A stretch of DNA of 64,000 nt from assembly GCA_027320085.1 (NCBI GenBank), contig DAHVLZ010000009.1, forward strand, positions 32,001 to 96,000. Direction: 5' to 3'. The stretch comes from Pseudomonadota bacterium (lineage in GTDB: Bacteria; Pseudomonadota; Gammaproteobacteria; JAKAQQ01). Positions 1 through 64,000 of this stretch are shown here, piece by piece; the stretch's first letter is position 1, and each line of letters begins with the position of its first letter. The notes under the pieces are model-generated. The model saw nothing but the letters and a program-made list of their open reading frames with translations. It ran no database searches and was not told the DNA's origin. The position numbers and the translations under genes are program-made.

Positions 1-335
1 CGTTGATCCAGATCATGAACTACGCGGTTTATCCGCTCGAAATCCTCTTTCTCGTGCCCTTCATTGGACTGGGTCATTGGCTCGTGAGCGGACATCCACT
101 CTCGCTCACCCGCGCCGAGATCCTGTCCCGTTTCCACGCCGGGTGGATACCTGCCCTGGAACAGTTGTGGGCTTACCTCCTCGAGGGTCTCCTCGGGTGG
201 CTCGTGGTAAGCCTGCTTTTGGCGCCTATCTGCTACTGGGTTCTCTCGCGGCTGCTCAGACGGCTGCGACCCGCACCCCCGGGGTCCGGGGATTCTCCCC
301 CTCTGCTCGCGGTTCCGAGGAAGCAAGATAAATGA
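1..335 (+). CDS. DUF2062-like membrane protein, 5'-truncated by window edge
   Basis: Hydrophobic ORF with IQIMNYAVYPLEILFLVPFIGLG, resembling DUF2062 proteins. Confidence 0.55.
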   Translation, partial: LIQIMNYAVYPLEILFLVPFIGLGHWLVSGHPLSLTRAEILSRFHAGWIPALEQLWAYLLEGLLGWLVVSLLLAPICYWVLSRLLRRLRPAPPGSGDSPPLLAVPRKQDK

Positions 336-1110
336 CGGAAGCCATCCGGCCCGTCATGCCCTCGCGCCGGTAAGAATAAAAAAGTTCGGGATGCCTGAAG
401 GTCCCGAACGGACCGTGGCCGATCCAGCCGACGCCTCGTCGTTCCAGACGCGCATGAGCCAGGGCTGCAAGATCCACCCCGAAATGTTCCGGACGGGCCC
501 GAGGCAGGAAAAACCTTAGATCCTCCGGTCTTGTAAACACCTCCCGCACACCCGGCCCGGTCTCATAGCAGTCCCCCTCAATGCCAGGCCCGATCCAGGC
601 CACGAGTTCCGACGGATCACGCCCCATCGCCTCCAGAGTCGCCTCCAGCACACCCTGTGCGAGCCCCCGCCAGCCCGCATGGGCCACCGCCACACGGCAA
701 CCATTCCGGTCCGCGAAAAAAACGGGTAGACAATCTGCCGTTAGCACGGCAAGCACCACACCCGGAATGGCAGTCGTGGCTGCATCGGCACACTCCGGTG
801 GAGCGGAACCCGCCGGCTCCCGGGCGTCGACCACACGAGACCCGTGCACTTGTGTGAGCCAATCTGGCTCGGCGGGCAAATCCAGTGCGGAAATCAGATG
901 CCTCCGATTCCGGATGACCACACCCGGGTCATCGCCCACATGAGTGGCCAGATTGAGTGAGGCGTAAGGTTCCACACTGTGACCACCCTGACGGGTGGTC
1001 ACAAAGGCGCGCACCGTGGCAGGGACCGGCCAGACCGGTTCCAGGCAAAGCAGGGACCGTGAACACCGCCACCGGTAATCCGCCCCCTGATGCTCCGTCA
1101 TGGCGCACAC
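256..1110 (-). CDS. pgeF: Peptidoglycan editing factor / purine nucleoside phosphorylase YfiH
   Basis: SLNLATHVGDD, QVHG, LTADCLPV, AHAGWRG, FYSYRR motifs; directly downstream of rluD. Confidence 0.93.
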   Translation of the reverse strand: MCAMTEHQGADYRWRCSRSLLCLEPVWPVPATVRAFVTTRQGGHSVEPYASLNLATHVGDDPGVVIRNRRHLISALDLPAEPDWLTQVHGSRVVDAREPAGSAPPECADAATTAIPGVVLAVLTADCLPVFFADRNGCRVAVAHAGWRGLAQGVLEATLEAMGRDPSELVAWIGPGIEGDCYETGPGVREVFTRPEDLRFFLPRARPEHFGVDLAALAHARLERRGVGWIGHGPFGTFRHPELFYSYRREGMTGRMASVIYLASSEPRAEGENPRTPGVRVAAV

Positions 1111-1140
1111 TCCCGCTCGAAAAACAGACCCGGGAAAACC

Positions 1141-2166
1141 CTACGCATGGTGCACGCCGGCTTCCGCCGCCCGGATCAGCCCGAGCAAATCCTCGAGGTC
1201 CTGCGGGAGCGGAGCCTCCCACTCACAGGGTTCGCGCGTCCCCGGATGCCTGAACGACAGCGACTGGGCATGCAGCGCCTGGCGTGAAAAAGTGCGGACC
1301 GCCTCTCGCACTTCGGCACACATCCCGCGCGCGCTGCGTGATCGTCCTCCATAGAGGGGATCGCCGACCAGGGGGTAGCCGACATGCGCAAGATGAACCC
1401 GGATCTGGTGAGTGCGTCCGGTCCCCAGTGACGCTTCGATCAGACAGGCTCCCGTGAACCGTTCACGGATTCGGAAGGTGGTATCCGCCGGTTTGCCGGA
1501 GGGTACAACGGCGCGCCGCTGCCGGTTCCGTCGATCGCGTCCCAGTGGAGCTTCGATCTTCTGCCCTGCCGTCGGTTCTCCCAAAACCAGCGCCCAATAG
1601 ACCCGCCGCACCTCCCGTGCGGCGATGGCGCGGGTCAGTCGAGTGTGCGCGGGTTCATTGCGGGCGATCACGAGAAGACCGGAGGTGTCCTTGTCCAGAC
1701 GGTGCACGAGCCCCCCCCTCGGAACCCGGTCCAGCTCGGGATACCGGTACAAGAGCCCATTGAGGAGGGTCCCGCCGTGGTGGCCGGCTCCGGGATGCAC
1801 CACCAGTCCTGCCGGTTTATTCACCACAATGAGGTCCGCATCCTCCCAGACTACGGTCAATCCCATGGGTTCTGGTCCGGCCGGAGCGCGGGATAAGGGT
1901 TCGCCGAAATCGACTTCGAGGCTCTCGTCGGCCTTCACCCGACGACTGGGGAGGGCCGCACGACCCGACAGCCGGACCCGTCCCTCACGAACCAGTTCTG
2001 CGAGACGGCTACGTGAAAATCCGGGATAGAGCTCAGCCAGTACCTGATCCAGCCGACGGCCGGCACAAGAAACCGGGATCCGGACCAAACGGGCCGGAAT
2101 TTCCGGGGGAGCGTTCTTCCGCGCTATACTTTCCACTTCCCTGCATCCGGGCTCCTCACCGTCCAT
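1141..2166 (-). CDS. rluD: 23S rRNA pseudouridine synthase D (true start may be TTG 2088)
   Basis: S4 domain RLDQVLAEL, NKPAGLVVHPGAG, HRLDKDTSG, TGRTHQIRVH, RQALHA. Confidence 0.95.
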   Translation of the reverse strand: MDGEEPGCREVESIARKNAPPEIPARLVRIPVSCAGRRLDQVLAELYPGFSRSRLAELVREGRVRLSGRAALPSRRVKADESLEVDFGEPLSRAPAGPEPMGLTVVWEDADLIVVNKPAGLVVHPGAGHHGGTLLNGLLYRYPELDRVPRGGLVHRLDKDTSGLLVIARNEPAHTRLTRAIAAREVRRVYWALVLGEPTAGQKIEAPLGRDRRNRQRRAVVPSGKPADTTFRIRERFTGACLIEASLGTGRTHQIRVHLAHVGYPLVGDPLYGGRSRSARGMCAEVREAVRTFSRQALHAQSLSFRHPGTREPCEWEAPLPQDLEDLLGLIRAAEAGVHHA

Positions 2167-2917
2167 GAGTCACCGACGTTTTCGCGTTGCCACCCTCACG
2201 GCCCTTGCCACCCTGATCCTGGCGGGTTGTGCGGGCACGCCACACCCCTCTGCCCGTCCCACCGCCCTCTCGCTTTACGAACATGGCCGTCACGCACTGG
2301 AGGCGGCTAATTTCAAGGCAGCAGAAGGCTATTTCCGCAGCCTCAAAGCCGACTACCCGTTCAAGCGCTATGCCCGAGAAGCGGCTCTTTACCTCATTTA
2401 TACGCACTTTATGGCCGGCCATAACCATGAGGCGGCCAACACGGCCCGTCGTTTTATCCAGGAACATCCCCGTAGTCCCGATGCCCCCTACGCCTACTTC
2501 ATGGTCGCCGTCTCTGAATCCCAGATTCCCCTCAACTTCGTCGACCGCCTGTTCGGGGCCAATCCTGCCAAACGGAACATCCAGAACCTGAGGGCTGCTT
2601 TCAACGACTATAAGAAACTCCTGCTCCACTTTCCCCGCTCGCCCTATTCGCTGTACGGCCGTTTCGAGATGAACCGGATCCGTAACCGGATCGCCGAACA
2701 TGACCTCTATGTCGCGCGCTTCCTCCTGGACAAAGGTGCTTTCGTCGCCTCTGCCAATCGCGCGGCCGATATCGTCCGGAGACTGGGGATGACCCCTTCG
2801 GCTCCCGACGCCCTCAAGATCCTGATCCGGGACTACCGGCATCTGGACGAGCCGATCCTGGCGCTCCAAGCGGAAGCGCTCCTCAAAGTCGCGCGCAACG
2901 CTCATTCACGCTCCTGA
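2165..2917 (+). CDS. bamD: Outer membrane protein assembly lipoprotein BamD
   Basis: Lipobox LAGC, TPR-like repeats (YPFKRYA, FIQEHPRSP, FPRSPY); divergent from rluD as in conserved synteny. Confidence 0.92.
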   Translation: MSHRRFRVATLTALATLILAGCAGTPHPSARPTALSLYEHGRHALEAANFKAAEGYFRSLKADYPFKRYAREAALYLIYTHFMAGHNHEAANTARRFIQEHPRSPDAPYAYFMVAVSESQIPLNFVDRLFGANPAKRNIQNLRAAFNDYKKLLLHFPRSPYSLYGRFEMNRIRNRIAEHDLYVARFLLDKGAFVASANRAADIVRRLGMTPSAPDALKILIRDYRHLDEPILALQAEALLKVARNAHSRS

Positions 2918-4585
2918 CCGCGGCTCCTCCGGCAGCTTTTGGCCAGCTTCCACCGCGATATCAAATCCCGAGGTCACAGGGTAGCGACGCTCAACCCCGA
3001 AGGCACGGGAGGTGATTTTGACTCCCAACGCGGCCTGGCGCCGTTTGTACTCGTTCGCAGCCACGCGCCTGAGCACTTTCCGGACCGCTGAGGGATTACC
3101 CAGACGACCGGCGATCTCCGCGAAAGGCCGCTCGGCCTCGATCCATGCTTCCAAGATCGGATCAAGATCCTCGTAGGCCGGCAGGGTATCCCGGTCCTTC
3201 TGCCCTTCCCTCAGCTCAGCCGTGGGCTCGCGTTCCAGAACCGCCCGTGGGATCACCGGCGAAATTCCGTTGCGGTAACGGGCCAGGTCAAAAACCAGGG
3301 TTTTCGGCACATCGGCCAACGGAGCAAACCCACCCACCATGTCACCGTAGAGGGTCGTGTACCCCATGGCCATCTCACTCTTGTTGCCGGTCGCAAGAAC
3401 GATCCGTCCACTCGCATTGGACAGGGCCATGAGTAAAACGCCACGGATCCGTGCCTGAAGGTTTTCTGAAACAATCGAACGGTCGGTCGGCATGCCGGAG
3501 GGTTCCAGGACCTTCCGGAACGCTTCAAGGATCGGTTCAATGGGTAACTCGAGGGTCTGGATACCCAGGATTTTCGACTCTTCGAGTGCCGCCATACGAG
3601 AAAGCTCTGACGTGTAGCGAGAGGGCATGAGTACGCCCGTCACGGCCTCTGCTCCCAACGCATCCACCGCGATGGCCAGGACAAGTGATGAATCGATTCC
3701 ACCGGAGAGCCCGATGAGCACACCCGGAAACCCGTTCTTCCCGACATAATCGGCCACGGCCATCCGGAGTGCCGGATAGACCGAGTCGGCCACCCCCGGG
3801 GTTGGCTCCGGATCAGGTGCTTCAAGCCGGATGGCTTCCCCCTGCTTCCGGACCCCGACCGGCCACAGCGCCCGGGTACAGCCTGGGGCCCGGGAGACGA
3901 TGCTGGAGCCTGGGTTTAAGGCGAGCGAGGCCCCGTCGAACACGAGTTCGTCCTGTCCGCCAACGAGATTGGTGCAGACGAGCGGGATCCCGGTTTCTTT
4001 GACCCGCGAGGCGAACACGCGTTCGCGTTCAGCCGCTTTTCCGATGCAGAAGGGAGAGGCACTGAGACCGACCAACAGCTTTGCACCCTGTGCCCGGCCG
4101 CCAGCCGCCGGTCCAGGCGCCCAAAGATCCTCGCAAATCAACAATGCGATCCGCATCCCACCATGGTCCCAGACCACCGTTTCCGTTCCCGCCACAAAGT
4201 AACGTTTCTCGTCAAAAACCCCGTAATTCGGCAAACACTGCTTGAACGCACACGCAACCACCCGGCCCCCGGTGATGACAGAGGCGGCATTGTAGATATG
4301 GGGTCCGTCGTAATGCGGATGGCCCACCACGATGGGCGGTCCCGGCCAAGCGGTCACGAGACGGGACAGACCGGCTTCGGCCTCGTGTCGGAAATCAGGC
4401 TGAAACAAAAGGTCACGCGGTGGATACCCGCACAGCACCAGTTCTGGAAAGACCGTAAGCCATGCTTGGTGCTTCTTTTGAGCCACCTGGGCCGCGTCTA
4501 GGATGGATCTGACATTGCCCGCAATATCCCCCACGCAGGGATTGATCTGGGCCAGTACGATCGTCCCGAGCGATGGCTCACGCAT
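2906..4585 (-). CDS. nadE: Glutamine-dependent NAD+ synthetase
   Basis: Nitrilase domain (FPEL, LPNYGVFDEKRYF, ICED) plus SGGIDS, NLQARIRG, TGNKSE, EYKRRQ. Confidence 0.95.
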   Translation of the reverse strand: MREPSLGTIVLAQINPCVGDIAGNVRSILDAAQVAQKKHQAWLTVFPELVLCGYPPRDLLFQPDFRHEAEAGLSRLVTAWPGPPIVVGHPHYDGPHIYNAASVITGGRVVACAFKQCLPNYGVFDEKRYFVAGTETVVWDHGGMRIALLICEDLWAPGPAAGGRAQGAKLLVGLSASPFCIGKAAERERVFASRVKETGIPLVCTNLVGGQDELVFDGASLALNPGSSIVSRAPGCTRALWPVGVRKQGEAIRLEAPDPEPTPGVADSVYPALRMAVADYVGKNGFPGVLIGLSGGIDSSLVLAIAVDALGAEAVTGVLMPSRYTSELSRMAALEESKILGIQTLELPIEPILEAFRKVLEPSGMPTDRSIVSENLQARIRGVLLMALSNASGRIVLATGNKSEMAMGYTTLYGDMVGGFAPLADVPKTLVFDLARYRNGISPVIPRAVLEREPTAELREGQKDRDTLPAYEDLDPILEAWIEAERPFAEIAGRLGNPSAVRKVLRRVAANEYKRRQAALGVKITSRAFGVERRYPVTSGFDIAVEAGQKLPEEPRSGA

Positions 4586-4609
4586 GGTCTGTTCGATCGT
4601 CGGAGTAAC

Positions 4610-5488
4610 CTACCGCCGCTTCAGCCGATCACTCATCGCCTGTCCGATTTCGGCCGGGGAATGGACCACCGAAACAAAGGCCTCCTCGAAAGCCCGGTAT
4701 TTTTCGGCAGCGGTTCCGGTTCCCCCCGAAATGATGGCGCCCGCATGTCCCATGCGCTTTCCGGGCGGGGCCGTGACGCCTGCGACGTAGGCAACCACCG
4801 GCTTGGTGACGTGATCGCGGATATAGGCAGCCGCTTTTTCCTCGTCGTTGCCCCCGATCTCGCCCACGAGGACGATCCCCTCAGTCTCGGGATCCGCTTC
4901 GAACAGAGCCAGACAGTCAATGAACCCGATTCCGTGGATGGGATCCCCACCGATCCCGATACAGGTCGACTGTCCCAAACCGATTTCCGTGGTCTGGTGG
5001 ACGGCGACATAAGTCAGCGTTCCCGAGCGGGAGACAATTCCGATTCTCCCCCGGCGATGGATTGATCCCGGCATGATGCCCATCTTGCACCCCTCCGGGG
5101 TAATGATGCCCGGGCAGTTCGGGCCGATGAGACGGGTTTCCGGCCGGTTCCGGAGCGCAGTCTTGACCCGTACCATGTCAAGGGCGGGAATGTGCTCCGT
5201 GATGCAGACAATGAGCTGGATTCCGGCATCAACAGCTTCGAGAATGGCATCCGCCGCACCCGCTGCTGGCACAAAGATGAGACTGGCATGGGCCCCGGTC
5301 TCCTTGACAGCCTCACGGACCGTGTCGAACACGGGCCGATCCAGATGACGGGTCCCGCCACGTCCGGGTGTCACCCCGCCCACCAGACAGGTTCCGTACT
5401 GAATGGCCTGTTCACAATGAAAGGTCCCTTGGCGACCGGTAAAACCTTGGCAGATCACTCGTGTTTCACGATCGACGAGCACGCTCAT
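4610..5488 (-). CDS. sucD: Succinyl-CoA synthetase alpha subunit
   Basis: [25 protein letters not shown] phospho-His motif. Confidence 0.97.
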
Positions 5489-6654
5489 GCCGCACCCCCG
5501 GCGGCACGGACCGCTCTCTCGGCTGCATGGGTCAACCCGGATGCCGTCTCGATCGGCAATCGGCTCTCGACAAACATCCGCCGACCTTCCTCTGCCCGTG
5601 TTCCCTCCAACTGGACAATCACGGGGACATCCGGCGCCACTTCCTTGAAGGCCGCAATGATCCCCTCCGCAATCAGGTCACAACGCACGATTCCCCCGAA
5701 AATATTGACGAAGATCGATCGAACCCGGGGATTGGCCCGAAAAATCCGGAATGCCTCGGTTACCCGGGCCGCGGTCGCGTCCCCACCCACGTCCAGGAAA
5801 TTGGCCGGCTGGCCGCCCTTGAGCTGGATCAGGTCCATGGTTGCCATGGCCAGTCCCGCGCCATTGACCATGCACGCAATGTCACCCTCCAATGCCACAT
5901 AGTTGAGACCGGCCTGGGTCGCTTCGTTCTCCGCCGGGTCCCGCTGGCTGGGGTCATCCAGCGCGGCGAGTTCCACATGACGGCCGAGCGCGTTGTCATC
6001 CAGGTTGACCTTGGCGTCCAAGGCACGCAGTTCTCCTCCTCGGGTCACGATCAGGGGGTTGATCTCGATGAGAGACGCATCCGACTCCCGCATGCACCGC
6101 TCCAGTCCGGACAAGAGAGACGAAAGCGCCGTCAGTTGCTGGGGCGCCATCCGGAAGACCCCTCCCAAAATTCGAGTCACATAAGCCGGGACCCCGGGAT
6201 CGGGAGGCAGGGGAACCGTCGCGATTTTTTCCGGATCGGTCGCGGCCACCGTTTCGATTTCCATCCCTCCCTCGGAGGAGGCAATGAAACTCAGGCATTC
6301 CCGTGCACGGTCGACGACCAGGCTGAGATAGAGCTCCCGCCCGATATCCGAAGCCTCCTCGACCCAGACCGCATGGACAGGCAACCCCTCGGGTCCTGTC
6401 TGGTGGGTCTTGAGGCGTTGTCCAATGAGCCTCCCGGCCACCTCACCCACCGCGGCTGGTGAGCGGCAGACCTCGACCCCTCCCGCTTTGCCGCGACCTC
6501 CGGCATGGATCTGGGCCTTGACCACCCAGGTCGAACCGCCAAGCCGTTCGGCTGCCGCGACGGCTTCCACCGATGACCGGGCAACCAAACCGGAGGGAAC
6601 CGGGATTCCGAAACGGGAAAAAATTTCTTTGGCCTGGTACTCATGGAGGTTCAT
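5485..6654 (-). CDS. sucC: Succinyl-CoA synthetase beta subunit (start ATG 6654)
   Basis: [44 protein letters not shown]; ATGA overlap with sucD. Confidence 0.97.
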
Positions 6655-6795
6655 GAAACCCACTCTTGGCAAACCGGGGACCCCTCTATTTTCGCTGATT
6701 TGCGATTCGATTGCCGGGAATCGGGGCTCCCCTGCGCTCTTCGGGCGGGAATGTGTATGATCATTCCCACCGATTGCCCGAACCGGCCTGACGGA

Positions 6796-8466
6796 ATGGC
6801 TGACTCCCCACCACCACTCCTCTCCACAACTCCCGAGGCAGCACCCTCGACCTCCCTGCTCCAAAAGGAACGGAGCGGGCACTCCAACCCTCAACGCACC
6901 CGCCGCCTGCTGTGGATCCTCACCGCCTACCGGTTCATGATGGGGTTCCTCCTCCTTCTCGCCACCATCGCTCGCTCCAGCTGGTTCCCCCTGTCCGGAA
7001 CCGCAGTCCAGCGGTTGCAGTGGATGGCGGGCGGATACCTGCTCTGGAGCCTGCTGCTCTTGGGCCTGAGGCTCGCCCTGCCTGCCCGCCTGCGACGATG
7101 GGAACCCCTCCTGGGACCGGTTACGGACCTGGCTTTCATTGCCGCACTGGCACAAGGCCATTTAGCCGCGGAATGGCTGCTCACCAGTAACCTCTTCATG
7201 ATTCCATTGGGGGTTGCGGCATCAATCCTGAATCTCGAGGGGAGTCTCGCACTGGCCTCGCTCACCAGTGTTTTCGTCCTCGCGCGCAGCTTTGAGAAGT
7301 GGCTGGCGGGTCAGGGAACCAATCCATTGCTTCATGCCGCCCTGTTTTCCATCCTGTTCTTTCTGATTACGCTGATCCTGTATTCGCTGGCGAACCGGGT
7401 CCGAATCACCGAAACCATCCTCGCCCGTCAAAAACTGGATCTGGACAACCTGTCCGAACTCAATGCCTATCTGGTCCAGCGGATGCCAACCGGGGTTGTG
7501 ATTTTCGACCGCGAGGACCGGGTCCGGTTCTTCAATGCAGCCGCTGCCCAATTGCTGAGCCTCCCGGGCGTGGATCCCAATCCTCACGCCCGGAACCTGC
7601 TTCGCTTCCTAAAAAGCCAGAAGAGCAACCAACCCCGGGTGGCTTCCCCCGTCATCACGCCAGTCGGTCGGTCGGTCTTGCCCGACCTCCGACCGATTGG
7701 TCAACAGGGTGCCATCCTGACCCTTGAGGACCTGAGCCAGCTCGAGTCCAAAATGCATGAACTGAAGCTACAGGCCATGGGCCGACTCACGGCCGCCATT
7801 GCCCATGAGATCAGAAACCCGCTGGCCGCGATCCGTCACGCGGCCCAGTTGCTCCACGAGTCCCAGCATCTCGATCCCGAAGACCGGCGGCTCAACCAGA
7901 TTACCCTCGACCAAGTCGAACGACTGAACCGCGTCATCGGCAACATCCTGACCCTCTCGCGACCCACCACCCGTCCGGCACAACCCCTAGAACTGGGCAT
8001 TTGGCTCGGGGGGTTCATGGAGGAATTCGCAAGCCGTCACGGCATGACTCCATCCTCCGGCCAAATCCGGTCGGTCGAGTTCGAAAAGCACCTCGAGGCA
8101 CAGGTGAGCCCGGACTTGTTGCACCAGATTGTCTGGAACCTGGCTGAGAACGCCTTGACCCACGGCGCTTCTCCAAGCCGGTCGGGACGGACTCTGGTTC
8201 TCTTCCGCTTGGATCGGCAACATCGGAAGGGGCAGGTGCGCCTGGGTGTCCTGGATCGGGGACCGGGAATCCCGGAAAACCTGCTCGAACGGATTTATGA
8301 TCCTTTCTACAGCACCTCCCCCCAAGGGACCGGATTGGGTCTGTTTATCGCACGCGAACTCTGCACGCTGAATGGGCTGAGCCTGCATTACCGTAAGCGA
8401 AAAAGCGGCGGAAGCGAGTTCTACATCCTTTTCTCCGACCCCCAGCCAGTGGCACCCCCCTTATGA
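6796..8466 (+). CDS. pilS: Sensor histidine kinase PilS (start uncertain, 6751-6796)
   Basis: Multi-TM N-terminus, PAS-like region, AHEIRNPL H-box, DRGPGI and GTGLGL boxes; next to sucC and pilR. Confidence 0.85.
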   Translation: MADSPPPLLSTTPEAAPSTSLLQKERSGHSNPQRTRRLLWILTAYRFMMGFLLLLATIARSSWFPLSGTAVQRLQWMAGGYLLWSLLLLGLRLALPARLRRWEPLLGPVTDLAFIAALAQGHLAAEWLLTSNLFMIPLGVAASILNLEGSLALASLTSVFVLARSFEKWLAGQGTNPLLHAALFSILFFLITLILYSLANRVRITETILARQKLDLDNLSELNAYLVQRMPTGVVIFDREDRVRFFNAAAAQLLSLPGVDPNPHARNLLRFLKSQKSNQPRVASPVITPVGRSVLPDLRPIGQQGAILTLEDLSQLESKMHELKLQAMGRLTAAIAHEIRNPLAAIRHAAQLLHESQHLDPEDRRLNQITLDQVERLNRVIGNILTLSRPTTRPAQPLELGIWLGGFMEEFASRHGMTPSSGQIRSVEFEKHLEAQVSPDLLHQIVWNLAENALTHGASPSRSGRTLVLFRLDRQHRKGQVRLGVLDRGPGIPENLLERIYDPFYSTSPQGTGLGLFIARELCTLNGLSLHYRKRKSGGSEFYILFSDPQPVAPPL

Positions 8467-9791
8467 ACCCGCCTGATCCAGCAAGTCCCCCGCGGATCCT
8501 CATTGTTGACGATGAACCCGATCTGGTCGAACTGATTGGTCTCACCCTCAAGCGGATGGGGATCCTGAGCGCAAGCGCAGGAACCCTGGAAGACGCGCGA
8601 CGGGAACTACGCGATGGAAAGTACGCGTTCTGTCTCCTTGATCTCAAACTGCCAGATGGCGATGGGTTGGATCTCGTGGAGTGGATCGCCCAAAACACCC
8701 CCGACACCACAGTGGCAGTTCTCACGGCTCATGCCAGCATTGAAATCGCGGTCCGCGCCCTCAAACTCGGCGCTTTCGATTTTTTGACCAAACCGGTCGA
8801 TCTCACCGTGCTTCGGCAACTCGTGACCAGTGCCATCCGCATGGCTCGCGGGCAACCCCTCTCCGGCAACCTCCTGATCGGCGAACACCCGACCATCCAG
8901 GAACTCCGCTCAATGATCCTCCGGGTGGCCCGAAGCCAGGCACCGGTCCACATTCATGGAGAAACCGGCACCGGCAAGGAGCTGGTCAGCCGGCTCATAC
9001 ATGCCAACGGACCCCGCCACGACCGGCCCTTCGTTCCGATCAACTGCGGGGCAATCCCGGGTGAACTACTCGAAAGCGAGTTGTTCGGGTATAAGCGAGG
9101 AGCCTTCACAGGGGCTGTTTCGGATCAACTGGGGCTTATCCGGAGTGCCGAGGGAGGCAGCCTGTTCTTGGACGAGGTCGCCGAGCTTCCTTTGACGATG
9201 CAGGTCAAGCTCCTACGCTTCATGCAGGAAAAAACCATCCGTCCCTTGGGGATGTCGCAAGAGATCCCGGTGGATGTCCGGATCATTTCGGCCTCGCACC
9301 GCAACCTGCACGAAGCCGTAGCCCAGGGCCGTTTCCGCGAGGATTTGTACTACCGGCTGGTTGTGATCGAGATGTTCGTGCCGCCGTTGAGGAAACGACT
9401 GGATGACATCGCGCAAATTGCCCCTGCACTGGTTGCCCGCCTGGCTTTGGACCGACCCATCACGCTGGCACCAGACGCCCTGTCACGACTCCAGTCCTAC
9501 GACTATCCGGGCAATATCCGCGAACTGGAAAATATCCTGGAACGGGCACTCACCCTCTGTGAAGGTGAAGTGATCCATGGGGACGACATCCGACTGCGAA
9601 AAACCGAGCGGACCCCGATTCCCGAACGGGCGGACCTGCGTCCCCTGCCCGCGTACCTTGAGGAGGTCGAGAAGGAACGCATCCTTCAGGCCCTGCGCGA
9701 AAGCCAGGGCAACAAGACCGCGGCAGCGCACCATTTGGGCATCAGTTTCCGGCAGTTCCGCTACCGGCTCAAAAAACTCGGCATCGATTAA
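8463..9791 (+). CDS. pilR: Sigma54-dependent response regulator PilR
   Basis: REC domain, [23 protein letters not shown] ending [11 protein letters not shown] typical of PilR. Confidence 0.9.
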
Positions 9792-9885
9792 GTGGATCCG
9801 ACGAACCGGTCCTCACCGTGCGCATCAGCCACACGTGGATCAATCCGATTTTTTAAATCAGAAATTCAAAACCTGGGGGGGCGGT

Positions 9886-12324
9886 TCATGTTCCGGGGAG
9901 CGCGGTCCCGGTTTCAAGCCAGGACCGGAGCCCTGTCCAGGCCGCCTGGATCTCCCTGCTTTCCGGTTCGCTGAGGAGTCCCCGGGCCACCGCCTGGGAG
10001 AGAATCTCCTGGGGGGTCGCCCCACCAATCAATCCCTGCTCAACTGCGACCCGGAGCCGTGAAACTATGGGCACCACTGCGGCCAAGCTCTCGAAAAGCC
10101 CCTTTCCGGATCCCAGTGGAGCATCCTCGGTCCGGGGGCGGAGATACAGCAGGGTATTCCGCCCGGCGCCGGGAAAACGAACCAGGTCAGCGAGCGCCAT
10201 CCGGCTGGCACGGGGACTTGAGCGACGGCGCAATCTCCTGAACAGAATGAGATGAACCCAGCTTCTCAGGTGACCGGGGGGAAACTCGGCACGGACCCGA
10301 TCAATCGCCTCCTCCATTCGTCCCATACATCCGCCGAGCCTCGTGGCTTCAACCGTCCGGAGCGGATCATCCGACGGGCGCTGCCGCCAGTTCTCCAAGG
10401 ACTGACTCGCGGAAAACCCTTCCGACAGCGCCTGGCAGGCTGCCTCGATCATCTTTCCCTTCGATGGCCCTTCCATCAAACCCTCGCCGGTCAGGTAGTA
10501 GGCATCCAGGAGAAAGGAGAAAACCGAGGAGGCACGGGCCAGGCGACGCGCCGCCTGCAGGCCGGTCCGGTCCCGCTGACCCGTTCTCAGGGGCAACACC
10601 AGTGGGAGCAAAGTCCGGATCAGGGCCCGGGTGGCATGATGCAGAAACCGCCCGACATGTGCAGTCATCAATCGGTCGAACTGTTCTTCTCCCGCTTTGG
10701 CGAGCGTCTTTTGAAGCGCCTGCCGTTCCTGGCTAGCCATACCATGCAGCGCGGCGAGCAATCCGTCCGGGTCCCGCTCATCCCGCTGGCCGGTTCCGGA
10801 AAAGAGACCGGCCTCAATCCAGAGGATGAGCCGGGCCCGCTCCTCGGTCAGGCGTCCGAAAGGCCCGGCAAGACCCGGAGCACCCAAGATAGCGGCGTGC
10901 CCCCGCAACAGGCGGGAGAGCAGATCGGGTGCGTCATCCGGATCAAAAACGGATAGTTCCACCGGCCGGCCGAACGGTTCCTGCCAGTACAGGAGCTCCG
11001 CATGGACACGCTGATCGACTGCCCAGACCATCTCCACCCCTGCCGCCAGGTCGGCTGGACGGGGCGGAGCCACCGATTGGGATCCGGCCTCGAGGAATGT
11101 CGTCCAGCGGCTGGCCTCATCGAGAAAGGCCTGGGCCACACCCAGCGTCATGGCCCGTCGATTGAGTTCCATACGATCCCGGAAAAAGCGGCGGAAGGAT
11201 TCCAGCGGGTCACGATTCATCGCCGCCCCCTGGACCACGAGAATCTGATCCCAAGGCAGGAAGGTTGGGGTCATCCGAAGCCGGTAGGCCTCGAGTCCCC
11301 CACGACGCGCCATGAGATGCCAATCCAAGCACGGATTTGCACGATCGAGAAGCGCAATCGCCACCCGCGGTTGATCTCCCCGGTCATCCAGGAGGTGCTG
11401 CGGGTCGGACAGGCGGAAGGCCAGCAGCACAAGATCGATGCCCTCGGCCATCCAGGTTCCCCATTGTTCGCCCCCAAGCCTGACCCCCAGCACGTTGTCA
11501 CGCTCACCGAAGCGTGCCCGCTCCACCACACCTCCTCCGGGTCGCAGGGCATGCTCCGAGGGTGTCCAGTCCACCAGTGCAGCCACGCTTTCACCCGTGG
11601 CCAGCCGGTCGAGGACCGGCGGTGCGGGAGCCTGCCCGGCCAATAAGGCCAGCAACTCGTAACTGCCGGAAAAGACGGTCCGGGCGGCCAACAGCGCCCA
11701 CGCGGGTTCCCGTGCTGCAAGCTGAGCCAGAACGCGCATCTTGCCCGCCATCGAAATCGCAGGGCCCCGAGCCTCCCGAGAAAGCACCAACCGCCATAAT
11801 CCGAGATCGGCAAAGGCACTGGCCCAGCCCCCGCTCCGCGGAGCGAGATCCCGCGCCGGCAACGATTGCAGGCAGGCCTCGAGCCTTTCGGGAAAGGATT
11901 CGAGCCATGCTCGCTCTTCCTCGTTCGGGGCCGGGGGCGAGGTCCGAGGCGGGGCTCGTGCAAGCCGCAGATGGTCTGTCGCGAAATCGGCAAACCAACC
12001 AATCGTGGGTTCGATGGAGAGCCTTGACCCGAGGTTGGACGGAAGGACCCGCTGGCGATACCGGTGGTAGAGGCGGCCGGTCACGATCCACCTCCGGAGT
12101 TCCGGCAGATTGACCGCCAACAGGAAAGAGAGGATCAGGATCCAGACCAGAAGCAGGTTGAACCAGGCCGTCTGCCAAAAGATCGTGGCCCCGAACAGGA
12201 GGAGCATCAAGCCCGATCCCCAAAGCCAGCGCGACCAGCCCCAGTAGAGGGCAAAGACCATGCCGACCAGTGCCAGTCCGAGCCAAAACCCACCGAATGA
12301 CCAGAGGGGAACCATCTGAGTCAC
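9886..12324 (-). CDS. Degenerate FadE-like acyl-CoA dehydrogenase homolog
   Basis: 812 aa; N-terminal TMs then LPELRRWIV..RVLP; VLGVRL..LAFRLSDPQHLL; DUF1974-like tail; canonical FAD-binding motif not recognisable. Confidence 0.65.
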   Translation of the reverse strand: MTQMVPLWSFGGFWLGLALVGMVFALYWGWSRWLWGSGLMLLLFGATIFWQTAWFNLLLVWILILSFLLAVNLPELRRWIVTGRLYHRYRQRVLPSNLGSRLSIEPTIGWFADFATDHLRLARAPPRTSPPAPNEEERAWLESFPERLEACLQSLPARDLAPRSGGWASAFADLGLWRLVLSREARGPAISMAGKMRVLAQLAAREPAWALLAARTVFSGSYELLALLAGQAPAPPVLDRLATGESVAALVDWTPSEHALRPGGGVVERARFGERDNVLGVRLGGEQWGTWMAEGIDLVLLAFRLSDPQHLLDDRGDQPRVAIALLDRANPCLDWHLMARRGGLEAYRLRMTPTFLPWDQILVVQGAAMNRDPLESFRRFFRDRMELNRRAMTLGVAQAFLDEASRWTTFLEAGSQSVAPPRPADLAAGVEMVWAVDQRVHAELLYWQEPFGRPVELSVFDPDDAPDLLSRLLRGHAAILGAPGLAGPFGRLTEERARLILWIEAGLFSGTGQRDERDPDGLLAALHGMASQERQALQKTLAKAGEEQFDRLMTAHVGRFLHHATRALIRTLLPLVLPLRTGQRDRTGLQAARRLARASSVFSFLLDAYYLTGEGLMEGPSKGKMIEAACQALSEGFSASQSLENWRQRPSDDPLRTVEATRLGGCMGRMEEAIDRVRAEFPPGHLRSWVHLILFRRLRRRSSPRASRMALADLVRFPGAGRNTLLYLRPRTEDAPLGSGKGLFESLAAVVPIVSRLRVAVEQGLIGGATPQEILSQAVARGLLSEPESREIQAAWTGLRSWLETGTALPGT

Positions 12325-12989
12325 TGGGGGGCGTCGGGTTGGTGGTCGGGGTGGGTCAGGGCGAACGCTTCGAGTTCATAGCAGGCTCGTTCTACCCGAC
12401 ACAGTCGGGGGTATGGTGCAAGCTCAACCTCGTAACGCCGGGCGTTGTAAAGCTGGGGTACGAGGCAAACATCGGCCAGAGTCGGTGTCTCACCCCAGCA
12501 AAAGCGATCGTCGGGGCGGATTCGCGAAATCTCGAGTTCGAGGGCTTCCAGTCCGAGGATGACCCAGTGACGGTACCAGACCCGGCGGGCAGGCTCGGGC
12601 TGGTGCAACTCACGCTCCAGATACTGGAGGACCCGCAAGTTGTTGAGCGGATGGATGTCGCAGGCAATGGCTTGGGCCCAGCTCCGGACCTGCGCCCGGG
12701 CAACCGGGTCCCGGGGCAGGAGAGGGGGGGCCGGGTGGCTTTCTTCGAGGTATTCGAGAATTGCCATCGACTGGGTCAGCACAAGCTTTTGATCAATCAG
12801 GGTCGGAACGAGTCCAAGCGGGTTGAGGGCACGGTAAGCCTGGGTGTGCTGTTCGCCACCGTCACGAAGGAGATGCACGCCATGATGGATGGCTTGGATT
12901 CCCTTGTAACGGAGTCCGATCCGGACCCGCCAGGCGGCCGAACTACGGAAGTAGCCGTAGAGTTCCAGACCGGAATCAGGCGCGGACAA
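12321..12989 (-). CDS. maiA: Maleylacetoacetate isomerase (GST zeta; probable TTG start 12989)
   Basis: LYGYFRSSAAWRVRI, IACDIHPLNNLRVL, HPDHQPDA. Confidence 0.93.
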   Translation of the reverse strand: MSAPDSGLELYGYFRSSAAWRVRIGLRYKGIQAIHHGVHLLRDGGEQHTQAYRALNPLGLVPTLIDQKLVLTQSMAILEYLEESHPAPPLLPRDPVARAQVRSWAQAIACDIHPLNNLRVLQYLERELHQPEPARRVWYRHWVILGLEALELEISRIRPDDRFCWGETPTLADVCLVPQLYNARRYEVELAPYPRLCRVERACYELEAFALTHPDHQPDAPQ

Positions 12990-13953
12990 TGTTCTGCTCG
13001 ATGGCACCGAAAACGGAGCGGCCATCCCGGTCATGCATTTCGATACGGATCCGGTCCCCAAAACGGAGAAAGGGCGTTTGGGGTTCCCCGCCGGACAGGA
13101 TCTCGAGCACCCGTCGCTCCGCGAGACAGGAACAACCTCGGGCTGGATCCTGGTTCGCCACGGTTCCCGAGCCCACGAGTGTCCCGGCTCCAAGCGGCCG
13201 TGTCCGGGCGGCATGGGCAACGAGCTCATCAAAACCGAACTGCATATCCACCCCCGCATCCGGATCTCCGAGCCGGATGCCGTTGATCGTGGAACAAAGT
13301 GGACGATGGACCCGGGCATCGGTCCAGTCAGTGCCGAACTCGTCCGGCGTCACCGCCACCGCCGCCAGTGAAGACAGGGGTTTCCCCTGGAGAAAACCGA
13401 AACCCTTGGCCAGTTCGCCGGGAATGAGGTTGCGCAGTGAAACATCGTTGATGAGGGTGATCAGCCGGATATGCGACCGCGCGGCCGATGGTGAAACTCC
13501 CATCGGAACATCGTCCACTATCACACCCACTTCGGCCTCGAGATCAATGCCGTAGGACTCATCGGCCACGGCAACGGGTTCATGGGGTCCCAGGAAGCGG
13601 TCACTCACCGCCTGGTACATCAGGGGATCGACCTTGAAACTGGGAGGCATCTCCGCACCCCGGGCCCGACGCACCCGTTCGACATGAGCCAGATAGGCAC
13701 TGCCATCAACAAACTGGAAAGCACGGGGCAGACAAGCGCCGACCGTCGTGCCGGGAAAGGGCTCGCCTCCCTCCTGGTCCCGTTCGAGGGCGTCCGCCAC
13801 ACGGCGCAAATCCGGCTCGACCTGTACCCACTGTTCGAGTGCCTGAAGGAGCGAGCCGGCGATTTCCGGGACTCGGCGGATCCGGGTCAGGTCGGTCGAA
13901 ACGACGACGAGCGAACCATCGCGCCCATCCCCCGCCACACTCGCCAGCTTCAA
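12976..13953 (-). CDS. Fumarylacetoacetate hydrolase family protein
   Basis: MKLAS..GRDG, DGSAYLAHVE, DLEAEV, NDVSLRN, GSGTV; TTG start with GGAG RBS; between hmgA and maiA. Confidence 0.9.
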   Translation of the reverse strand: MKLASVAGDGRDGSLVVVSTDLTRIRRVPEIAGSLLQALEQWVQVEPDLRRVADALERDQEGGEPFPGTTVGACLPRAFQFVDGSAYLAHVERVRRARGAEMPPSFKVDPLMYQAVSDRFLGPHEPVAVADESYGIDLEAEVGVIVDDVPMGVSPSAARSHIRLITLINDVSLRNLIPGELAKGFGFLQGKPLSSLAAVAVTPDEFGTDWTDARVHRPLCSTINGIRLGDPDAGVDMQFGFDELVAHAARTRPLGAGTLVGSGTVANQDPARGCSCLAERRVLEILSGGEPQTPFLRFGDRIRIEMHDRDGRSVFGAIEQNIVRA

Positions 13954-13992
13954 ACCGGACTCCCTCTGGAAATGCTGAGACGCCCCATCGGT

Positions 13993-15117
13993 TCAGGGTT
14001 TCTTCCACGAATCGGCATACTCCGGCCATTCAATGGCATGGGCGGCTTCTCCCACTTCCAAGGGATCACGCGCGTCCACATTGACCGCCACTTCATTGGT
14101 TCCCGCCGCCTTGGGCTCGAAAATGTTCTTGAGCGCCTTGGGATGAGGACCGTGCGTCACGCCGGAGGGGTGCAGGGTCATCATGCCGGGGTGGATGTTG
14201 TCCCGCGAGAAAAATTCCCCCGCATGGTAGAAGATGATCTCGTCGTAATCCTCGTTGCTGTGAAAGAAAGGAACCTTGATCGCCTTGGGGTCCGTCTCGA
14301 AGGGACGGGGCACGAAAGTGCAGATCACGAAGCGTTCAGACACAAATGTGGTATGTGCGGAGGGTGGGACATGATAGCGATGGCTCATGACCGGTCGGAT
14401 ATCCCGCCAGTTGAGCCGGATCGGCGCATTGGTTCCATGCCAGCCAACTGCATCCAGAGGATTGAAAGGATAGTGGATCCGGGACAACTGGTGGCGTTTT
14501 TTCACAACGACCGTCCAGGGATCTTCCGTCTGCTGCTGCCGGAAGGCCTCATCCATGCGGGGATGGTCCAGCACGGCCGGGTCGTAGAGCGCGGTGGGAC
14601 CCAGGAGCCCCCGATCCGGCAGGCTCAGGGCCTGATTGGTGGCCTCGATCAGGAGGAGCGTGACCGGTCCTCCGGCCTCAAACCGCCAGAGCGTGCCCCG
14701 CGGAACCACGACATAGTCTCCCGCAACCAGTGTCAAATGCCCATAGTCACAGAACCATTCCAGCGTTCCTTCGTGCACGAAAAGAAGCTCGTCCCCATCG
14801 CTGTTGCGCACCAGATGATCCATCGAACGGTCCGACTTCCAAAAGCGGAAGCGGAGCGCCGGGTTGCCGAATAACACGGCCGCCTCCATCGGTGAGGGGG
14901 GGGTGTGGTTGATCCGGGTGCCATCGAACGCGCGCGGACGCAACGGCCCCTCGAAACGGGACCATCCGGTAGGCGGGTGCCGGTGATACATGAGGCTGAC
15001 CGGCCCGTAAAACCCCTCCCGGCCGAGCTCACGCTCATAGCTGCCGGATGGAAGATCCGTATGGGCCTGTCGGGACGTTTCCCCTTCAATCCAGGTGGGC
15101 GCGTTCGATTGAGTCAT
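13993..15117 (-). CDS. hmgA: Homogentisate 1,2-dioxygenase
   Basis: ERELGREGFYG, RNSDGDEL, PFFHSNEDYDE, HPSGVTHGPHP. Confidence 0.93.
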   Translation of the reverse strand: MTQSNAPTWIEGETSRQAHTDLPSGSYERELGREGFYGPVSLMYHRHPPTGWSRFEGPLRPRAFDGTRINHTPPSPMEAAVLFGNPALRFRFWKSDRSMDHLVRNSDGDELLFVHEGTLEWFCDYGHLTLVAGDYVVVPRGTLWRFEAGGPVTLLLIEATNQALSLPDRGLLGPTALYDPAVLDHPRMDEAFRQQQTEDPWTVVVKKRHQLSRIHYPFNPLDAVGWHGTNAPIRLNWRDIRPVMSHRYHVPPSAHTTFVSERFVICTFVPRPFETDPKAIKVPFFHSNEDYDEIIFYHAGEFFSRDNIHPGMMTLHPSGVTHGPHPKALKNIFEPKAAGTNEVAVNVDARDPLEVGEAAHAIEWPEYADSWKKP

Positions 15118-15131
15118 GGCGGCTCCTTAGA

Positions 15132-16184
15132 TCACAGTCGACCCCGTCGTTCCTGATCACGCTCCATGGCCAGGAACAGGGCGCGGAAGTTGCCTTCACC
15201 GAAACCCTCGTTGCCCTTGCGCTGGATGATTTCGAAGAAGATGGGGCCGACGACGGGCTCCGTGAAGATCTGGAGAAGAATCTTCCCGCGATCCTCGGGA
15301 TCGGCATCGATCAACAACTGGTCCCGCTCCAGACGTTTGAGATCCTGGCCATGCTGGGGAATCCGTTCGGGCACCATCTCGTAGTAGGCTGCCGGAGTCG
15401 CGAGGAAGCGGATGCCCGCCTGACCCAGCGATTCGACCGTCTGGTAGATGTCCGCCGTTCCGAGCGCGATATGCTGGATTCCCGGCCCCCGGTAGTCCCT
15501 GAGAAACTCGGCAATCTGGGACTTGTCGTCGGCGGACTCGTTGATGGGGATCCGGACCCGGCCGTCCGGGCTGGTCAGGGCACGGGAGAGAAGCCCGGTT
15601 TTCACACCCTTGATATCGAAATAATGCACTTCATGGAAATTGAAGATCCGCTCGTAGAAAGAGGCCCAGACATCCATCTGTCCCCTCTCCACGTTGTGGG
15701 TGAGATGGTCGATCGTCAGGATCCCCCGACCCCGGACCCGGTCGGGCGGAACGGCGAGTGGCTCATAGTCCGCCTCGTAGGCGCGGTCTCCACCGTAACG
15801 CTCGACCAGGTAGAGCAGGGATCCCCCCACACCCTCGATGACCGGCGTATCCAGGGCGTAATCACGGGACAGGGGAACCGGTCGTGCCCCCAAGGCCACT
15901 GCCCGGGCGGCAGCTTGACGGGCGTCACGAACACGGAGGGCGAATCCACAGGCGGATGGACCGTGCGCTTGCGCAAATCCGGCGGCAAAGCCCGACGGTT
16001 CCTCGTTCAAGAGCAGGTTGGCATCGCCCTGCTGGTACCGGGTGATCCTGAGATGGCGGTGCCGGGCGGTGGGGACAAAGCCCAGCGCTTCAAAAAGGGC
16101 GCGCAAGGGTGCCGGATCGGCAGCTGTAAACTCGACGAATTCGAAACCGTCTGTTCCGAGCGGATTATCATGTTTCGCGGTCAT
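15132..16184 (-). CDS. hppD: 4-hydroxyphenylpyruvate dioxygenase
   Basis: NPLGTDGFEFVEF, DHLTHNV, GIQHIAL, FFEIIQRKGNEGFGEGNF. Confidence 0.96.
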   Translation of the reverse strand: MTAKHDNPLGTDGFEFVEFTAADPAPLRALFEALGFVPTARHRHLRITRYQQGDANLLLNEEPSGFAAGFAQAHGPSACGFALRVRDARQAAARAVALGARPVPLSRDYALDTPVIEGVGGSLLYLVERYGGDRAYEADYEPLAVPPDRVRGRGILTIDHLTHNVERGQMDVWASFYERIFNFHEVHYFDIKGVKTGLLSRALTSPDGRVRIPINESADDKSQIAEFLRDYRGPGIQHIALGTADIYQTVESLGQAGIRFLATPAAYYEMVPERIPQHGQDLKRLERDQLLIDADPEDRGKILLQIFTEPVVGPIFFEIIQRKGNEGFGEGNFRALFLAMERDQERRGRL

Positions 16185-16212
16185 GCAGATCTCGCCATCG
16201 GGTCTTGGCCCC

Positions 16213-16218
16213 ATTATA
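16213..16218 (-). promoter_or_regulatory. Putative -10 box (TATAAT) upstream of hppD
   Basis: Perfect TATAAT on the minus strand about 29 nt upstream of the hppD ATG, in GC-rich DNA. Confidence 0.45.
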
Positions 16219-16229
16219 GCGGTCGGGCC

Positions 16230-17078
16230 TCACGCACCATCGCCACCCCCATAGAGGCTCGATCTAACTGCTCGAATTTCAGGGAAAAATCTCAGACTTA
16301 ACGTCGTCTCCAGAAATCCGACCCCGCTCGTGCCTCCGGTCCCCGGCAAATCCCCGATCGTGCGTTCGACCGCACGTACATGGCGAAAGCGCCAGAGCTG
16401 GATGGCTTCCTCTAAATCCATGAACTTTTCGGCTGTCTCGTAGACCTCCCAGTGTTTTTCCGGATTCCGGTAAACCTCGGCCAGAACCTCCCGGATGCGT
16501 GGATCCACTCCCGTGGCTGCCCGCTCGGGCCCATCGGCCGGGATCGGATAACCTGCCCGGGCCAGGGCTGCGATGAACCGGTCATACACGCTCGGCCGTG
16601 TGTGCCAGCGGGCGAGGAGATCCTGGCCCGCCCCCGGCACGGCCTGCCATGCCGGCGCGGCGGGCTCGCGGTAACCCAATGCGTACTCGACGGCCCTGAA
16701 CTGGAAGGACTGCGAGCCGGATGCCTGACCCAGCCCACCGCGAAAGAGTCGGTAATCGCTCGGGGTCATGGTCTCGAGCACCTGCCAGATTCCAGACAGT
16801 TGCCCGAAGACGACCTCGCATCGGGACAATCGCTTGCAGGCAGCCAAGAGTTGGCCCTGGTCAAAATCAGCGATGGCCTGGTCCAGCTCATGGAGGACGA
16901 GCTTGAACCAGAGTTCCGAGATCTGGTGGACCAGAATAAAGAGGAGCTCGTCGCTGGCCTTGATCGCGGAACGCGGTTCCTGGAGGGCCAGCAAGCGCTC
17001 GAGTGCAAGATATTCTGGATAGCTTCCGGCGGGCTGTACCGGACACTGGCCCGTTTCACCGGAAATCGGTTTAGTCAT
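16230..17078 (-). CDS. kynA: Tryptophan 2,3-dioxygenase
   Basis: YPEYLALERLL, DELLFILVHQISELWFK, ASGSQSFQFR, WRFRH..VERTIG..GTGGTSG. Confidence 0.93.
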   Translation of the reverse strand: MTKPISGETGQCPVQPAGSYPEYLALERLLALQEPRSAIKASDELLFILVHQISELWFKLVLHELDQAIADFDQGQLLAACKRLSRCEVVFGQLSGIWQVLETMTPSDYRLFRGGLGQASGSQSFQFRAVEYALGYREPAAPAWQAVPGAGQDLLARWHTRPSVYDRFIAALARAGYPIPADGPERAATGVDPRIREVLAEVYRNPEKHWEVYETAEKFMDLEEAIQLWRFRHVRAVERTIGDLPGTGGTSGVGFLETTLSLRFFPEIRAVRSSLYGGGDGA

Positions 17079-17386
17079 GGGTTATCACCTCCTGCTCATG
17101 CTACCGCAAACCCACAGGTGAACCGCTGGCTGGGGTTGGGTGAGGCCCATCCCCGTTGGGAAGCATCCCACCCCGCACTCGGCCTGCCGACGGACCCTTC
17201 GGATTCCACACATGTACGCCCTTCGAAGACACCTCGGATCACATCCATTGCCGATCGCTCGCTATTGGCAGCACACGCCATCGCCAGGCAATTGGATCAC
17301 TGGGTGTGAGATGAAAATGCATAGACTCACCCGAAGGCCGCAATTGCCCGATCCTGCCGGCCGCGCCCGCCATGTCCGCACCGTTC

Positions 17387-17392
17387 TATAAT
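17387..17392 (+). promoter_or_regulatory. Putative -10 box (TATAAT) for the 2-oxoacid dehydrogenase operon
   Basis: Perfect TATAAT about 30 nt upstream of the TTG start at 17422, which has a GGAGAGAGG RBS. Confidence 0.45.
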
Positions 17393-17421
17393 GTGCGGCG
17401 TCTGCCTGCTGGAGAGAGGCT

Positions 17422-18507
17422 TTGTCCATAACGACCGCAGCCCGATTTGAAATCAAGTACCGCTCGTATCTCACCCCGGAGGGGCGGCTTGTGGGCACCC
17501 CACCCGCGATCGCATCAGACGCCGATTTGCTCAAGCGGCTCTACCGCATGATGGTTCTTGTCCGGATCTTCGATAGCAAGGCCATTGCCCTCCAGCGGAC
17601 AGGACAACTGGGGACCTATGCCTCCTGCCTCGGTCATGAGGCCACCCATGTCGCCACTGGGGCCGCGATGAGGCCGGAGGATGTTTTTTTCCCCATGTAT
17701 CGAGAATACGGCACCCAACTCTGGCGCGGGGTCCACATGGAGGAAATTCTGGCGTTCTGGGGTGGCGATGAGCGGGGAACCGCATTCCAGAACCAGCCGC
17801 TCGATTTCCCATGGGCGGTTCCAATCGCCACGCAAACCCTTCACGCGGCTGGTGCGGCCTTGGCCTTCAAGTTGCGGGGGGAAAAGCGGGTGGCGGTTAC
17901 CGTCATCGGGGACGGCGGCACTTCCCAAGGGGACTTCTACGAGTCCCTGAATGCGGCCGGTGCCTTTCGGCTGCCTGCGGTATTCGTGATTGTCAATAAT
18001 CAATGGGCGATTTCGGTTCCACTGAAAGCACAAACCGCCTGCGAGACCCTGGCCCAGAAGGCCATTGCCGCAGGGCTGCCCGGCGTCCAGGTCGACGGCA
18101 ACGACGTGCTCGCAGTCCACGAAGCGGTCACCGAAGCCGTGGAACGGGCCCGTACCGGGGACGGAGCCAGTGTGATCGAGGCCTTGACCTACCGGCTGTC
18201 CGACCACACGACGGCGGACGATGCCCGGCGTTATCGGTCCGCCGCTGAAGTGGAAGACGCCCAGAAGAAAGAGCCCATTGGAAGGCTCAAGCGCCTGCTC
18301 ATGGCCCGCAAGCTATGGAGTGATGAGGAGGAAAAGACCTTGATCCAAGACTGTCAGCACCAGGTCGATGCGGCTGTCCAAGCCTACCAAGCCTACGGCA
18401 AGCCTCCCCGCTCCGACATGTTTGACTATACCTTCGCCGAACTCCCCGAATCACTCCAGGCTGAGCGTGCGAAAGCCCTCGCCGAGGAGGGATCCCACCA
18501 TGGCTAA
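17422..18507 (+). CDS. pdhA: Pyruvate/branched-chain 2-oxoacid dehydrogenase E1 alpha
   Basis: TPP motif GDGGTS..NN, HTTADD; context suggests branched-chain substrates. Confidence 0.88.
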   Translation: MSITTAARFEIKYRSYLTPEGRLVGTPPAIASDADLLKRLYRMMVLVRIFDSKAIALQRTGQLGTYASCLGHEATHVATGAAMRPEDVFFPMYREYGTQLWRGVHMEEILAFWGGDERGTAFQNQPLDFPWAVPIATQTLHAAGAALAFKLRGEKRVAVTVIGDGGTSQGDFYESLNAAGAFRLPAVFVIVNNQWAISVPLKAQTACETLAQKAIAAGLPGVQVDGNDVLAVHEAVTEAVERARTGDGASVIEALTYRLSDHTTADDARRYRSAAEVEDAQKKEPIGRLKRLLMARKLWSDEEEKTLIQDCQHQVDAAVQAYQAYGKPPRSDMFDYTFAELPESLQAERAKALAEEGSHHG

Positions 18508-19480
18508 GGTCACGCTCGTCGAGGCGGTGAACCTGGCACTCGCGAGAGCGCTAGCCGACGATCCCCGGGTGGTCCTCCTGGGAGAGGATATCGGAGTGAA
18601 TGGGGGCGTGTTCCGCGCCACCGTGGGGCTCCAGGAACGCTTCGGCCCCAACCGCGTCCTCGACACCCCGCTTGCGGAATCAATGATTGCCGGCCTCGCG
18701 ATCGGAATGGCGGCGATGGGGATGCGGCCGGTTGCGGAAATCCAGTTCTCGGGTTTCATTTATCCCACCATCGACCAGATGATCAATCATGCCGGGCGCC
18801 TGCGTACCCGGACACGCGGCCGGCTGTCGGTCCCGATGGTCCTGCGGGCACCGAGCGGTGCCGGCATCCATGCCCCCGAGCACCATTCTGAAAGCAACGA
18901 ATCCCTGTTTGCCCATATGCCGGGAATCCGGGTGGTCATGCCCTCCTCGCCGACCCGCGCCTATGGTCTCTTGCTCGCAGCCATTCAGGATCCGGATCCG
19001 GTTGTTTTCTTTGAGCCGACCCGCCTCTACCGGCTCAACAAGCAGGAGGTTGAAGATGACGGACAACCGCTGCCGCTCGACACCTGTTTCGTCCTGCGTG
19101 AGGGCCACGATCTGACCTTCGTCAGTTGGGGGGCCATGCTCCACGAAACTCTCGAGGCCGCCCGTTTGCTCGCCGAAACCGAACAGGTTTCCGCCGAGGT
19201 CATCGATCTCGGGACACTGAGCCCGATTGATTATGAGACCATCCTCGAGTCCGTGGGCCGGACCGGCCGGCTTGTCATTGTTCATGAAGCCCCGCGCACT
19301 GCAGGACTGGGCGCGGAGATCGCCGCTGAAGTTGCCGAGCGGGCACTGTACGAGCTCGAGGCACCGATCGTCCGGGTCACGGGTTACGATGTGGTCACTC
19401 CCTTCTTCAAGCTCGAACACGATTTCATGCCCTCGGTCGACCGGATCCGGCGGGCTGCCCACCAGGTACTCGAACCATGA
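18500..19480 (+). CDS. 2-oxoacid dehydrogenase E1 beta
   Basis: GEDIGVNGGVFRAT, DTPLAE, EIQF, EHHSES. Confidence 0.92.
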   Translation: MAKVTLVEAVNLALARALADDPRVVLLGEDIGVNGGVFRATVGLQERFGPNRVLDTPLAESMIAGLAIGMAAMGMRPVAEIQFSGFIYPTIDQMINHAGRLRTRTRGRLSVPMVLRAPSGAGIHAPEHHSESNESLFAHMPGIRVVMPSSPTRAYGLLLAAIQDPDPVVFFEPTRLYRLNKQEVEDDGQPLPLDTCFVLREGHDLTFVSWGAMLHETLEAARLLAETEQVSAEVIDLGTLSPIDYETILESVGRTGRLVIVHEAPRTAGLGAEIAAEVAERALYELEAPIVRVTGYDVVTPFFKLEHDFMPSVDRIRRAAHQVLEP

Positions 19481-20676
19481 AGACCTTCCACCTCCCGGAT
19501 CTGGGCGAAGGACTCACCGAAGCGGAAATCGTCGAGTGGCACGTCCAGGTCGGTGACACGGTCACAACCGACCAGCCCCTGGTCGCCATGGAAACCGCCA
19601 AAGCCGTCGTTGACGTGCCAGCCCCGTGGAGTGGCCGCATCAGCGCACTTCACGGCAAACCCGGCGACATCATTCCCACACACGCACCCCTCGTCGATTT
19701 CGAGGGTCCGGGAGGCGAACAGCCCTCGCCGACGACCACCACCCACCCGACCGCGAAGGCGGTCTCCGCCCCTCCCCGGGAAGATCAGGGGAGCGTCGTA
19801 GGACACATGCCGGCTGCCGAGTCAGTGGTCGCCGAACAGGCCATCATCCGCAAGCGACCAGCCGAAAAGCGAACCGTCAAGGCGCTCCCCAAGGTTCGGC
19901 GCCGGGCCCGCGAGCTCGGCATCGATCTCAGGCGGGTCGCCGCGAGTGGTCGTCATGGGGAGACCACACTGGCAGATCTTGAGGCTCATCCGGCCGGTAC
20001 ACCGACAGCCGCACCGCGTGCCCCTTCCGCAAACCGGGCCTCCCAGACTGAAACCCTCAGGGGAACCCGCCGGATCATGGCACAAACCATGTCCCTGGCC
20101 CGGGATCAGGTGGCAGCCACCACCCTCTTTGATGATGCTGATCTCGAGGCCTGGCAGGGGCGTCAGGACATCACGGTCCGTGTCATTCGTGCACTGGCGA
20201 AGGCCTGCACGGCCCAACCGGCGCTTAATGCCTGGTTCAATGGGGAAACACTGGAACACACGCTTCACGGTCATCTCGATCTCGGTCTCGCCGTCGACAC
20301 GCCGGACGGACTCATTGTCCCGGTCCTTCGCGACATCGGCCGGGCCGCACCCGGGGAGATCCGTCAGGAACTCGAGCGAGTCAAGAAAAAAACGCAGGCC
20401 CGTGCCTTGGAACCGGGCGAGATGACCCACCCCACGTTCACGCTCTCGAATTTCGGCATGATCGCGGGCCGCTACGCAACCCCGGTCATCGTCCCGCCGA
20501 TGGTGGCCATCCTCGGGGTCGGCCGGCTATGCCACGACGTGGTCGCTGTCATGGGCGGAATCGCGACTCACCGGAGACTGCCCCTCTCGCTCACTTTCGA
20601 CCACCGCTGCGTGACCGGCGGCGATGCTTGCCGCTTCCTCCGGACCCTCATCGACGATCTGGCCGAACCCAGCTGA
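19477..20676 (+). CDS. Dihydrolipoamide acyltransferase E2
   Basis: Lipoyl domain LPDLGEGL..ETAKA, E3-binding region, FDHR catalytic motif. Confidence 0.92.
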   Translation: MKTFHLPDLGEGLTEAEIVEWHVQVGDTVTTDQPLVAMETAKAVVDVPAPWSGRISALHGKPGDIIPTHAPLVDFEGPGGEQPSPTTTTHPTAKAVSAPPREDQGSVVGHMPAAESVVAEQAIIRKRPAEKRTVKALPKVRRRARELGIDLRRVAASGRHGETTLADLEAHPAGTPTAAPRAPSANRASQTETLRGTRRIMAQTMSLARDQVAATTLFDDADLEAWQGRQDITVRVIRALAKACTAQPALNAWFNGETLEHTLHGHLDLGLAVDTPDGLIVPVLRDIGRAAPGEIRQELERVKKKTQARALEPGEMTHPTFTLSNFGMIAGRYATPVIVPPMVAILGVGRLCHDVVAVMGGIATHRRLPLSLTFDHRCVTGGDACRFLRTLIDDLAEPS

Positions 20677-20833
20677 CCGGCCACCGGATCCCGCACGTGT
20701 CTGGGGAGAAGGGAAACCCCTTTTATTTTAGGGGTATAGTGAGGACGTCAGGTGAACGAACCGGCCTAGACGAAGGGGGGTCGTCCATGGCAAAACCAGA
20801 TCGGGGAGAAGGCGACCACAGGAGTCCGCCACG

Positions 20834-23800
20834 ATGAGTCGTGGCGGATTGGAGCGCGTGCCCCGGAAGCGGCAGGGGCTCCAGTCACCGGCTCCTACCG
20901 AGGCTGAGTGGTCCGCCTTCAAGACGCACTGCTCGCACGTGTCCATCCCCGACCGTGATCCGGAAATTCCGGCTTCGCTGCTCCAGGCCTTTCGTCACAA
21001 GGAATGGCCGCGCTTGATCGCGGCCGACTCTCCCACAGACTGGCAACAATCGGTGGCCTCGTCTCGCCACGAATCCACAACCGAGCGGGACACGCTGTTC
21101 CAAGCCCTCCAGAACCACCTCGTCCTGAAACACCTGCTGGACCGCTCGGCCCGGCCTGATCTGACGGGGCCCGATGCCTCCCTCCTCGAATCGATCCCGG
21201 ACTGGATGCTGGCCTCGACCATTGAGAACAGCCAGCATGAGCCGCGGTTCCTGCTGTCGGAGGCAGGTTCCGCAGTCGAATCCCTGCTCAGGAATTCTGC
21301 CGCCCGGGTTGCGCACACCCTCCAAGAGCTCTGCGAGGTCGCCATCCTCCGGGACAGGCTGCAGCTGGCCTGGGTGGGGCTGCTTTCCGAAACCACCCTG
21401 TCCCTGGAGATCACCGGATGGGCCGGGGTGGCAACGAACTATCTCGATGGGATCCGGGTGGGTATCGATCCGGATAAACCCGAGGGTCGCGGGCCCATGG
21501 CACTATCCTTCCGGACCGGGAAAACCCAGGTCATCCAGGCGGCCCTCGAGGAATCCCGGTTCAGGCCCTGGAAAGAGAGAGCGGCCCGTCACGGGCTGGC
21601 CAGCGTGGCAACCTTCCCCATCCAGATCCAGGGACTCACCTTTGGTGTGTTTGCGGTTTATGCGGGAGAACCGGACTTCTTCACGAAGCCGGTCGTCCAT
21701 CCTTTCGAGCAGCTTGTCCTGGCAGCCTCCCACCGGCTCGAAACTCTGACCCAGCAGCTTTCTCTCCAGCGTCTGCTCAGCGCGTACCGGGCCGGTCACG
21801 CCATCAACGAAATCACCGCGCTCCACGTTCCGCTGCACCAGTTTTGCGAAAACGCCTGCCGCATTCTCGCCGAGTTCCTGGAGCTCGGACTGTGTTACAT
21901 CGTGGAGATCCCCCGCCCCTCCAAAGTGCCCATCATCCACACGGCCAGTGGTCCTGCCAGTGGATTCCTGGAGAATCTTGATTTCAGCCTGGATCCCGCT
22001 CACCCGGACTGCGGACTGAGCGGGTTCGTCTATGCCTCGGGCAAGTCCATCGCCATCGACCGGCTCGATAATGAACCCCGACTCGCCCGCTGGCGTGAGC
22101 GGCTAGAGGTTCATGGCCTGAACTCGGCCGCCGGCTTTCCGCTCTATCGTGGGGGGACCGGAGGGGAGCCTTGGGGCACCCTCATCCTCCTTGCTTTCGA
22201 ACCCGGCTATTTCGAAACGCCCCTGGTCTCCCACCTCGACAGCATCGCCCATGGACTCAACCTGGCCATCGAGGAGGATTTTCACCGCCAGAAGCTTTTC
22301 CGGGTGGAGCGCTTTTATGCCGCCCTGGGGGAACTGGGCAGCTATCTGGCCACGGACCCGCCGCTTTCCTCACTCCTGCAGAAAACCTGTGAACTGACCA
22401 GCAACACCACCAACCTGCCCATCGTCTACGTCACGCTGCTCGATCCGCTGACCCACAGGGTCCTTCTCGAGGCATTTGCCGGACCAGCCAGTGACCTGAT
22501 CCGGAGCGTTCCGGTCAAGATCGATCCGGCCCATCCCGAGGGTCGCGGCATTACAGGTGCTGTTTTCCGCACTTGCCGGCCCGTCATCCTGAACAACCTC
22601 GACGAAGAGCCCACGATCTGGCTGTCCGAAGAGGAACGACGCTCGGTCGCCTCGATCGCGGGATTTCCCCTGCTCGTCAACGGAGAGTGCCACGGCATTC
22701 TCGGGGTGGGTGCGCTTGTCCATGACTTCTTCGATGACGAACTCATCGGGCTGCTCGGACGGGTGGCCGACATGCTGGGAACGGCCCTCAACCATAGCTA
22801 CGAAAAAATCCAACGCAATCACTTTGAGAAGCTTTTTGGAGCACTCTCCGAACTGCACCGTCTCGTCGCCCGGCATCCCGATCCGACCCTTCTTTACCAG
22901 GAAGTCAGCCGGATCCTCGGTCGTGTCGACGGAGCCGTCGGCAACGGTATCCTGCCGGGGCCGAAGCAGGCCGCTCAGACGGCGGAGACAGTTGAGCCCC
23001 ATTTGTCGTTTCCCAAGATCTCCCCCTCCGGGAACCACCTGACGGGGTCCCTCCAGCCGTACTGCCAACACCTCGTCGCCGAGGCCACCGCCAGCCGGAC
23101 CCCGATCCTGGTCCGTCCCTCCCACTCACCCTTCCTGCCGACCGGCTTCGAGGAGGCCTTCCACGCGGAGGGAATTCGCGAAATCGGTGTTTTCCCCATC
23201 CTGCTCCGGGGACAGGCCTTTGCCGCGCTCGTGCTGCTCTCGAACGAGGATGGTTTTTTCAAATCGGACGCACTGGTCGAGCTGTGCACGCAGTTCACGG
23301 ACGCCATCACGCTCGCACTTCTGGAGTACGACCGCGAAACCGAGCTCAAGCAGATGGCCCTGATGGATACCCTGACGGGACTGCCCAACCGGAATCTTTT
23401 TTTCGACCGGCTTGACAATGCGCTCAAGCTGGCCGAACAGAACCGGTCCATGGTCGGAATCGCCATTCTTGATATCGACCATTTCAAGGAGATCAATGAC
23501 CGGTTCGGACACGATGCCGGTGATCTCCTGTTGGTCACCCAGGCCCGCCGTATGGAGGCCATCCTGAACGACCTGAGTACCGCGGCGCGGCTGGCTGGTG
23601 ACGAGTTCGGGCTGGTCCTGGCCGGGCTCGAAACGGAAGTTGCGATGACCGGCATCCTGGAACGGTTACGTTCAGAGCTTGCCGCTCCCATTGCCTATCC
23701 GGAACAGTCGCTGCACACAACCGTGAGTCTCGGACTGACCGTCTACCCCCGAGACCGCCAGCCCCCCCGGACGCTCCTGCGGCATGCGGATCTCGCCCTC

Positions 23801-25081
23801 TACCGGGCCAAATCCCGTGGCCGTAATGCTTGGGCCCTGTACGAAGAGGACTTCGAGAGACGGCTGGAACAGCAGATGGTGACCCGGCGACAGTTTCAAG
23901 AGGCTCTGGTCCAAGGCGACATCCGCCTCTATCTCCAACCCGTGATCGACCTCCGGGATGGCAGCCTAGTCAGTGCGGAAGCCTGTGCCCGATGGCCCGG
24001 ATTCAGTGAAACGTCGGAGGAAAAAGCCGACTGGCTGACCACCATCGAGGATGACCCGAGCCTCGTACCGAAGGCCGGACGCTACCTACTTGAGGCCGTC
24101 GGTCTCGAGCTCGAGACCTTGAACCGGGGGGGTCTTAGCTTTCCGGTCAGCCTGAACATCGACCTGCGCTACCTGCTCTCACCCCACTTTGAACGGGATA
24201 TCCGGGACTGGTGCTCCCGCCACGGGTCCCATGCCGGCCATCTCCTGCTGGAACTCAAACCCAGCCCCCTGCTGCCGGACTGGAACCGGCTCCCTCCCCT
24301 CATCGAGGACTTGCAGCGTCGGGGCATCCGGATTCTCTTTGACAACTTTGGTATCTGGCCCGTGGCCCTGGAAAAACTCGAACTGATGCGCACACGGGGG
24401 ATCAAGGTTGACCGTTCGCTGGTTCTCCATCTCCACGAGGATCCCCGGGCTTTGAGCCTGGTCGCGGGTGCACTGCGGAGCGGCGAGATCGGGCACTTCG
24501 AGGTGACCGCCGTCGGCGTCGAACGGGAGGATCTCGCCGAACTGTTTTATGCCTTGGGTGGCCGACTGGCCCAGGGATTCTTCGCAACCCCCGCGATCAG
24601 CAGCCAGGCGCTCGTCGAATGGAGCCGGCACTGGACCCTACCTACCCGTCTGGCCCGATCCCTGGCCCGTACCGCGGACGCGCGCCTCCTTCCCATATGG
24701 CTGAACGGGCCCTACCATCGCTGGCTCAGGGGACGGGTCACCGAGGCTCTGGAATCCTCGGGCGAGTCCGGCCGGGCCCTGTTGACCGCCCTTTCCGGCT
24801 CGGCTTGCAGTCTGGTGCCTTGGCCGGCCGGCCCGTGTTCGTCCGGGCAGCGGAAGCTCCGCTCCTGCCACGAAGACCTCCACGCCCAACTGGACCACCT
24901 GATTACCGCCCGTCTGGAAGACCGTCAGATCCGGTCACTCGGGGGGCAGCTCCTGGAACGAATGCGGGAATACGAGGTGGAACTGGATACCTTCCTGCAC
25001 ACTTCTCCGCCTCCGGGCGCTCCCCACCGCCGAGGCCGTTCCCGATCCTCCCCTAAAGCCAGCCCTGGTCAGCAAAGCTGA
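20834..25081 (+). CDS. Multi-GAF / GGDEF (AGDEF) / degenerate EAL / CZB-like c-di-GMP signalling protein
   Basis: About 4 GAF repeats; DTLTGLPNR, DIDHFKEIND.GH..GD, RLAGDEF; EAL remnants LQPVID..EACARW, DNFG, VGVE. Confidence 0.85.
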   Translation: MSRGGLERVPRKRQGLQSPAPTEAEWSAFKTHCSHVSIPDRDPEIPASLLQAFRHKEWPRLIAADSPTDWQQSVASSRHESTTERDTLFQALQNHLVLKHLLDRSARPDLTGPDASLLESIPDWMLASTIENSQHEPRFLLSEAGSAVESLLRNSAARVAHTLQELCEVAILRDRLQLAWVGLLSETTLSLEITGWAGVATNYLDGIRVGIDPDKPEGRGPMALSFRTGKTQVIQAALEESRFRPWKERAARHGLASVATFPIQIQGLTFGVFAVYAGEPDFFTKPVVHPFEQLVLAASHRLETLTQQLSLQRLLSAYRAGHAINEITALHVPLHQFCENACRILAEFLELGLCYIVEIPRPSKVPIIHTASGPASGFLENLDFSLDPAHPDCGLSGFVYASGKSIAIDRLDNEPRLARWRERLEVHGLNSAAGFPLYRGGTGGEPWGTLILLAFEPGYFETPLVSHLDSIAHGLNLAIEEDFHRQKLFRVERFYAALGELGSYLATDPPLSSLLQKTCELTSNTTNLPIVYVTLLDPLTHRVLLEAFAGPASDLIRSVPVKIDPAHPEGRGITGAVFRTCRPVILNNLDEEPTIWLSEEERRSVASIAGFPLLVNGECHGILGVGALVHDFFDDELIGLLGRVADMLGTALNHSYEKIQRNHFEKLFGALSELHRLVARHPDPTLLYQEVSRILGRVDGAVGNGILPGPKQAAQTAETVEPHLSFPKISPSGNHLTGSLQPYCQHLVAEATASRTPILVRPSHSPFLPTGFEEAFHAEGIREIGVFPILLRGQAFAALVLLSNEDGFFKSDALVELCTQFTDAITLALLEYDRETELKQMALMDTLTGLPNRNLFFDRLDNALKLAEQNRSMVGIAILDIDHFKEINDRFGHDAGDLLLVTQARRMEAILNDLSTAARLAGDEFGLVLAGLETEVAMTGILERLRSELAAPIAYPEQSLHTTVSLGLTVYPRDRQPPRTLLRHADLALYRAKSRGRNAWALYEEDFERRLEQQMVTRRQFQEALVQGDIRLYLQPVIDLRDGSLVSAEACARWPGFSETSEEKADWLTTIEDDPSLVPKAGRYLLEAVGLELETLNRGGLSFPVSLNIDLRYLLSPHFERDIRDWCSRHGSHAGHLLLELKPSPLLPDWNRLPPLIEDLQRRGIRILFDNFGIWPVALEKLELMRTRGIKVDRSLVLHLHEDPRALSLVAGALRSGEIGHFEVTAVGVEREDLAELFYALGGRLAQGFFATPAISSQALVEWSRHWTLPTRLARSLARTADARLLPIWLNGPYHRWLRGRVTEALESSGESGRALLTALSGSACSLVPWPAGPCSSGQRKLRSCHEDLHAQLDHLITARLEDRQIRSLGGQLLERMREYEVELDTFLHTSPPPGAPHRRGRSRSSPKASPGQQS

Positions 25082-25610
25082 CCCATTGTGTTCCGCCGAT
25101 CACAAAATGATCAAGTAAACGGATGTCGACCAGCGCGAGGGTCTCCTTGAGTCTTTGGGTCAGCTGTCGATCGGCCTCTGAAGGTTCAGCCAGTCCCGAA
25201 GGATGGTTGTGGGCACAGAGAATGGCCCCTGCGTTGTATCCCAAACCCTGCTTGACGATCTCCCGGGGATGGACCGCGCACTGGTTGAGGGTGCCGGCAA
25301 AGAGAACCTCGGTCGCGAGCACCCGGTAATGATGATCCAGATAAGCGACCGCAAAAACCTCGCGGCCCAGACAGGCCAGCTTCATCCGGAAATATTCGGC
25401 CCCCTGCCGCGGCGAATCCAGTGCGGACCCGCTCCGGCGGAACCGTCGTTCGAGAACATCCAAGGCCGCCACGAGCAGGGCCTCCTCCCCGCTCTGCAAA
25501 CCTGAGTATTCCCTCTTCTCCGGGGCTGCCCCCTCGTACGATTCAAAGTCGAGCACCATCTGGAGACCATCCGATCGTCGGATCGGAGCCCGGTGTTCAA
25601 AAATAGGCAT
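25053..25610 (-). CDS. radC: RadC-family JAB domain protein (short form)
   Basis: REVFAVAYLD, VHPREIVK, AHNHPSG..EPSEAD, LLDHFVIG. Confidence 0.9.
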   Translation of the reverse strand: MPIFEHRAPIRRSDGLQMVLDFESYEGAAPEKREYSGLQSGEEALLVAALDVLERRFRRSGSALDSPRQGAEYFRMKLACLGREVFAVAYLDHHYRVLATEVLFAGTLNQCAVHPREIVKQGLGYNAGAILCAHNHPSGLAEPSEADRQLTQRLKETLALVDIRLLDHFVIGGTQWVSFADQGWL

Positions 25611-25796
25611 GACCGGCGTTCCACACGGAAGTCGGCTGATCCTAAACCGGCAGGAGACCCCGACGATTCGGGAATTCGGGCAGAGGAACGCCTATTATCC
25701 AAACAGGCGGGGAGCGACCCACCGTCCAGCACAAGGCAGCCAAAACAGCTAAAATTGAATGAGATCGGTCCAACCCGGGCCATTTTCTTTGATCTT

Positions 25797-28700
25797 ATGC
25801 GCAATCACTCCCATCTTTCCACTCCCTCCGCCTTCCTGACCCGCCTTGCCAACGCCATCGAAAAAAAGTCAACGACGGAACCCGGCCCGAAAGATCTCCG
25901 GGGCGTGCTCGAACTTTATTTTCAGTCGGTCACCCCAGACGATCTTGATCTTTTCAGCCTTGAAGACTGGGTCAGCCTCTTCACGGAGCATTGGGAGTTA
26001 GGAGCCACCCGACGACCCGGTGAGACCTTGCTTCGTCTCGTCAACCTGCCGGTCCGGCGGCATGCCACTCAAGCCTACACGGTGGCCCTCACCGTCAATG
26101 ACGACATGCCCTTTCTCGTGGATTCCATGACGCTGGCCGGCCGGCAGGAAGGGCTGGGGCTCCATCTCACCGTCCACCCGGTTTTTATGACCGGGCGCAA
26201 TGCCAAAAACCGGATCGAAGGGATCTCCGGACTCGAGGCAGGATCGACGGACCCACGGGAATCCTGGATTCTCGTGGTCTTCGAACGCATCCAGGGCGAA
26301 GAACGTCTGGCCCGGCTCGAAAAACGGATCCGTGGCAACCTGTCGGACGTCCTCCGGGTCCGCCAGGACTGTGCCGCTCTCCGTGACCGGGTCGGCCTGC
26401 TGCGGGAGGAAATCATCCGCTGGAAGCCCTTTCTTCCAGAACGGGAGGTCGAGGAAGCCCGTGACTTTCTGGAATGGATGACACGGGACTGGTTCACCTT
26501 CCTGGGTTACCGGCGCTACGCCCTGCACCACGACGGTGACCAGCTCCGCCTGGAGCCGGAACGGGAGACCGGGCTTGGCATCCTGCGCACCGACGCCGAT
26601 CACACGCCGGAACCGAAAATCCTTGCCCAGCGTGCGAACGAAAAGGCCCTGGCCCAGGAATTGCTCATCATCACGAAGACGAATGCCCACTCGACGGTCC
26701 ACCGGTCCGGCCCCATCGACTACATCGGCCTTCGGCGTTTCGATGCCAAGGGCCGGGTCGCCGGAGAGGACCGGATTCTCGGCCTGTTCAGCCCCCTGGT
26801 CTTCAAATGTCCTCCCCAGGAAATCCCGGTGGTCCGCCTCAAGCGCGAGGCCGTTCTCCGACAATCGGGGCTCGCTCCCGAATCCCATGCCGGACGCCAT
26901 CTCCGGATCATCTTCGATACCCTGCCGCTCAGTGAACTCCTGGAAGCCTCGATCGACCAACTGGCCGAACTCACGCTCGGGGTCCTCCGGCTCCAGGAAC
27001 GTCACCTGACTCGCCTGTTTCTCAGGCCTGACGTGTTCGGGCGCTATCTCAGCTGCCTCATCTACCTGCCGCGGGAAAATTACACCGCACGGGCCCGCGA
27101 ACGCATTGAAAAGATCCTGAAGGAAGGACTCCAGGGTCACTCGATCGAATCCGATCTTTGGATCTCCGATTCGGTTTTGGCCCGCCTGCATGCAACCGTG
27201 CACACCGAAACGGGCCGTCTCTCCCCCAAGCGGCTCAGCAGTCTCGAGCAGGAAATCCAGGAGGCCAGTCTGAGCTGGAACGAGAAACTGAAGATCGCCC
27301 TGTCCGACCGGCTGGGTGAAGAACGGGGTCTCCCGCTGTTCGACCGCTACCGGGACAGTTTTCCCGAGGTCTACCGCGACGATGTCAAACCCCGGGCCGC
27401 CGTCTACGACCTCCTGGAAATCGAACAACTCAAACCGACCCAGGCCCTCCGGCTTTCCCTCTACCGCCCCAAACATGCGAGCCCCCATTCGCTCCGGCTC
27501 AAGATTTTCCGTCTTGACCAGTCGTTGGCCATTTCCGACACACTGCCCATCCTGGAAAGTACGGGGTTTCGGGTCGTTTCGGAACGGCCCTACGAGGTTC
27601 CAGCCCCCAATATCGGCCGTGTCTGGATCCACGATTTCGAACTTGAACTGCCCGGACCGACTGACCGGGCATTGGAACGGCGCGAGGCCCTCGAGGATCT
27701 CTTCCTCGCTATCTGGAACGGACTTGCCGCAAATGACAGTTTCAACCGCCTAGCCATCAACGCCGAACTGTCGTGGCGCGAGATCATGCTTCTCCGGAGC
27801 ATCTCGAAGTATCTCATCCAGACCGGAATCCCTTTCACACCCGCCAACATGGCCCGTGCACTGACCAGCCATCCCGCCATCACCCAGCTCCTCGTCCGGT
27901 GGTTTCACGCCCGCTTCGATCCCTACCGGGATCCGGCAGACCGTGACCCGGAAGCGGCCGCCTGCCTTGAATCCCTCAAGGCGGAACTCGAAAACGTGGA
28001 GTCGAGCGATGACGACCGGATTTTGCGTGCCTACCTCGGCGTACTGGGCGCCATGGTCCGGACCAGCTTTTTCCAGCGGCCCCTCAGGGACCCTGAAGGC
28101 TACCGCTTTCTCAGTTACAAGCTGGACTCCAGCCGCGTTCCGGACCTGCCGTTACCGCGCCCGCTATACGAGATTTTCGTCTACGCCCCGCAGGTGGAAG
28201 GCATTCATCTGCGGGGAGGCCGCATTGCGCGCGGTGGCATCCGCTGGTCGGACCGGAGCGAGGATTTCCGTACCGAGGTACTGGGCCTGATGAAGGCCCA
28301 GATGGTCAAAAACACGGTCATCGTTCCAGTCGGCGCCAAGGGGGGGTTCTACATCAAACAACCGCCCAAGGACGGTAACCGGGACCGGCTCCTCGAAGAG
28401 GCCCAGCGCTGCTACCGGACCTTCATCCAGGGACTCTTGTCCTTGACCGACAACATCGTTGCCGGACAGATCCAGCCGCCCAAACGGGTGGTCCGCTACG
28501 ACGAGGATGATCCCTACCTGGTCGTGGCTGCCGACAAGGGAACCGCAACCTTCTCCGACTTGGCCAACGCCATCGCCGCAGATTTCCATTTCTGGCTGGG
28601 TGATGCCTTTGCCTCCGGTGGATCGGTCGGCTATGACCACAAGAAGATGGGAATCACCGCCCGTGGCGTATGGGAATCCGTCCGCCGTCACTTCCGGGAG

Positions 28701-30623
28701 CTCGGCGTCGACCCGGACCGGGAACCGGTCACCGTCGTCGGTATTGGTGACCTTTCCGGGGATGTCTTTGGAAACGGCCTATTGCTGTCCCGACACCTCA
28801 AGCTGATCGGGGCCTTCAACCACCAGCACATCTTTATCGACCCCAACCCCGATCCGACCACCAGTTTCGAGGAACGCCAACGCGTGTTCAACATGCCCCG
28901 TTCGAGCTGGGCCGATTACCGGAGTGACCTCCTTTCCACCGGAGGTGGAATCTACCCGCGTAGCGCAAAGTCCATCCGCTTGAGCCCCGAGGCGCGAGCC
29001 GTACTGGGAATTCAGGCGGTTTCCGTGACGCCGACCGAACTGATCCGTGCTTTACTGGCCGCGCCCGTGGATCTGCTCTGGAACGGGGGCATCGGCACCT
29101 ACGTCAAGGCCCAGTCGGAAACCCAGGCCGATGTGGGCGACCGAAGCAACGATGCCGTGCGCCTGAACGGTCGTGAAATCCGTGCCCGGGTCGTGGCCGA
29201 AGGTGGCAACCTGGGGTTCACCCAGCTCGGGCGTGTCGAGTACGCACTGAACGGCGGCCGGATCAACACCGACTTCATCGACAACTCGGCCGGTGTTGAC
29301 ACCTCGGATCACGAGGTCAATATCAAGATTCTGCTCAATGTAGCGGCTGAGGAACGCCGGGCCATTGTCCGCCACCGTGAGCGTCTTCTGCGTGAGATGA
29401 CGAACGACATCGCCGAGCATGTGCTTCACCACAACTACGAACAGGCTCAGGCTCTCTCGGTTCTCGAGTTCACCGCACCGCAAAGGCTCGATGAACATCG
29501 CTACCTCATCCGCAAACTTGAACAGCGACAGCTCTTGAACCCCACCCTGGAGGGACTCCCCCCGAGTGAGGTTCTGGCCCAGCGCCGCACCCTCCAGCGG
29601 GGCCTGACCCGTCCAGAGCTCGCCGTCCTCTTGGCCTACGGCAAGATCGCCCTTGCCCATGACCTTCAGGATTCCGATATCCACCAGGATCCCACACTCT
29701 CGCTCGAAATCGAACGTTACTTCCCCTCTGCACTCAGAAAGCGCTATACCCCTTTCATGCGGCGTCATCCACTGGCGCGGAATATTATTACCACCGAGAT
29801 CTCGAACCACCTCGTCAACCACATGGGACCTACCTTCGCGACCCGCCTCCAGGAAGAAACTGGCTCTACCGCAGCCGAGATCGTACGCGCCTTCGTCGTC
29901 AGCCAGACCGTCACCGGAACGGAAGCATTCTGTCGGGAGCTCGAAGCCCTGCCGGCCTCGGTTCCGCCGGTCACGAGTCTCGCGGCGTTCACGGCTAATA
30001 TCCGTCTGTTGCGCCACCTGACCCGATGGCTCTTGCTGAACCGGCGGTCTCCACTGGATGTCAGCGGCCTGATTTCCACCTTTGCGCCGGGAGTCAAAGC
30101 TTTCGAGGCCCTGCTTCCGGAATGCTTGTCCGAACCCCTCCGCAAATCTCATGATGACCGGATTCGCGAGTTCGTCGGGACTGGCCTGCCGGAATCCCTG
30201 GCGCAACAGCTGACCCACCGGTCTTATCTCTACCCGGTTTTTGACCTCGTCGAACTGGCCACCCAGCTAAAACAGCCCCTCTCCCGCATCCTGTCCTTCC
30301 ATTTCCGGGTGGGTGAGGCCTTGTCCCTCGACTGGCTGGATCAGGCCATCGAAAGGCTCAGTGTCCAGGACTCCTGGCAAGCGGAAGCGCGGATCAGCCT
30401 CCGGGAGGACCTCTGCCGGGAGCAACAGCGCATCACGGCCCAAATCCTGGAGTCGGAAGCCGAACAGCCGTTTGAAGCGGCCTTCGCGCACTGGTCCGGA
30501 AAGGCCACCGAGAACCTCGACCACTACCGGAAACTGGGAGAGGACATGCGGACCCATCCGACCCAGGATTACGCGATGCTGTCAATCGCGATCCAAAGCC
30601 TGCGCAAGCTCGCGGGAGCCTGA
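25797..30623 (+). CDS. gdhB: Large NAD-specific glutamate dehydrogenase
   Basis: DDMPFLVDS, ARGGIRWSDR, QMVKNTVIVPVGAKGGF, VAADKGTATFSD, GYDHK, DNSAGVDTSDHEVNIKI. Confidence 0.95.
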   Translation: MRNHSHLSTPSAFLTRLANAIEKKSTTEPGPKDLRGVLELYFQSVTPDDLDLFSLEDWVSLFTEHWELGATRRPGETLLRLVNLPVRRHATQAYTVALTVNDDMPFLVDSMTLAGRQEGLGLHLTVHPVFMTGRNAKNRIEGISGLEAGSTDPRESWILVVFERIQGEERLARLEKRIRGNLSDVLRVRQDCAALRDRVGLLREEIIRWKPFLPEREVEEARDFLEWMTRDWFTFLGYRRYALHHDGDQLRLEPERETGLGILRTDADHTPEPKILAQRANEKALAQELLIITKTNAHSTVHRSGPIDYIGLRRFDAKGRVAGEDRILGLFSPLVFKCPPQEIPVVRLKREAVLRQSGLAPESHAGRHLRIIFDTLPLSELLEASIDQLAELTLGVLRLQERHLTRLFLRPDVFGRYLSCLIYLPRENYTARARERIEKILKEGLQGHSIESDLWISDSVLARLHATVHTETGRLSPKRLSSLEQEIQEASLSWNEKLKIALSDRLGEERGLPLFDRYRDSFPEVYRDDVKPRAAVYDLLEIEQLKPTQALRLSLYRPKHASPHSLRLKIFRLDQSLAISDTLPILESTGFRVVSERPYEVPAPNIGRVWIHDFELELPGPTDRALERREALEDLFLAIWNGLAANDSFNRLAINAELSWREIMLLRSISKYLIQTGIPFTPANMARALTSHPAITQLLVRWFHARFDPYRDPADRDPEAAACLESLKAELENVESSDDDRILRAYLGVLGAMVRTSFFQRPLRDPEGYRFLSYKLDSSRVPDLPLPRPLYEIFVYAPQVEGIHLRGGRIARGGIRWSDRSEDFRTEVLGLMKAQMVKNTVIVPVGAKGGFYIKQPPKDGNRDRLLEEAQRCYRTFIQGLLSLTDNIVAGQIQPPKRVVRYDEDDPYLVVAADKGTATFSDLANAIAADFHFWLGDAFASGGSVGYDHKKMGITARGVWESVRRHFRELGVDPDREPVTVVGIGDLSGDVFGNGLLLSRHLKLIGAFNHQHIFIDPNPDPTTSFEERQRVFNMPRSSWADYRSDLLSTGGGIYPRSAKSIRLSPEARAVLGIQAVSVTPTELIRALLAAPVDLLWNGGIGTYVKAQSETQADVGDRSNDAVRLNGREIRARVVAEGGNLGFTQLGRVEYALNGGRINTDFIDNSAGVDTSDHEVNIKILLNVAAEERRAIVRHRERLLREMTNDIAEHVLHHNYEQAQALSVLEFTAPQRLDEHRYLIRKLEQRQLLNPTLEGLPPSEVLAQRRTLQRGLTRPELAVLLAYGKIALAHDLQDSDIHQDPTLSLEIERYFPSALRKRYTPFMRRHPLARNIITTEISNHLVNHMGPTFATRLQEETGSTAAEIVRAFVVSQTVTGTEAFCRELEALPASVPPVTSLAAFTANIRLLRHLTRWLLLNRRSPLDVSGLISTFAPGVKAFEALLPECLSEPLRKSHDDRIREFVGTGLPESLAQQLTHRSYLYPVFDLVELATQLKQPLSRILSFHFRVGEALSLDWLDQAIERLSVQDSWQAEARISLREDLCREQQRITAQILESEAEQPFEAAFAHWSGKATENLDHYRKLGEDMRTHPTQDYAMLSIAIQSLRKLAGA

Positions 30624-30649
30624 CCGGAGCCGCCCGAACGGCCCCCCCT

Positions 30650-31513
30650 TCACCCGCCGGGACGCCCCCTCCGCAAGCGATGCCCGGCCGACCCCCCCTG
30701 GATGGGAGGAAGACGACGGTGCCGCAGGGCCGGCAACCGTTCACGGATCCCTTCCAGGCACTCCGAATCGTAGTGGCCGACAACCACGCCCGGCTCCAGG
30801 GCCCGTCGTTCCGCGATGACCTGGCCCCAAGGGTCGATCAGGCAACTGTGCCCGTAGGTCCTGCGCCCTCCCTCATGACGACCGACCTGTGCGCCCGCGA
30901 GTACATAGCACTGGTTCTCGATGGCCCGCGCACGCAATAGGGTCTTCCAGTGGGCCTGACCCGTGGGAACGGTAAAGGCCGCGGGAACCGTGAACAGGCA
31001 GGCACCCTCCGTCACGAGACAACGATACAGTTCAGGAAATCGCACGTCGTAACAAACCGAAAGCCCCACCGGAATTCCGGCGAGCGGAACCACCCGGGGA
31101 CTGTTGCCGGGACGGGTTCCCGTGGATTCACGGTACCGTTCGCCAGGACCCAGATCCATATCGAAGAGGTGCATCTTGTCGTATCGCCCCACCACTCTTC
31201 CGTTGGCGTCGAAGGCCAGGCTGGCCGCATAGACCCGGGTTCCGGACCGGATCGGAATCGTTCCCGCAACCACGGCGAGCCCGAGCCGGCGCGCCGTTCG
31301 CGCCAGATAATCCTGGATCGGCCCGCGTCCGGCCAGTTCCGCCCCCTCCCACCGCTCCGTGTCGGAGGTGGCCATGAGGGCAAAATTCTCGGGCAGGAGA
31401 GCGAGCGCGGCCCCCCGCTTGTGCGCCTCCGCAAGCAGGTGATCTGCTTGCTCGAGATTCGCGGCGATCGCCCGGCCGCTCCTCATCTGGATGGCAGCAA
31501 GGAGGACTTTCAC
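30650..31513 (-). CDS. Carbon-nitrogen hydrolase (Nit1-like deaminated glutathione amidase); GTG start 31513
   Basis: LPENF, YDKMHLFD, CYDVRFPE, RARAIENQCY. Confidence 0.9.
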   Translation of the reverse strand: MKVLLAAIQMRSGRAIAANLEQADHLLAEAHKRGAALALLPENFALMATSDTERWEGAELAGRGPIQDYLARTARRLGLAVVAGTIPIRSGTRVYAASLAFDANGRVVGRYDKMHLFDMDLGPGERYRESTGTRPGNSPRVVPLAGIPVGLSVCYDVRFPELYRCLVTEGACLFTVPAAFTVPTGQAHWKTLLRARAIENQCYVLAGAQVGRHEGGRRTYGHSCLIDPWGQVIAERRALEPGVVVGHYDSECLEGIRERLPALRHRRLPPIQGGSAGHRLRRGRPGG

Positions 31514-31872
31514 GGTGGCGCTTCGAGTTCGATCCAGAGCCGGTTGCGATGGAAAGTGGCACGTGGACGGAGTACGAGATGGGTCCGGGGAACCCCCAAG
31601 GCCACAAGCCAGTCGGCCAGCTGGGCAGCCCAAAGACGGCCCCCCGGACCGACCGGATAAGCCAAAACCAGCGCGTCTCCCGGCGCTTCGATCCAGGCGG
31701 CGACCGCTTGTCTGACTGCTGGCCACTGGATCACCCGGCGGGCACGACGCACCCCGACCCACTGAGATCGGGGAAAGGAGAAACGTTCCCGGACATGGGC
31801 CGAAGCCGGCAGCGGCACCGCCCCCGCTAAAATCAGAACCAGCACGAAACAGAACCGCTTCCGGATGAACAT
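31510..31872 (-). CDS. Small secreted hypothetical protein
   Basis: Sec signal (RKR, hydrophobic core, ASA); 7 nt after yhdP stop; GTGA overlap with nit. Confidence 0.7.
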   Translation of the reverse strand: MFIRKRFCFVLVLILAGAVPLPASAHVRERFSFPRSQWVGVRRARRVIQWPAVRQAVAAWIEAPGDALVLAYPVGPGGRLWAAQLADWLVALGVPRTHLVLRPRATFHRNRLWIELEAPP

Positions 31873-31879
31873 GACCGGT

Positions 31880-34800
31880 CTACCCGGGTTTTTTCACAAA
31901 ACCGAGCACATGGGCCCGGGCAGCACTGATCTGGTGGATACGCGGGTTCCGCCAGGGTCCCGTGACGTGATAGTAGGTTTCACTCATGCTTTCGATCACA
32001 CGCCGGAAGATCCGGGACAGCGCAAGAAGGATCCCCCCCCCGATCGGGCCACCGAAAATGGCTCCCGCGATCGGCAGTGTGGACCCTATATGGGGGATGA
32101 CCAAGGCCACCTGATCATAACTCCGTTTGACGAGGTTGGTTTCCCCGGTAAGCCAGATGGCGATCGAGGAGCCGAAAAGCGTGGCGTCCCGGGTCACCGC
32201 CATCCCGTCTCGGATGGAGAAGCTTCCCTCCAGGCGATCGTAACTGAGCCCGCGGGCAAAGACATCGCTGAAATCGAGGCCCAGCCGACGCGGTAGCGCG
32301 TTCAGGCTGAGGAGCGCAATGAAGCGTCCGGCACTCCCCGGCTTGATCGCGAGGACGCGGCCGTCCCGGACGGAAAACTGGATGCTGCCCGAGAGCGATG
32401 AGCGATCCGGGTGCCAGGGAAGCCCTCGCCAACCCAGATTCAGGGCAAAACGGGCATGCTCCCCGGTCAGAATCCGCTTGATGCCGAGCTGGTGGAATGC
32501 CGATCCGACTTTGGGACTCGCGATCTTTGCATTGAGTTCAACCTGTGAACCCGAAGGATTCCAGGTCCATTGGCCCCCACCCGTGATTTTCAGGTCAGGA
32601 GCGGTGAGTGCGAGGTGGGAAAAGCGGAGGGTATGAGGAGCAGGATGGATCCATGAAAAGACGACCTGGCCGAGCGAGATCCGTCCATAGCGGGTCTGCG
32701 TGCTGGACCAATCGATGTTGGGTAAATCGCCCGGCCTGAGCAGATGAGTGCCGGATCCGGCAAGATGGACCAGCGGGGCGATCTCGAAGCGGCTGAAGTC
32801 CAGCCGGATGGGATCCCGGCTGCCCGGGGGGGGAATGAAACCGGTACCGGCGAGAGCCTGTCCCGCCACTTGGAAACGAAGGCCACTCTGTTGCGCCGCC
32901 TGGACCGAGAGGCTCAGCGGCCCCAGATTCTGTCCCCAGCCGGTCAGGCGGGCGAGCTGGAGATCCTGGATCTGGAACGGTGGGAAGCCGGGCCCGGAAT
33001 GCGTAAACTCCCGATCGAGCCGCCACCATCCAGCGAGATCGACCGTGCCGAGGCGGCCCGTGACGAGGATTCCGGCCGCCGGAAGAGGACCGGGCTGTCC
33101 TCCAAAATCAATCCGGCCGGCAGACAAAACCGGCCGCCCGGCGACGAAGCGTCCACGGGTTTCGATCCAGGCGATCGGGCCCCAGTGAGCTTGGGCACTG
33201 AAGCGTGAATCTCCGCGGAGCAGGCGACCCTCAAAATCCAGGGTCATGGACTGGTTTTGAACCTTAGCCAGCGGAGCCGGCAGGAGAAGACGGGTACCGA
33301 CCAGATGGCTGACCGCCTTGAGCTGGAGCACGCCCGCAAGGTGCGTGGACGGATAGGACATCTCGGCTTGCCAGTCGGAGGCCCCTTGGACGAGGTGGGA
33401 CAGCGGATGTCCCAAACCCAGCTTTGCCCCATCCAGCGCCCCCACCATCTGGAGATGGGTCTCCCCTCCCCGTGTCCAGGCATTGAAAGTGAGGTGATGG
33501 CCATCCAGACGGGCCGTCACCGCCTGGCTGGTCAGGGCCAGGTTGTCGAAGCGGACGTTTCCTTTGAGATGGTGGAGAACGAGGGGCCAGGGCCGCCAAC
33601 GAAAGCGGTCCCGATCAAAGCGGACCACCCCCTGGATCGTCGGATGATCCAGGGCATGGACGGGGAGCCGGATCTGGACTGAAGCCCAAAGCGGACCTTC
33701 GAGTTCAAGACGGGTAAACAGTCCACTCCAGTGACGGGACAGGGGTGACGAATCGAGATAGCTCACAAGGGTTGAGGCCCGGCCCGCAAAAGTGCTCTGA
33801 ATATGGAGTACGGACCGCTTGAGTTGGGGGATCACAAGACGCGATCCGGTCAGCGGAAAAGCCGCTTCCGTCCCCCCCGCGATCGCAACGGAAAATCCGG
33901 CCCCGGCAAATGCCCCCCGGGCCCGGTCCACCAGAAGATCCGGCCAACCCGGTGCAATGTGGACCTCGGCCTTCTCGAGCGAGAATCCCACTTCAAACCG
34001 CCCACCGCCCCGTGCGAACGGAAAGTCCGCAAGTGCCCCGTCGAAGACGAGATGGGCCTTGGGGACGTTTCCGGCGACGAATGCCTTCGCAAGCCATCGG
34101 TCCAGTCCCGGACTCAGGATCCCGTAGGGGATATCCTGCGCCATGAGCGGGAGTTTGCCATGGTGCAGACGGGCATCCAGATGGAGGGTCGGGCCTCCAC
34201 CTTTGGGGATCTCCAGGACAGCCGTCCGGACCCGGATCGAAAAGGCGCGGGCATGGATCCAGGTGGGGGCAAGACTCAAGCGGATGCCCGCATGCTTCTG
34301 GTAGGCGAGAACGGAACCTCCCCACGCGAGCCTGATCGTCCGTCTGAATAGGCGGTGATCGCGGACCTTAAGAACTGAAGGTGCGAAGATCACGGATCCC
34401 GCCCCGCCCAACCAGTCGAAGCGTCCGGAAAGACCAGACAGTCCAGGCCAGCGCCTCCAAGCCGAACCCCCCACCTGTTTGAACCGTCCCGAGGCCGAAC
34501 GCACACCCAAACCACCCTTGGCAACCACGAATCGGGTCGCCAGGCCGTCGAGCTGGCCTACGGGTTTCACATGACCCAGGAGGATGGCCACCGCGCGAAT
34601 CGTCGGGAACTGCCTGATCAGCGGCACGAAGGGTTCGAGCGTTCCCAGGAAAAACCGGTGGGCTCCGAGTTGATAGGTTGTCTCGCCAGGATGCGTCATC
34701 CTCCAGCCGATCTCGAGATCCTCGCGACGAACCGGATGACCCGGCTGAACGACGAGCAGAGGGGACAAAATGGCCTGCCGGCGGGTCCAGTCCACGTTGA

Positions 34801-35722
34801 ATCCCGTCCGAATCCGGATGGGGAGTGCCTGGAGCGGGTCCGCTCGACGTTCCTGGCCGAGTCCGGTCACCGCGAGGGATCCCCGGAGATGGGCGGGCTC
34901 GTGCCCTAGCCCGGAACCCTCGAAGAGGAGCGAGACCCGGCTCCTTTCGAGTCCCCGGACCGGCAGGGTAACACCGAGCGGGGGCAGAATCCCTGGCTTG
35001 AAACCCAAGACCTGACCCCGGACATGCCAGTGCCAGAGACCGGGATTCGTTCGCGGACCCCGTGCATGGGCGTCGAGATCAAGAGTCCGGATCCCATGAG
35101 GAGACACCCGTGCCTTAAGCCTCACTCGGTACTGGTCGTCCCGGACCGAGATCCGGAAGCGGGAGACCTGGATCAGGATGGGCGGACTTTCACCGTCGGG
35201 CACCAACCGGATCACGGCATCACGGAATTCCAGGCGGGCATCCTGAGCAATGACGGCGAGGGAGGCTGCAAGCGGGGGCAGGCGGGATTGTTGTACTCCG
35301 GCCCAGGGCAGGAGCCACTGTCCGGCCGCGCTCCGCCGGAGGGTCAAATGGAATCCGTGGAGGGTCACTCCACTCGGCAGCCATCTCCCGTTCTCCACCA
35401 TGACCGGGATCGACAGATGAATCACGATCTGGCGGGCACGCGCCAAAGGAGCACTCCGGTGGGAAACCCCGAGCACCACGGAATCCAAGACGAGTTCGGG
35501 ACCGAGTCCGCTCCAGCGGGCCTCAATATCATGGATGGTGAGCGGCACGCCAATGACCCGGGAAGCCCACCTTTCAACCTCCCGGCGGTAGGCCGGAACG
35601 GTGAGTGCCGCGAGACGAAACAAGCCCACTCCGGTGGCCGCCCCGATCACCGCGACGGCCACGAGCCCCGCCAGGACACGGATCCAGAGGCGTCGGTGGC
35701 GCACAGCAGACTTTGACTCCAT
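31880..35722 (-). CDS. yhdP: YhdP / AsmA2-family phospholipid transport protein
   Basis: 1280 aa, N-terminal TM, W.GLGPEL, FPF..G.G.F, LPRRL.LDFSDVF..G, Y.VTGPW.NP. Confidence 0.88.
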   Translation of the reverse strand: MESKSAVRHRRLWIRVLAGLVAVAVIGAATGVGLFRLAALTVPAYRREVERWASRVIGVPLTIHDIEARWSGLGPELVLDSVVLGVSHRSAPLARARQIVIHLSIPVMVENGRWLPSGVTLHGFHLTLRRSAAGQWLLPWAGVQQSRLPPLAASLAVIAQDARLEFRDAVIRLVPDGESPPILIQVSRFRISVRDDQYRVRLKARVSPHGIRTLDLDAHARGPRTNPGLWHWHVRGQVLGFKPGILPPLGVTLPVRGLERSRVSLLFEGSGLGHEPAHLRGSLAVTGLGQERRADPLQALPIRIRTGFNVDWTRRQAILSPLLVVQPGHPVRREDLEIGWRMTHPGETTYQLGAHRFFLGTLEPFVPLIRQFPTIRAVAILLGHVKPVGQLDGLATRFVVAKGGLGVRSASGRFKQVGGSAWRRWPGLSGLSGRFDWLGGAGSVIFAPSVLKVRDHRLFRRTIRLAWGGSVLAYQKHAGIRLSLAPTWIHARAFSIRVRTAVLEIPKGGGPTLHLDARLHHGKLPLMAQDIPYGILSPGLDRWLAKAFVAGNVPKAHLVFDGALADFPFARGGGRFEVGFSLEKAEVHIAPGWPDLLVDRARGAFAGAGFSVAIAGGTEAAFPLTGSRLVIPQLKRSVLHIQSTFAGRASTLVSYLDSSPLSRHWSGLFTRLELEGPLWASVQIRLPVHALDHPTIQGVVRFDRDRFRWRPWPLVLHHLKGNVRFDNLALTSQAVTARLDGHHLTFNAWTRGGETHLQMVGALDGAKLGLGHPLSHLVQGASDWQAEMSYPSTHLAGVLQLKAVSHLVGTRLLLPAPLAKVQNQSMTLDFEGRLLRGDSRFSAQAHWGPIAWIETRGRFVAGRPVLSAGRIDFGGQPGPLPAAGILVTGRLGTVDLAGWWRLDREFTHSGPGFPPFQIQDLQLARLTGWGQNLGPLSLSVQAAQQSGLRFQVAGQALAGTGFIPPPGSRDPIRLDFSRFEIAPLVHLAGSGTHLLRPGDLPNIDWSSTQTRYGRISLGQVVFSWIHPAPHTLRFSHLALTAPDLKITGGGQWTWNPSGSQVELNAKIASPKVGSAFHQLGIKRILTGEHARFALNLGWRGLPWHPDRSSLSGSIQFSVRDGRVLAIKPGSAGRFIALLSLNALPRRLGLDFSDVFARGLSYDRLEGSFSIRDGMAVTRDATLFGSSIAIWLTGETNLVKRSYDQVALVIPHIGSTLPIAGAIFGGPIGGGILLALSRIFRRVIESMSETYYHVTGPWRNPRIHQISAARAHVLGFVKKPG

Positions 35723-35860
35723 CAGTCCAAGGCTCTCGCTCAGGATTCAGGGAACCCGGGGTTCCGAGTCCACGTTCAAGTCACGTGACAGGAGGGATTG
35801 TCGCACACTGAGCGGCCTCTCCCAAGCCGAAAAGCCAACCCCAGGGGAAGGGGGTCTGGC

Positions 35861-36235
35861 CTACCCGTCCGGTTGAAGGCCCTCGACCGGCTCAGACCAG
35901 CCCCAGAGTTTTTCGAGTTGGTAAAACCGCCTGAGATCGGGCAGCATGAGATGGACGATCACGTCATCAAGATCAACCAAGATCCAGCCGCCGGTCCGTT
36001 CTCCCTCGCTGCCGATCACCGGTCGCCCGGCTTCCCGTGCCGCCTCGCGGATCCGCTCCGCCAGGGTTCGCAACTGGCGATCCGAAGTCCCGCTCGCAAT
36101 CAGGAAGTGATCCGCCAAAGTCGTGAGTCCGCGGACATCCAGCCGGACGATCTCGTGGCCATGGTGATCCCGGATCAGCGTTTCGAGCAGATCGAGCCAG
36201 TGCGCCGTGCTGAGGGTTTTCTTAGGGTGGATCAT
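35861..36235 (-). CDS. rsfS: Ribosome silencing factor
   Basis: DHFLIASGTSDRQ, WILVDLDDVIVH, RRFYQLEKLW. Confidence 0.92.
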   Translation of the reverse strand: MIHPKKTLSTAHWLDLLETLIRDHHGHEIVRLDVRGLTTLADHFLIASGTSDRQLRTLAERIREAAREAGRPVIGSEGERTGGWILVDLDDVIVHLMLPDLRRFYQLEKLWGWSEPVEGLQPDG

Positions 36236-36860
36236 AGCAACCCGCCCGCTCGAGGGTTCCTTGGAGGGAGGCCGGAACGAGATAGTCGAGAGAGAGCCCC
36301 TGGTGGATCCGGTCCCGGATCGCCGTGGCTGAAATGCCGAGTGCAGTGACCCGAAGGTAGAGGACATCCCCGGCCGGATCCTGCCTCAATCTGGCCAGAT
36401 CATCCGTTCTTCCACTCCGGCACCAACCCGGTGCCTCATCCGGGAGCACGGCGGGAAAGCCGGGGCGGAGGAGAACGATCCAATGCGCGAGCTGACCCAG
36501 ACGGTTCGGCTCCCGCCACTGGTGCAAGCGCGAGAAGGCATCTGAGCCTACGATCCAGTACAGTCGACTCTCGGGCTCCTCTTCCCGGATTCCAAGGAGC
36601 GTCTCGACCGTATGGCTCGCACCCCCGCGGCGTAACTCTCGATCATCCAGAATCCATCCCGGCCGATCCCCCATCGCCCGCTCAAGCCAGTCCCGTCGGA
36701 GGCTGCCGGACGCCCGGGGGGAAGGTTTCCCCGGTGAGTTTGCACAGGGAATGAAACGCAACTCATCCAGTCCGAGATGCTCCATCACCTCGATCGCTGC
36801 ACGCAGGTGACCCACATGGACGGGATCGAAAGAGCCGCCGAAAAGCCCGATGTACCTCAC
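36222..36860 (-). CDS. nadD: Nicotinate-nucleotide adenylyltransferase
   Basis: GGSFDPVHVGH, IVGSD, ISATAIR. Confidence 0.93.
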   Translation of the reverse strand: MRYIGLFGGSFDPVHVGHLRAAIEVMEHLGLDELRFIPCANSPGKPSPRASGSLRRDWLERAMGDRPGWILDDRELRRGGASHTVETLLGIREEEPESRLYWIVGSDAFSRLHQWREPNRLGQLAHWIVLLRPGFPAVLPDEAPGWCRSGRTDDLARLRQDPAGDVLYLRVTALGISATAIRDRIHQGLSLDYLVPASLQGTLERAGCYDPP

Positions 36861-37837
36861 ACCCGCTCTCCGATCCCCGGAACGCCGCTCATGTGCAGGA
36901 CAAGCCTGAGGAGGGTATCTCCCGCCCGGCCGGGCTTTCGTCCCTTGATCACGAGGTCAGCCCGGGCCGCCTCCTCCAGCCGGCGGTACCAGAACGGGCG
37001 GCCGCGCCGCCGCGCCTTGTCGTACAAGCTTTGCTTGCGGGGTGGTGCCTGCGATCCTCCGGCGCCGAGCACAGCATGGATCTCGTGAACCAGTGTCCCG
37101 AGAACAAGTGGCCACTCCCCGGTCGTCTCAGCCAAGGTCCGAAAAATCTCGAAAACCCGTCCGGGATTTTCACTCAAGGCCGCCTCGGCCAAGTCAAACG
37201 GTCCGTAATGCGCAGACGCACCGAGCACCTCGGCCACCTCGGGCCCGGTCACGGGGTGATCGGGCTCGTCGAGTTCGAGGATCCTGAGCGCCGCTTCGAG
37301 TCCCAGGAGGTTTCCCTCGGTCAGTGCCGCAAGGAGCTCACGGCCGTCGGAACCGAACTTTACGCCGTGCCCGCGGGAGCGCCGCTCCACTTCCGCATCC
37401 CAGCGGGCCGGATCCGGCGGCCAGCATTCCACAACCTGGGCACGGGAGGCGAAACGGCTGTAGAGCGCACCCTGCCGGACACCTCGATCCAGGCTGGGCA
37501 GGTGAACCGCAAGCCACGTATCTGGGGTGGCCGCCTGTTCCAAAAGGTCACCGAGCGCAGATGCGCCGGCCGCCTGCAGGGTCGGGGTCGAAAGGTGCAC
37601 CTCGAAAAGCCGTCGCTCCGAAAACAGCGAGCCGGTCCGGTAATCGTCGAAAAATCCCGGATCCAACGTGCGTTCAGGCCGGAAAACCCGGCGCTCGTAG
37701 GATCCCATTCGCCCCATCCGTTTCCGGATCCAGTCCCAAACCTCTCCGACCAGGATTGGATCACTCCCAGCAATAAGCCAGAACGGAGCCTCTCCGAAGC
37801 GGTCGAACTCCTCGAGCTGCCGGGGTACGTACTTCAC
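36857..37837 (-). CDS. holA: DNA polymerase III delta subunit
   Basis: SLFSERRL, EGNLL, DLVIKG; position between lptE and nadD. Confidence 0.85.
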   Translation of the reverse strand: MKYVPRQLEEFDRFGEAPFWLIAGSDPILVGEVWDWIRKRMGRMGSYERRVFRPERTLDPGFFDDYRTGSLFSERRLFEVHLSTPTLQAAGASALGDLLEQAATPDTWLAVHLPSLDRGVRQGALYSRFASRAQVVECWPPDPARWDAEVERRSRGHGVKFGSDGRELLAALTEGNLLGLEAALRILELDEPDHPVTGPEVAEVLGASAHYGPFDLAEAALSENPGRVFEIFRTLAETTGEWPLVLGTLVHEIHAVLGAGGSQAPPRKQSLYDKARRRGRPFWYRRLEEAARADLVIKGRKPGRAGDTLLRLVLHMSGVPGIGERV

Positions 37838-38406
37838 GGATGCGGGGCCGGCGACGGACTGTGGGTGGAGGCTCTCTGACGGAGGCGGGGGGCTGAAAGG
37901 CGCAGGAGGATCAGGCGGGCCGCCTTCGATTCGAGTGATCGGGTGAGATTATAGGCTTGGGAGGTCATGGCGAGCGTGGCCAGAGGAAGGTAGAAATAGG
38001 TCCGCCGGATACGCAGGGTGGTCGGGCGCAGGATGATCCGGTGTCCCTTGAGCAGGGTGAAGCGGACGTGGTAACTCATGAGGTACTCGGCCGGTTCGCC
38101 CTGGCCGTTGACCGCGAGGATGCGTGAACGGATGAAGGCCTTCTGGATGGTGAGTGTCGAGGCGTGAGGCTTGCGGACTGACACCACGGCAAATCCTGCA
38201 CGCTCGAACCGTTCCCGGAGGACGAGCGCCAGGTATCCGTTGGGATCCGGTGCCACGAGCGCCAGGGGCGCCAGGCTCCGGGGCAGATGATAGGCGGTCC
38301 CCAGAGCAAAGCCGCAGCCTGAAAGCCCGAGCGCGAAGACGATCACCATACCCCGCTGGAAGCAGCGCCGCCACTCATCTCTCCCCGGACGTGGCCGTCC
38401 GTTCAC
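37834..38406 (-). CDS. lptE: LPS assembly lipoprotein LptE
   Basis: Lipobox LSGCGF; between leuS and holA with GTGA overlaps. Confidence 0.82.
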   Translation of the reverse strand: MNGRPRPGRDEWRRCFQRGMVIVFALGLSGCGFALGTAYHLPRSLAPLALVAPDPNGYLALVLRERFERAGFAVVSVRKPHASTLTIQKAFIRSRILAVNGQGEPAEYLMSYHVRFTLLKGHRIILRPTTLRIRRTYFYLPLATLAMTSQAYNLTRSLESKAARLILLRLSAPRLRQRASTHSPSPAPHP

Positions 38407-40877
38407 GGTGGGACCGGCTCCTTGCGCAAAACCACGTTGACGAGCCTCCCGGGAACCATGACCCAGCGTTCCACGGCTTCCTGTGGAATGTGGCGGGCAA
38501 GCCCGGCATCCGCCAAGATGCGCGAACGGATCTCGGACTCGGATTCGTCGCGGCTCACCGACAGGCTCCCCCGCCTCTTCCCGTTCACCTGCACCACGAT
38601 CTCCCATCGCTCACGCTCAAGCGCACGGGGATCCGCTTCCGGCCAGGGGTGCAGCGCGAGGAGACCCACGCCATCCATCCGGCTCCAAAGCGCCTCCGTG
38701 ATGTGGGGTGCCACAGGATGCAAGAGCACAAGAAGCGTCCGGACGACCTGATCGAGGAGCACACGGTCCATGGGGGCACCCGGTTCGAAGCGGTTTGCGG
38801 AGTGGGTGAGCTCCATGAGCTTGGCCAGGGCCGTATTGAAGGTCTCCCGGACTCCGTAATCGTGGCTGACACCGGCAATCGTTTCATGGAGCCTCACCCA
38901 CAAGTGGCGTCCCTCGGCCGAGAGGGCCGCCGGATCCACTGTCCCGTGGGATCGTCTCGCGGCTGAATCGTCCACCAGGCGCCAGAGGCGTTTCAGATAA
39001 CGCTCGGCACCCTCCACACCTTGTTCCGACCACTCGAGTGATTGATCCGGGGGAGCGGCAAACATCATGAAGAAGCGGGCCGTATCCGCACCATACCGGG
39101 CGATGATCACCTCGGGATCCACCACGTTGCCTTTCGATTTCGACATTTTGGCCCCGTCCTTGAGAACCATCCCCTGGCTGAGCAGGCGGGTGAAGGGCTC
39201 GTCGCCCTGGACCCAGCCCAGATCCCGCAGTAGCTTGTGGAAGAAGCGGGCATAGAGCAGATGAAGAACCGCGTGCTCGATGCCGCCCACATACTGATCA
39301 ACCGGCAACCAGTGATGAACCCGTTCATCCAGGATGGCATCCTTGCAGTTGTAGGCGGCATAACGGGCGTAGTACCAGGAGGATTCCATGAAGGTGTCGA
39401 AGGTATCGGTCTCCCGCCGTGCCGGACGATGACAGTTCGGGCAGGGCGTGACAAAAAACCGCTCGTCCTCAATGAGCGGTGAGCTCACGCCGGAAAACGC
39501 CACGTCTTCGGGCAGTCGCACGGGCAGGTCTTTTGCCGGAACCGGCACCGTTCCGCAATCCGGACAGTGCACGATGGGAATCGGGCACCCCCAGTAGCGC
39601 TGGCGCGAGACACCCCAGTCCCTGAGGCGATAGCGCACACTGGCCCGGGCGAGGCCCTGACCGCCCAACCATTCCCCAACCCGCAACCGGGCCTCTGCGC
39701 TATCCAGTCCGTCGAGTCCCGGGGAGTCAAAAACCACGCCTTCCGCCGTCAGGGCCTGCTCTTGAAGATCCCCCTCCCCATCTCCGGGCAGACGGATGAC
39801 GGAGCGGATCGGCAAATCGTATCGGCGGGCAAAATCATGGTCACGTGCATCGTGCGCAGGAACGGCCATGATGGCACCGGTGCCATACCCTTCCAGAACG
39901 AAACTCGCGGCCCAGACCGGAAGGGCTTCGCCGGTCATGGGATGCCTGACCCGGAGTGCCAACGGCACCCCTTGCCGGTCGGCGGTCTCGATGGCTGCCT
40001 CCCGCATTTCCCGCTGGCGCATGTTTCTCACGAAATCGGCCAGGGCGGAATCTTTTTGAGCCGCCTCCAGAACGACAGGATGTTCCGGCGCCAAGGCCAG
40101 ATACGTCACCCCGAAAATCGTGTCCGCCCGCGTCGTAAAGACACGGATCGCGCCCTTTCCATCCATCCTCTCGAAATCGATTTCGAGTCCACTCGAGCGG
40201 CCGATCCAGTTGCGCTGCATCCTGCGCACTTCCTCCGGCCAGCCGGTCAGTGTCTCGAGTCCCCCGAGCAGTTCCTCGGCGTACGCCGTGATCCGGATAA
40301 ACCACTGCGCCACTTCGCGTCGAACCACCGGGGCCCCGGAACGCCAGCCGCGACCATCGATGACCTGCTCATTGGCCAAAACCGTCTGGTCCACGGGATC
40401 CCAGTTGACCCAGGCTTTCTCGCGGTAGGCCAGTCCCCGTCGATACAACTCGGTAAAGAGCCACTGTTCCCACCGGTAGTACTCGGGCCGGCAGGTCACG
40501 ATTTCACGACGCCAGTCGTAGCCGAAACCCAGACGGTTGAGCTGGTCTTTCATGGTGGCCACGTTGCTTTCGGTCCAGCGAGCCGGCGAGGTTCGGTTCT
40601 GGATGGCCGCGTTCTCCGCCGGAAGCCCGAAGGCATCGAAGCCCATCGGTTGCAGGACGGCAAAACCGTTCATGCGGCGATAGCGGGCCACGACGTCCCC
40701 GATCGTATAGTTGCGGACATGCCCCATGTGCAACCGACCGCTGGGATAGGGGAACATGGAAAGGACGTAGTAGGGAGGACGAGGATCGCTCTCCTCGACC
40801 TCGAAAACGCGTTCTTTTTGCCAGCGCGACTGCGCCCAGGCCTCGATGGTCTCGGGATCGTATCGGTTGTCGGTCAT
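38403..40877 (-). CDS. leuS: Leucine--tRNA ligase
   Basis: MFPYPSG.LHMGH (HIGH), KMSKS, GGIEHA. Confidence 0.97.
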   Translation of the reverse strand: MTDNRYDPETIEAWAQSRWQKERVFEVEESDPRPPYYVLSMFPYPSGRLHMGHVRNYTIGDVVARYRRMNGFAVLQPMGFDAFGLPAENAAIQNRTSPARWTESNVATMKDQLNRLGFGYDWRREIVTCRPEYYRWEQWLFTELYRRGLAYREKAWVNWDPVDQTVLANEQVIDGRGWRSGAPVVRREVAQWFIRITAYAEELLGGLETLTGWPEEVRRMQRNWIGRSSGLEIDFERMDGKGAIRVFTTRADTIFGVTYLALAPEHPVVLEAAQKDSALADFVRNMRQREMREAAIETADRQGVPLALRVRHPMTGEALPVWAASFVLEGYGTGAIMAVPAHDARDHDFARRYDLPIRSVIRLPGDGEGDLQEQALTAEGVVFDSPGLDGLDSAEARLRVGEWLGGQGLARASVRYRLRDWGVSRQRYWGCPIPIVHCPDCGTVPVPAKDLPVRLPEDVAFSGVSSPLIEDERFFVTPCPNCHRPARRETDTFDTFMESSWYYARYAAYNCKDAILDERVHHWLPVDQYVGGIEHAVLHLLYARFFHKLLRDLGWVQGDEPFTRLLSQGMVLKDGAKMSKSKGNVVDPEVIIARYGADTARFFMMFAAPPDQSLEWSEQGVEGAERYLKRLWRLVDDSAARRSHGTVDPAALSAEGRHLWVRLHETIAGVSHDYGVRETFNTALAKLMELTHSANRFEPGAPMDRVLLDQVVRTLLVLLHPVAPHITEALWSRMDGVGLLALHPWPEADPRALERERWEIVVQVNGKRRGSLSVSRDESESEIRSRILADAGLARHIPQEAVERWVMVPGRLVNVVLRKEPVPP

Positions 40878-40942
40878 AAGCCCTTCAATACCGGATCCGC
40901 AACCCGGGGCAGGCTGGGCGTGATCCGGCCAAGATGGAAGGA

Positions 40943-42502
40943 TCATAAAACATCCCCGGCACCCACGCCATGTGCGGGCATGCCCCGGACACGCAGGGCT
41001 TCCCAAAACCCGCCCCCGAACAACAAGAGGAGGGCCAGAACCACGATCGGCCGGTCTCCCCACCGGTCATAGGGCGTAAGCCCGGCTTCCGGCTGGAGGT
41101 GGCCGGTCAGGACCAGGGGCAGGAAAGGGGGCAGACGGCCGATCACCTGACCTCTTTCGTCAATCAGTCCGGAAATGGCCGTATTGTCGGCCCGCGCGAG
41201 CGGTCGGCCGGTTTCGAGCGCCCGCATCCGGGCCATCTGGAACTGCTGATCCGGCCCGATGGTCCGCCCGAACCAGGCATCGTCACTCACGTTGATGAGC
41301 CAGTTGGCGTAAGGGAGGGAACGGCGGATATCACGCCCAAACGCATCTTCATAACAGATCGAAATCCCGGCCCATCGTCCATCGACCCGGAACGGTCTTT
41401 GCACGGCGGCACCCATCGTGAAACTCGAATGGGGCAACTTCCAGTCCCGAAGCCAGTTCCGGACGAACCCCGGGACCGGAAAATATTCACCGTACGGGAC
41501 CAGGTGATGTTTGTCGTAAAAGCGCACCGGGCCGGATCCGATCCGGACGGCCGAGTTGTAGCGGCCACCATTCCGGAAATCATAGTGAAAGACCCCCGCA
41601 ATGAGCGTGGCCCCCTTTTCCCGGATCCTACGCCGGAGTCTTTGGAGCGGTCCTTCCGCCTCTTCGTACCAGGTGGAAACCGCTGATTCGGGCCAGACCA
41701 CCACCCGTCCCGGCCGCCAGAGTGTGGAACTCAGGGTCTCGTAGCGGGCCAGCCCAACCCGCCAGGCGCCCGGTGTGAACTTCATCCGCTGCGGGATGTC
41801 TCCCTGGACCACGCTCACGGCAACCGGGGGGCCGGCCGGCCGGGTCCAGGAGATCGCCGAGAGGGCAGGCGCGAGAAGCCAGACCGCGCTCAGCATGGCC
41901 AGTGCGGTCCAGCGACGGCGGGGATCGGGCAGGCGGAGGGAGGCCACAACCAGTCCAGCGGTCAGCGATAGAACGAAACTCACGCCGAGCGTCCCCAGGA
42001 CCGGAGCATATCCCTGGGCCAGAACCCCTCCGACCGCACTGTAACCGAGATCGAGCCAGGGAAATCCGGTCAAGATCCAGCCCCGAACCCACTCGGCCAG
42101 AATCCAGAGTGCGGGCAGCACGAGCGCATAGCGCGGGAAGCCGGGATGGGGAGCGAGACGGGCGGCGGTCCAACCGGCTCCCGCGATGAAAGCAGCGCAC
42201 GCGAGGGTCAGGGAAAAAACCAAACCCCAGGCGAGGAACAAGGGTTCATGGCCAACCACAAAGATACTGTGGACGATCCAGTAGATGCCAAAGCCGAAAA
42301 GACCGACTCCGAAAAAGAGACCGTAAAGGGCCGCCCGCGCCGGCCGGCTATCGTCCCAGAGCCAAAACAGGAGGGCGGGAGCCAGAAAGCCGAGTGCCCA
42401 TTGATCAAACGGAGCAAAGGCAAAAACGAGGCACACCCCGCCAGCCAGGGCGAACGCGCAACGGACGAGTGGGTGCATCCACCCCCGTGACCCCCAGTTC
42501 AT
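40943..42502 (-). CDS. lnt: Apolipoprotein N-acyltransferase
   Basis: TGFPW, WPES, KHHLVPYGEY, ICYE triad. Confidence 0.94.
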   Translation of the reverse strand: MNWGSRGWMHPLVRCAFALAGGVCLVFAFAPFDQWALGFLAPALLFWLWDDSRPARAALYGLFFGVGLFGFGIYWIVHSIFVVGHEPLFLAWGLVFSLTLACAAFIAGAGWTAARLAPHPGFPRYALVLPALWILAEWVRGWILTGFPWLDLGYSAVGGVLAQGYAPVLGTLGVSFVLSLTAGLVVASLRLPDPRRRWTALAMLSAVWLLAPALSAISWTRPAGPPVAVSVVQGDIPQRMKFTPGAWRVGLARYETLSSTLWRPGRVVVWPESAVSTWYEEAEGPLQRLRRRIREKGATLIAGVFHYDFRNGGRYNSAVRIGSGPVRFYDKHHLVPYGEYFPVPGFVRNWLRDWKLPHSSFTMGAAVQRPFRVDGRWAGISICYEDAFGRDIRRSLPYANWLINVSDDAWFGRTIGPDQQFQMARMRALETGRPLARADNTAISGLIDERGQVIGRLPPFLPLVLTGHLQPEAGLTPYDRWGDRPIVVLALLLLFGGGFWEALRVRGMPAHGVGAGDVL

Positions 42503-43374
42503 GCCGTGGGCGAGTCCGGAGGGGCCGGTGGCGGTGGAGGTTTCTGACGCCGCACCTCAAGTAGCTGGATCCGCCGTCGGTCGGCGCGAAGCACCCTGAA
42601 ACGAAGCGCACCGATCTCCCAGGTTTCACCCCGGCTGGGGACCCGGCCCCACTGGTCGACCAAAAATCCCCCGATCGTATCGAACTCGTCTTCCGGCAAG
42701 GCCATCTTGAAATGCTGGTTGAACTCCGGCAGGCTCGTCAGTCCACGCACGGTATAGCGCTGACGGCTGTGCTCCAGGATATTGCCTTCCGTCTCGAGGT
42801 CGTACTCGTCGCCGATCTCGCCCACGATCTCTTCGAGCACATCCTCAAGCGTCACGAGTCCCGCGACCCCACCGAACTCGTCGATGGCCACCGCCATGTG
42901 GTTGCGCGTACTGCGGAATTCCCGGAGCAGTAAATTCAGGGCCTTGGTTTCAGGCACAAACAGCATGGGCCTAAGGTAGTCCCGCAGGCCGAAATGGCGG
43001 GCCCGCTGTTCGTAGTGAGCCAGGAGATCCTTGGCGAGCAGAAGTCCTACGACCTGGTCCCGGCTCTCCCCAATCACCGGAAATCGCGAGTGTCCCGACG
43101 CGACCACAGTCGAGAGCACCTGAGCCAGAGACTCCTCTTCCTGGATCACGATCATCTGTCCGTGGGGGATCATGACATCACTGACCCGCTGCTCTCCGAC
43201 CTTGAGCACGCCCTTGAACATGTCACGGGCATCCGGATCCAGAACCCCGTTGGCAAAAGCTTCTTCCACCACCGCCAGAAAGGCCTGGCGGTCGCGTACC
43301 TCACGTCCCAGGATCTGCCCCAGTCGTCCGATCCAGCCGGGGGATGCGGAGGATGGAGGTTCTTCCACGGACAT
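42499..43374 (-). CDS. corC: CBS/CorC_HlyC magnesium-cobalt efflux protein
   Basis: SGHSRFPV, DEFGGVAGLVTLEDVLEEIVGEI.DEYD. Confidence 0.9.
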   Translation of the reverse strand: MSVEEPPSSASPGWIGRLGQILGREVRDRQAFLAVVEEAFANGVLDPDARDMFKGVLKVGEQRVSDVMIPHGQMIVIQEEESLAQVLSTVVASGHSRFPVIGESRDQVVGLLLAKDLLAHYEQRARHFGLRDYLRPMLFVPETKALNLLLREFRSTRNHMAVAIDEFGGVAGLVTLEDVLEEIVGEIGDEYDLETEGNILEHSRQRYTVRGLTSLPEFNQHFKMALPEDEFDTIGGFLVDQWGRVPSRGETWEIGALRFRVLRADRRRIQLLEVRRQKPPPPPAPPDSPTA

Positions 43375-43847
43375 TAGCGGGATCTCCGGGAGGTTCTGGC
43401 CGGTGGATTTGCGTAGGGATCGGGGATCCGAAACTGGCCAAGCAGGCGGATCTCGAGGGCTTCCATGCGGGATCGCTCGACCGGATGCTCGTGGTCGTAG
43501 CCCAGAAGATGGAGAAAACCATGCACGGTGAGGTGGGCGAAGTGATCCCGCAGAGGGCGCCCTGCACTTTTGGCCTCGGCCGCGATGACCGGCGCACAGA
43601 GGACGATATCACCCCAGAACCGTTCCCGCTCACCCGGGAGACAGGCCGGAAACGACAGGACGTTGGTCGGCCCGCTCCGGCGCCGGTAACGCTCATTCAG
43701 CGTAGCCCCTTCCCGAGCGTCGCTCACCCGGATGCTCACCGCACCCTCCACGTCAAGCGCCTCGGCCGTCCGGTCGATCCACCGACCGAACGCGAGCGGT
43801 TGTGGCAAGCCGCGCCGGACCAGTCCATAGCTCACCGCAACCTGCAT
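43374..43847 (-). CDS. ybeY: Endoribonuclease YbeY
   Basis: TNVLSF, HGFLHLLGYDH. Confidence 0.95.
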   Translation of the reverse strand: MQVAVSYGLVRRGLPQPLAFGRWIDRTAEALDVEGAVSIRVSDAREGATLNERYRRRSGPTNVLSFPACLPGERERFWGDIVLCAPVIAAEAKSAGRPLRDHFAHLTVHGFLHLLGYDHEHPVERSRMEALEIRLLGQFRIPDPYANPPARTSRRSR

Positions 43848-44845
43848 CAGGAGCCTCCCTGCCCCGCGCCCTCATAGGCCTGGATGATGCGCTTGACCAG
43901 CGGGTGACGGCGGACATCCCGGTGGTCAAACCGGACCACGCCGACTTCAGGCAGGTTCTCGAGGATCCCCAGCGCATGGGGCAGACCCGAGCGTTCCGGG
44001 CGGGGCAGGTCGATCTGCGTGAGATCACCGGTCACCACCGCCTTCGAACCAAAACCGATGCGGGTCAGAAACATTTTCATCTGCTCGACAGTCGTGTTTT
44101 GGGCCTCGTCGAGCAGGATGTAGGACCGGTTGAGCGTCCGGCCCCGCATGTAGGCGAGGGGGGCAATTTCGATCACGGCGCGCTCAAGATGGCGCATAAC
44201 CTTTTCGTATCCCAAAAACTCGTGGAGCGCATCGTAGATGGGTTTGAGGTAAGGGTCGATCTTCTGGCTCAGGTCTCCTGGGAGGAAGCCCAGTCGTTCT
44301 CCCGCCTCGACGGCGGGACGTACCAGAACCAGCCTTTCGCAGACCCCCTGTTCGAGCAGCGCAGCCCCCTCCGCGACCGCGAGATAGGTCTTGCCGGTAC
44401 CAGCGGGACCAACCCCGAAGGTGAGGTCCAGAAGCCGGATCAACCGAAGATATTCCGTCTGATGCTCTCCATGGGGGTCGACGTGGACGCGACCGGTGTT
44501 GGTTGGTGCGCGGCGGCTGCTCGCGTCCACGCGACGGTCGGTTTCGACGACGGACTCGAGCATTTCTTCGATACGTTGCACCTCGAACGGTTCATCCATC
44601 TCGCGGGCATACAATCCGCGCAACAGCCGTCCCGCCGTCTCAACGGCCCGGGCTTCGCCCAGGAGTCGGAAACGATTCCCGCGGTTTTTGATCTCGATCC
44701 CGAGATGAGCCTCGATCTGGCGCAGGTGGTCATCCATGGGTCCGCACAGCCGGGCCAGACGGTCATTATCCGGAGGTTCGAGAATCACCTCGGCGCCGCG
44801 CATCGGGCCCGTGGGCTTAAAGCGATGGTCGCTGTGTCCGGTCAT
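43847..44845 (-). CDS. ybeZ: PhoH-family ATPase
   Basis: GPAGTGKT, RPAVEAGE.LGFLPG, MRGRT, DEAQN. Confidence 0.93.
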   Translation of the reverse strand: MTGHSDHRFKPTGPMRGAEVILEPPDNDRLARLCGPMDDHLRQIEAHLGIEIKNRGNRFRLLGEARAVETAGRLLRGLYAREMDEPFEVQRIEEMLESVVETDRRVDASSRRAPTNTGRVHVDPHGEHQTEYLRLIRLLDLTFGVGPAGTGKTYLAVAEGAALLEQGVCERLVLVRPAVEAGERLGFLPGDLSQKIDPYLKPIYDALHEFLGYEKVMRHLERAVIEIAPLAYMRGRTLNRSYILLDEAQNTTVEQMKMFLTRIGFGSKAVVTGDLTQIDLPRPERSGLPHALGILENLPEVGVVRFDHRDVRRHPLVKRIIQAYEGAGQGGS

Positions 44846-46211
44846 GACTCATGGAACGTACGCTCTCAATTCCAGCCCGCCGTCCCCTCAGGCAGTTGGT
44901 CAATCCCTGGGTCACCTCGACTTCGACCATCGCCCCCAGAAGATCGGGAGGGCCCGAGAAATGGACCCAATGGTTGGTCCCTTCCCGTCCGGACAAGGCG
45001 GAAGGATCCGGCTCCCCGGTCCGTTCCACGAGCACGGAAACCCGCTGCCCCACGCGCGTCCGGCTCAAGTCCAAGGCCTGTCGGTCGAGCAGCGCCTTGA
45101 GGCGGTTGAAGCGTTCATGCCGGATGGAATCCGGCACCGGGTCCGGCAACGAAGCGGCCGGAGTCCCAGGCCTTGGACTATAGAGAAAGAGGAAGGACTG
45201 ATCGAACCCCACATCCCGAACCAGATCAAACGTGTTTTCAAAGTCCCGATCGGTTTCGCCGGGAAAGCCCACAATGAGATCCGTGGTCAAGGCGAGATCG
45301 GCCCGGGCCGCGCGCAGACGTCTGACCTTGGATCGGTACTCGAGCGTCGTATACCCCCGTTTCATGGCCGCGAGAATCCGGTCGGATCCGCTCTGGATCG
45401 GCAGATGCAGGTGGGGGGCCAGTTTCGACTCCTCCCGGAAGGCCCGGATGAGGCGGTCACCCAGCTCGATCGGGTGGGATGTCGTAAATCGGATCCTTTG
45501 GATGGAATCGATGGCCGCGGTATAGTGGATGAGATCGGCGAGATCACGCCGGACTCCCCTCCAGTCCGCCTGATAGGCGTTCACGTTTTGCCCGAGAAAG
45601 GTGATCTCCCGCACACCGGATTCTGCGAGCGTCCAGACCTCCGCCAGAATGTCGGCGAAGGGCCGGTTCGCCTCCTCCCCCCGGGTATAGGGAACGATGC
45701 AAAAACTGCAGTACTTGCTGCAGCCCTCCATGATCGACACGAAGGCGCACGGACCCGACCGACGCGGGGCGGGAAGGGCATCGAATTTCTCAATGGCGGG
45801 AAAGCGAACGTCCACCTGCGGCCTTCCCGAAGCCTCCCGTTCGCCCAGGAGGGCAGGCAGGCGCTGCAGGGTCTGGGGTCCGAACACCACATCGACAAAA
45901 GGAGCCCGTGCGAGGAGCGTTGGGCCTTCCTGGCTCGCGACACAGCCACCCACCGCAATTCGGAGACCGGGGTTATCCGCCTTGAGCAGTCGCCACCGGC
46001 CCAGGCGGGAGAGCGCCTTGTCGAAGGCCTTTTCCCGGACGGAACAGGTATTGAGGACGAGCAGATCGGCCCCCTCCGGCCGGTCGGCCGGGAGGTAACC
46101 TTCTGTTTCTCTAAGAATTTCGAGCATCTGGCCCGAATCGTAGACGTTCATCTGGCATCCTTGCGTCTCGATGTACACCCGTTTCGGTTGCCGGCTCCGC
46201 GTTGCGGTCAT
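44817..46211 (-). CDS. miaB: tRNA i6A37 methylthiotransferase
   Basis: GCQMNVYDS, NTCSVRE, CSKYCSFC radical SAM motif, TRAM domain. Confidence 0.96.
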   Translation of the reverse strand: MTATRSRQPKRVYIETQGCQMNVYDSGQMLEILRETEGYLPADRPEGADLLVLNTCSVREKAFDKALSRLGRWRLLKADNPGLRIAVGGCVASQEGPTLLARAPFVDVVFGPQTLQRLPALLGEREASGRPQVDVRFPAIEKFDALPAPRRSGPCAFVSIMEGCSKYCSFCIVPYTRGEEANRPFADILAEVWTLAESGVREITFLGQNVNAYQADWRGVRRDLADLIHYTAAIDSIQRIRFTTSHPIELGDRLIRAFREESKLAPHLHLPIQSGSDRILAAMKRGYTTLEYRSKVRRLRAARADLALTTDLIVGFPGETDRDFENTFDLVRDVGFDQSFLFLYSPRPGTPAASLPDPVPDSIRHERFNRLKALLDRQALDLSRTRVGQRVSVLVERTGEPDPSALSGREGTNHWVHFSGPPDLLGAMVEVEVTQGLTNCLRGRRAGIESVRSMSHDRTQRPSL

Positions 46212-46242
46212 GGCCCATTCTAGCAAAGGGGGCGTGGCGGGG

Positions 46243-47964
46243 TCAGGATCCGGATGCGACCTCGCCCCCGATGTAGCCCAAATGCTCGAGCTTGAGCATG
46301 ATTTGCTGGCAGGCCTCCTCCGGGGTGAGTTCCGTGGTATCAATCGCGAGGTCCGGATGGAGGGGAGCCTCGTAGGGATCGCTCACTCCTGTAAAGTCGG
46401 GAATCAGTCCAGCCCGGGCCCGGGCGTAGAGTCCCTTGCGGTCACGCCCCTCGCAGATGGCCAGCGGGGTCGAGATGTAGACCTCGACAAAACCGCCCCC
46501 CCGGGATTCCACCATTTCACGGACCTCCTCGCGGGTCCGTGCATAGGGGGCAATGGGCGCACAGATGGCACAGCCTCCGCTCTTGCTGATTTCGGAGGCC
46601 ACGAAACCCAGGCGGCGGATGTGGAGGTCGCGGTGCTCACGGGAAAAGCCGAGCTCGCTGGAGAGCGTCCGCCGGACGAGATCGCCGTCGAGCAGGGTCA
46701 CGGGCCGTCCGCCCTGCTCCAGGAGTTTCTCGGCCAAGGCATGGGCCACCGTCGATTTCCCGGCCCCGGAAAGGCCGGTCAGAAACACGGTGAGCCCGCG
46801 CCGGGCAAGCGGGGGTTGGCTTTTCCGGAGTTCCGCGATGACTTCGGGGAAGGAAAACCACTCCGGAATCTCGAGCCCGAGCGCGAGCCGGCGTCGAAGC
46901 TCGGTGCCGGACAGGGTGAGCGACTCCTCGCCGGGGGCCAGTTCATCCGCCGGCAGATACTCCCCCCGACGGGGCGCATAGACCATCTCATCAAAGGCGA
47001 CGACCCCGATCCCGATCTCCCCGGCATGGGCCAAGGCCGCCTCACGTGCCGCATAAGGCGGATAAAACGGCCTCCCCTCGCTGTCTCGACCCGGCCCGGC
47101 GTGATCCCGACCCACGATGAGGTCGGTGGCCCCGCAGTTCTTCCGGATAATCATGTGGAGGAGAACCTCGCGCGGACCTCCCATGCGCATGGCCAGAGGC
47201 AGAAGCGCAAGCAGGGTCGTGGAAGACGGATAGTGGGCAAAAACCCTCTGGTAACAGCGGACACGGGTATGGGCATCGACATCACCCGGCCGTGTCATGC
47301 CCACGGACGGATGAATCAATAGATTGGCCTCCCGCTCGCGCGCAGCGCGGAAGGTGAGTTCGAAATGGGCCCGATGGAGGGGATTTCTCGTCTGGAAGGC
47401 AATGATCCGCCGCCAGCCCAGGGCCTTGAAACGCGCACGGAGTTCGTTCGGACCGAGTCTCAGGTGCCGGAAGTCGTAATGGGGAGGTGGGGTGAGCCCC
47501 GTGAGCCGGCCCGTGAGATAGACCGGATGGGTCGCCTCGAGGAGATACCGGACAGCCGGATGGGCGGGATCCACGGTCCCGAAAACCAGCCGTGCTTCCT
47601 CCCGCCGGTCCGGCCGGTACTTTTCCGTCACCTCGAGGGCAGCGAGCGGGATACCTTCCGGGTCACAAAGCTCAAGGAGCCCTCCGGAATCCAGCCGTTC
47701 GGCCAGATCCTCCGGCACATCCAGCGTGACCGGCAACGGCCAGAGCGTCCCATCGGCGAGCCGGCCTTCCGTCACCACCCGGGCATAGTCGTCCTCGCCG
47801 AGGAAAGTCTCAAGGGGGTGGAAAGAGCCATTCAAAAGAAGTTCGAGATCGCAGAGCTGCCGTCGCGAGAGCACCCATCGGAGAGCCGCACTCTCCCGCA
47901 TCCTTTCCATGAGCCGGGCTTTCCCTTCGGGGGAAGCGTAGTGTTCGGGGATCGGATCCAGCAT
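46243..47964 (-). CDS. Bifunctional sulfate adenylyltransferase / APS kinase (Sat-CysC)
   Basis: FQTRNPLHRAH and GRDHAG (Sat) fused to TGLSGAGKST, LLDGD, RDRKGLY, FTGVSDPYE (APS kinase). Confidence 0.93.
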   Translation of the reverse strand: MLDPIPEHYASPEGKARLMERMRESAALRWVLSRRQLCDLELLLNGSFHPLETFLGEDDYARVVTEGRLADGTLWPLPVTLDVPEDLAERLDSGGLLELCDPEGIPLAALEVTEKYRPDRREEARLVFGTVDPAHPAVRYLLEATHPVYLTGRLTGLTPPPHYDFRHLRLGPNELRARFKALGWRRIIAFQTRNPLHRAHFELTFRAAREREANLLIHPSVGMTRPGDVDAHTRVRCYQRVFAHYPSSTTLLALLPLAMRMGGPREVLLHMIIRKNCGATDLIVGRDHAGPGRDSEGRPFYPPYAAREAALAHAGEIGIGVVAFDEMVYAPRRGEYLPADELAPGEESLTLSGTELRRRLALGLEIPEWFSFPEVIAELRKSQPPLARRGLTVFLTGLSGAGKSTVAHALAEKLLEQGGRPVTLLDGDLVRRTLSSELGFSREHRDLHIRRLGFVASEISKSGGCAICAPIAPYARTREEVREMVESRGGGFVEVYISTPLAICEGRDRKGLYARARAGLIPDFTGVSDPYEAPLHPDLAIDTTELTPEEACQQIMLKLEHLGYIGGEVASGS

Positions 47965-48018
47965 GGGCGAGAGGCTCTGGGCAGGAGGCCACATTATAAG
48001 CAGGTCCACCCGGGGGAT

Positions 48019-48034
48019 TGGCATTAAACCTGCA
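48019..48034 (+). promoter_or_regulatory. Sigma54 -24/-12 promoter of pilin 1
   Basis: TGGCATTAAACCTGCA, GG(48020) and GC(48032) 12 bp apart. Confidence 0.7.
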
Positions 48035-48073
48035 GGACATGGATTGAAGGCGGCTCGGAACTGGTGGCTTTCC

Positions 48074-48514
48074 ATGCGTCAGGACTCTGGTTTTACCCTG
48101 ATCGAGCTCATGATCGTGATCCTGATCGTGGGCGTTCTCGCGACCATCGCGATCCCGGCCTACGAAAACGATATTGCAAGGGCCCAAGCCATGGAAGCGC
48201 TTTCGATCGCAGGCGGTCTCAAGCCGACGATCGCCTCGCTTTGGTGGAGCAACGGCAGCTTCACCGGCATCAACTCGGGACAAAACGGAATCCCGGAAGC
48301 GGCCAGCCTGGCCGGTCATTATGTGGCCCAGGTCGGGGTGAAAAACGGGATCATCCAGGCTGTCTTCAAGACTCACGGGGTCGTGCCCGGACTCGCCGGC
48401 AAAACGCTCACGCTGGAACCCCAATCCGCGAGCTATGGCGGCTCGATCCAGTGGGTCTGCAGCAGCGCGACCATCGATCCGACCCTTCTCCCCCATGCCT
48501 GTAACGGACCCTGA
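48074..48514 (+). CDS. Type IVa pilin (paralog 1)
   Basis: G/FTLIELMIV prepilin site, AIPAY, C-terminal Cys pair WVC..ACNGP. Confidence 0.92.
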   Translation: MRQDSGFTLIELMIVILIVGVLATIAIPAYENDIARAQAMEALSIAGGLKPTIASLWWSNGSFTGINSGQNGIPEAASLAGHYVAQVGVKNGIIQAVFKTHGVVPGLAGKTLTLEPQSASYGGSIQWVCSSATIDPTLLPHACNGP

Positions 48515-48566
48515 CAATTTGGGTCAGAAGGTGACGCAAAATGTCACTATCTGACAATAAATGTCA
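48512..48566. promoter_or_regulatory. Three tandem TGAC-N7-GTCA palindromes; putative PilR enhancer
   Basis: TGACaatttggGTCA (48512), TGACgcaaaatGTCA (48532), TGACaataaatGTCA (48552); exact 20-bp period. Confidence 0.75.
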
Positions 48567-48652
48567 TGCCTTTCTAGGATCTGGGCACCTGGTCCCAAGG
48601 AGCCATGCGGGAACTGGGCTTAAAGTCCGTGGACAGCATAATGGAACCAGTC

Positions 48653-48668
48653 TGGCATCAATCCTGCA
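48653..48668 (+). promoter_or_regulatory. Sigma54 -24/-12 promoter of pilA
   Basis: TGGCATCAATCCTGCA, about 90 bp downstream of the palindrome array. Confidence 0.8.
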
Positions 48669-48757
48669 GGTATACTTATGCGGGGATCCTTTGGGGAGAA
48701 CCCTTGGAACCGCGGCTAGGAATCGAGTCAACATTTATTTTTTAGAGGTAAAAAGCC

Positions 48758-49216
48758 ATGAACAGTCAAAAGGGGTTCACCCTGATCGAACTCATGATCG
48801 TGGTCGCGATCATCGGCATCCTGGCCGCCATTGCGATCCCGGCCTATGAGAACTACGTCGCGAAAGCCCAGTTCACCGAGGCGATTTCGCTCATCAGCGG
48901 CCAGAAGATCCCGGTCGCGAACTATTACATGCAGAACAATAGCTGCCCGGCGAGCGGGACCACGACCGGCTTCCCAAATGCCGCATCCATCGTCGGCAAG
49001 TACGTGGTCAGTGTGGCTGACGGCGGCACGTCCACTACGCTCGGAGGCTGCACGATCACGGCAACCTTCAAGACCACCGGCGTCAACTCGGGCCTTGCGG
49101 GCAACAACGTCGCGTTCACCATGCACATGGCCTCCCCAGGCGCACCCATGATCTGGGACTGCAGCAGCAGCACCATTTCCCAGTCGCTCATGCCGCGGAG
49201 CTGCAAAGGTACCTGA
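48758..49216 (+). CDS. pilA: Type IVa major pilin
   Basis: QKG/FTLIELMIVVAIIGILAAIAIPAY; strong AGAGGT RBS; own sigma54 promoter and terminator. Confidence 0.93.
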   Translation: MNSQKGFTLIELMIVVAIIGILAAIAIPAYENYVAKAQFTEAISLISGQKIPVANYYMQNNSCPASGTTTGFPNAASIVGKYVVSVADGGTSTTLGGCTITATFKTTGVNSGLAGNNVAFTMHMASPGAPMIWDCSSSTISQSLMPRSCKGT

Positions 49217-49256
49217 TCTACCTGATCTTTCAGTTGACCTCCTCTGGAAGGGATCT

Positions 49257-49282
49257 AGCCCCGCGCAAGCGGGGCTTTTTTT
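49257..49282 (+). terminator. Rho-independent terminator after pilA
   Basis: AGCCCCGC-GCAA-GCGGGGCT hairpin followed by a T run. Confidence 0.88.
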
Positions 49283-49352
49283 GGCACCGGGAGGGGGGTC
49301 TTGGAATGAGCGCGGCAACGGGCACGGATTCGTTACAATGAGGAAAGTCCGG

Positions 49353-49979
49353 ATGCCCCCCTTGTCACACGTCTTTTCCCTCTCTCCTGAACCCTGGCTC
49401 AAGATCCTCTGGATTTCCTGGGCGACAGTCTGGTTGATCGCCGCGCTCTGGACCGCTGGCTTCAAGCGCCGTCCGGTCGAGCAAAGTGAATGGCGTCTCT
49501 CCCGCCTGTCCATGGTCCTGGTCCTGATCCCGGCGTTTTTCCTCTGGACCCGACCCGCCGGATGGCTCCACCGTCCCCTCCTTCCGGGATTCTTCGTACT
49601 CCCGGGCCTCCTCATCTGTGCGGCTGGGATCGCTTTCTGTTTCTGGGCCCGTTTTGCGCTCAACCGGAACTGGAGCGGGATGGCCGTGCTCCGGATGGGG
49701 CATGAACTCGTCGAAAAAGGACCTTACCGTTACGTGCGGCATCCCATCTACTCGGGACTGCTCGTCTCGCTGGGCGGCACCGCCCTCGCACAAGGCCTAC
49801 CCCTCCGGTGGGTGGGCATCTGGTTCCTGAGCCTTATCGCCGTCTGGTTCAAGATCCTGGGCGAGGAACATCTCCTCGCCGAACGCTTTGGACAGGAGTT
49901 CAAAGCCTTCCGGGAGTCGACCCCCGCACTTTTCCCGCGCCTCACCCGGAGGCGAGGGCAGGCTTCCTCCCTTCCTTGA
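49353..49979 (+). CDS. Isoprenylcysteine carboxyl methyltransferase (ICMT/Ste14) family membrane protein
   Basis: Multi-TM; GHELVEKGPYRYVRHPIYSG and EEHLLAERFG motifs; start 49338 or 49353. Confidence 0.85.
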   Translation: MPPLSHVFSLSPEPWLKILWISWATVWLIAALWTAGFKRRPVEQSEWRLSRLSMVLVLIPAFFLWTRPAGWLHRPLLPGFFVLPGLLICAAGIAFCFWARFALNRNWSGMAVLRMGHELVEKGPYRYVRHPIYSGLLVSLGGTALAQGLPLRWVGIWFLSLIAVWFKILGEEHLLAERFGQEFKAFRESTPALFPRLTRRRGQASSLP

Positions 49980-52042
49980 GTGCGCCTCAAGCCCAGATCG
50001 TGATCCCAGATAAGCCGGGTGAGCCCGGCTGGTTCCGCCGCCACCTCTGGGGAATCCTGGTCTGCCTGGCCTTTGGGCTTACGGGGGCCATCTATGCTCT
50101 AGGCCTCTCGGGCGGATGGATCCTCGATGACCTGACGAACATCGTGCAGAACCCGGCGCTCTACATCCATCCCTGGAGTTACGGGGCCGTCATGCACGCC
50201 GTCTTCTCCTTCGATGCCGGACCGCTCCGCCGCCCGATCAGCATGCTCACCTTCGCCCTCAACCGGACGTTTTTCGGGCCCGGACCCTTTTCCTTCAAGA
50301 TCACGAATCTCGCCCTTGAGCTCCTCAACGGCCTTTTGCTCCTGGGGTTCACCCGCCGGCTGCTTAGGATCGGACGGACCCGTTGGTCCAAGGACTGGAC
50401 CGATCGCGAAATCGACTACACGGCGCTTGCCGTGGTCGCCGCCTGGCTCCTCCTCCCCCTCAACGTCACCTCGGTGCTCTATGTCGTCCAGCGGGAAGCG
50501 GCTCTGGCCGCCACCTTCACGATCGCGGGTGCCTGGTTTTACCTGGCTGCCCGCGAGCGGCAAATCGAGCGTGGGGAGGGCTGGATCCCGCTCACCACCG
50601 GCCTTGCCCTCTTTCTCGTCCTGGCCAGTCTGGCCAAGGAGTCGGGTGCCCTCCTCGTCGCCTACGTCTTCCTCATAGAGGCGCTGTTGTTCCGTTTCAG
50701 GAACCGGTCGGGGCGGACGAGCCGGGGGATTCTTCTTTTTTATCTCGCCTTTCTCGTCCTGCCGGCTCTCGGGGGACTCGCCTGGACCTATGAAACCGGA
50801 CTCTTGAGCTATACCGGCCGACCATTCACCCTCGGGGAGCGACTGCTCAGCGAAAACCGGGTGGTGCTCCACTACATCGGCTGGGCGCTCCTGCCGAACC
50901 TGGCGGACTTCACGGTCTTCCATCACCTGATCCCATCCACGGGCTGGCTCCGCCCCCCCTCGACCCTCTTTTCTGCCCTGGCCCTGGCTGCCCTCCTCGT
51001 CCTGGCCTTTCTCCTGCGCCGGAAAAATCCTCTCATGGCCCTCGGGATCGGCTGGTTTTTCGTGGGCCAGCTCATGGAATCGACGGTCTTCCCGCTTGAG
51101 CTGGTCTTCGAACAGCGCAACTACCTCGCGGACTGGGGGCTCGTCCTCCTCGTCTTCTCGCTGCTCCTCCTGGCCGAACCCCGCCTACGCCACCGCTCCG
51201 CACGAATCACGGTCGCCCTCCTGCTCATGGCCTTCTACGCCTCCGTGACGGCCCAGTGGACCTGGGCGTGGCGCAACAACGTCGCCCTGGCACTCGATCA
51301 GGCCACCTTCCACCCTCACTCACCCCGCGCGACCTATTTCCTTGGGGAAGAACTGAGTGACCTCACCCTGGGGGGCGATACCAAGCTCTATCCGGCTGCC
51401 GTGGTGGCCCTCGACCGGGCCGGACGGTTACCGAATGCCGATCTTCTGCCTGATGCGGCCAAGGTGATCCTGAGCCAGGAAACCGGGCACCCGACCGAAG
51501 CCCAATGGTTCGCCGAGATGGAGGCCAAGCTCCGGAGTCACGTGCTCACCGTGAGTGATCTCGAAGCCCTCCAGGGCATGGTCAACTGTGAAACCGCCCA
51601 CCACTGTCATCTACCCCCGCCCTGGATGAAGGCCCTGTTCCGGGCCGCACTCGAAAGCCCACGGATCAACGAACTGCCCTTCATCAAGGGGAACCTTCTC
51701 GTCCTGGACGGCAATTGGAGATTCGACGATCACCTGCCCATGGCCTCGATCCGCCGGCTCAATGCCCTGGCCGCCCGTCTCAATCCCGGGGTCCCCCAAT
51801 ACCGGATCAACCTGGCCTCAATCGATCTCGCCATGGGCAACCTGAAGGCCGCCCGCCGCGATCTGGCCCTGCTCCAATCCATGAACTGGCTGGGCCGGAT
51901 GAGCCCCGCCATCCACCTGCTCGAAACACAGATCCGGAACTACCGGAAACCCTCACCCCAGGCTACGGTGAAAACACACACCCAGGCGAGCCCCGCCCCG
52001 GGCCATCAGGGCCCACTCGCCCGCCGCCAACCGAAACGGTAG
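49976..52042 (+). CDS. GT-C fold membrane glycosyltransferase (TMTC/TfpW-like), putative pilin glycosylation
   Basis: Loop-1 DD (WILDD), RRPISMLTFALN, YVVQRE, KES, FEQRNY, many TMs, TPR-like tail; TTGA overlap with the ICMT gene. Confidence 0.7.
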   Translation: MSAPQAQIVIPDKPGEPGWFRRHLWGILVCLAFGLTGAIYALGLSGGWILDDLTNIVQNPALYIHPWSYGAVMHAVFSFDAGPLRRPISMLTFALNRTFFGPGPFSFKITNLALELLNGLLLLGFTRRLLRIGRTRWSKDWTDREIDYTALAVVAAWLLLPLNVTSVLYVVQREAALAATFTIAGAWFYLAARERQIERGEGWIPLTTGLALFLVLASLAKESGALLVAYVFLIEALLFRFRNRSGRTSRGILLFYLAFLVLPALGGLAWTYETGLLSYTGRPFTLGERLLSENRVVLHYIGWALLPNLADFTVFHHLIPSTGWLRPPSTLFSALALAALLVLAFLLRRKNPLMALGIGWFFVGQLMESTVFPLELVFEQRNYLADWGLVLLVFSLLLLAEPRLRHRSARITVALLLMAFYASVTAQWTWAWRNNVALALDQATFHPHSPRATYFLGEELSDLTLGGDTKLYPAAVVALDRAGRLPNADLLPDAAKVILSQETGHPTEAQWFAEMEAKLRSHVLTVSDLEALQGMVNCETAHHCHLPPPWMKALFRAALESPRINELPFIKGNLLVLDGNWRFDDHLPMASIRRLNALAARLNPGVPQYRINLASIDLAMGNLKAARRDLALLQSMNWLGRMSPAIHLLETQIRNYRKPSPQATVKTHTQASPAPGHQGPLARRQPKR

Positions 52043-55000
52043 AGCCCGGCATAGACCACGGGGGCCAGCCAGAGCGACGTCAGGGCACTCAGGGTGAGTC
52101 CGCCCATGACGGCGACGGCGAGTGGCTTGAGAAGATCGGTTCCATGACCGATGCTGACCGCGAGCGGCAGGAAGCCCAGGACATCCGCCAGCATGGTCAT
52201 GAGGATGGGCCGCAAGCGTTGCCGTGCCGCCCAGGCGACCAGGCGGGGTGCGGGCGAGGTTCCACCCAACTGGTGGGCACGCGCGAAAATCAGGATGACG
52301 TTGTTGACCCCGATGGCAAAGACCAGAAGCACGCCCAGAAAGGCCGTGCTGTCCAGATTGATGCCGCTGATCCAGAGTGCGAGAAAGGCCCCGCTTCCTG
52401 CCAGCGCCGTCGCAAAAAGGGCGGAGATGGCCGCCCGCTGGCTGCTGAATTGCAACCCCAGGAGGATGAGCAGCATGAACAGCGCACCGGTCAGGATGAG
52501 TACCATCTGCTGGAAACTTTTCTTCTGTTGCCGGTAGTAGCCCCCGATCACGGGCGTGATCCCCGGCGGCAGGTGGAGTTTCAGGATGATCCGCTGGGCA
52601 CGGGCGGCCGCGACGCTCAATCCCTCCCCCGATTTGGGTTGAAGCTTGATCAGGGAGTAAGGGACGAGATTCTGGTGCGTCACGTAGGGAACGATACCCT
52701 GAAGATCGAGATGCACCACCCGGTTGAGCGGCGTATAGGTACCGCCGGGCAGACGCAGGGGGAGTTTTCCGAGGTTCATGGGATCGGTGCGGACGGAGGG
52801 CACCACCCGGACCCGGATGGGGAGAATTTGTTCCCCCCGGGTGAGAAAACCGGCACGCCGACCCCAGAAGTCCGTTTTCAGGCTCGCCGCGATGGCCGGC
52901 GGGGTGAGTCCGTAGAGGGCTGCCAGGATCCGGGGAGTCACCCGGAGTTCCGGCCCGGCCGAGGGGGACTTGAAAACCAGGGAATTGAAATCGTGGCTCC
53001 GTCTCAAGGCCGAGAGGAGACGGCGGCCATCGGCGCGGAGCACGAGCGAATCGGATCCGAAGAGCTGGATTTGAAGCGGTGCGTGGGATCCTGAGAGATT
53101 GCCCAGCCGGTTGATCATGACCTGCATGGTCTCGAGCGTGGTGAGATCGGGGGCCTTTGCCCGGAACGCGTGCCGGAGCTCGGTCATGACCTTCCGGGTG
53201 CTTTGCGGATGGTGGGGCTTGAGCACGACCACAAGCCCTCCCTTGTTCGGCGTGGCGTAGCGGTTGCCGAATCCGCGTCCGATGACGAGCGAAGCACGTT
53301 CGACATTGGGATTCCGGAGGGCCACCGCCATGAGATCGCGTCCCACCCGTTCGGTTTCCCGAACCCCGTTCCCGACTGGTGTCCGGAACGGAACCACGAA
53401 AATTCCCTCGTCCCAATGGGGCAGAAAGGCCGTCGGCAGGTGGGTCACGGCCAGGAGGGCACCCCCGCCCACGAGACCGATGACCGGGAGGGCAAGCCAC
53501 GGTTTCCGCATGCCCAGAACGAGCAGTCGGCCATGGCTTTTTCGTAATGCCCGCTCACCGGGCAGGCGGTGCGGTCGGCGCGGGCGTTGGGCAATCGAAA
53601 GGGTGAGGAGCGGCGTCAGGACGAGGGCCACAATCTGGGAGGTGACCAAGGCCACGATCACCGCCCAGGCCATGTCCCGGAACAAAAGCCCGATCGTTCC
53701 CGAGAGAAAGGCCAGCGGAACGAAGATGACACAAGAGGTCATCGTGGCCAGGGACATGAGCGGCAGGATCTCTCCCACGCGGGCCAGGGCATGTCGGCGG
53801 CGTTCTTCCGCACTGCCTTCCCGGGGGCCATGGAGGCCCCGCTCCATGACCACAATGGCATGATCGACAAGCGCACCGATGGCAGCCGTGATGCCACCCA
53901 GCGTCATGATGTTGATTCCGAACCCGAGCGCCTGAAGGACCAGAAGGGTGGCGGCCACCGAGAGCGGAACCACCGTGAGGGTCGCGAGAGCCGCGTCCCA
54001 GCGACCCAGGAAGAGCAGCACCACGAGCCAAGCAATCAGGCTGCCGAGCAGGAGGGCCATCCAGACGTCGCGCAGGCTGGATCCGATCAGCCGACTCAAG
54101 TTGTAGATGGGTACAAGATGGATGCCTGGTGGCAGATGGGATTTCATCTGGTCGAGGCGGGAGGCAATGGCACGGGCGACCCCATCCTGGTTGACCCCCC
54201 GGTCCGCCGAAACGTCGATCACGAGCGCGTGCCGCCACCCGGCAACCGCCGCTTCCCGGACGAGAGGGGGCGGACGGATCCGGATCTTCGCGATGGCTCC
54301 CAGGGCCAGCGGGGCCCGGGAGAGCACCCCCGGCGCGCTCTGGGTGACCAGGGGTTCGGGGCCCGACAGCTCGTCGGCCGCGGGTGAAGCCCTGCTGGAG
54401 TTTTCCCCGAGTGGCAGGCTCAGGGCCTCGAGGTCCTTCGGATTGAGCGGCCGCGGAGTCGTCGCCAGGAGGAATTGCTCGTGGAAGACATTGAGGATGC
54501 CCGAGAAGAACGGCCCCTGTTCGGTCCGCAGGAGGTTCACGACGGCTGAGGCGCTCAGGTGGTATTCCGCAAGACGCCGTTCCCGGAGATCGACGTCAAC
54601 CTCCGGCCAGCCCCGTCCCGTATCGTTGACCTCATAGACTCCCGGGAGGGCCAGGAGGGCCGGCCGGACCTGGAAGGCGAAGGTGGGCATGAGAGCCGAG
54701 CTGTTGAACCGGTTGGAAACCAGCGCGTATTCGGCCAGGGGATAGATATTGGGCATCATGAGCCGTTCGCTGATCGTGGCTCCGGGGGGTAGCGTGATCG
54801 CAGCCAGCCGGGCCTGCAAAAGCAGATAGGCGAGTTCCGGATTGATCCCGCGGGCAAAATACACGTGAAGCTTGGTAAGCCCGTTGCCCGTCTGCGAACG
54901 AACCATCCGGACTCCGGGCTCTCCCTTGGCCGCTTGTTCCAGCGGCCGGGTGACCTCGAGCAGCATGAAGCGGACGGGCAAATTGTTCGTATGGACCAGA

Positions 55001-55143
55001 ACCGCGACTTTGGGAAAATCGACGTTTGGGAAAATGCTTTTCGGGAGTGAGTGGTAAGCCAAAAACCCACCGGTCAGAACCAGGACCGGCAACAAAAGGG
55101 CCGTGAAGCGGTTCGCCCAGAGGAAATCGAGGTACCGTCGCAT
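52006..55143 (-). CDS. RND efflux permease (AcrB/CusA family)
   Basis: About 1045 aa; NIMTLGG, VDHAIVVME, FLPHWDEG, RLRPILMT, PLAVAVMGGL. Confidence 0.9.
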   Translation of the reverse strand: MRRYLDFLWANRFTALLLPVLVLTGGFLAYHSLPKSIFPNVDFPKVAVLVHTNNLPVRFMLLEVTRPLEQAAKGEPGVRMVRSQTGNGLTKLHVYFARGINPELAYLLLQARLAAITLPPGATISERLMMPNIYPLAEYALVSNRFNSSALMPTFAFQVRPALLALPGVYEVNDTGRGWPEVDVDLRERRLAEYHLSASAVVNLLRTEQGPFFSGILNVFHEQFLLATTPRPLNPKDLEALSLPLGENSSRASPAADELSGPEPLVTQSAPGVLSRAPLALGAIAKIRIRPPPLVREAAVAGWRHALVIDVSADRGVNQDGVARAIASRLDQMKSHLPPGIHLVPIYNLSRLIGSSLRDVWMALLLGSLIAWLVVLLFLGRWDAALATLTVVPLSVAATLLVLQALGFGINIMTLGGITAAIGALVDHAIVVMERGLHGPREGSAEERRRHALARVGEILPLMSLATMTSCVIFVPLAFLSGTIGLLFRDMAWAVIVALVTSQIVALVLTPLLTLSIAQRPRRPHRLPGERALRKSHGRLLVLGMRKPWLALPVIGLVGGGALLAVTHLPTAFLPHWDEGIFVVPFRTPVGNGVRETERVGRDLMAVALRNPNVERASLVIGRGFGNRYATPNKGGLVVVLKPHHPQSTRKVMTELRHAFRAKAPDLTTLETMQVMINRLGNLSGSHAPLQIQLFGSDSLVLRADGRRLLSALRRSHDFNSLVFKSPSAGPELRVTPRILAALYGLTPPAIAASLKTDFWGRRAGFLTRGEQILPIRVRVVPSVRTDPMNLGKLPLRLPGGTYTPLNRVVHLDLQGIVPYVTHQNLVPYSLIKLQPKSGEGLSVAAARAQRIILKLHLPPGITPVIGGYYRQQKKSFQQMVLILTGALFMLLILLGLQFSSQRAAISALFATALAGSGAFLALWISGINLDSTAFLGVLLVFAIGVNNVILIFARAHQLGGTSPAPRLVAWAARQRLRPILMTMLADVLGFLPLAVSIGHGTDLLKPLAVAVMGGLTLSALTSLWLAPVVYAGLYRFGWRRASGP

Positions 55144-56204
55144 CAGGGGTGGATCTCGACCGCGCTCCCCGACCGCAACCGGGTGTTTCCCACCACGACC
55201 ACCGCTTCGCCCGCCTTGAGATTCCCCAAGACATAGGCCCCCCGCCGCCGATTGGTCAAAAGCCGCACCGGAACGGCAAAGGCATGTCCACCCCGGACCA
55301 CGTAGACGTAACTCTGATCCCCATGCATGACAATGGCCGGGACAGGCACACGAAAGGCCTGCCCGGACTGGACGGGGATCCGGCAGTGGAGCCACTGTCC
55401 TGGTAACAGGGGATCGGCGAGCGGGAGGTCAATGTAGACCCGGACGAGGCCATAGTGGCTCGCGCGGTTGCCGATGTTGCGCACGGTTCCCGTTCCCTGC
55501 CAGTGGGAAAGGCGCAGTCCGACAGGTTCGCCGGCATGGATCCGCTTCACGATCGCGGGAGGAACCAGGGCCTCGGCCCAGATCCGGCCACGGCCCATCA
55601 GGGTCATGATGGGCAACGCCGTCGGCACGATGGCACCCGGTGCCACGAGGTAGCGGATTGTTCCGGAAAACGGGGCCCGCAAGACCTGCGCTGATGCTTC
55701 GGCGACGAGCGAGCGCAACTGGCTCCGGGCTTCCGCCAGGGAAAGCCTGAGGTTGTCCACCACCTCGCGTGCCACCAGGCCCTTCTTGAGCAGCAGGCTG
55801 TAGCGGGCCAGCTTGGTTCGGGCGTAGAGGGCCTGGGCGCGGGCGGCTGCGATCTGCGCACGCAACCCGACCGGGGCAATCCGCATCAGGATGGCCCCCT
55901 CCCGGACAAAACCGGGCGGCTGGTAGGGTCCCACCACCCGCCCCCCGACCGGGGCGGTGAGTGTAATCTGGTTGTTGCTGCGAATTCTCCCGAGCGTCCG
56001 GAAGAACCGGTGCCAGGGTCTTGCCTGGATGGGAGCCACACTCACCCGAAGACCCTGGGCCCCGGCACAGGGGATGGCGGCAAAACAAAAAAGGAGGAGA
56101 AGAACCCGGTACCGGTTCCAGTGCGATTCATTCCCAACGGACGGGCTGGCTGGAAGCACAGGTTCGGGGACGGGCGGCTTCAGTCTATCGCAGCATTCAA
56201 TCAT
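55143..56204 (-). CDS. RND periplasmic adaptor (MFP)
   Basis: Lipoyl halves (APVGGRV, LRAPFSGTI), helical hairpin, GNLKAGEAVVVVG; TGATG coupling to the permease. Confidence 0.85.
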   Translation of the reverse strand: MIECCDRLKPPVPEPVLPASPSVGNESHWNRYRVLLLLFCFAAIPCAGAQGLRVSVAPIQARPWHRFFRTLGRIRSNNQITLTAPVGGRVVGPYQPPGFVREGAILMRIAPVGLRAQIAAARAQALYARTKLARYSLLLKKGLVAREVVDNLRLSLAEARSQLRSLVAEASAQVLRAPFSGTIRYLVAPGAIVPTALPIMTLMGRGRIWAEALVPPAIVKRIHAGEPVGLRLSHWQGTGTVRNIGNRASHYGLVRVYIDLPLADPLLPGQWLHCRIPVQSGQAFRVPVPAIVMHGDQSYVYVVRGGHAFAVPVRLLTNRRRGAYVLGNLKAGEAVVVVGNTRLRSGSAVEIHP

Positions 56205-56542
56205 CCGAACCTCGCAAGTCGCAGCGCCTCAAAACCAACCGGCAGACACCCTGAACCCGTCCCTGATCCAGGGCAGAGCACTACGGCAACCCCCCCCGTT
56301 CCCGAAAGAACCCCTGGGGGCAGTATATCCCAAGGCATCCGGCCGGGATCGGAAACTGCAACCAAGCGGGCGCCATGGTAGCCTTCCCGGCAGGTCCGTT
56401 GTCTCCCTGCATGCCAGCAGTGGCGGGATCACGCTTCGCAAAGCCCCCAATCCTGCGGCTTGAACGACAGTGGACGGGAACAGATCCGTGGCACGGTAGT
56501 AGAGTCCAGATGAACTTTTACAGATGGCTGGGGTCGGATCAG

Positions 56543-58195
56543 ATGACGATGCACGAGAACCGGAACGACCCTGACCGCCTCCCCCGGAGAGTCTCCCGGA
56601 CGCGGTGGATTCTCCTGCTGCAATGGACCCCCGCACTCCTGGGGATGGCCGGTCTCGCGTTCCCGTGGGTCGCAGCCCCCCCCGCACAAGCCCAGGGATG
56701 CCGGCTTTTTCCCCTGATCGTCCGGAAGGCCCGGAGTCTGGCGGCCAAACCCTATGCCCCACCCCGCGAGATCCCCCACTTCCTCGAGCGACTCAGCTAC
56801 AACGAGTACCAGGCCATCCGGTTCCGGCCGGCCCGGAGCCTGTGGCACCGCCGGCATTCGCGCTTCCAGGTGCAACTCGTGCCCCCGGGCCAGTACTACA
56901 CCACCCCCATCCATCTCTTCGTCCTCTCGCACTGCCGGATCACGCGGCTCCGGTTTCATGTTTCCGATTTCACCTATCCCTCGGCGGCCCTCCGCGCGCG
57001 GATCCCACGGGCTCTCGGTTTTGCCGGTTTCAAGCTGACTTATCCTCTCGTGGGACACCACCGGCACAACCAGTTCCTGGTCTTTGCCGGTGCCAGCTAT
57101 TTCCGTGGCGTTGGGGAGCCGAACAACTTCGGCCTCTCCGCCCGGGGCATTGCCATCAATACCGCCTTCCCTCCCCATGAGGAGTTTCCGGCGTTCCGGA
57201 AATTCTGGCTGGTGCGCCCCCCCCGGAACAGCCACTCGATCGTGATCTATGCCCTGCTCAACGGACCCAGTGTCACCGGTGCCTACCGGTTTATCATCCG
57301 CCCGGGAATGGTGACCCGGATCCGGATGCGGGTCCGGCTCTTTTTCCGGACCACGCCCCGGGTGCTGGGTATCGCCCCCCTGACCAGCATGTTTTTTTAC
57401 GGCTCCGGAACTCCCCGGCCCGTCGGCGAATGGCGTCCTGCCGTTCACGACTCGGATGGACTCGAGATGGCGAACGGAGACGGCGAGTGGCTCTGGCGCC
57501 CCCTCATTGATCCCAAGCATTTCCTGGTGACCCGTTTTGCACTCGACAATCCGGGCGGTTTCGGCCTGGTCCAGCGGAACGAACACTTCTCGAACTACGA
57601 GGATCTCGGGACACGCTACGATACCCGTCCCAGTGCCTGGGTGGTCCCGCATGGCCGATGGGGCCGGGGATCCGTCGAGCTCGTCGAGATCCCGACCGAC
57701 TCGGAGACCGTCGACAATATCGTGGCGTACTGGGTACCCCGCGAACCCGTCCAGCCCGGACGGGAATACCACTACAGCTACACCCTCCTCTTCGGCCGGG
57801 CCGGAATCGCCCACCCTCCGGGTGGAGAGGTGCTCCAGACCTTCGTGGGCTCAGGTCGCAACCCTGGCCGGTCCTGTACGGGAAATCCCCACCGGTTGCG
57901 CTATGTGATCGACTTCAGTGTGCCCAAGGCCTTCCGGAACAAACCCGCCCATGGGGTCGTGACCGCCAACGCTCCGGCCCGGGTCAGCCAGGTCACGCTC
58001 GTCACCGCCCGGGATGTCGGCGAGACCCACCAGTCGTTTGACCAGCTCTCCTTCCAGGTCACCGCCCCCCGCAGGCACCCGCTGGAGCTCCGGGCCTTCC
58101 TCGCGAGCCGGGGCCACGCCTTTACCGAAACCTGGAGCGGCATGCTACCGGCCAGCACGGCCAACCGCCTCACGGCCTCGCCCGGCTGCCCCTAA
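56543..58195 (+). CDS. opgG: Glucan biosynthesis protein OpgG/OpgD (GH186); start uncertain, 56509-56549
   Basis: LSYNEYQAIRF, FAGASYFR, GLSARG, EEFP.F, VHDSDGL, EIPT..ETVDNIVAYW, ETW. Confidence 0.9.
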   Translation: MTMHENRNDPDRLPRRVSRTRWILLLQWTPALLGMAGLAFPWVAAPPAQAQGCRLFPLIVRKARSLAAKPYAPPREIPHFLERLSYNEYQAIRFRPARSLWHRRHSRFQVQLVPPGQYYTTPIHLFVLSHCRITRLRFHVSDFTYPSAALRARIPRALGFAGFKLTYPLVGHHRHNQFLVFAGASYFRGVGEPNNFGLSARGIAINTAFPPHEEFPAFRKFWLVRPPRNSHSIVIYALLNGPSVTGAYRFIIRPGMVTRIRMRVRLFFRTTPRVLGIAPLTSMFFYGSGTPRPVGEWRPAVHDSDGLEMANGDGEWLWRPLIDPKHFLVTRFALDNPGGFGLVQRNEHFSNYEDLGTRYDTRPSAWVVPHGRWGRGSVELVEIPTDSETVDNIVAYWVPREPVQPGREYHYSYTLLFGRAGIAHPPGGEVLQTFVGSGRNPGRSCTGNPHRLRYVIDFSVPKAFRNKPAHGVVTANAPARVSQVTLVTARDVGETHQSFDQLSFQVTAPRRHPLELRAFLASRGHAFTETWSGMLPASTANRLTASPGCP

Positions 58196-58214
58196 GGGGG
58201 CAGATCCCGGATAC

Positions 58215-60020
58215 TCAATGGGGAAACTGGTACGTCCAGGTTTCGGTCAAAGGCCTGCCCCGATAGCGGATCCAGGCCCGCAGGATGGCTCCGGGATGAT
58301 CCGGAACCGTGAACCGCAGGCGCCAGCGCGTTGTCCCGGTGACCTTGGCAAGCGTGATGTCCCGCACCGGACCGGGCGCTTGAACGCTTCCCTCAAGCAC
58401 AACCCAAGACGGGATCCGGCCCAGTTCCCGGCCCTTGAAGTAGAGCGTGAACGTGCGTTGACCCTCGGCCGAGCGTGCCTCGCGCGTGAGCTGGATCCGC
58501 CCGGGCCGTTCGGATGACCCCGGCAGCGAACCCCAGTACTGCGTATAACGCAGAAGAAGCGGGTGATCCGGGGGCGGCAGGGTGCGAGGCACCCAGAAGG
58601 CCACGATATTGGCGTCATCCGGCCGCTGGGTCGGGATCTCGACCAACTCCAAGTGGCCCGCGCCCCAGTTTCCCGATGGACGGATCCAAAGGCTTGGCGA
58701 TCTCTGGTAGGCGTTGGCGAGTGACTGGTAGGACCGGAAATGCCGGTCGCGCTGGAGCAGTCCAAATCCCCGGGGATTGTCCAGGCCGAAGCTCCGGACG
58801 TTCAACTGGCGTGGGTTCATCAAGGGAGCCCAAACCCAATGCCCGTGGTCTGTCTCGTAAGACAGCCCATCTGCATTGTGAACCGCGGGATGCAGTCGCA
58901 CGGCCCGGGACGGGTCCATGCGGCCACGCAGAAACATGCTGACCATGGGCGCAAGGCCGAGGCGCCGGATCCCATGGCGTAGAAAAAGGGCGGCCGTGAC
59001 CCGAACCCGGGTCGACGGCCCGGGAGTCACACGGAACCGGTAGGCGCCGGTAGCGCTGGAGCCATCCAGAATGGCGAGTACCGTGAGCGAGCGGGCATCC
59101 CGGGCCGGCACCTCGATCCAGAACGACCGGAACGCGGGAAATTCCTCGCGCGTGTTCGGTACCGCTGTATCGATGGCGAGACCGCGGGCCCAGGAGCCCC
59201 AGGACTGGCCCCGCCCCCGGGCCCGGAAATAGCTCGCCCCGAGAAAGGACAGGAAAGGAAATGACGAATGACCCGTCCTCCGATCCCGGAGGGTGAATCC
59301 CGCGGCACCGAGCGTAGCCGGGAGTCTCCGGGCGAGTGGAGGCGGGAAACGAAAGTCGCGCGGGGCAAACGACAGTGGAAAGATCTTATGGCCAACAACG
59401 AGGTGCATCGAGACCGGATGGACAAAGAGACTGCCTTCCGGCCTGAAGGTGGGGATCAGGCGGGCGGTCTTGGGCCAGAGGGGTAGCGGTCCCCGGAATG
59501 TCACCGCGCGGTACGTGGTCCGGTCCATCTGGCGCAGAACCGCCGGAGCGTCCGGGAGGGGCGCATAGGGTTTGTCGGCCAGGCGGTGCGCACGATCCAC
59601 CAGGAGGTTGAACAGCCAGCGCGATCCGTGCCCGGATCCCGTACCCGTTCCCGGGCGGGTTCGCCCGGGCAGGCTGGCCATCCAGTCCTCGTCCGCAAGC
59701 CGGACTCGGCGCAGCGCCGCTCCCGCCTGGGTCGCCGCCTGGGTGGTAGCACGCGAAAGACGGGTTTCGGCGAGTTTCAGCCGGGCAATTTCCCTGGCGA
59801 GACGTACACGGAGCCCGTGGAGGCGGTGCTCCAGTGCGGCTTGTCGCCCCTCCGTTTCCCGGAGCCGGACATCGGTCGACTGCAGGGCGCCTTGGATCTT
59901 GTGCACGGAGGACAGGGAAGCACAACCCGAAAGGCCCAGAAGAATCACGAGCAGGGGGAATGTGCCCGCCTTCCACCTCTTGGGTTCCCGAACCGCTCGC
60001 AGCGTAATTGGACCGGCCAT
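58215..60020 (-). CDS. Lipoprotein OpgG/D paralog with N-terminal coiled coil, degenerate catalytic sites
   Basis: Lipobox LSG/C33; helical stretch; FLGASYFRA, EEFPAF, VHNADGL, EIPT..DDANIVAFW, TETWTY. Confidence 0.85.
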   Translation of the reverse strand: MAGPITLRAVREPKRWKAGTFPLLVILLGLSGCASLSSVHKIQGALQSTDVRLRETEGRQAALEHRLHGLRVRLAREIARLKLAETRLSRATTQAATQAGAALRRVRLADEDWMASLPGRTRPGTGTGSGHGSRWLFNLLVDRAHRLADKPYAPLPDAPAVLRQMDRTTYRAVTFRGPLPLWPKTARLIPTFRPEGSLFVHPVSMHLVVGHKIFPLSFAPRDFRFPPPLARRLPATLGAAGFTLRDRRTGHSSFPFLSFLGASYFRARGRGQSWGSWARGLAIDTAVPNTREEFPAFRSFWIEVPARDARSLTVLAILDGSSATGAYRFRVTPGPSTRVRVTAALFLRHGIRRLGLAPMVSMFLRGRMDPSRAVRLHPAVHNADGLSYETDHGHWVWAPLMNPRQLNVRSFGLDNPRGFGLLQRDRHFRSYQSLANAYQRSPSLWIRPSGNWGAGHLELVEIPTQRPDDANIVAFWVPRTLPPPDHPLLLRYTQYWGSLPGSSERPGRIQLTREARSAEGQRTFTLYFKGRELGRIPSWVVLEGSVQAPGPVRDITLAKVTGTTRWRLRFTVPDHPGAILRAWIRYRGRPLTETWTYQFPH

Positions 60021-60024
60021 TGCT

Positions 60025-62076
60025 TCAGTGCCACTCCCGTACCTGGTGGGGAGGCAGTGTCCATACCTCCTCGTGTAGTTTCACGAGGAGTCGCCGGTCG
60101 TTGAGAACCGCAAGCTGCTCACTCGCGCTCAACGCACGGGGACCCCGCGCCAGAAGCCGGGCACTGTAGAGCGCCCGGGTGAGCTGGATCTCTTCATTAT
60201 AGCGTCGGGGCTGGTCCGACAGCCGGGCCGCGATCACCGCGTTCACCCAGGGATCGACAATGGCCGCACGGAATCCTGAACGGGCCCGGACTGCGGACCT
60301 GGTTCGTTCCGTCACCGCCTGCTCGAGACTCTCAAGTTCCTCGGGTGGATGATCCTCCTCCGGGGTCAGGAAGAGGCGGTTCCTTCGGGCCCAAGTCCCC
60401 ACACGGGCGCTTCCTGCCAAGGTGGCCACCGGGAGGGCCAGGACCAGCGCCACCACAATCGGCAGGAGCCAGCCCAGGTCTCCCGGGTCCAGAAAGTAGA
60501 CCAGGCCCGCCCATGCGATCGCGATCAAGGTGCCGGGGATGTAGGCACGGGATGTGCGCATTCCCTGGGAGGCGGCGGTTCGCTGCTGCCGTCCCCATTG
60601 GACCCGGTGGCCCAAAAGCGAGGAGAGGACGAACCAGCTGTGAAATAGCATCCGCACGGGAGCGACCAAGGTGGAATAGACGATCTCGAGAAGCCCGCTG
60701 GCCAAAAAGCGCAATCCCCCCCCGAATGGGGCCGACCGTCGCTTGAGAAACACGAGCAGCAGGCCTAGGAACCGGGGTAACAGCAAGATCGTGGCACTGG
60801 CGCCGAGCAGAAAAACCGCGAGGTCGGCGTGCCACACCGGCCAGACCGGAAACAGGCCATGCCCCGGAGGAAAGTAGTCTGGGGGGATCAGCGCGTGCCA
60901 GGCAATGACGGCCGTACCCAGGAGGAGGTACAACAGCCAGAGCGCGGAGGCCACATAGGACATGGCACCGTTGACGAACAGGAGACGGTTCATGGCCAGA
61001 AGTCCCTTGGCAAACAAGAGCCTGAGGTGCTGCAGGTTCCCGTAACACCATCGGCGATCCCGCTTGAGTTCGTCGAGAAGCGTGGGCGGGGTTTCCTCCC
61101 AGCTGCCCGCCAGTTCAGGCACCAGCCAGACCGACCATCCGGCGCGCCGCATGAGCGCGGCCTCCACAAAATCATGGCTCAGAATGTCGCCCGACAGCAA
61201 GGCGCGCCCCTTGAGACGCGGCAGCTGACAATGTTCCATGAATGGAGCCACCCGGATGATGGCATTGTGGCCCCAGTAATAGCTGTCTCCCAACTGCCAG
61301 AACGAGAGGCCTGTGGCAAACATCCGGCTGTAAACCCGGTTGGAGAACTGCTGTATCCGCCCCGACAGGGTTTGCTGGCGGACCACGCCAGGCACGCTTT
61401 GCAGGATCCCGACCTGGGGATGGGCTTCCATGAGTTCCACGAGATGGCCCAGGCAGTCGGCGGACATCAGGCTGTCCGCATCCAGAACGACCAGATACTT
61501 GTAGAGGGATCCCCACCGCTTGAGGAAATCCGCGATGTTACCGCTCTTCCGCTTGATGTTCGACCGTCGGCGTCGATAGTAGATACGCCCGAAAGCAGCC
61601 AGCGAGCGGCAGAGTTCCGCCCATGCCCACTGCTCGCGGACAACGAGGTCCGGATCGTTGCTGTCCGACAGGATGAAAAAATCGAATCCCGCGAGGATCC
61701 CGCTTTTCCCGAGCTGCCGGTAGAGGACCTCGATCGTGGCCGCGACGCGTTCCGGGTTTTCCCGGTACACCGGAAAGACGAGCGCCGTTCGGGCATCCGG
61801 ACCGGGAACCGTGTCCCCGGCAGGAGGCGGGGTGTCTGTCCGGGGATCAGGACGCAACAGGACGAGGAAACCAAACAGAGCCGTCCAGAAACCGATAGCG
61901 ATCCAGGCCGTGAGCACACCGAAAAGCAGGACCGTGGCTCCGTTGAGCCAGGGGTTCCCGGGCGAGGGCAAAGCGCCCGCCATGTTGATGCTGGCGAAAC
62001 CGGCCGGCACAAGAACCAGGATGCCGAGCAGGGTGCGACGGATCCATGCACTTCGCCGCCAACGGGAAAAACGCAC
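60025..62076 (-). CDS. opgH: Glucans biosynthesis glucosyltransferase H
   Basis: FFILSDS, RKSGNI, VLDADS, YWGHNAIIR, LSHDFVEA, RDRRWC.GNLQH. Confidence 0.94.
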   Translation of the reverse strand: MRFSRWRRSAWIRRTLLGILVLVPAGFASINMAGALPSPGNPWLNGATVLLFGVLTAWIAIGFWTALFGFLVLLRPDPRTDTPPPAGDTVPGPDARTALVFPVYRENPERVAATIEVLYRQLGKSGILAGFDFFILSDSNDPDLVVREQWAWAELCRSLAAFGRIYYRRRRSNIKRKSGNIADFLKRWGSLYKYLVVLDADSLMSADCLGHLVELMEAHPQVGILQSVPGVVRQQTLSGRIQQFSNRVYSRMFATGLSFWQLGDSYYWGHNAIIRVAPFMEHCQLPRLKGRALLSGDILSHDFVEAALMRRAGWSVWLVPELAGSWEETPPTLLDELKRDRRWCYGNLQHLRLLFAKGLLAMNRLLFVNGAMSYVASALWLLYLLLGTAVIAWHALIPPDYFPPGHGLFPVWPVWHADLAVFLLGASATILLLPRFLGLLLVFLKRRSAPFGGGLRFLASGLLEIVYSTLVAPVRMLFHSWFVLSSLLGHRVQWGRQQRTAASQGMRTSRAYIPGTLIAIAWAGLVYFLDPGDLGWLLPIVVALVLALPVATLAGSARVGTWARRNRLFLTPEEDHPPEELESLEQAVTERTRSAVRARSGFRAAIVDPWVNAVIAARLSDQPRRYNEEIQLTRALYSARLLARGPRALSASEQLAVLNDRRLLVKLHEEVWTLPPHQVREWH

Positions 62077-62082
62077 GGTGAT

Positions 62083-62331
62083 CTACGGCACGCCGCGGTC
62101 CTGTCCCAGCGGTGCCGGAACCAACCGCCTTCTCCGGATCGGTGGATTTTTGAAGGCCACTTCCGGGACGTGAGCGTATGCCTCAAGACGATCCAGAAAA
62201 CCGTCTGCCGACCAGGGTGAGATGGCTTCCGCAAAGGAAACCTCAGGCTGGCCGGGGTGATTCAGGAGCTGCCGATAAGCCTGGAGACGGGATTCAGGGC
62301 CGGAGCCCGGACAGGAGCTGTCGACGATCAG
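62083..62331 (-). CDS. Unannotated small ORF matching the OpgH N-terminal region (in frame with opgH, ends at TAG 62085-62083; possible CTG start)
   Basis: Manual translation ..FKNPPIRRRRLVPAPLGQDRGVP*; resembles the PPIRR..VP.P motif I recall from long OpgH N-termini. Confidence 0.45.
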   Translation of the reverse strand: MIVDSSCPGSGPESRLQAYRQLLNHPGQPEVSFAEAISPWSADGFLDRLEAYAHVPEVAFKNPPIRRRRLVPAPLGQDRGVP

Positions 62332-62358
62332 CGGCGCGACTCAGCGAGGGTTTCCCAT

Positions 62359-62387
62359 AGTGTAAGGAAATCACCGCCTTCCATCAA
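62359..62387 (-). promoter_or_regulatory. Putative sigma70 promoter of the opgH operon
   Basis: TTGATG-N17-TACACT on the minus strand. Confidence 0.5.
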
Positions 62388-62455
62388 AGGTAGCCACCCG
62401 TTCCCGGGTTCGAACGGGCATCCTCCCGAACCGGCTGGAGCGTGGACCGCACGGA

Positions 62456-64000
62456 TCAGACCCGGAAGGCCTCGAGGGATTCCGGGTTGGCCAAAGCCCC
62501 CGTGTTCGCCACCCTCTCCCCGGCAACCGCCTGACGCACTGCCATCTCGCTGATCTTCCCGCTCCGTGTCCTCGGAATGTCCGGAACCTCCCGGATGCGG
62601 GCGGGTACGTGACGGGGCGTGAGCGCGGTACGGATCCGCTCGCGGATGCGCGACTCGAGTCCCTCGTCCAGCACAGCGCCTGGCCGGAGCACCACAAACA
62701 GGAGAATACGCTCGGAACCCTCCCCATCCGGCTCTCCAACGACCACCGCTTCCGCAATCTCTTCAAAGATCTCAACCTGCCGGTAGATCTCAGCTGTGCC
62801 AATACGGACCCCACCGGGATTGAGGACGGTATCGGAACGACCGTAGATGATCACTCCTCCCGAGGCCGTGAGTGCAGCAAAATCGCCGTGGCACCAGATG
62901 CCGGGGAAGCGATGGTAGTAGGCAGCCCGGTAGCGCACTCCCTCCGGATCGTCCCAGAACCCGAGCGGCACCGTGGGGAAGGGACGCGTGCAGACCAGTT
63001 CGCCCCGTTCGCCCACAACCGGACGGCCCGAGGAGTCGTAGATCTCGACCGCCATGCCGAGTCCACGACACTGAATCTCCCCCCGGCGGATCGGCAAAGT
63101 CGGCGTGCCCAGGACGAAACACGAGACGATATCGGTTCCGCCGGAGATCGAGTTCAGACGGACGTCTGACTTAAGATCACGGTAGACATAATCAAACTGC
63201 TCGGCCAAGAGGGGAGATCCCGTGGAGAGAACCGTCCGGAGGCGTTCGAGGCCCCGCCCGCCTTCCCGCTTGACCCGGCTCTTCTCCAGGGTCAGGAGGT
63301 AACGGGCACTGGTCCCGAAAATCCCGATCTCCTCCTCGTCGATCATGCGAAGCAGAGCATCCGGGTGTGGATGGATGGGCGAGCCGTCGTAGAGCACAAG
63401 GGTCGCGCCGAGCGCCAAGGTGCTCGCCATCCAGTTCCACATCATCCAGCCCGTGGTCGTGAAATAGAACAGACGGTCGCCCAGACCCACGTCGGTATGG
63501 AGCCCAAGCTCCTTGAGATGCTGGAGGAGCACCCCGCCCTGCCGGTGGATCATGCATTTGGGCTTGCCAGTCGTCCCGGAGGAATAGAGGATGTAGAGGG
63601 GGTGGTCGAAAGGCAGGTCGGCGTACGGGAGGGTCCCCGGCGATCGTTCCAGGAGATCGGGATAGGCGACCGCATGGGGGAAGTCGGCGCGGCCGGTTTC
63701 CGCCATGAGATAGGGCACGAGAATCGTACGGGTGAGGGTCGGCAGGCGGGCGGCAATTTCCCGCACACGCCCACGGACGTCGTAGCGTTTTCCACCATAG
63801 CAATAGCCATCAATGGCCACCAGCACTTTGGGCGCGACCTGGCCGAAGCGTTCGAGGACGCCCTCGACCCCGAAATCCGGCGAAGCGCTCGTAAACACGG
63901 CTCCCAGGCTCGAGGCCGCAAGCATCGTAACGACCGCAGCCGGATGGTTCGGCAGATAGGCGGCGATCCGGTCACCCGGCTCCACACCCGCAGCTCTGAA
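62456..64000 (-). CDS. Acetoacetate--CoA ligase (5'-truncated by window edge)
   Basis: SPDFG, YSSGTTGKPKC..H, TTTGWMMWNW, SISGGTDI, GRSD..LNPGGVRIGTAEIY. Confidence 0.92.
   Translation of the reverse strand, partial: FRAAGVEPGDRIAAYLPNHPAAVVTMLAASSLGAVFTSASPDFGVEGVLERFGQVAPKVLVAIDGYCYGGKRYDVRGRVREIAARLPTLTRTILVPYLMAETGRADFPHAVAYPDLLERSPGTLPYADLPFDHPLYILYSSGTTGKPKCMIHRQGGVLLQHLKELGLHTDVGLGDRLFYFTTTGWMMWNWMASTLALGATLVLYDGSPIHPHPDALLRMIDEEEIGIFGTSARYLLTLEKSRVKREGGRGLERLRTVLSTGSPLLAEQFDYVYRDLKSDVRLNSISGGTDIVSCFVLGTPTLPIRRGEIQCRGLGMAVEIYDSSGRPVVGERGELVCTRPFPTVPLGFWDDPEGVRYRAAYYHRFPGIWCHGDFAALTASGGVIIYGRSDTVLNPGGVRIGTAEIYRQVEIFEEIAEAVVVGEPDGEGSERILLFVVLRPGAVLDEGLESRIRERIRTALTPRHVPARIREVPDIPRTRSGKISEMAVRQAVAGERVANTGALANPESLEAFRV

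Follow-up and report, generated by a model that had tools for sequence, protein, structure and literature searches.

The locus and its genes

Our results indicate the presence, in the window analysed here (the whole stretch of 64,000 nucleotides), of a putatively lipidated and stalked OpgG-like protein of 601 aa, P0001, encoded on the reverse strand at 58215..60020. The assignment draws on the list of open reading frames, Pfam, an AF2 model and Foldseek, and the frame and codon positions given in a preliminary description of this DNA proved exact. Pfam MdoG (PF04349) matches residues 137-599 with E 1.1e-131, from position 3 to position 478 of the 478 in the profile; this GH186/MdoG-fold domain lies at 58224..59612 on the reverse strand and is delimited by Pfam, HMMER, AF2 and Foldseek. 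The two-domain beta fold of OpgG is intact in the AF2 model, which has a mean pLDDT of 89.1. The best Foldseek match is E. coli OpgG (1txk; E 5.7e-49, TM 0.89 for the target, 34% identity, rmsd 2.5 Å), and the top nine matches, with E from 6e-49 to 3e-43, are every one an OpgG or OpgD structure. Moreover, phmmer relates P0001 to E. coli OpgG (PDB 1txk/8ip2) with E 8e-86 to 1.5e-86. No NCBIfam model matches P0001 or the neighbouring MdoG-family paralog; the full-length profile match and the fold place P0001 in the MdoG/GH186 homology family.

A gap of 4 nt separates the gene of P0001 from opgH, which lies upstream of it and is read in the same direction. This glucan glucosyltransferase gene (60025..62076, reverse strand) was identified with NCBIfam NF003958 MdoH (E 2.2e-246, 819 bits, cut-off 419), and its linkage assigns the gene of P0001 to the opg (mdo) cluster. 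In all eight genomes of the order where opgH was found, it lies directly upstream of the lipoprotein gene and on the same strand; in G095 and G300 a GT2-type open reading frame takes its place. The adjacency to opgH thus holds in 10 of the 10 loci examined, which span three subclades. A search for sequencing runs brought up 4 DNA runs of one mine-drainage study, from which the DNA may stem, and no RNA run.

On the other side, a convergent paralog of the canonical OpgG/OpgD type, assigned by Pfam (MdoG, E 2e-163), occupies 56375..58195 on the forward strand, with its true start probably downstream of 56375. It has a Sec-type signal peptide and the full catalytic set, including the Asp of HDSDG (57449) and the Asp of VDNIV (57713). 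Its residues at 10 checked positions are those of EcOpgG, and the catalytic set is complete in 9/9 genomes of the order. Export of the paralog by the Tat route was considered and rejected, given that the paralog N-termini look like Sec signals ending in A-x-A. A promoter and terminator scan of 56000-62700 did not exceed what shuffled sequence would give, and it detected no terminator between the two convergent genes. In a related lineage, the lipoprotein form is the sole MdoG-family match of a family search in G300 (99% complete), and a protein query found no second copy in 9 of 18 genomes. As the only MdoG-family gene there, the lipoprotein form would be 'the OpgG' of opgH in that lineage.

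Putative lipid anchor, stalk and linker

The signal peptide (residues 1-32; 59922..60020, reverse strand), recognised from the sequence and its conservation in the clade, has five basic residues in the n-region and the hydrophobic stretch FPLLVILLGL, and ends in the lipobox L30-S31-G32-C33, with the Cys33 codon at 59924-59922. The lipobox consensus of signal peptidase II substrates is [LVI][ASTVI][GAS]C, and LSGC conforms to it. Among 23 clade members the Cys is invariant, position +2 is Ala in 22, and none has Asp there. The lipobox with its non-Asp +2 residue is as the preliminary description gave it. Cys33 is a probable site of lipidation. The +2 rule of E. coli predicts the outer membrane for such a lipoprotein, and P0001 may reside there.

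The putative anchor is followed by a single long alpha-helix, a putative coiled-coil stalk (residues 36-116; 59673..59915, reverse strand; AF2/DSSP), with block pLDDT values of 81-95 across residues 41-100. At 1.5 Å per residue, its 81 residues would extend about 12 nm if straight. Clade-averaged hydrophobicity peaks at periods 3.5 and 2.3, with a power at 3.5 that 13 of 2000 shuffles attained; residues 39-77 keep one a/d register, which shifts afterwards. In P0001 alone the heptad signal is modest, being reached by 28/500 shuffles. A long helix with hydrophobic a/d periodicity is what characterises a coiled coil, and both are found here, so that the earlier proposal of a coiled coil stands in kind; its length, put at about 75 aa, has to be corrected to 81 residues. 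The stalk may oligomerise, and a complex prediction with two copies of residues 34-135 scored 0.01 against a mark of 0.42, which is uninformative either way. A search of the atlas with residues 20-135 returned only a hypothetical cluster (score 0.75).

A flexible linker, defined by AF2 confidence, joins the stalk to the fold (residues 117-133; 59622..59672, reverse strand). The GTGTGSG segment described earlier is present at residues 124-130, where pLDDT falls below 50; confidence is low across 117-133, and the linker sequence is not kept in the closest orthologs.

Catalytic centre, glucan platform and evolution of the clade

The catalytic centre of P0001 appears to be dismantled. When P0001 is aligned by MAFFT to OpgG and OpgD of E. 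coli K-12, the residues D300, D351, R359, E385 and D388 of EcOpgD correspond to N, S, S, P and A. The general-base position (D300 of EcOpgD, D273 of EcOpgG) is Asn382 (codon AAT, 58875..58877), the Arg that supports the base (R359) is replaced by Ser441 (58698..58700), and Pro467-Asp468-Asp469-Ala470 (58611..58622) stands in place of E385-T386-x-D388, all on the reverse strand; Ala470 (codon GCC, 58613-58611) takes the general-acid position, which is D388 in EcOpgD, D361 in EcOpgG and D379 in XccOpgD. HMMER alignments to 1txk and 8ip2 give the same correspondence at the acid and base sites, and the alignment to 8x18 concurs at the base Asp. The loss of both catalytic Asp residues, which the preliminary description had reported, is thereby confirmed, along with the spacing of 88 codons that Asn382 and Ala470 share with the Asp pair of the paralog. 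R359, E385 and D351 are lost as well, which had gone unnoticed. The Asn382 and Ala470 codons are each one base away from Asp codons. A sequencing error at Asn382 was judged unlikely, since a protein identical to P0001 is recorded on 5 contigs, perhaps all from one study.

All 99 canonical members have Asp at the D300 position and Arg at that of R359, and 98 have Asp at D388. Every member except one has Asp at D351 as well; the E385 position is taken by Glu (74 members), Asp (24) or Asn (1). Given that nearly all of these members have Asp at the acid and base positions, the losses in P0001 go beyond chance. None of the residues that mark the GH186 enzyme class (acid, base, R359, D351/E385) is present. 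Two GH186 studies describe the catalytic residues as highly conserved (PMC10514313, PMC11228985). In EcOpgD, the mutants D388N, R359A, D300N and E385Q are listed there with 0.16%, 0.46%, 0.9% and 2% of the activity (PMC10514313), and D291N, D379N, E376Q and D342A of XccOpgD all with less than 0.1% (PMC11228985). On these residues, P0001 is predicted to lack catalytic activity.

The glucan-binding platform has been kept. According to published source data, the largest computed binding contributions in EcOpgD come from R184, Y182, F211, F112, Y192, R197 and G179, and the same positions in P0001 are, in order, R266, Y264, F294, F199, W274, R279 and G261. Across the 12 members of subclade A, six of these residues are each kept by 9 to 12, and all 12 have Trp where EcOpgD has Y192. 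The pocket is changed at the positions of R162, D173, S195 and T278; R359 and D388 of EcOpgD also add computed binding energy (1.37 and 1.36). Binding near subsite -1 may be altered, given these changes. Loop A of EcOpgD, with its GW motif, is absent from P0001 and likewise from 99/99 canonical members. Taken together, the residues suggest that P0001 may bind beta-1,2-glucan.

The family tree presented in PMC10514313 has 14 clades. In our tree the 23 proteins with a lipobox and a stalk, together with two derived from genomes, form one monophyletic clade (SH-aLRT 100, stem 0.55), which is rare (7 of 3692 family representatives) and old, and which co-diverges with the paralog. The subclade without R359 also has an SH-aLRT of 100, and the position is Ser or Cys in 12/12 members of subclade A. 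The closest subclade keeps the acid Asp in 5/12 and the base Asp in 9/12, so that the clade is not uniformly 'dead'. Of the nine genomes of the order with the gene, all have a lipoprotein copy without R359, six one without D388 (Ala, Ser) and three one without D300 (Asn, Tyr). Such losses are not peculiar to this clade, since 19 of 148 other representatives at 50% identity depart from the D300/R359/D388 trio.

The closest orthologs, P0002 and P0003 (76 and 74% identity), have Asp at the base position and Ala at the acid position; Asn382 is unique to the source species. The preliminary description had made its reading depend on the substitutions and the lipobox being conserved in orthologs, and here it fares unevenly: Asn382 is not conserved, while Ala470 is shared with P0002 and P0003 and the lipobox Cys with the whole clade. 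Its picture of a membrane-tethered, glucan-binding pseudoenzyme co-expressed with OpgH agrees in part with our results, in architecture, residue loss, linkage and retention of the binding residues; co-expression and the suggested roles of scaffold, ruler or heterodimer partner are candidates.

Proposed role and comparison with known systems

OpgG is indispensable for the synthesis of osmoregulated periplasmic glucans, and for virulence in many pathogens. We propose, with a probability of roughly 55% and from sequence and predicted structure, that P0001 partners OpgH as a lipid-tethered protein that binds glucan without hydrolysing it, and that the soluble paralog does the chemistry. In its mature form the protein would hang from a lipid anchor by a heptad-patterned stalk some 80 residues long and a flexible linker; the OpgG (GH186) fold that follows is complete, with its catalytic centre dismantled and the aromatic and arginine platform for beta-1,2-glucan kept. 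P0001 would take up the growing periplasmic glucan at the OpgH synthase, keep hold of it or pass it on, and the adjacent soluble paralog, with every catalytic residue kept, would cut or transglycosylate it. We infer the partnership with OpgH from the conserved gene order. Since a form without the catalytic residues is conserved beside opgH, OpgG may act with the synthase without cutting glucan.

A different possibility is that P0001 is still an enzyme, a tethered glucanase, branching enzyme or transglycosylase that uses Asp469 or Asp468 as acid and Asp384 as base, or follows a changed mechanism. GH186 is known for mechanistic diversity (PMC11228985), and the whole domain is under purifying selection. 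Asp469, common to P0001-P0003, lies at the position of L387 of EcOpgD, a substrate-contacting residue with a computed contribution of 0.96 kcal/mol, and Asp384 is retained at a position with 90% or more conservation in the family, so that an acid or base moved by one or two residues could exist in P0001 and its two closest orthologs. However, of the seven subclade members without the acid, four (P0006, P0008, P0010, P0011) have no adjacent Asp, their motifs being TNSN, TNRN and TNAN. Asp at 469 is also present in P0005, P0007 and P0012, which keep the acid, and hence is not a compensatory gain. The simultaneous change of five catalytic-centre residues, including the Arg whose replacement in R359A nearly abolishes activity, further argues against retained catalysis, and we consider this reading unlikely.

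It is also conceivable that the tethered protein has a role apart from OpgH-coupled synthesis: it might, for example, space or tether the envelope, sense or retain finished periplasmic glucans, or bind another glycan. Its stalk and lipid anchor recall envelope-spanning lipoproteins such as Lpp and LpoA/LpoB, and the remodelled pocket at R162, D173, S195 and T278 could mean a changed ligand. The retention of the main beta-1,2-glucan contacts speaks against this, as does the order of opgH followed by the lipoprotein gene at every locus examined across three subclades, with only 4 nt between the two here and with no other MdoG-family gene beside opgH in some genomes; a separate role seems rather improbable. 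That P0001 is a functionless, decaying duplicate on its way to a pseudogene is highly improbable and largely refuted by the selection data. The lipoprotein does evolve faster than the paralog (domain identity between G000 and the other genomes 50-78% vs 62-81%), and its catalytic positions vary among close relatives. Yet the lipoprotein domain has a dN/dS (NG86) of 0.14-0.24, which indicates purifying selection; the paralog has 0.085-0.16 and the stalk 0.24-0.42; the frames are intact, with no interrupting stop, in 9/9 genomes of three genera; 56 alignment columns, the lipobox Cys among them, are invariant across the 23 clade members; and the clade is old and co-diverging with the paralog.

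A bolder version of the partnership with OpgH can be offered only tentatively, by analogy. In one group of mine-drainage proteobacteria, the OpgG that partners OpgH may have been hung from a membrane on a coiled-coil stalk of some 12 nm and may have dispensed with catalysis. It would capture or guide the nascent chain at the synthase, as BcsB does for cellulose synthase, with the soluble paralog setting chain length. If true, these bacteria would show, by a natural experiment, that OpgG fulfils its essential and long unexplained part in periplasmic glucan synthesis without hydrolysis. The clade follows opgH at every locus examined, is putatively tethered and under purifying selection, and shows repeated loss of acid, base and supporting Arg beside a complete paralog; it offers a ready-made separation-of-function variant for asking whether the essential function of OpgG needs catalysis. 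GH186 would also gain a lipidated, stalked architecture and, with it, a probable pseudoenzyme. In the literature searched, which covered a minority of the subscription journals, no OpgG/GH186 protein was found described as a lipoprotein, as bearing a coiled coil or as catalytically inactive. The MdoG/GH186 family is known, and the lipidated, stalked form without catalytic residues appears to be new.

E. coli OpgG and P0001 share family and fold, genetic coupling to opgH and the main glucan contacts. EcOpgG, however, is soluble in the periplasm, has a Sec signal and is encoded upstream of opgH, whereas P0001 is a putative lipoprotein with an 81-residue helix encoded downstream; EcOpgG keeps D273, D361 and the catalytic-centre Arg and Glu, where P0001 has N, A, S and P. 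EcOpgG is needed for glucan synthesis and yet is a very weak hydrolase, for which an unknown cofactor or another activity has been proposed (PMC10514313). Because EcOpgG hydrolyses so poorly with all residues in place, function can be read from the residues only imperfectly. In the case of EcOpgD and Xanthomonas OpgD, GH186 enzymes of the beta-1,2-glucanase / cyclising transglycosylase kind (8iox, 8ip1, 8x18), the fold and the architecture of the substrate cleft are those of P0001, but both are active and depend on D388/D379, D300/D291, R359 and E385/E376, all of which are replaced in P0001.

Outside the family, BcsB of bacterial cellulose synthase is anchored in the membrane, binds carbohydrate in the periplasm without being catalytic, and is encoded beside the processive GT2 glucan synthase that it partners. 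Its anchor is a C-terminal transmembrane helix, and the likeness to P0001 is a functional analogy only, without relationship in sequence or fold. In Lpp and LpoA/LpoB, the functional part is borne by a long helical or extended stretch that starts from a lipid anchor at the N-terminus and reaches across the periplasm. Their layout of anchor and stalk is like that predicted for P0001, with unrelated sequences.

Catalytic centre and glucan platform

The lipoprotein gene (58215-60020, minus strand) was confirmed as an open reading frame of 601 residues, and its product, P0001, matches the full Pfam MdoG profile (PF04349, E 1.1e-131). Of the proteins with solved structures, those it matches best are E. 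coli OpgG (EcOpgG; 8ip2, 1txk), Xanthomonas OpgD (XccOpgD; 8x18) and E. coli OpgD (EcOpgD), with E-values from 1.5e-86 to 7e-64. The AlphaFold2 model, for which a 100-sequence alignment served as input, has a mean pLDDT of 89.1 and a confidently predicted beta-rich domain, which Foldseek places on 1txk with E 5.7e-49, a TM-score of 0.89 on the target and an rmsd of 2.5 Å.

Alignment by MAFFT with OpgG and OpgD of E. coli K-12 (NC_000913.3) sets Asn382 (AAT, 58877-58875, minus strand) on D273 of EcOpgG and D300 of EcOpgD, and Ala470 (GCC, 58613-58611, minus strand) on D361 and D388. Both catalytic Asp residues are thus replaced, as the preliminary description had proposed; its codon coordinates for these two residues and for the Asp pair of the neighbouring paralog (57449 and 57713) are exact, and the spacing of 88 codons holds for both pairs. 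HMMER alignments to 1txk and 8ip2 give this same placement for acid and base, and the one to 8x18 gives it for the base Asp. The catalytic assignment was right, since Motouchi et al. 2023 (PMC10514313) give D388 of EcOpgD the role of general acid and D300 that of general base. The same paper gives residual activities of 0.16% for D388N, 0.46% for R359A, 0.9% for D300N and 2% for E385Q in EcOpgD, and PMC11228985 gives less than 0.1% for each of D291N, D379N, E376Q and D342A in XccOpgD.

The EcOpgD residues with activity-losing mutants were tabulated across the best 120 database relatives, the window paralog, EcOpgG and EcOpgD. Among the 99 canonical (non-lipoprotein) proteins, E209, D300 and R359 are invariant (99/99 each), and D388 has a single exception (Asp in 98). 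At E385, 74 have Glu, 24 have Asp and 1 has Asn, and all except one have Asp at D351. P0001 has Asn at D300, Ser at D351, Ser at R359, Pro at E385, Asp at T386 and Ala at D388; the loss in the catalytic centre thus goes beyond what had been seen at first.

In silico alanine scanning of the EcOpgD pocket (source-data sheet of Supplementary Fig. 13c, PMC10514313; its numbering differs by 10 from that of the precursor, confirmed at D388, W441, P78 and R359) ranks R184 (3.36), Y182 (2.96), F211 (2.34), F112 (1.78), Y192 (1.73), R197 (1.43) and G179 (1.18) as top contributors. Their equivalents in P0001 are R266, Y264, F294, F199, W274, R279 and G261, respectively. The pocket positions altered in P0001 are R359, D388, R162, D173, S195 (to Trp) and T278 (to Val), of which at least R359 and D388 lie in the catalytic centre, and binding near subsite -1 may be altered. 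A platform kept around a lost centre is the pattern that would be expected of a binder that no longer cuts.

A clade of predicted stalked lipoproteins

P0001 begins with a basic n-region and the hydrophobic stretch FPLLVILLGL, followed by the predicted lipobox LSGC, with Cys33 as the candidate lipid-bearing residue. A long N-terminal extension with this Cys defines the lipoprotein type, which accounts for 23 of the best 120 relatives (P0001-P0016 and P0018-P0024); at +2, 22 of them have Ala and one has Val. In E. coli, Ala at +2 directs a lipoprotein to the outer membrane. By that rule, which may not be the host's, P0001 would be bound for the outer membrane.

In the AlphaFold2 model, residues 36-116 form a single unbroken helix, which at 1.5 Å per residue would be about 12 nm long, and residues 117-133 form a low-confidence linker that contains the GTGTGSG motif noted earlier. 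The claim of a coiled coil stood in a weaker form. In P0001 alone the hydrophobic periodicity is modest, its power at 3.5 residues being equalled in 28 of 500 shuffles. Averaged over 14 aligned members (the 12 of subclade A below, P0015 and P0016; P0013 and P0014, with a 7-residue insert, and subclade C were left out), the profile peaks at periods of 2.3 and 3.5, two heptad harmonics, equalled in 13 of 2000 shuffles, and the a/d register is steady from residue 39 to about 77, with a shift beyond. Because of the predicted helix and these harmonics, we accept the term coiled-coil-like stalk.

The 68 rows of a maximum-likelihood tree comprised the full set of 23 lipoprotein-type proteins, 33 canonical relatives out of 97 (P0017 and every third of P0025-P0120, leaving out 64), the window paralog, EcOpgG, EcOpgD and nine genome-derived ORFs. 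All lipoprotein-type rows form one clade (SH-aLRT 100) on the longest internal branch of the tree (0.55), and it splits into subclades A, B and C. E385 and D351 are absent in all three. In subclade A (12 proteins, support 100) R359 is replaced in every member (9 Ser, 3 Cys), and six of the seven top contact positions are kept in 9 to 12 members, with Trp at the Y192 position in all 12. The idea that orthologs conserve both the lipobox and the substitutions was borne out for the lipobox Cys, invariant in 23 of 23, but not for the catalytic pair: of the 12 members of subclade A, seven have lost the acid (A, A, A, S, R, A, A) and three the base (N, Y, Y), and the 4 proteins of subclade B and the 7 of C retain D300, R359 and D388. 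The acid was lost on three or four separate branches, which fits relaxed constraint there after the loss of R359.

A profile search of 1.84 billion representatives at 50% identity (E ≤ 0.001) found 3692 family members. The architecture of lipoprotein and stalk is rare in the family, because only seven of these match from the profile N-terminus (P0006, P0016, P0121, P0122, P0124, P0125 and P0127). All seven carry a lipobox. In P0125 the residues matching R359 and D388 are His and Ser, and in P0127 the one matching D300 is Asn. Among 148 new representatives listed, the D300/R359/D388 trio is present in 129 and departed from in 19, which include P0156, P0157, P0178, P0189, P0194, P0206, P0215 and P0232, most without a lipoprotein stalk. 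Residue loss is thus not confined to the lipoprotein clade, and other clades may also hold probable non-catalytic GH186 members. The GH186 papers (PMC10514313, PMC11228985, bioRxiv 10.1101/2025.04.21.649730) and a review (PMC11842490) describe the catalytic residues as highly conserved and most clades as unstudied; in these and the other literature searched, no account was found of an OpgG that is lipidated, stalked or catalytically inactive.

Locus, paralog and selection

In the window's assembly the MdoG family is represented by exactly two genes, the lipoprotein gene and the convergent soluble paralog (56375-58195, plus strand), whose stops lie 19 bp apart. The upstream gene is opgH (NCBIfam MdoH at 819 bits, the cut-off being 419), ending 4 nt before the lipoprotein ATG. 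Beyond it, a gap of 379 bp, in which no consensus sigma-70 site was found and which may hold the opgH promoter, leads to an AMP-binding (acyl/acetoacetyl-CoA synthetase-like) gene (62456-64000, minus strand) that continues past the window end. Just upstream of the paralog lies an RND-type efflux pair (52006-56204, minus strand; ORFs overlapping as listed), comprising a 1129-residue AcrB/AcrD/AcrF-family protein (Pfam E 6e-163) and a 353-residue HlyD-family adaptor.

Ten genomes of the window's order, from one family and three genera, were compared. Lipoprotein gene and paralog adjoin in nine; neither was found in the tenth, which is 65% complete. opgH was found in eight, and in 8/8 it immediately precedes the lipoprotein gene and shares its strand (cut by a contig end in two), and in the ninth gene-bearing genome the lipoprotein gene begins at a contig edge. 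Genomes G095 and G300, from two other families, have a GT2-type ORF in the same slot, the G300 fragment scoring slightly below the Pfam threshold. The paralog is convergent in two genera and lies downstream on the same strand in the third (G007, G009). Soluble paralogs of two genera (the window, G001-G006) have a conserved Cys 1-3 residues past the predicted cleavage site (AQA|QGC, GKGC, GLGC, ASGC, ATGC), absent in the third genus and not a normal lipobox. Relatives' records are labelled mine drainage metagenome, Gammaproteobacteria or Acidiferrobacterales, and only four DNA sequencing runs contain the window stretch, all from one mine-drainage study from which the DNA may have come.

Across the nine genomes the paralog equals EcOpgG at 10/10 checked positions, and the lipoprotein copy lacks R359 in nine, D388 in six and D300 in three. 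The lipoprotein domain diverges faster, with 50-78% identity to its counterpart in G000 against 62-81% for the paralog. Purifying selection nevertheless acts on it: NG86 estimates of dN/dS are 0.14-0.24 for the domain, 0.24-0.42 for the stalk and 0.085-0.16 for the paralog, at dS of 0.7-2.3, with deeper pairs near saturation.

In the order of G300, 18 of 61 genomes sampled have a full-length lipoprotein-type match. Because no second copy was found in 9 of these 18 with the protein query used, and G300 has a single MdoG gene by family search, the lipoprotein form, with its trio intact, is apparently the only OpgG available to OpgH in related lineages. One ortholog among the 18 (G310:C60:2711-4471, from a related order) has a single in-frame TGA, for which sequencing error, gene breakage and recoding are candidate explanations.

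A proposed role beside OpgH

The preliminary description proposed a glucan-binding pseudoenzyme. We favour, with a probability of roughly 0.55, a non-hydrolytic, tethered glucan-binding partner of the OpgH synthase, with catalysis left to the paralog. On the simplest history, a lipoprotein signal and a coiled-coil stalk would have been added to an ancestral OpgG encoded downstream of opgH. Where a complete soluble paralog adjoins, as in the window's order, the tethered copy would first have lost R359, E385 and D351 and then, repeatedly, acid and base, while fold, glucan platform and opgH linkage were kept.

Residual or altered catalysis through Asp469 or Asp384 is unlikely, given that four acid-less relatives have no adjacent Asp and that the Asp at 469 is older than the acid loss. 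A tethered role unconnected with OpgH is slightly less likely still, and functionless decay is highly improbable in view of the dN/dS values and intact frames.

The putatively lipidated, stalked form, known so far from sequence evidence, is of real interest for the periplasmic-glucan field. If anchored in the outer membrane, the domain could, through stalk and linker, reach toward the inner membrane, for which LpoA and LpoB offer a parallel. BcsB is the partner of the cellulose synthase BcsA, and this pair would be the closest functional analogy, without homology, to the lipoprotein and OpgH.
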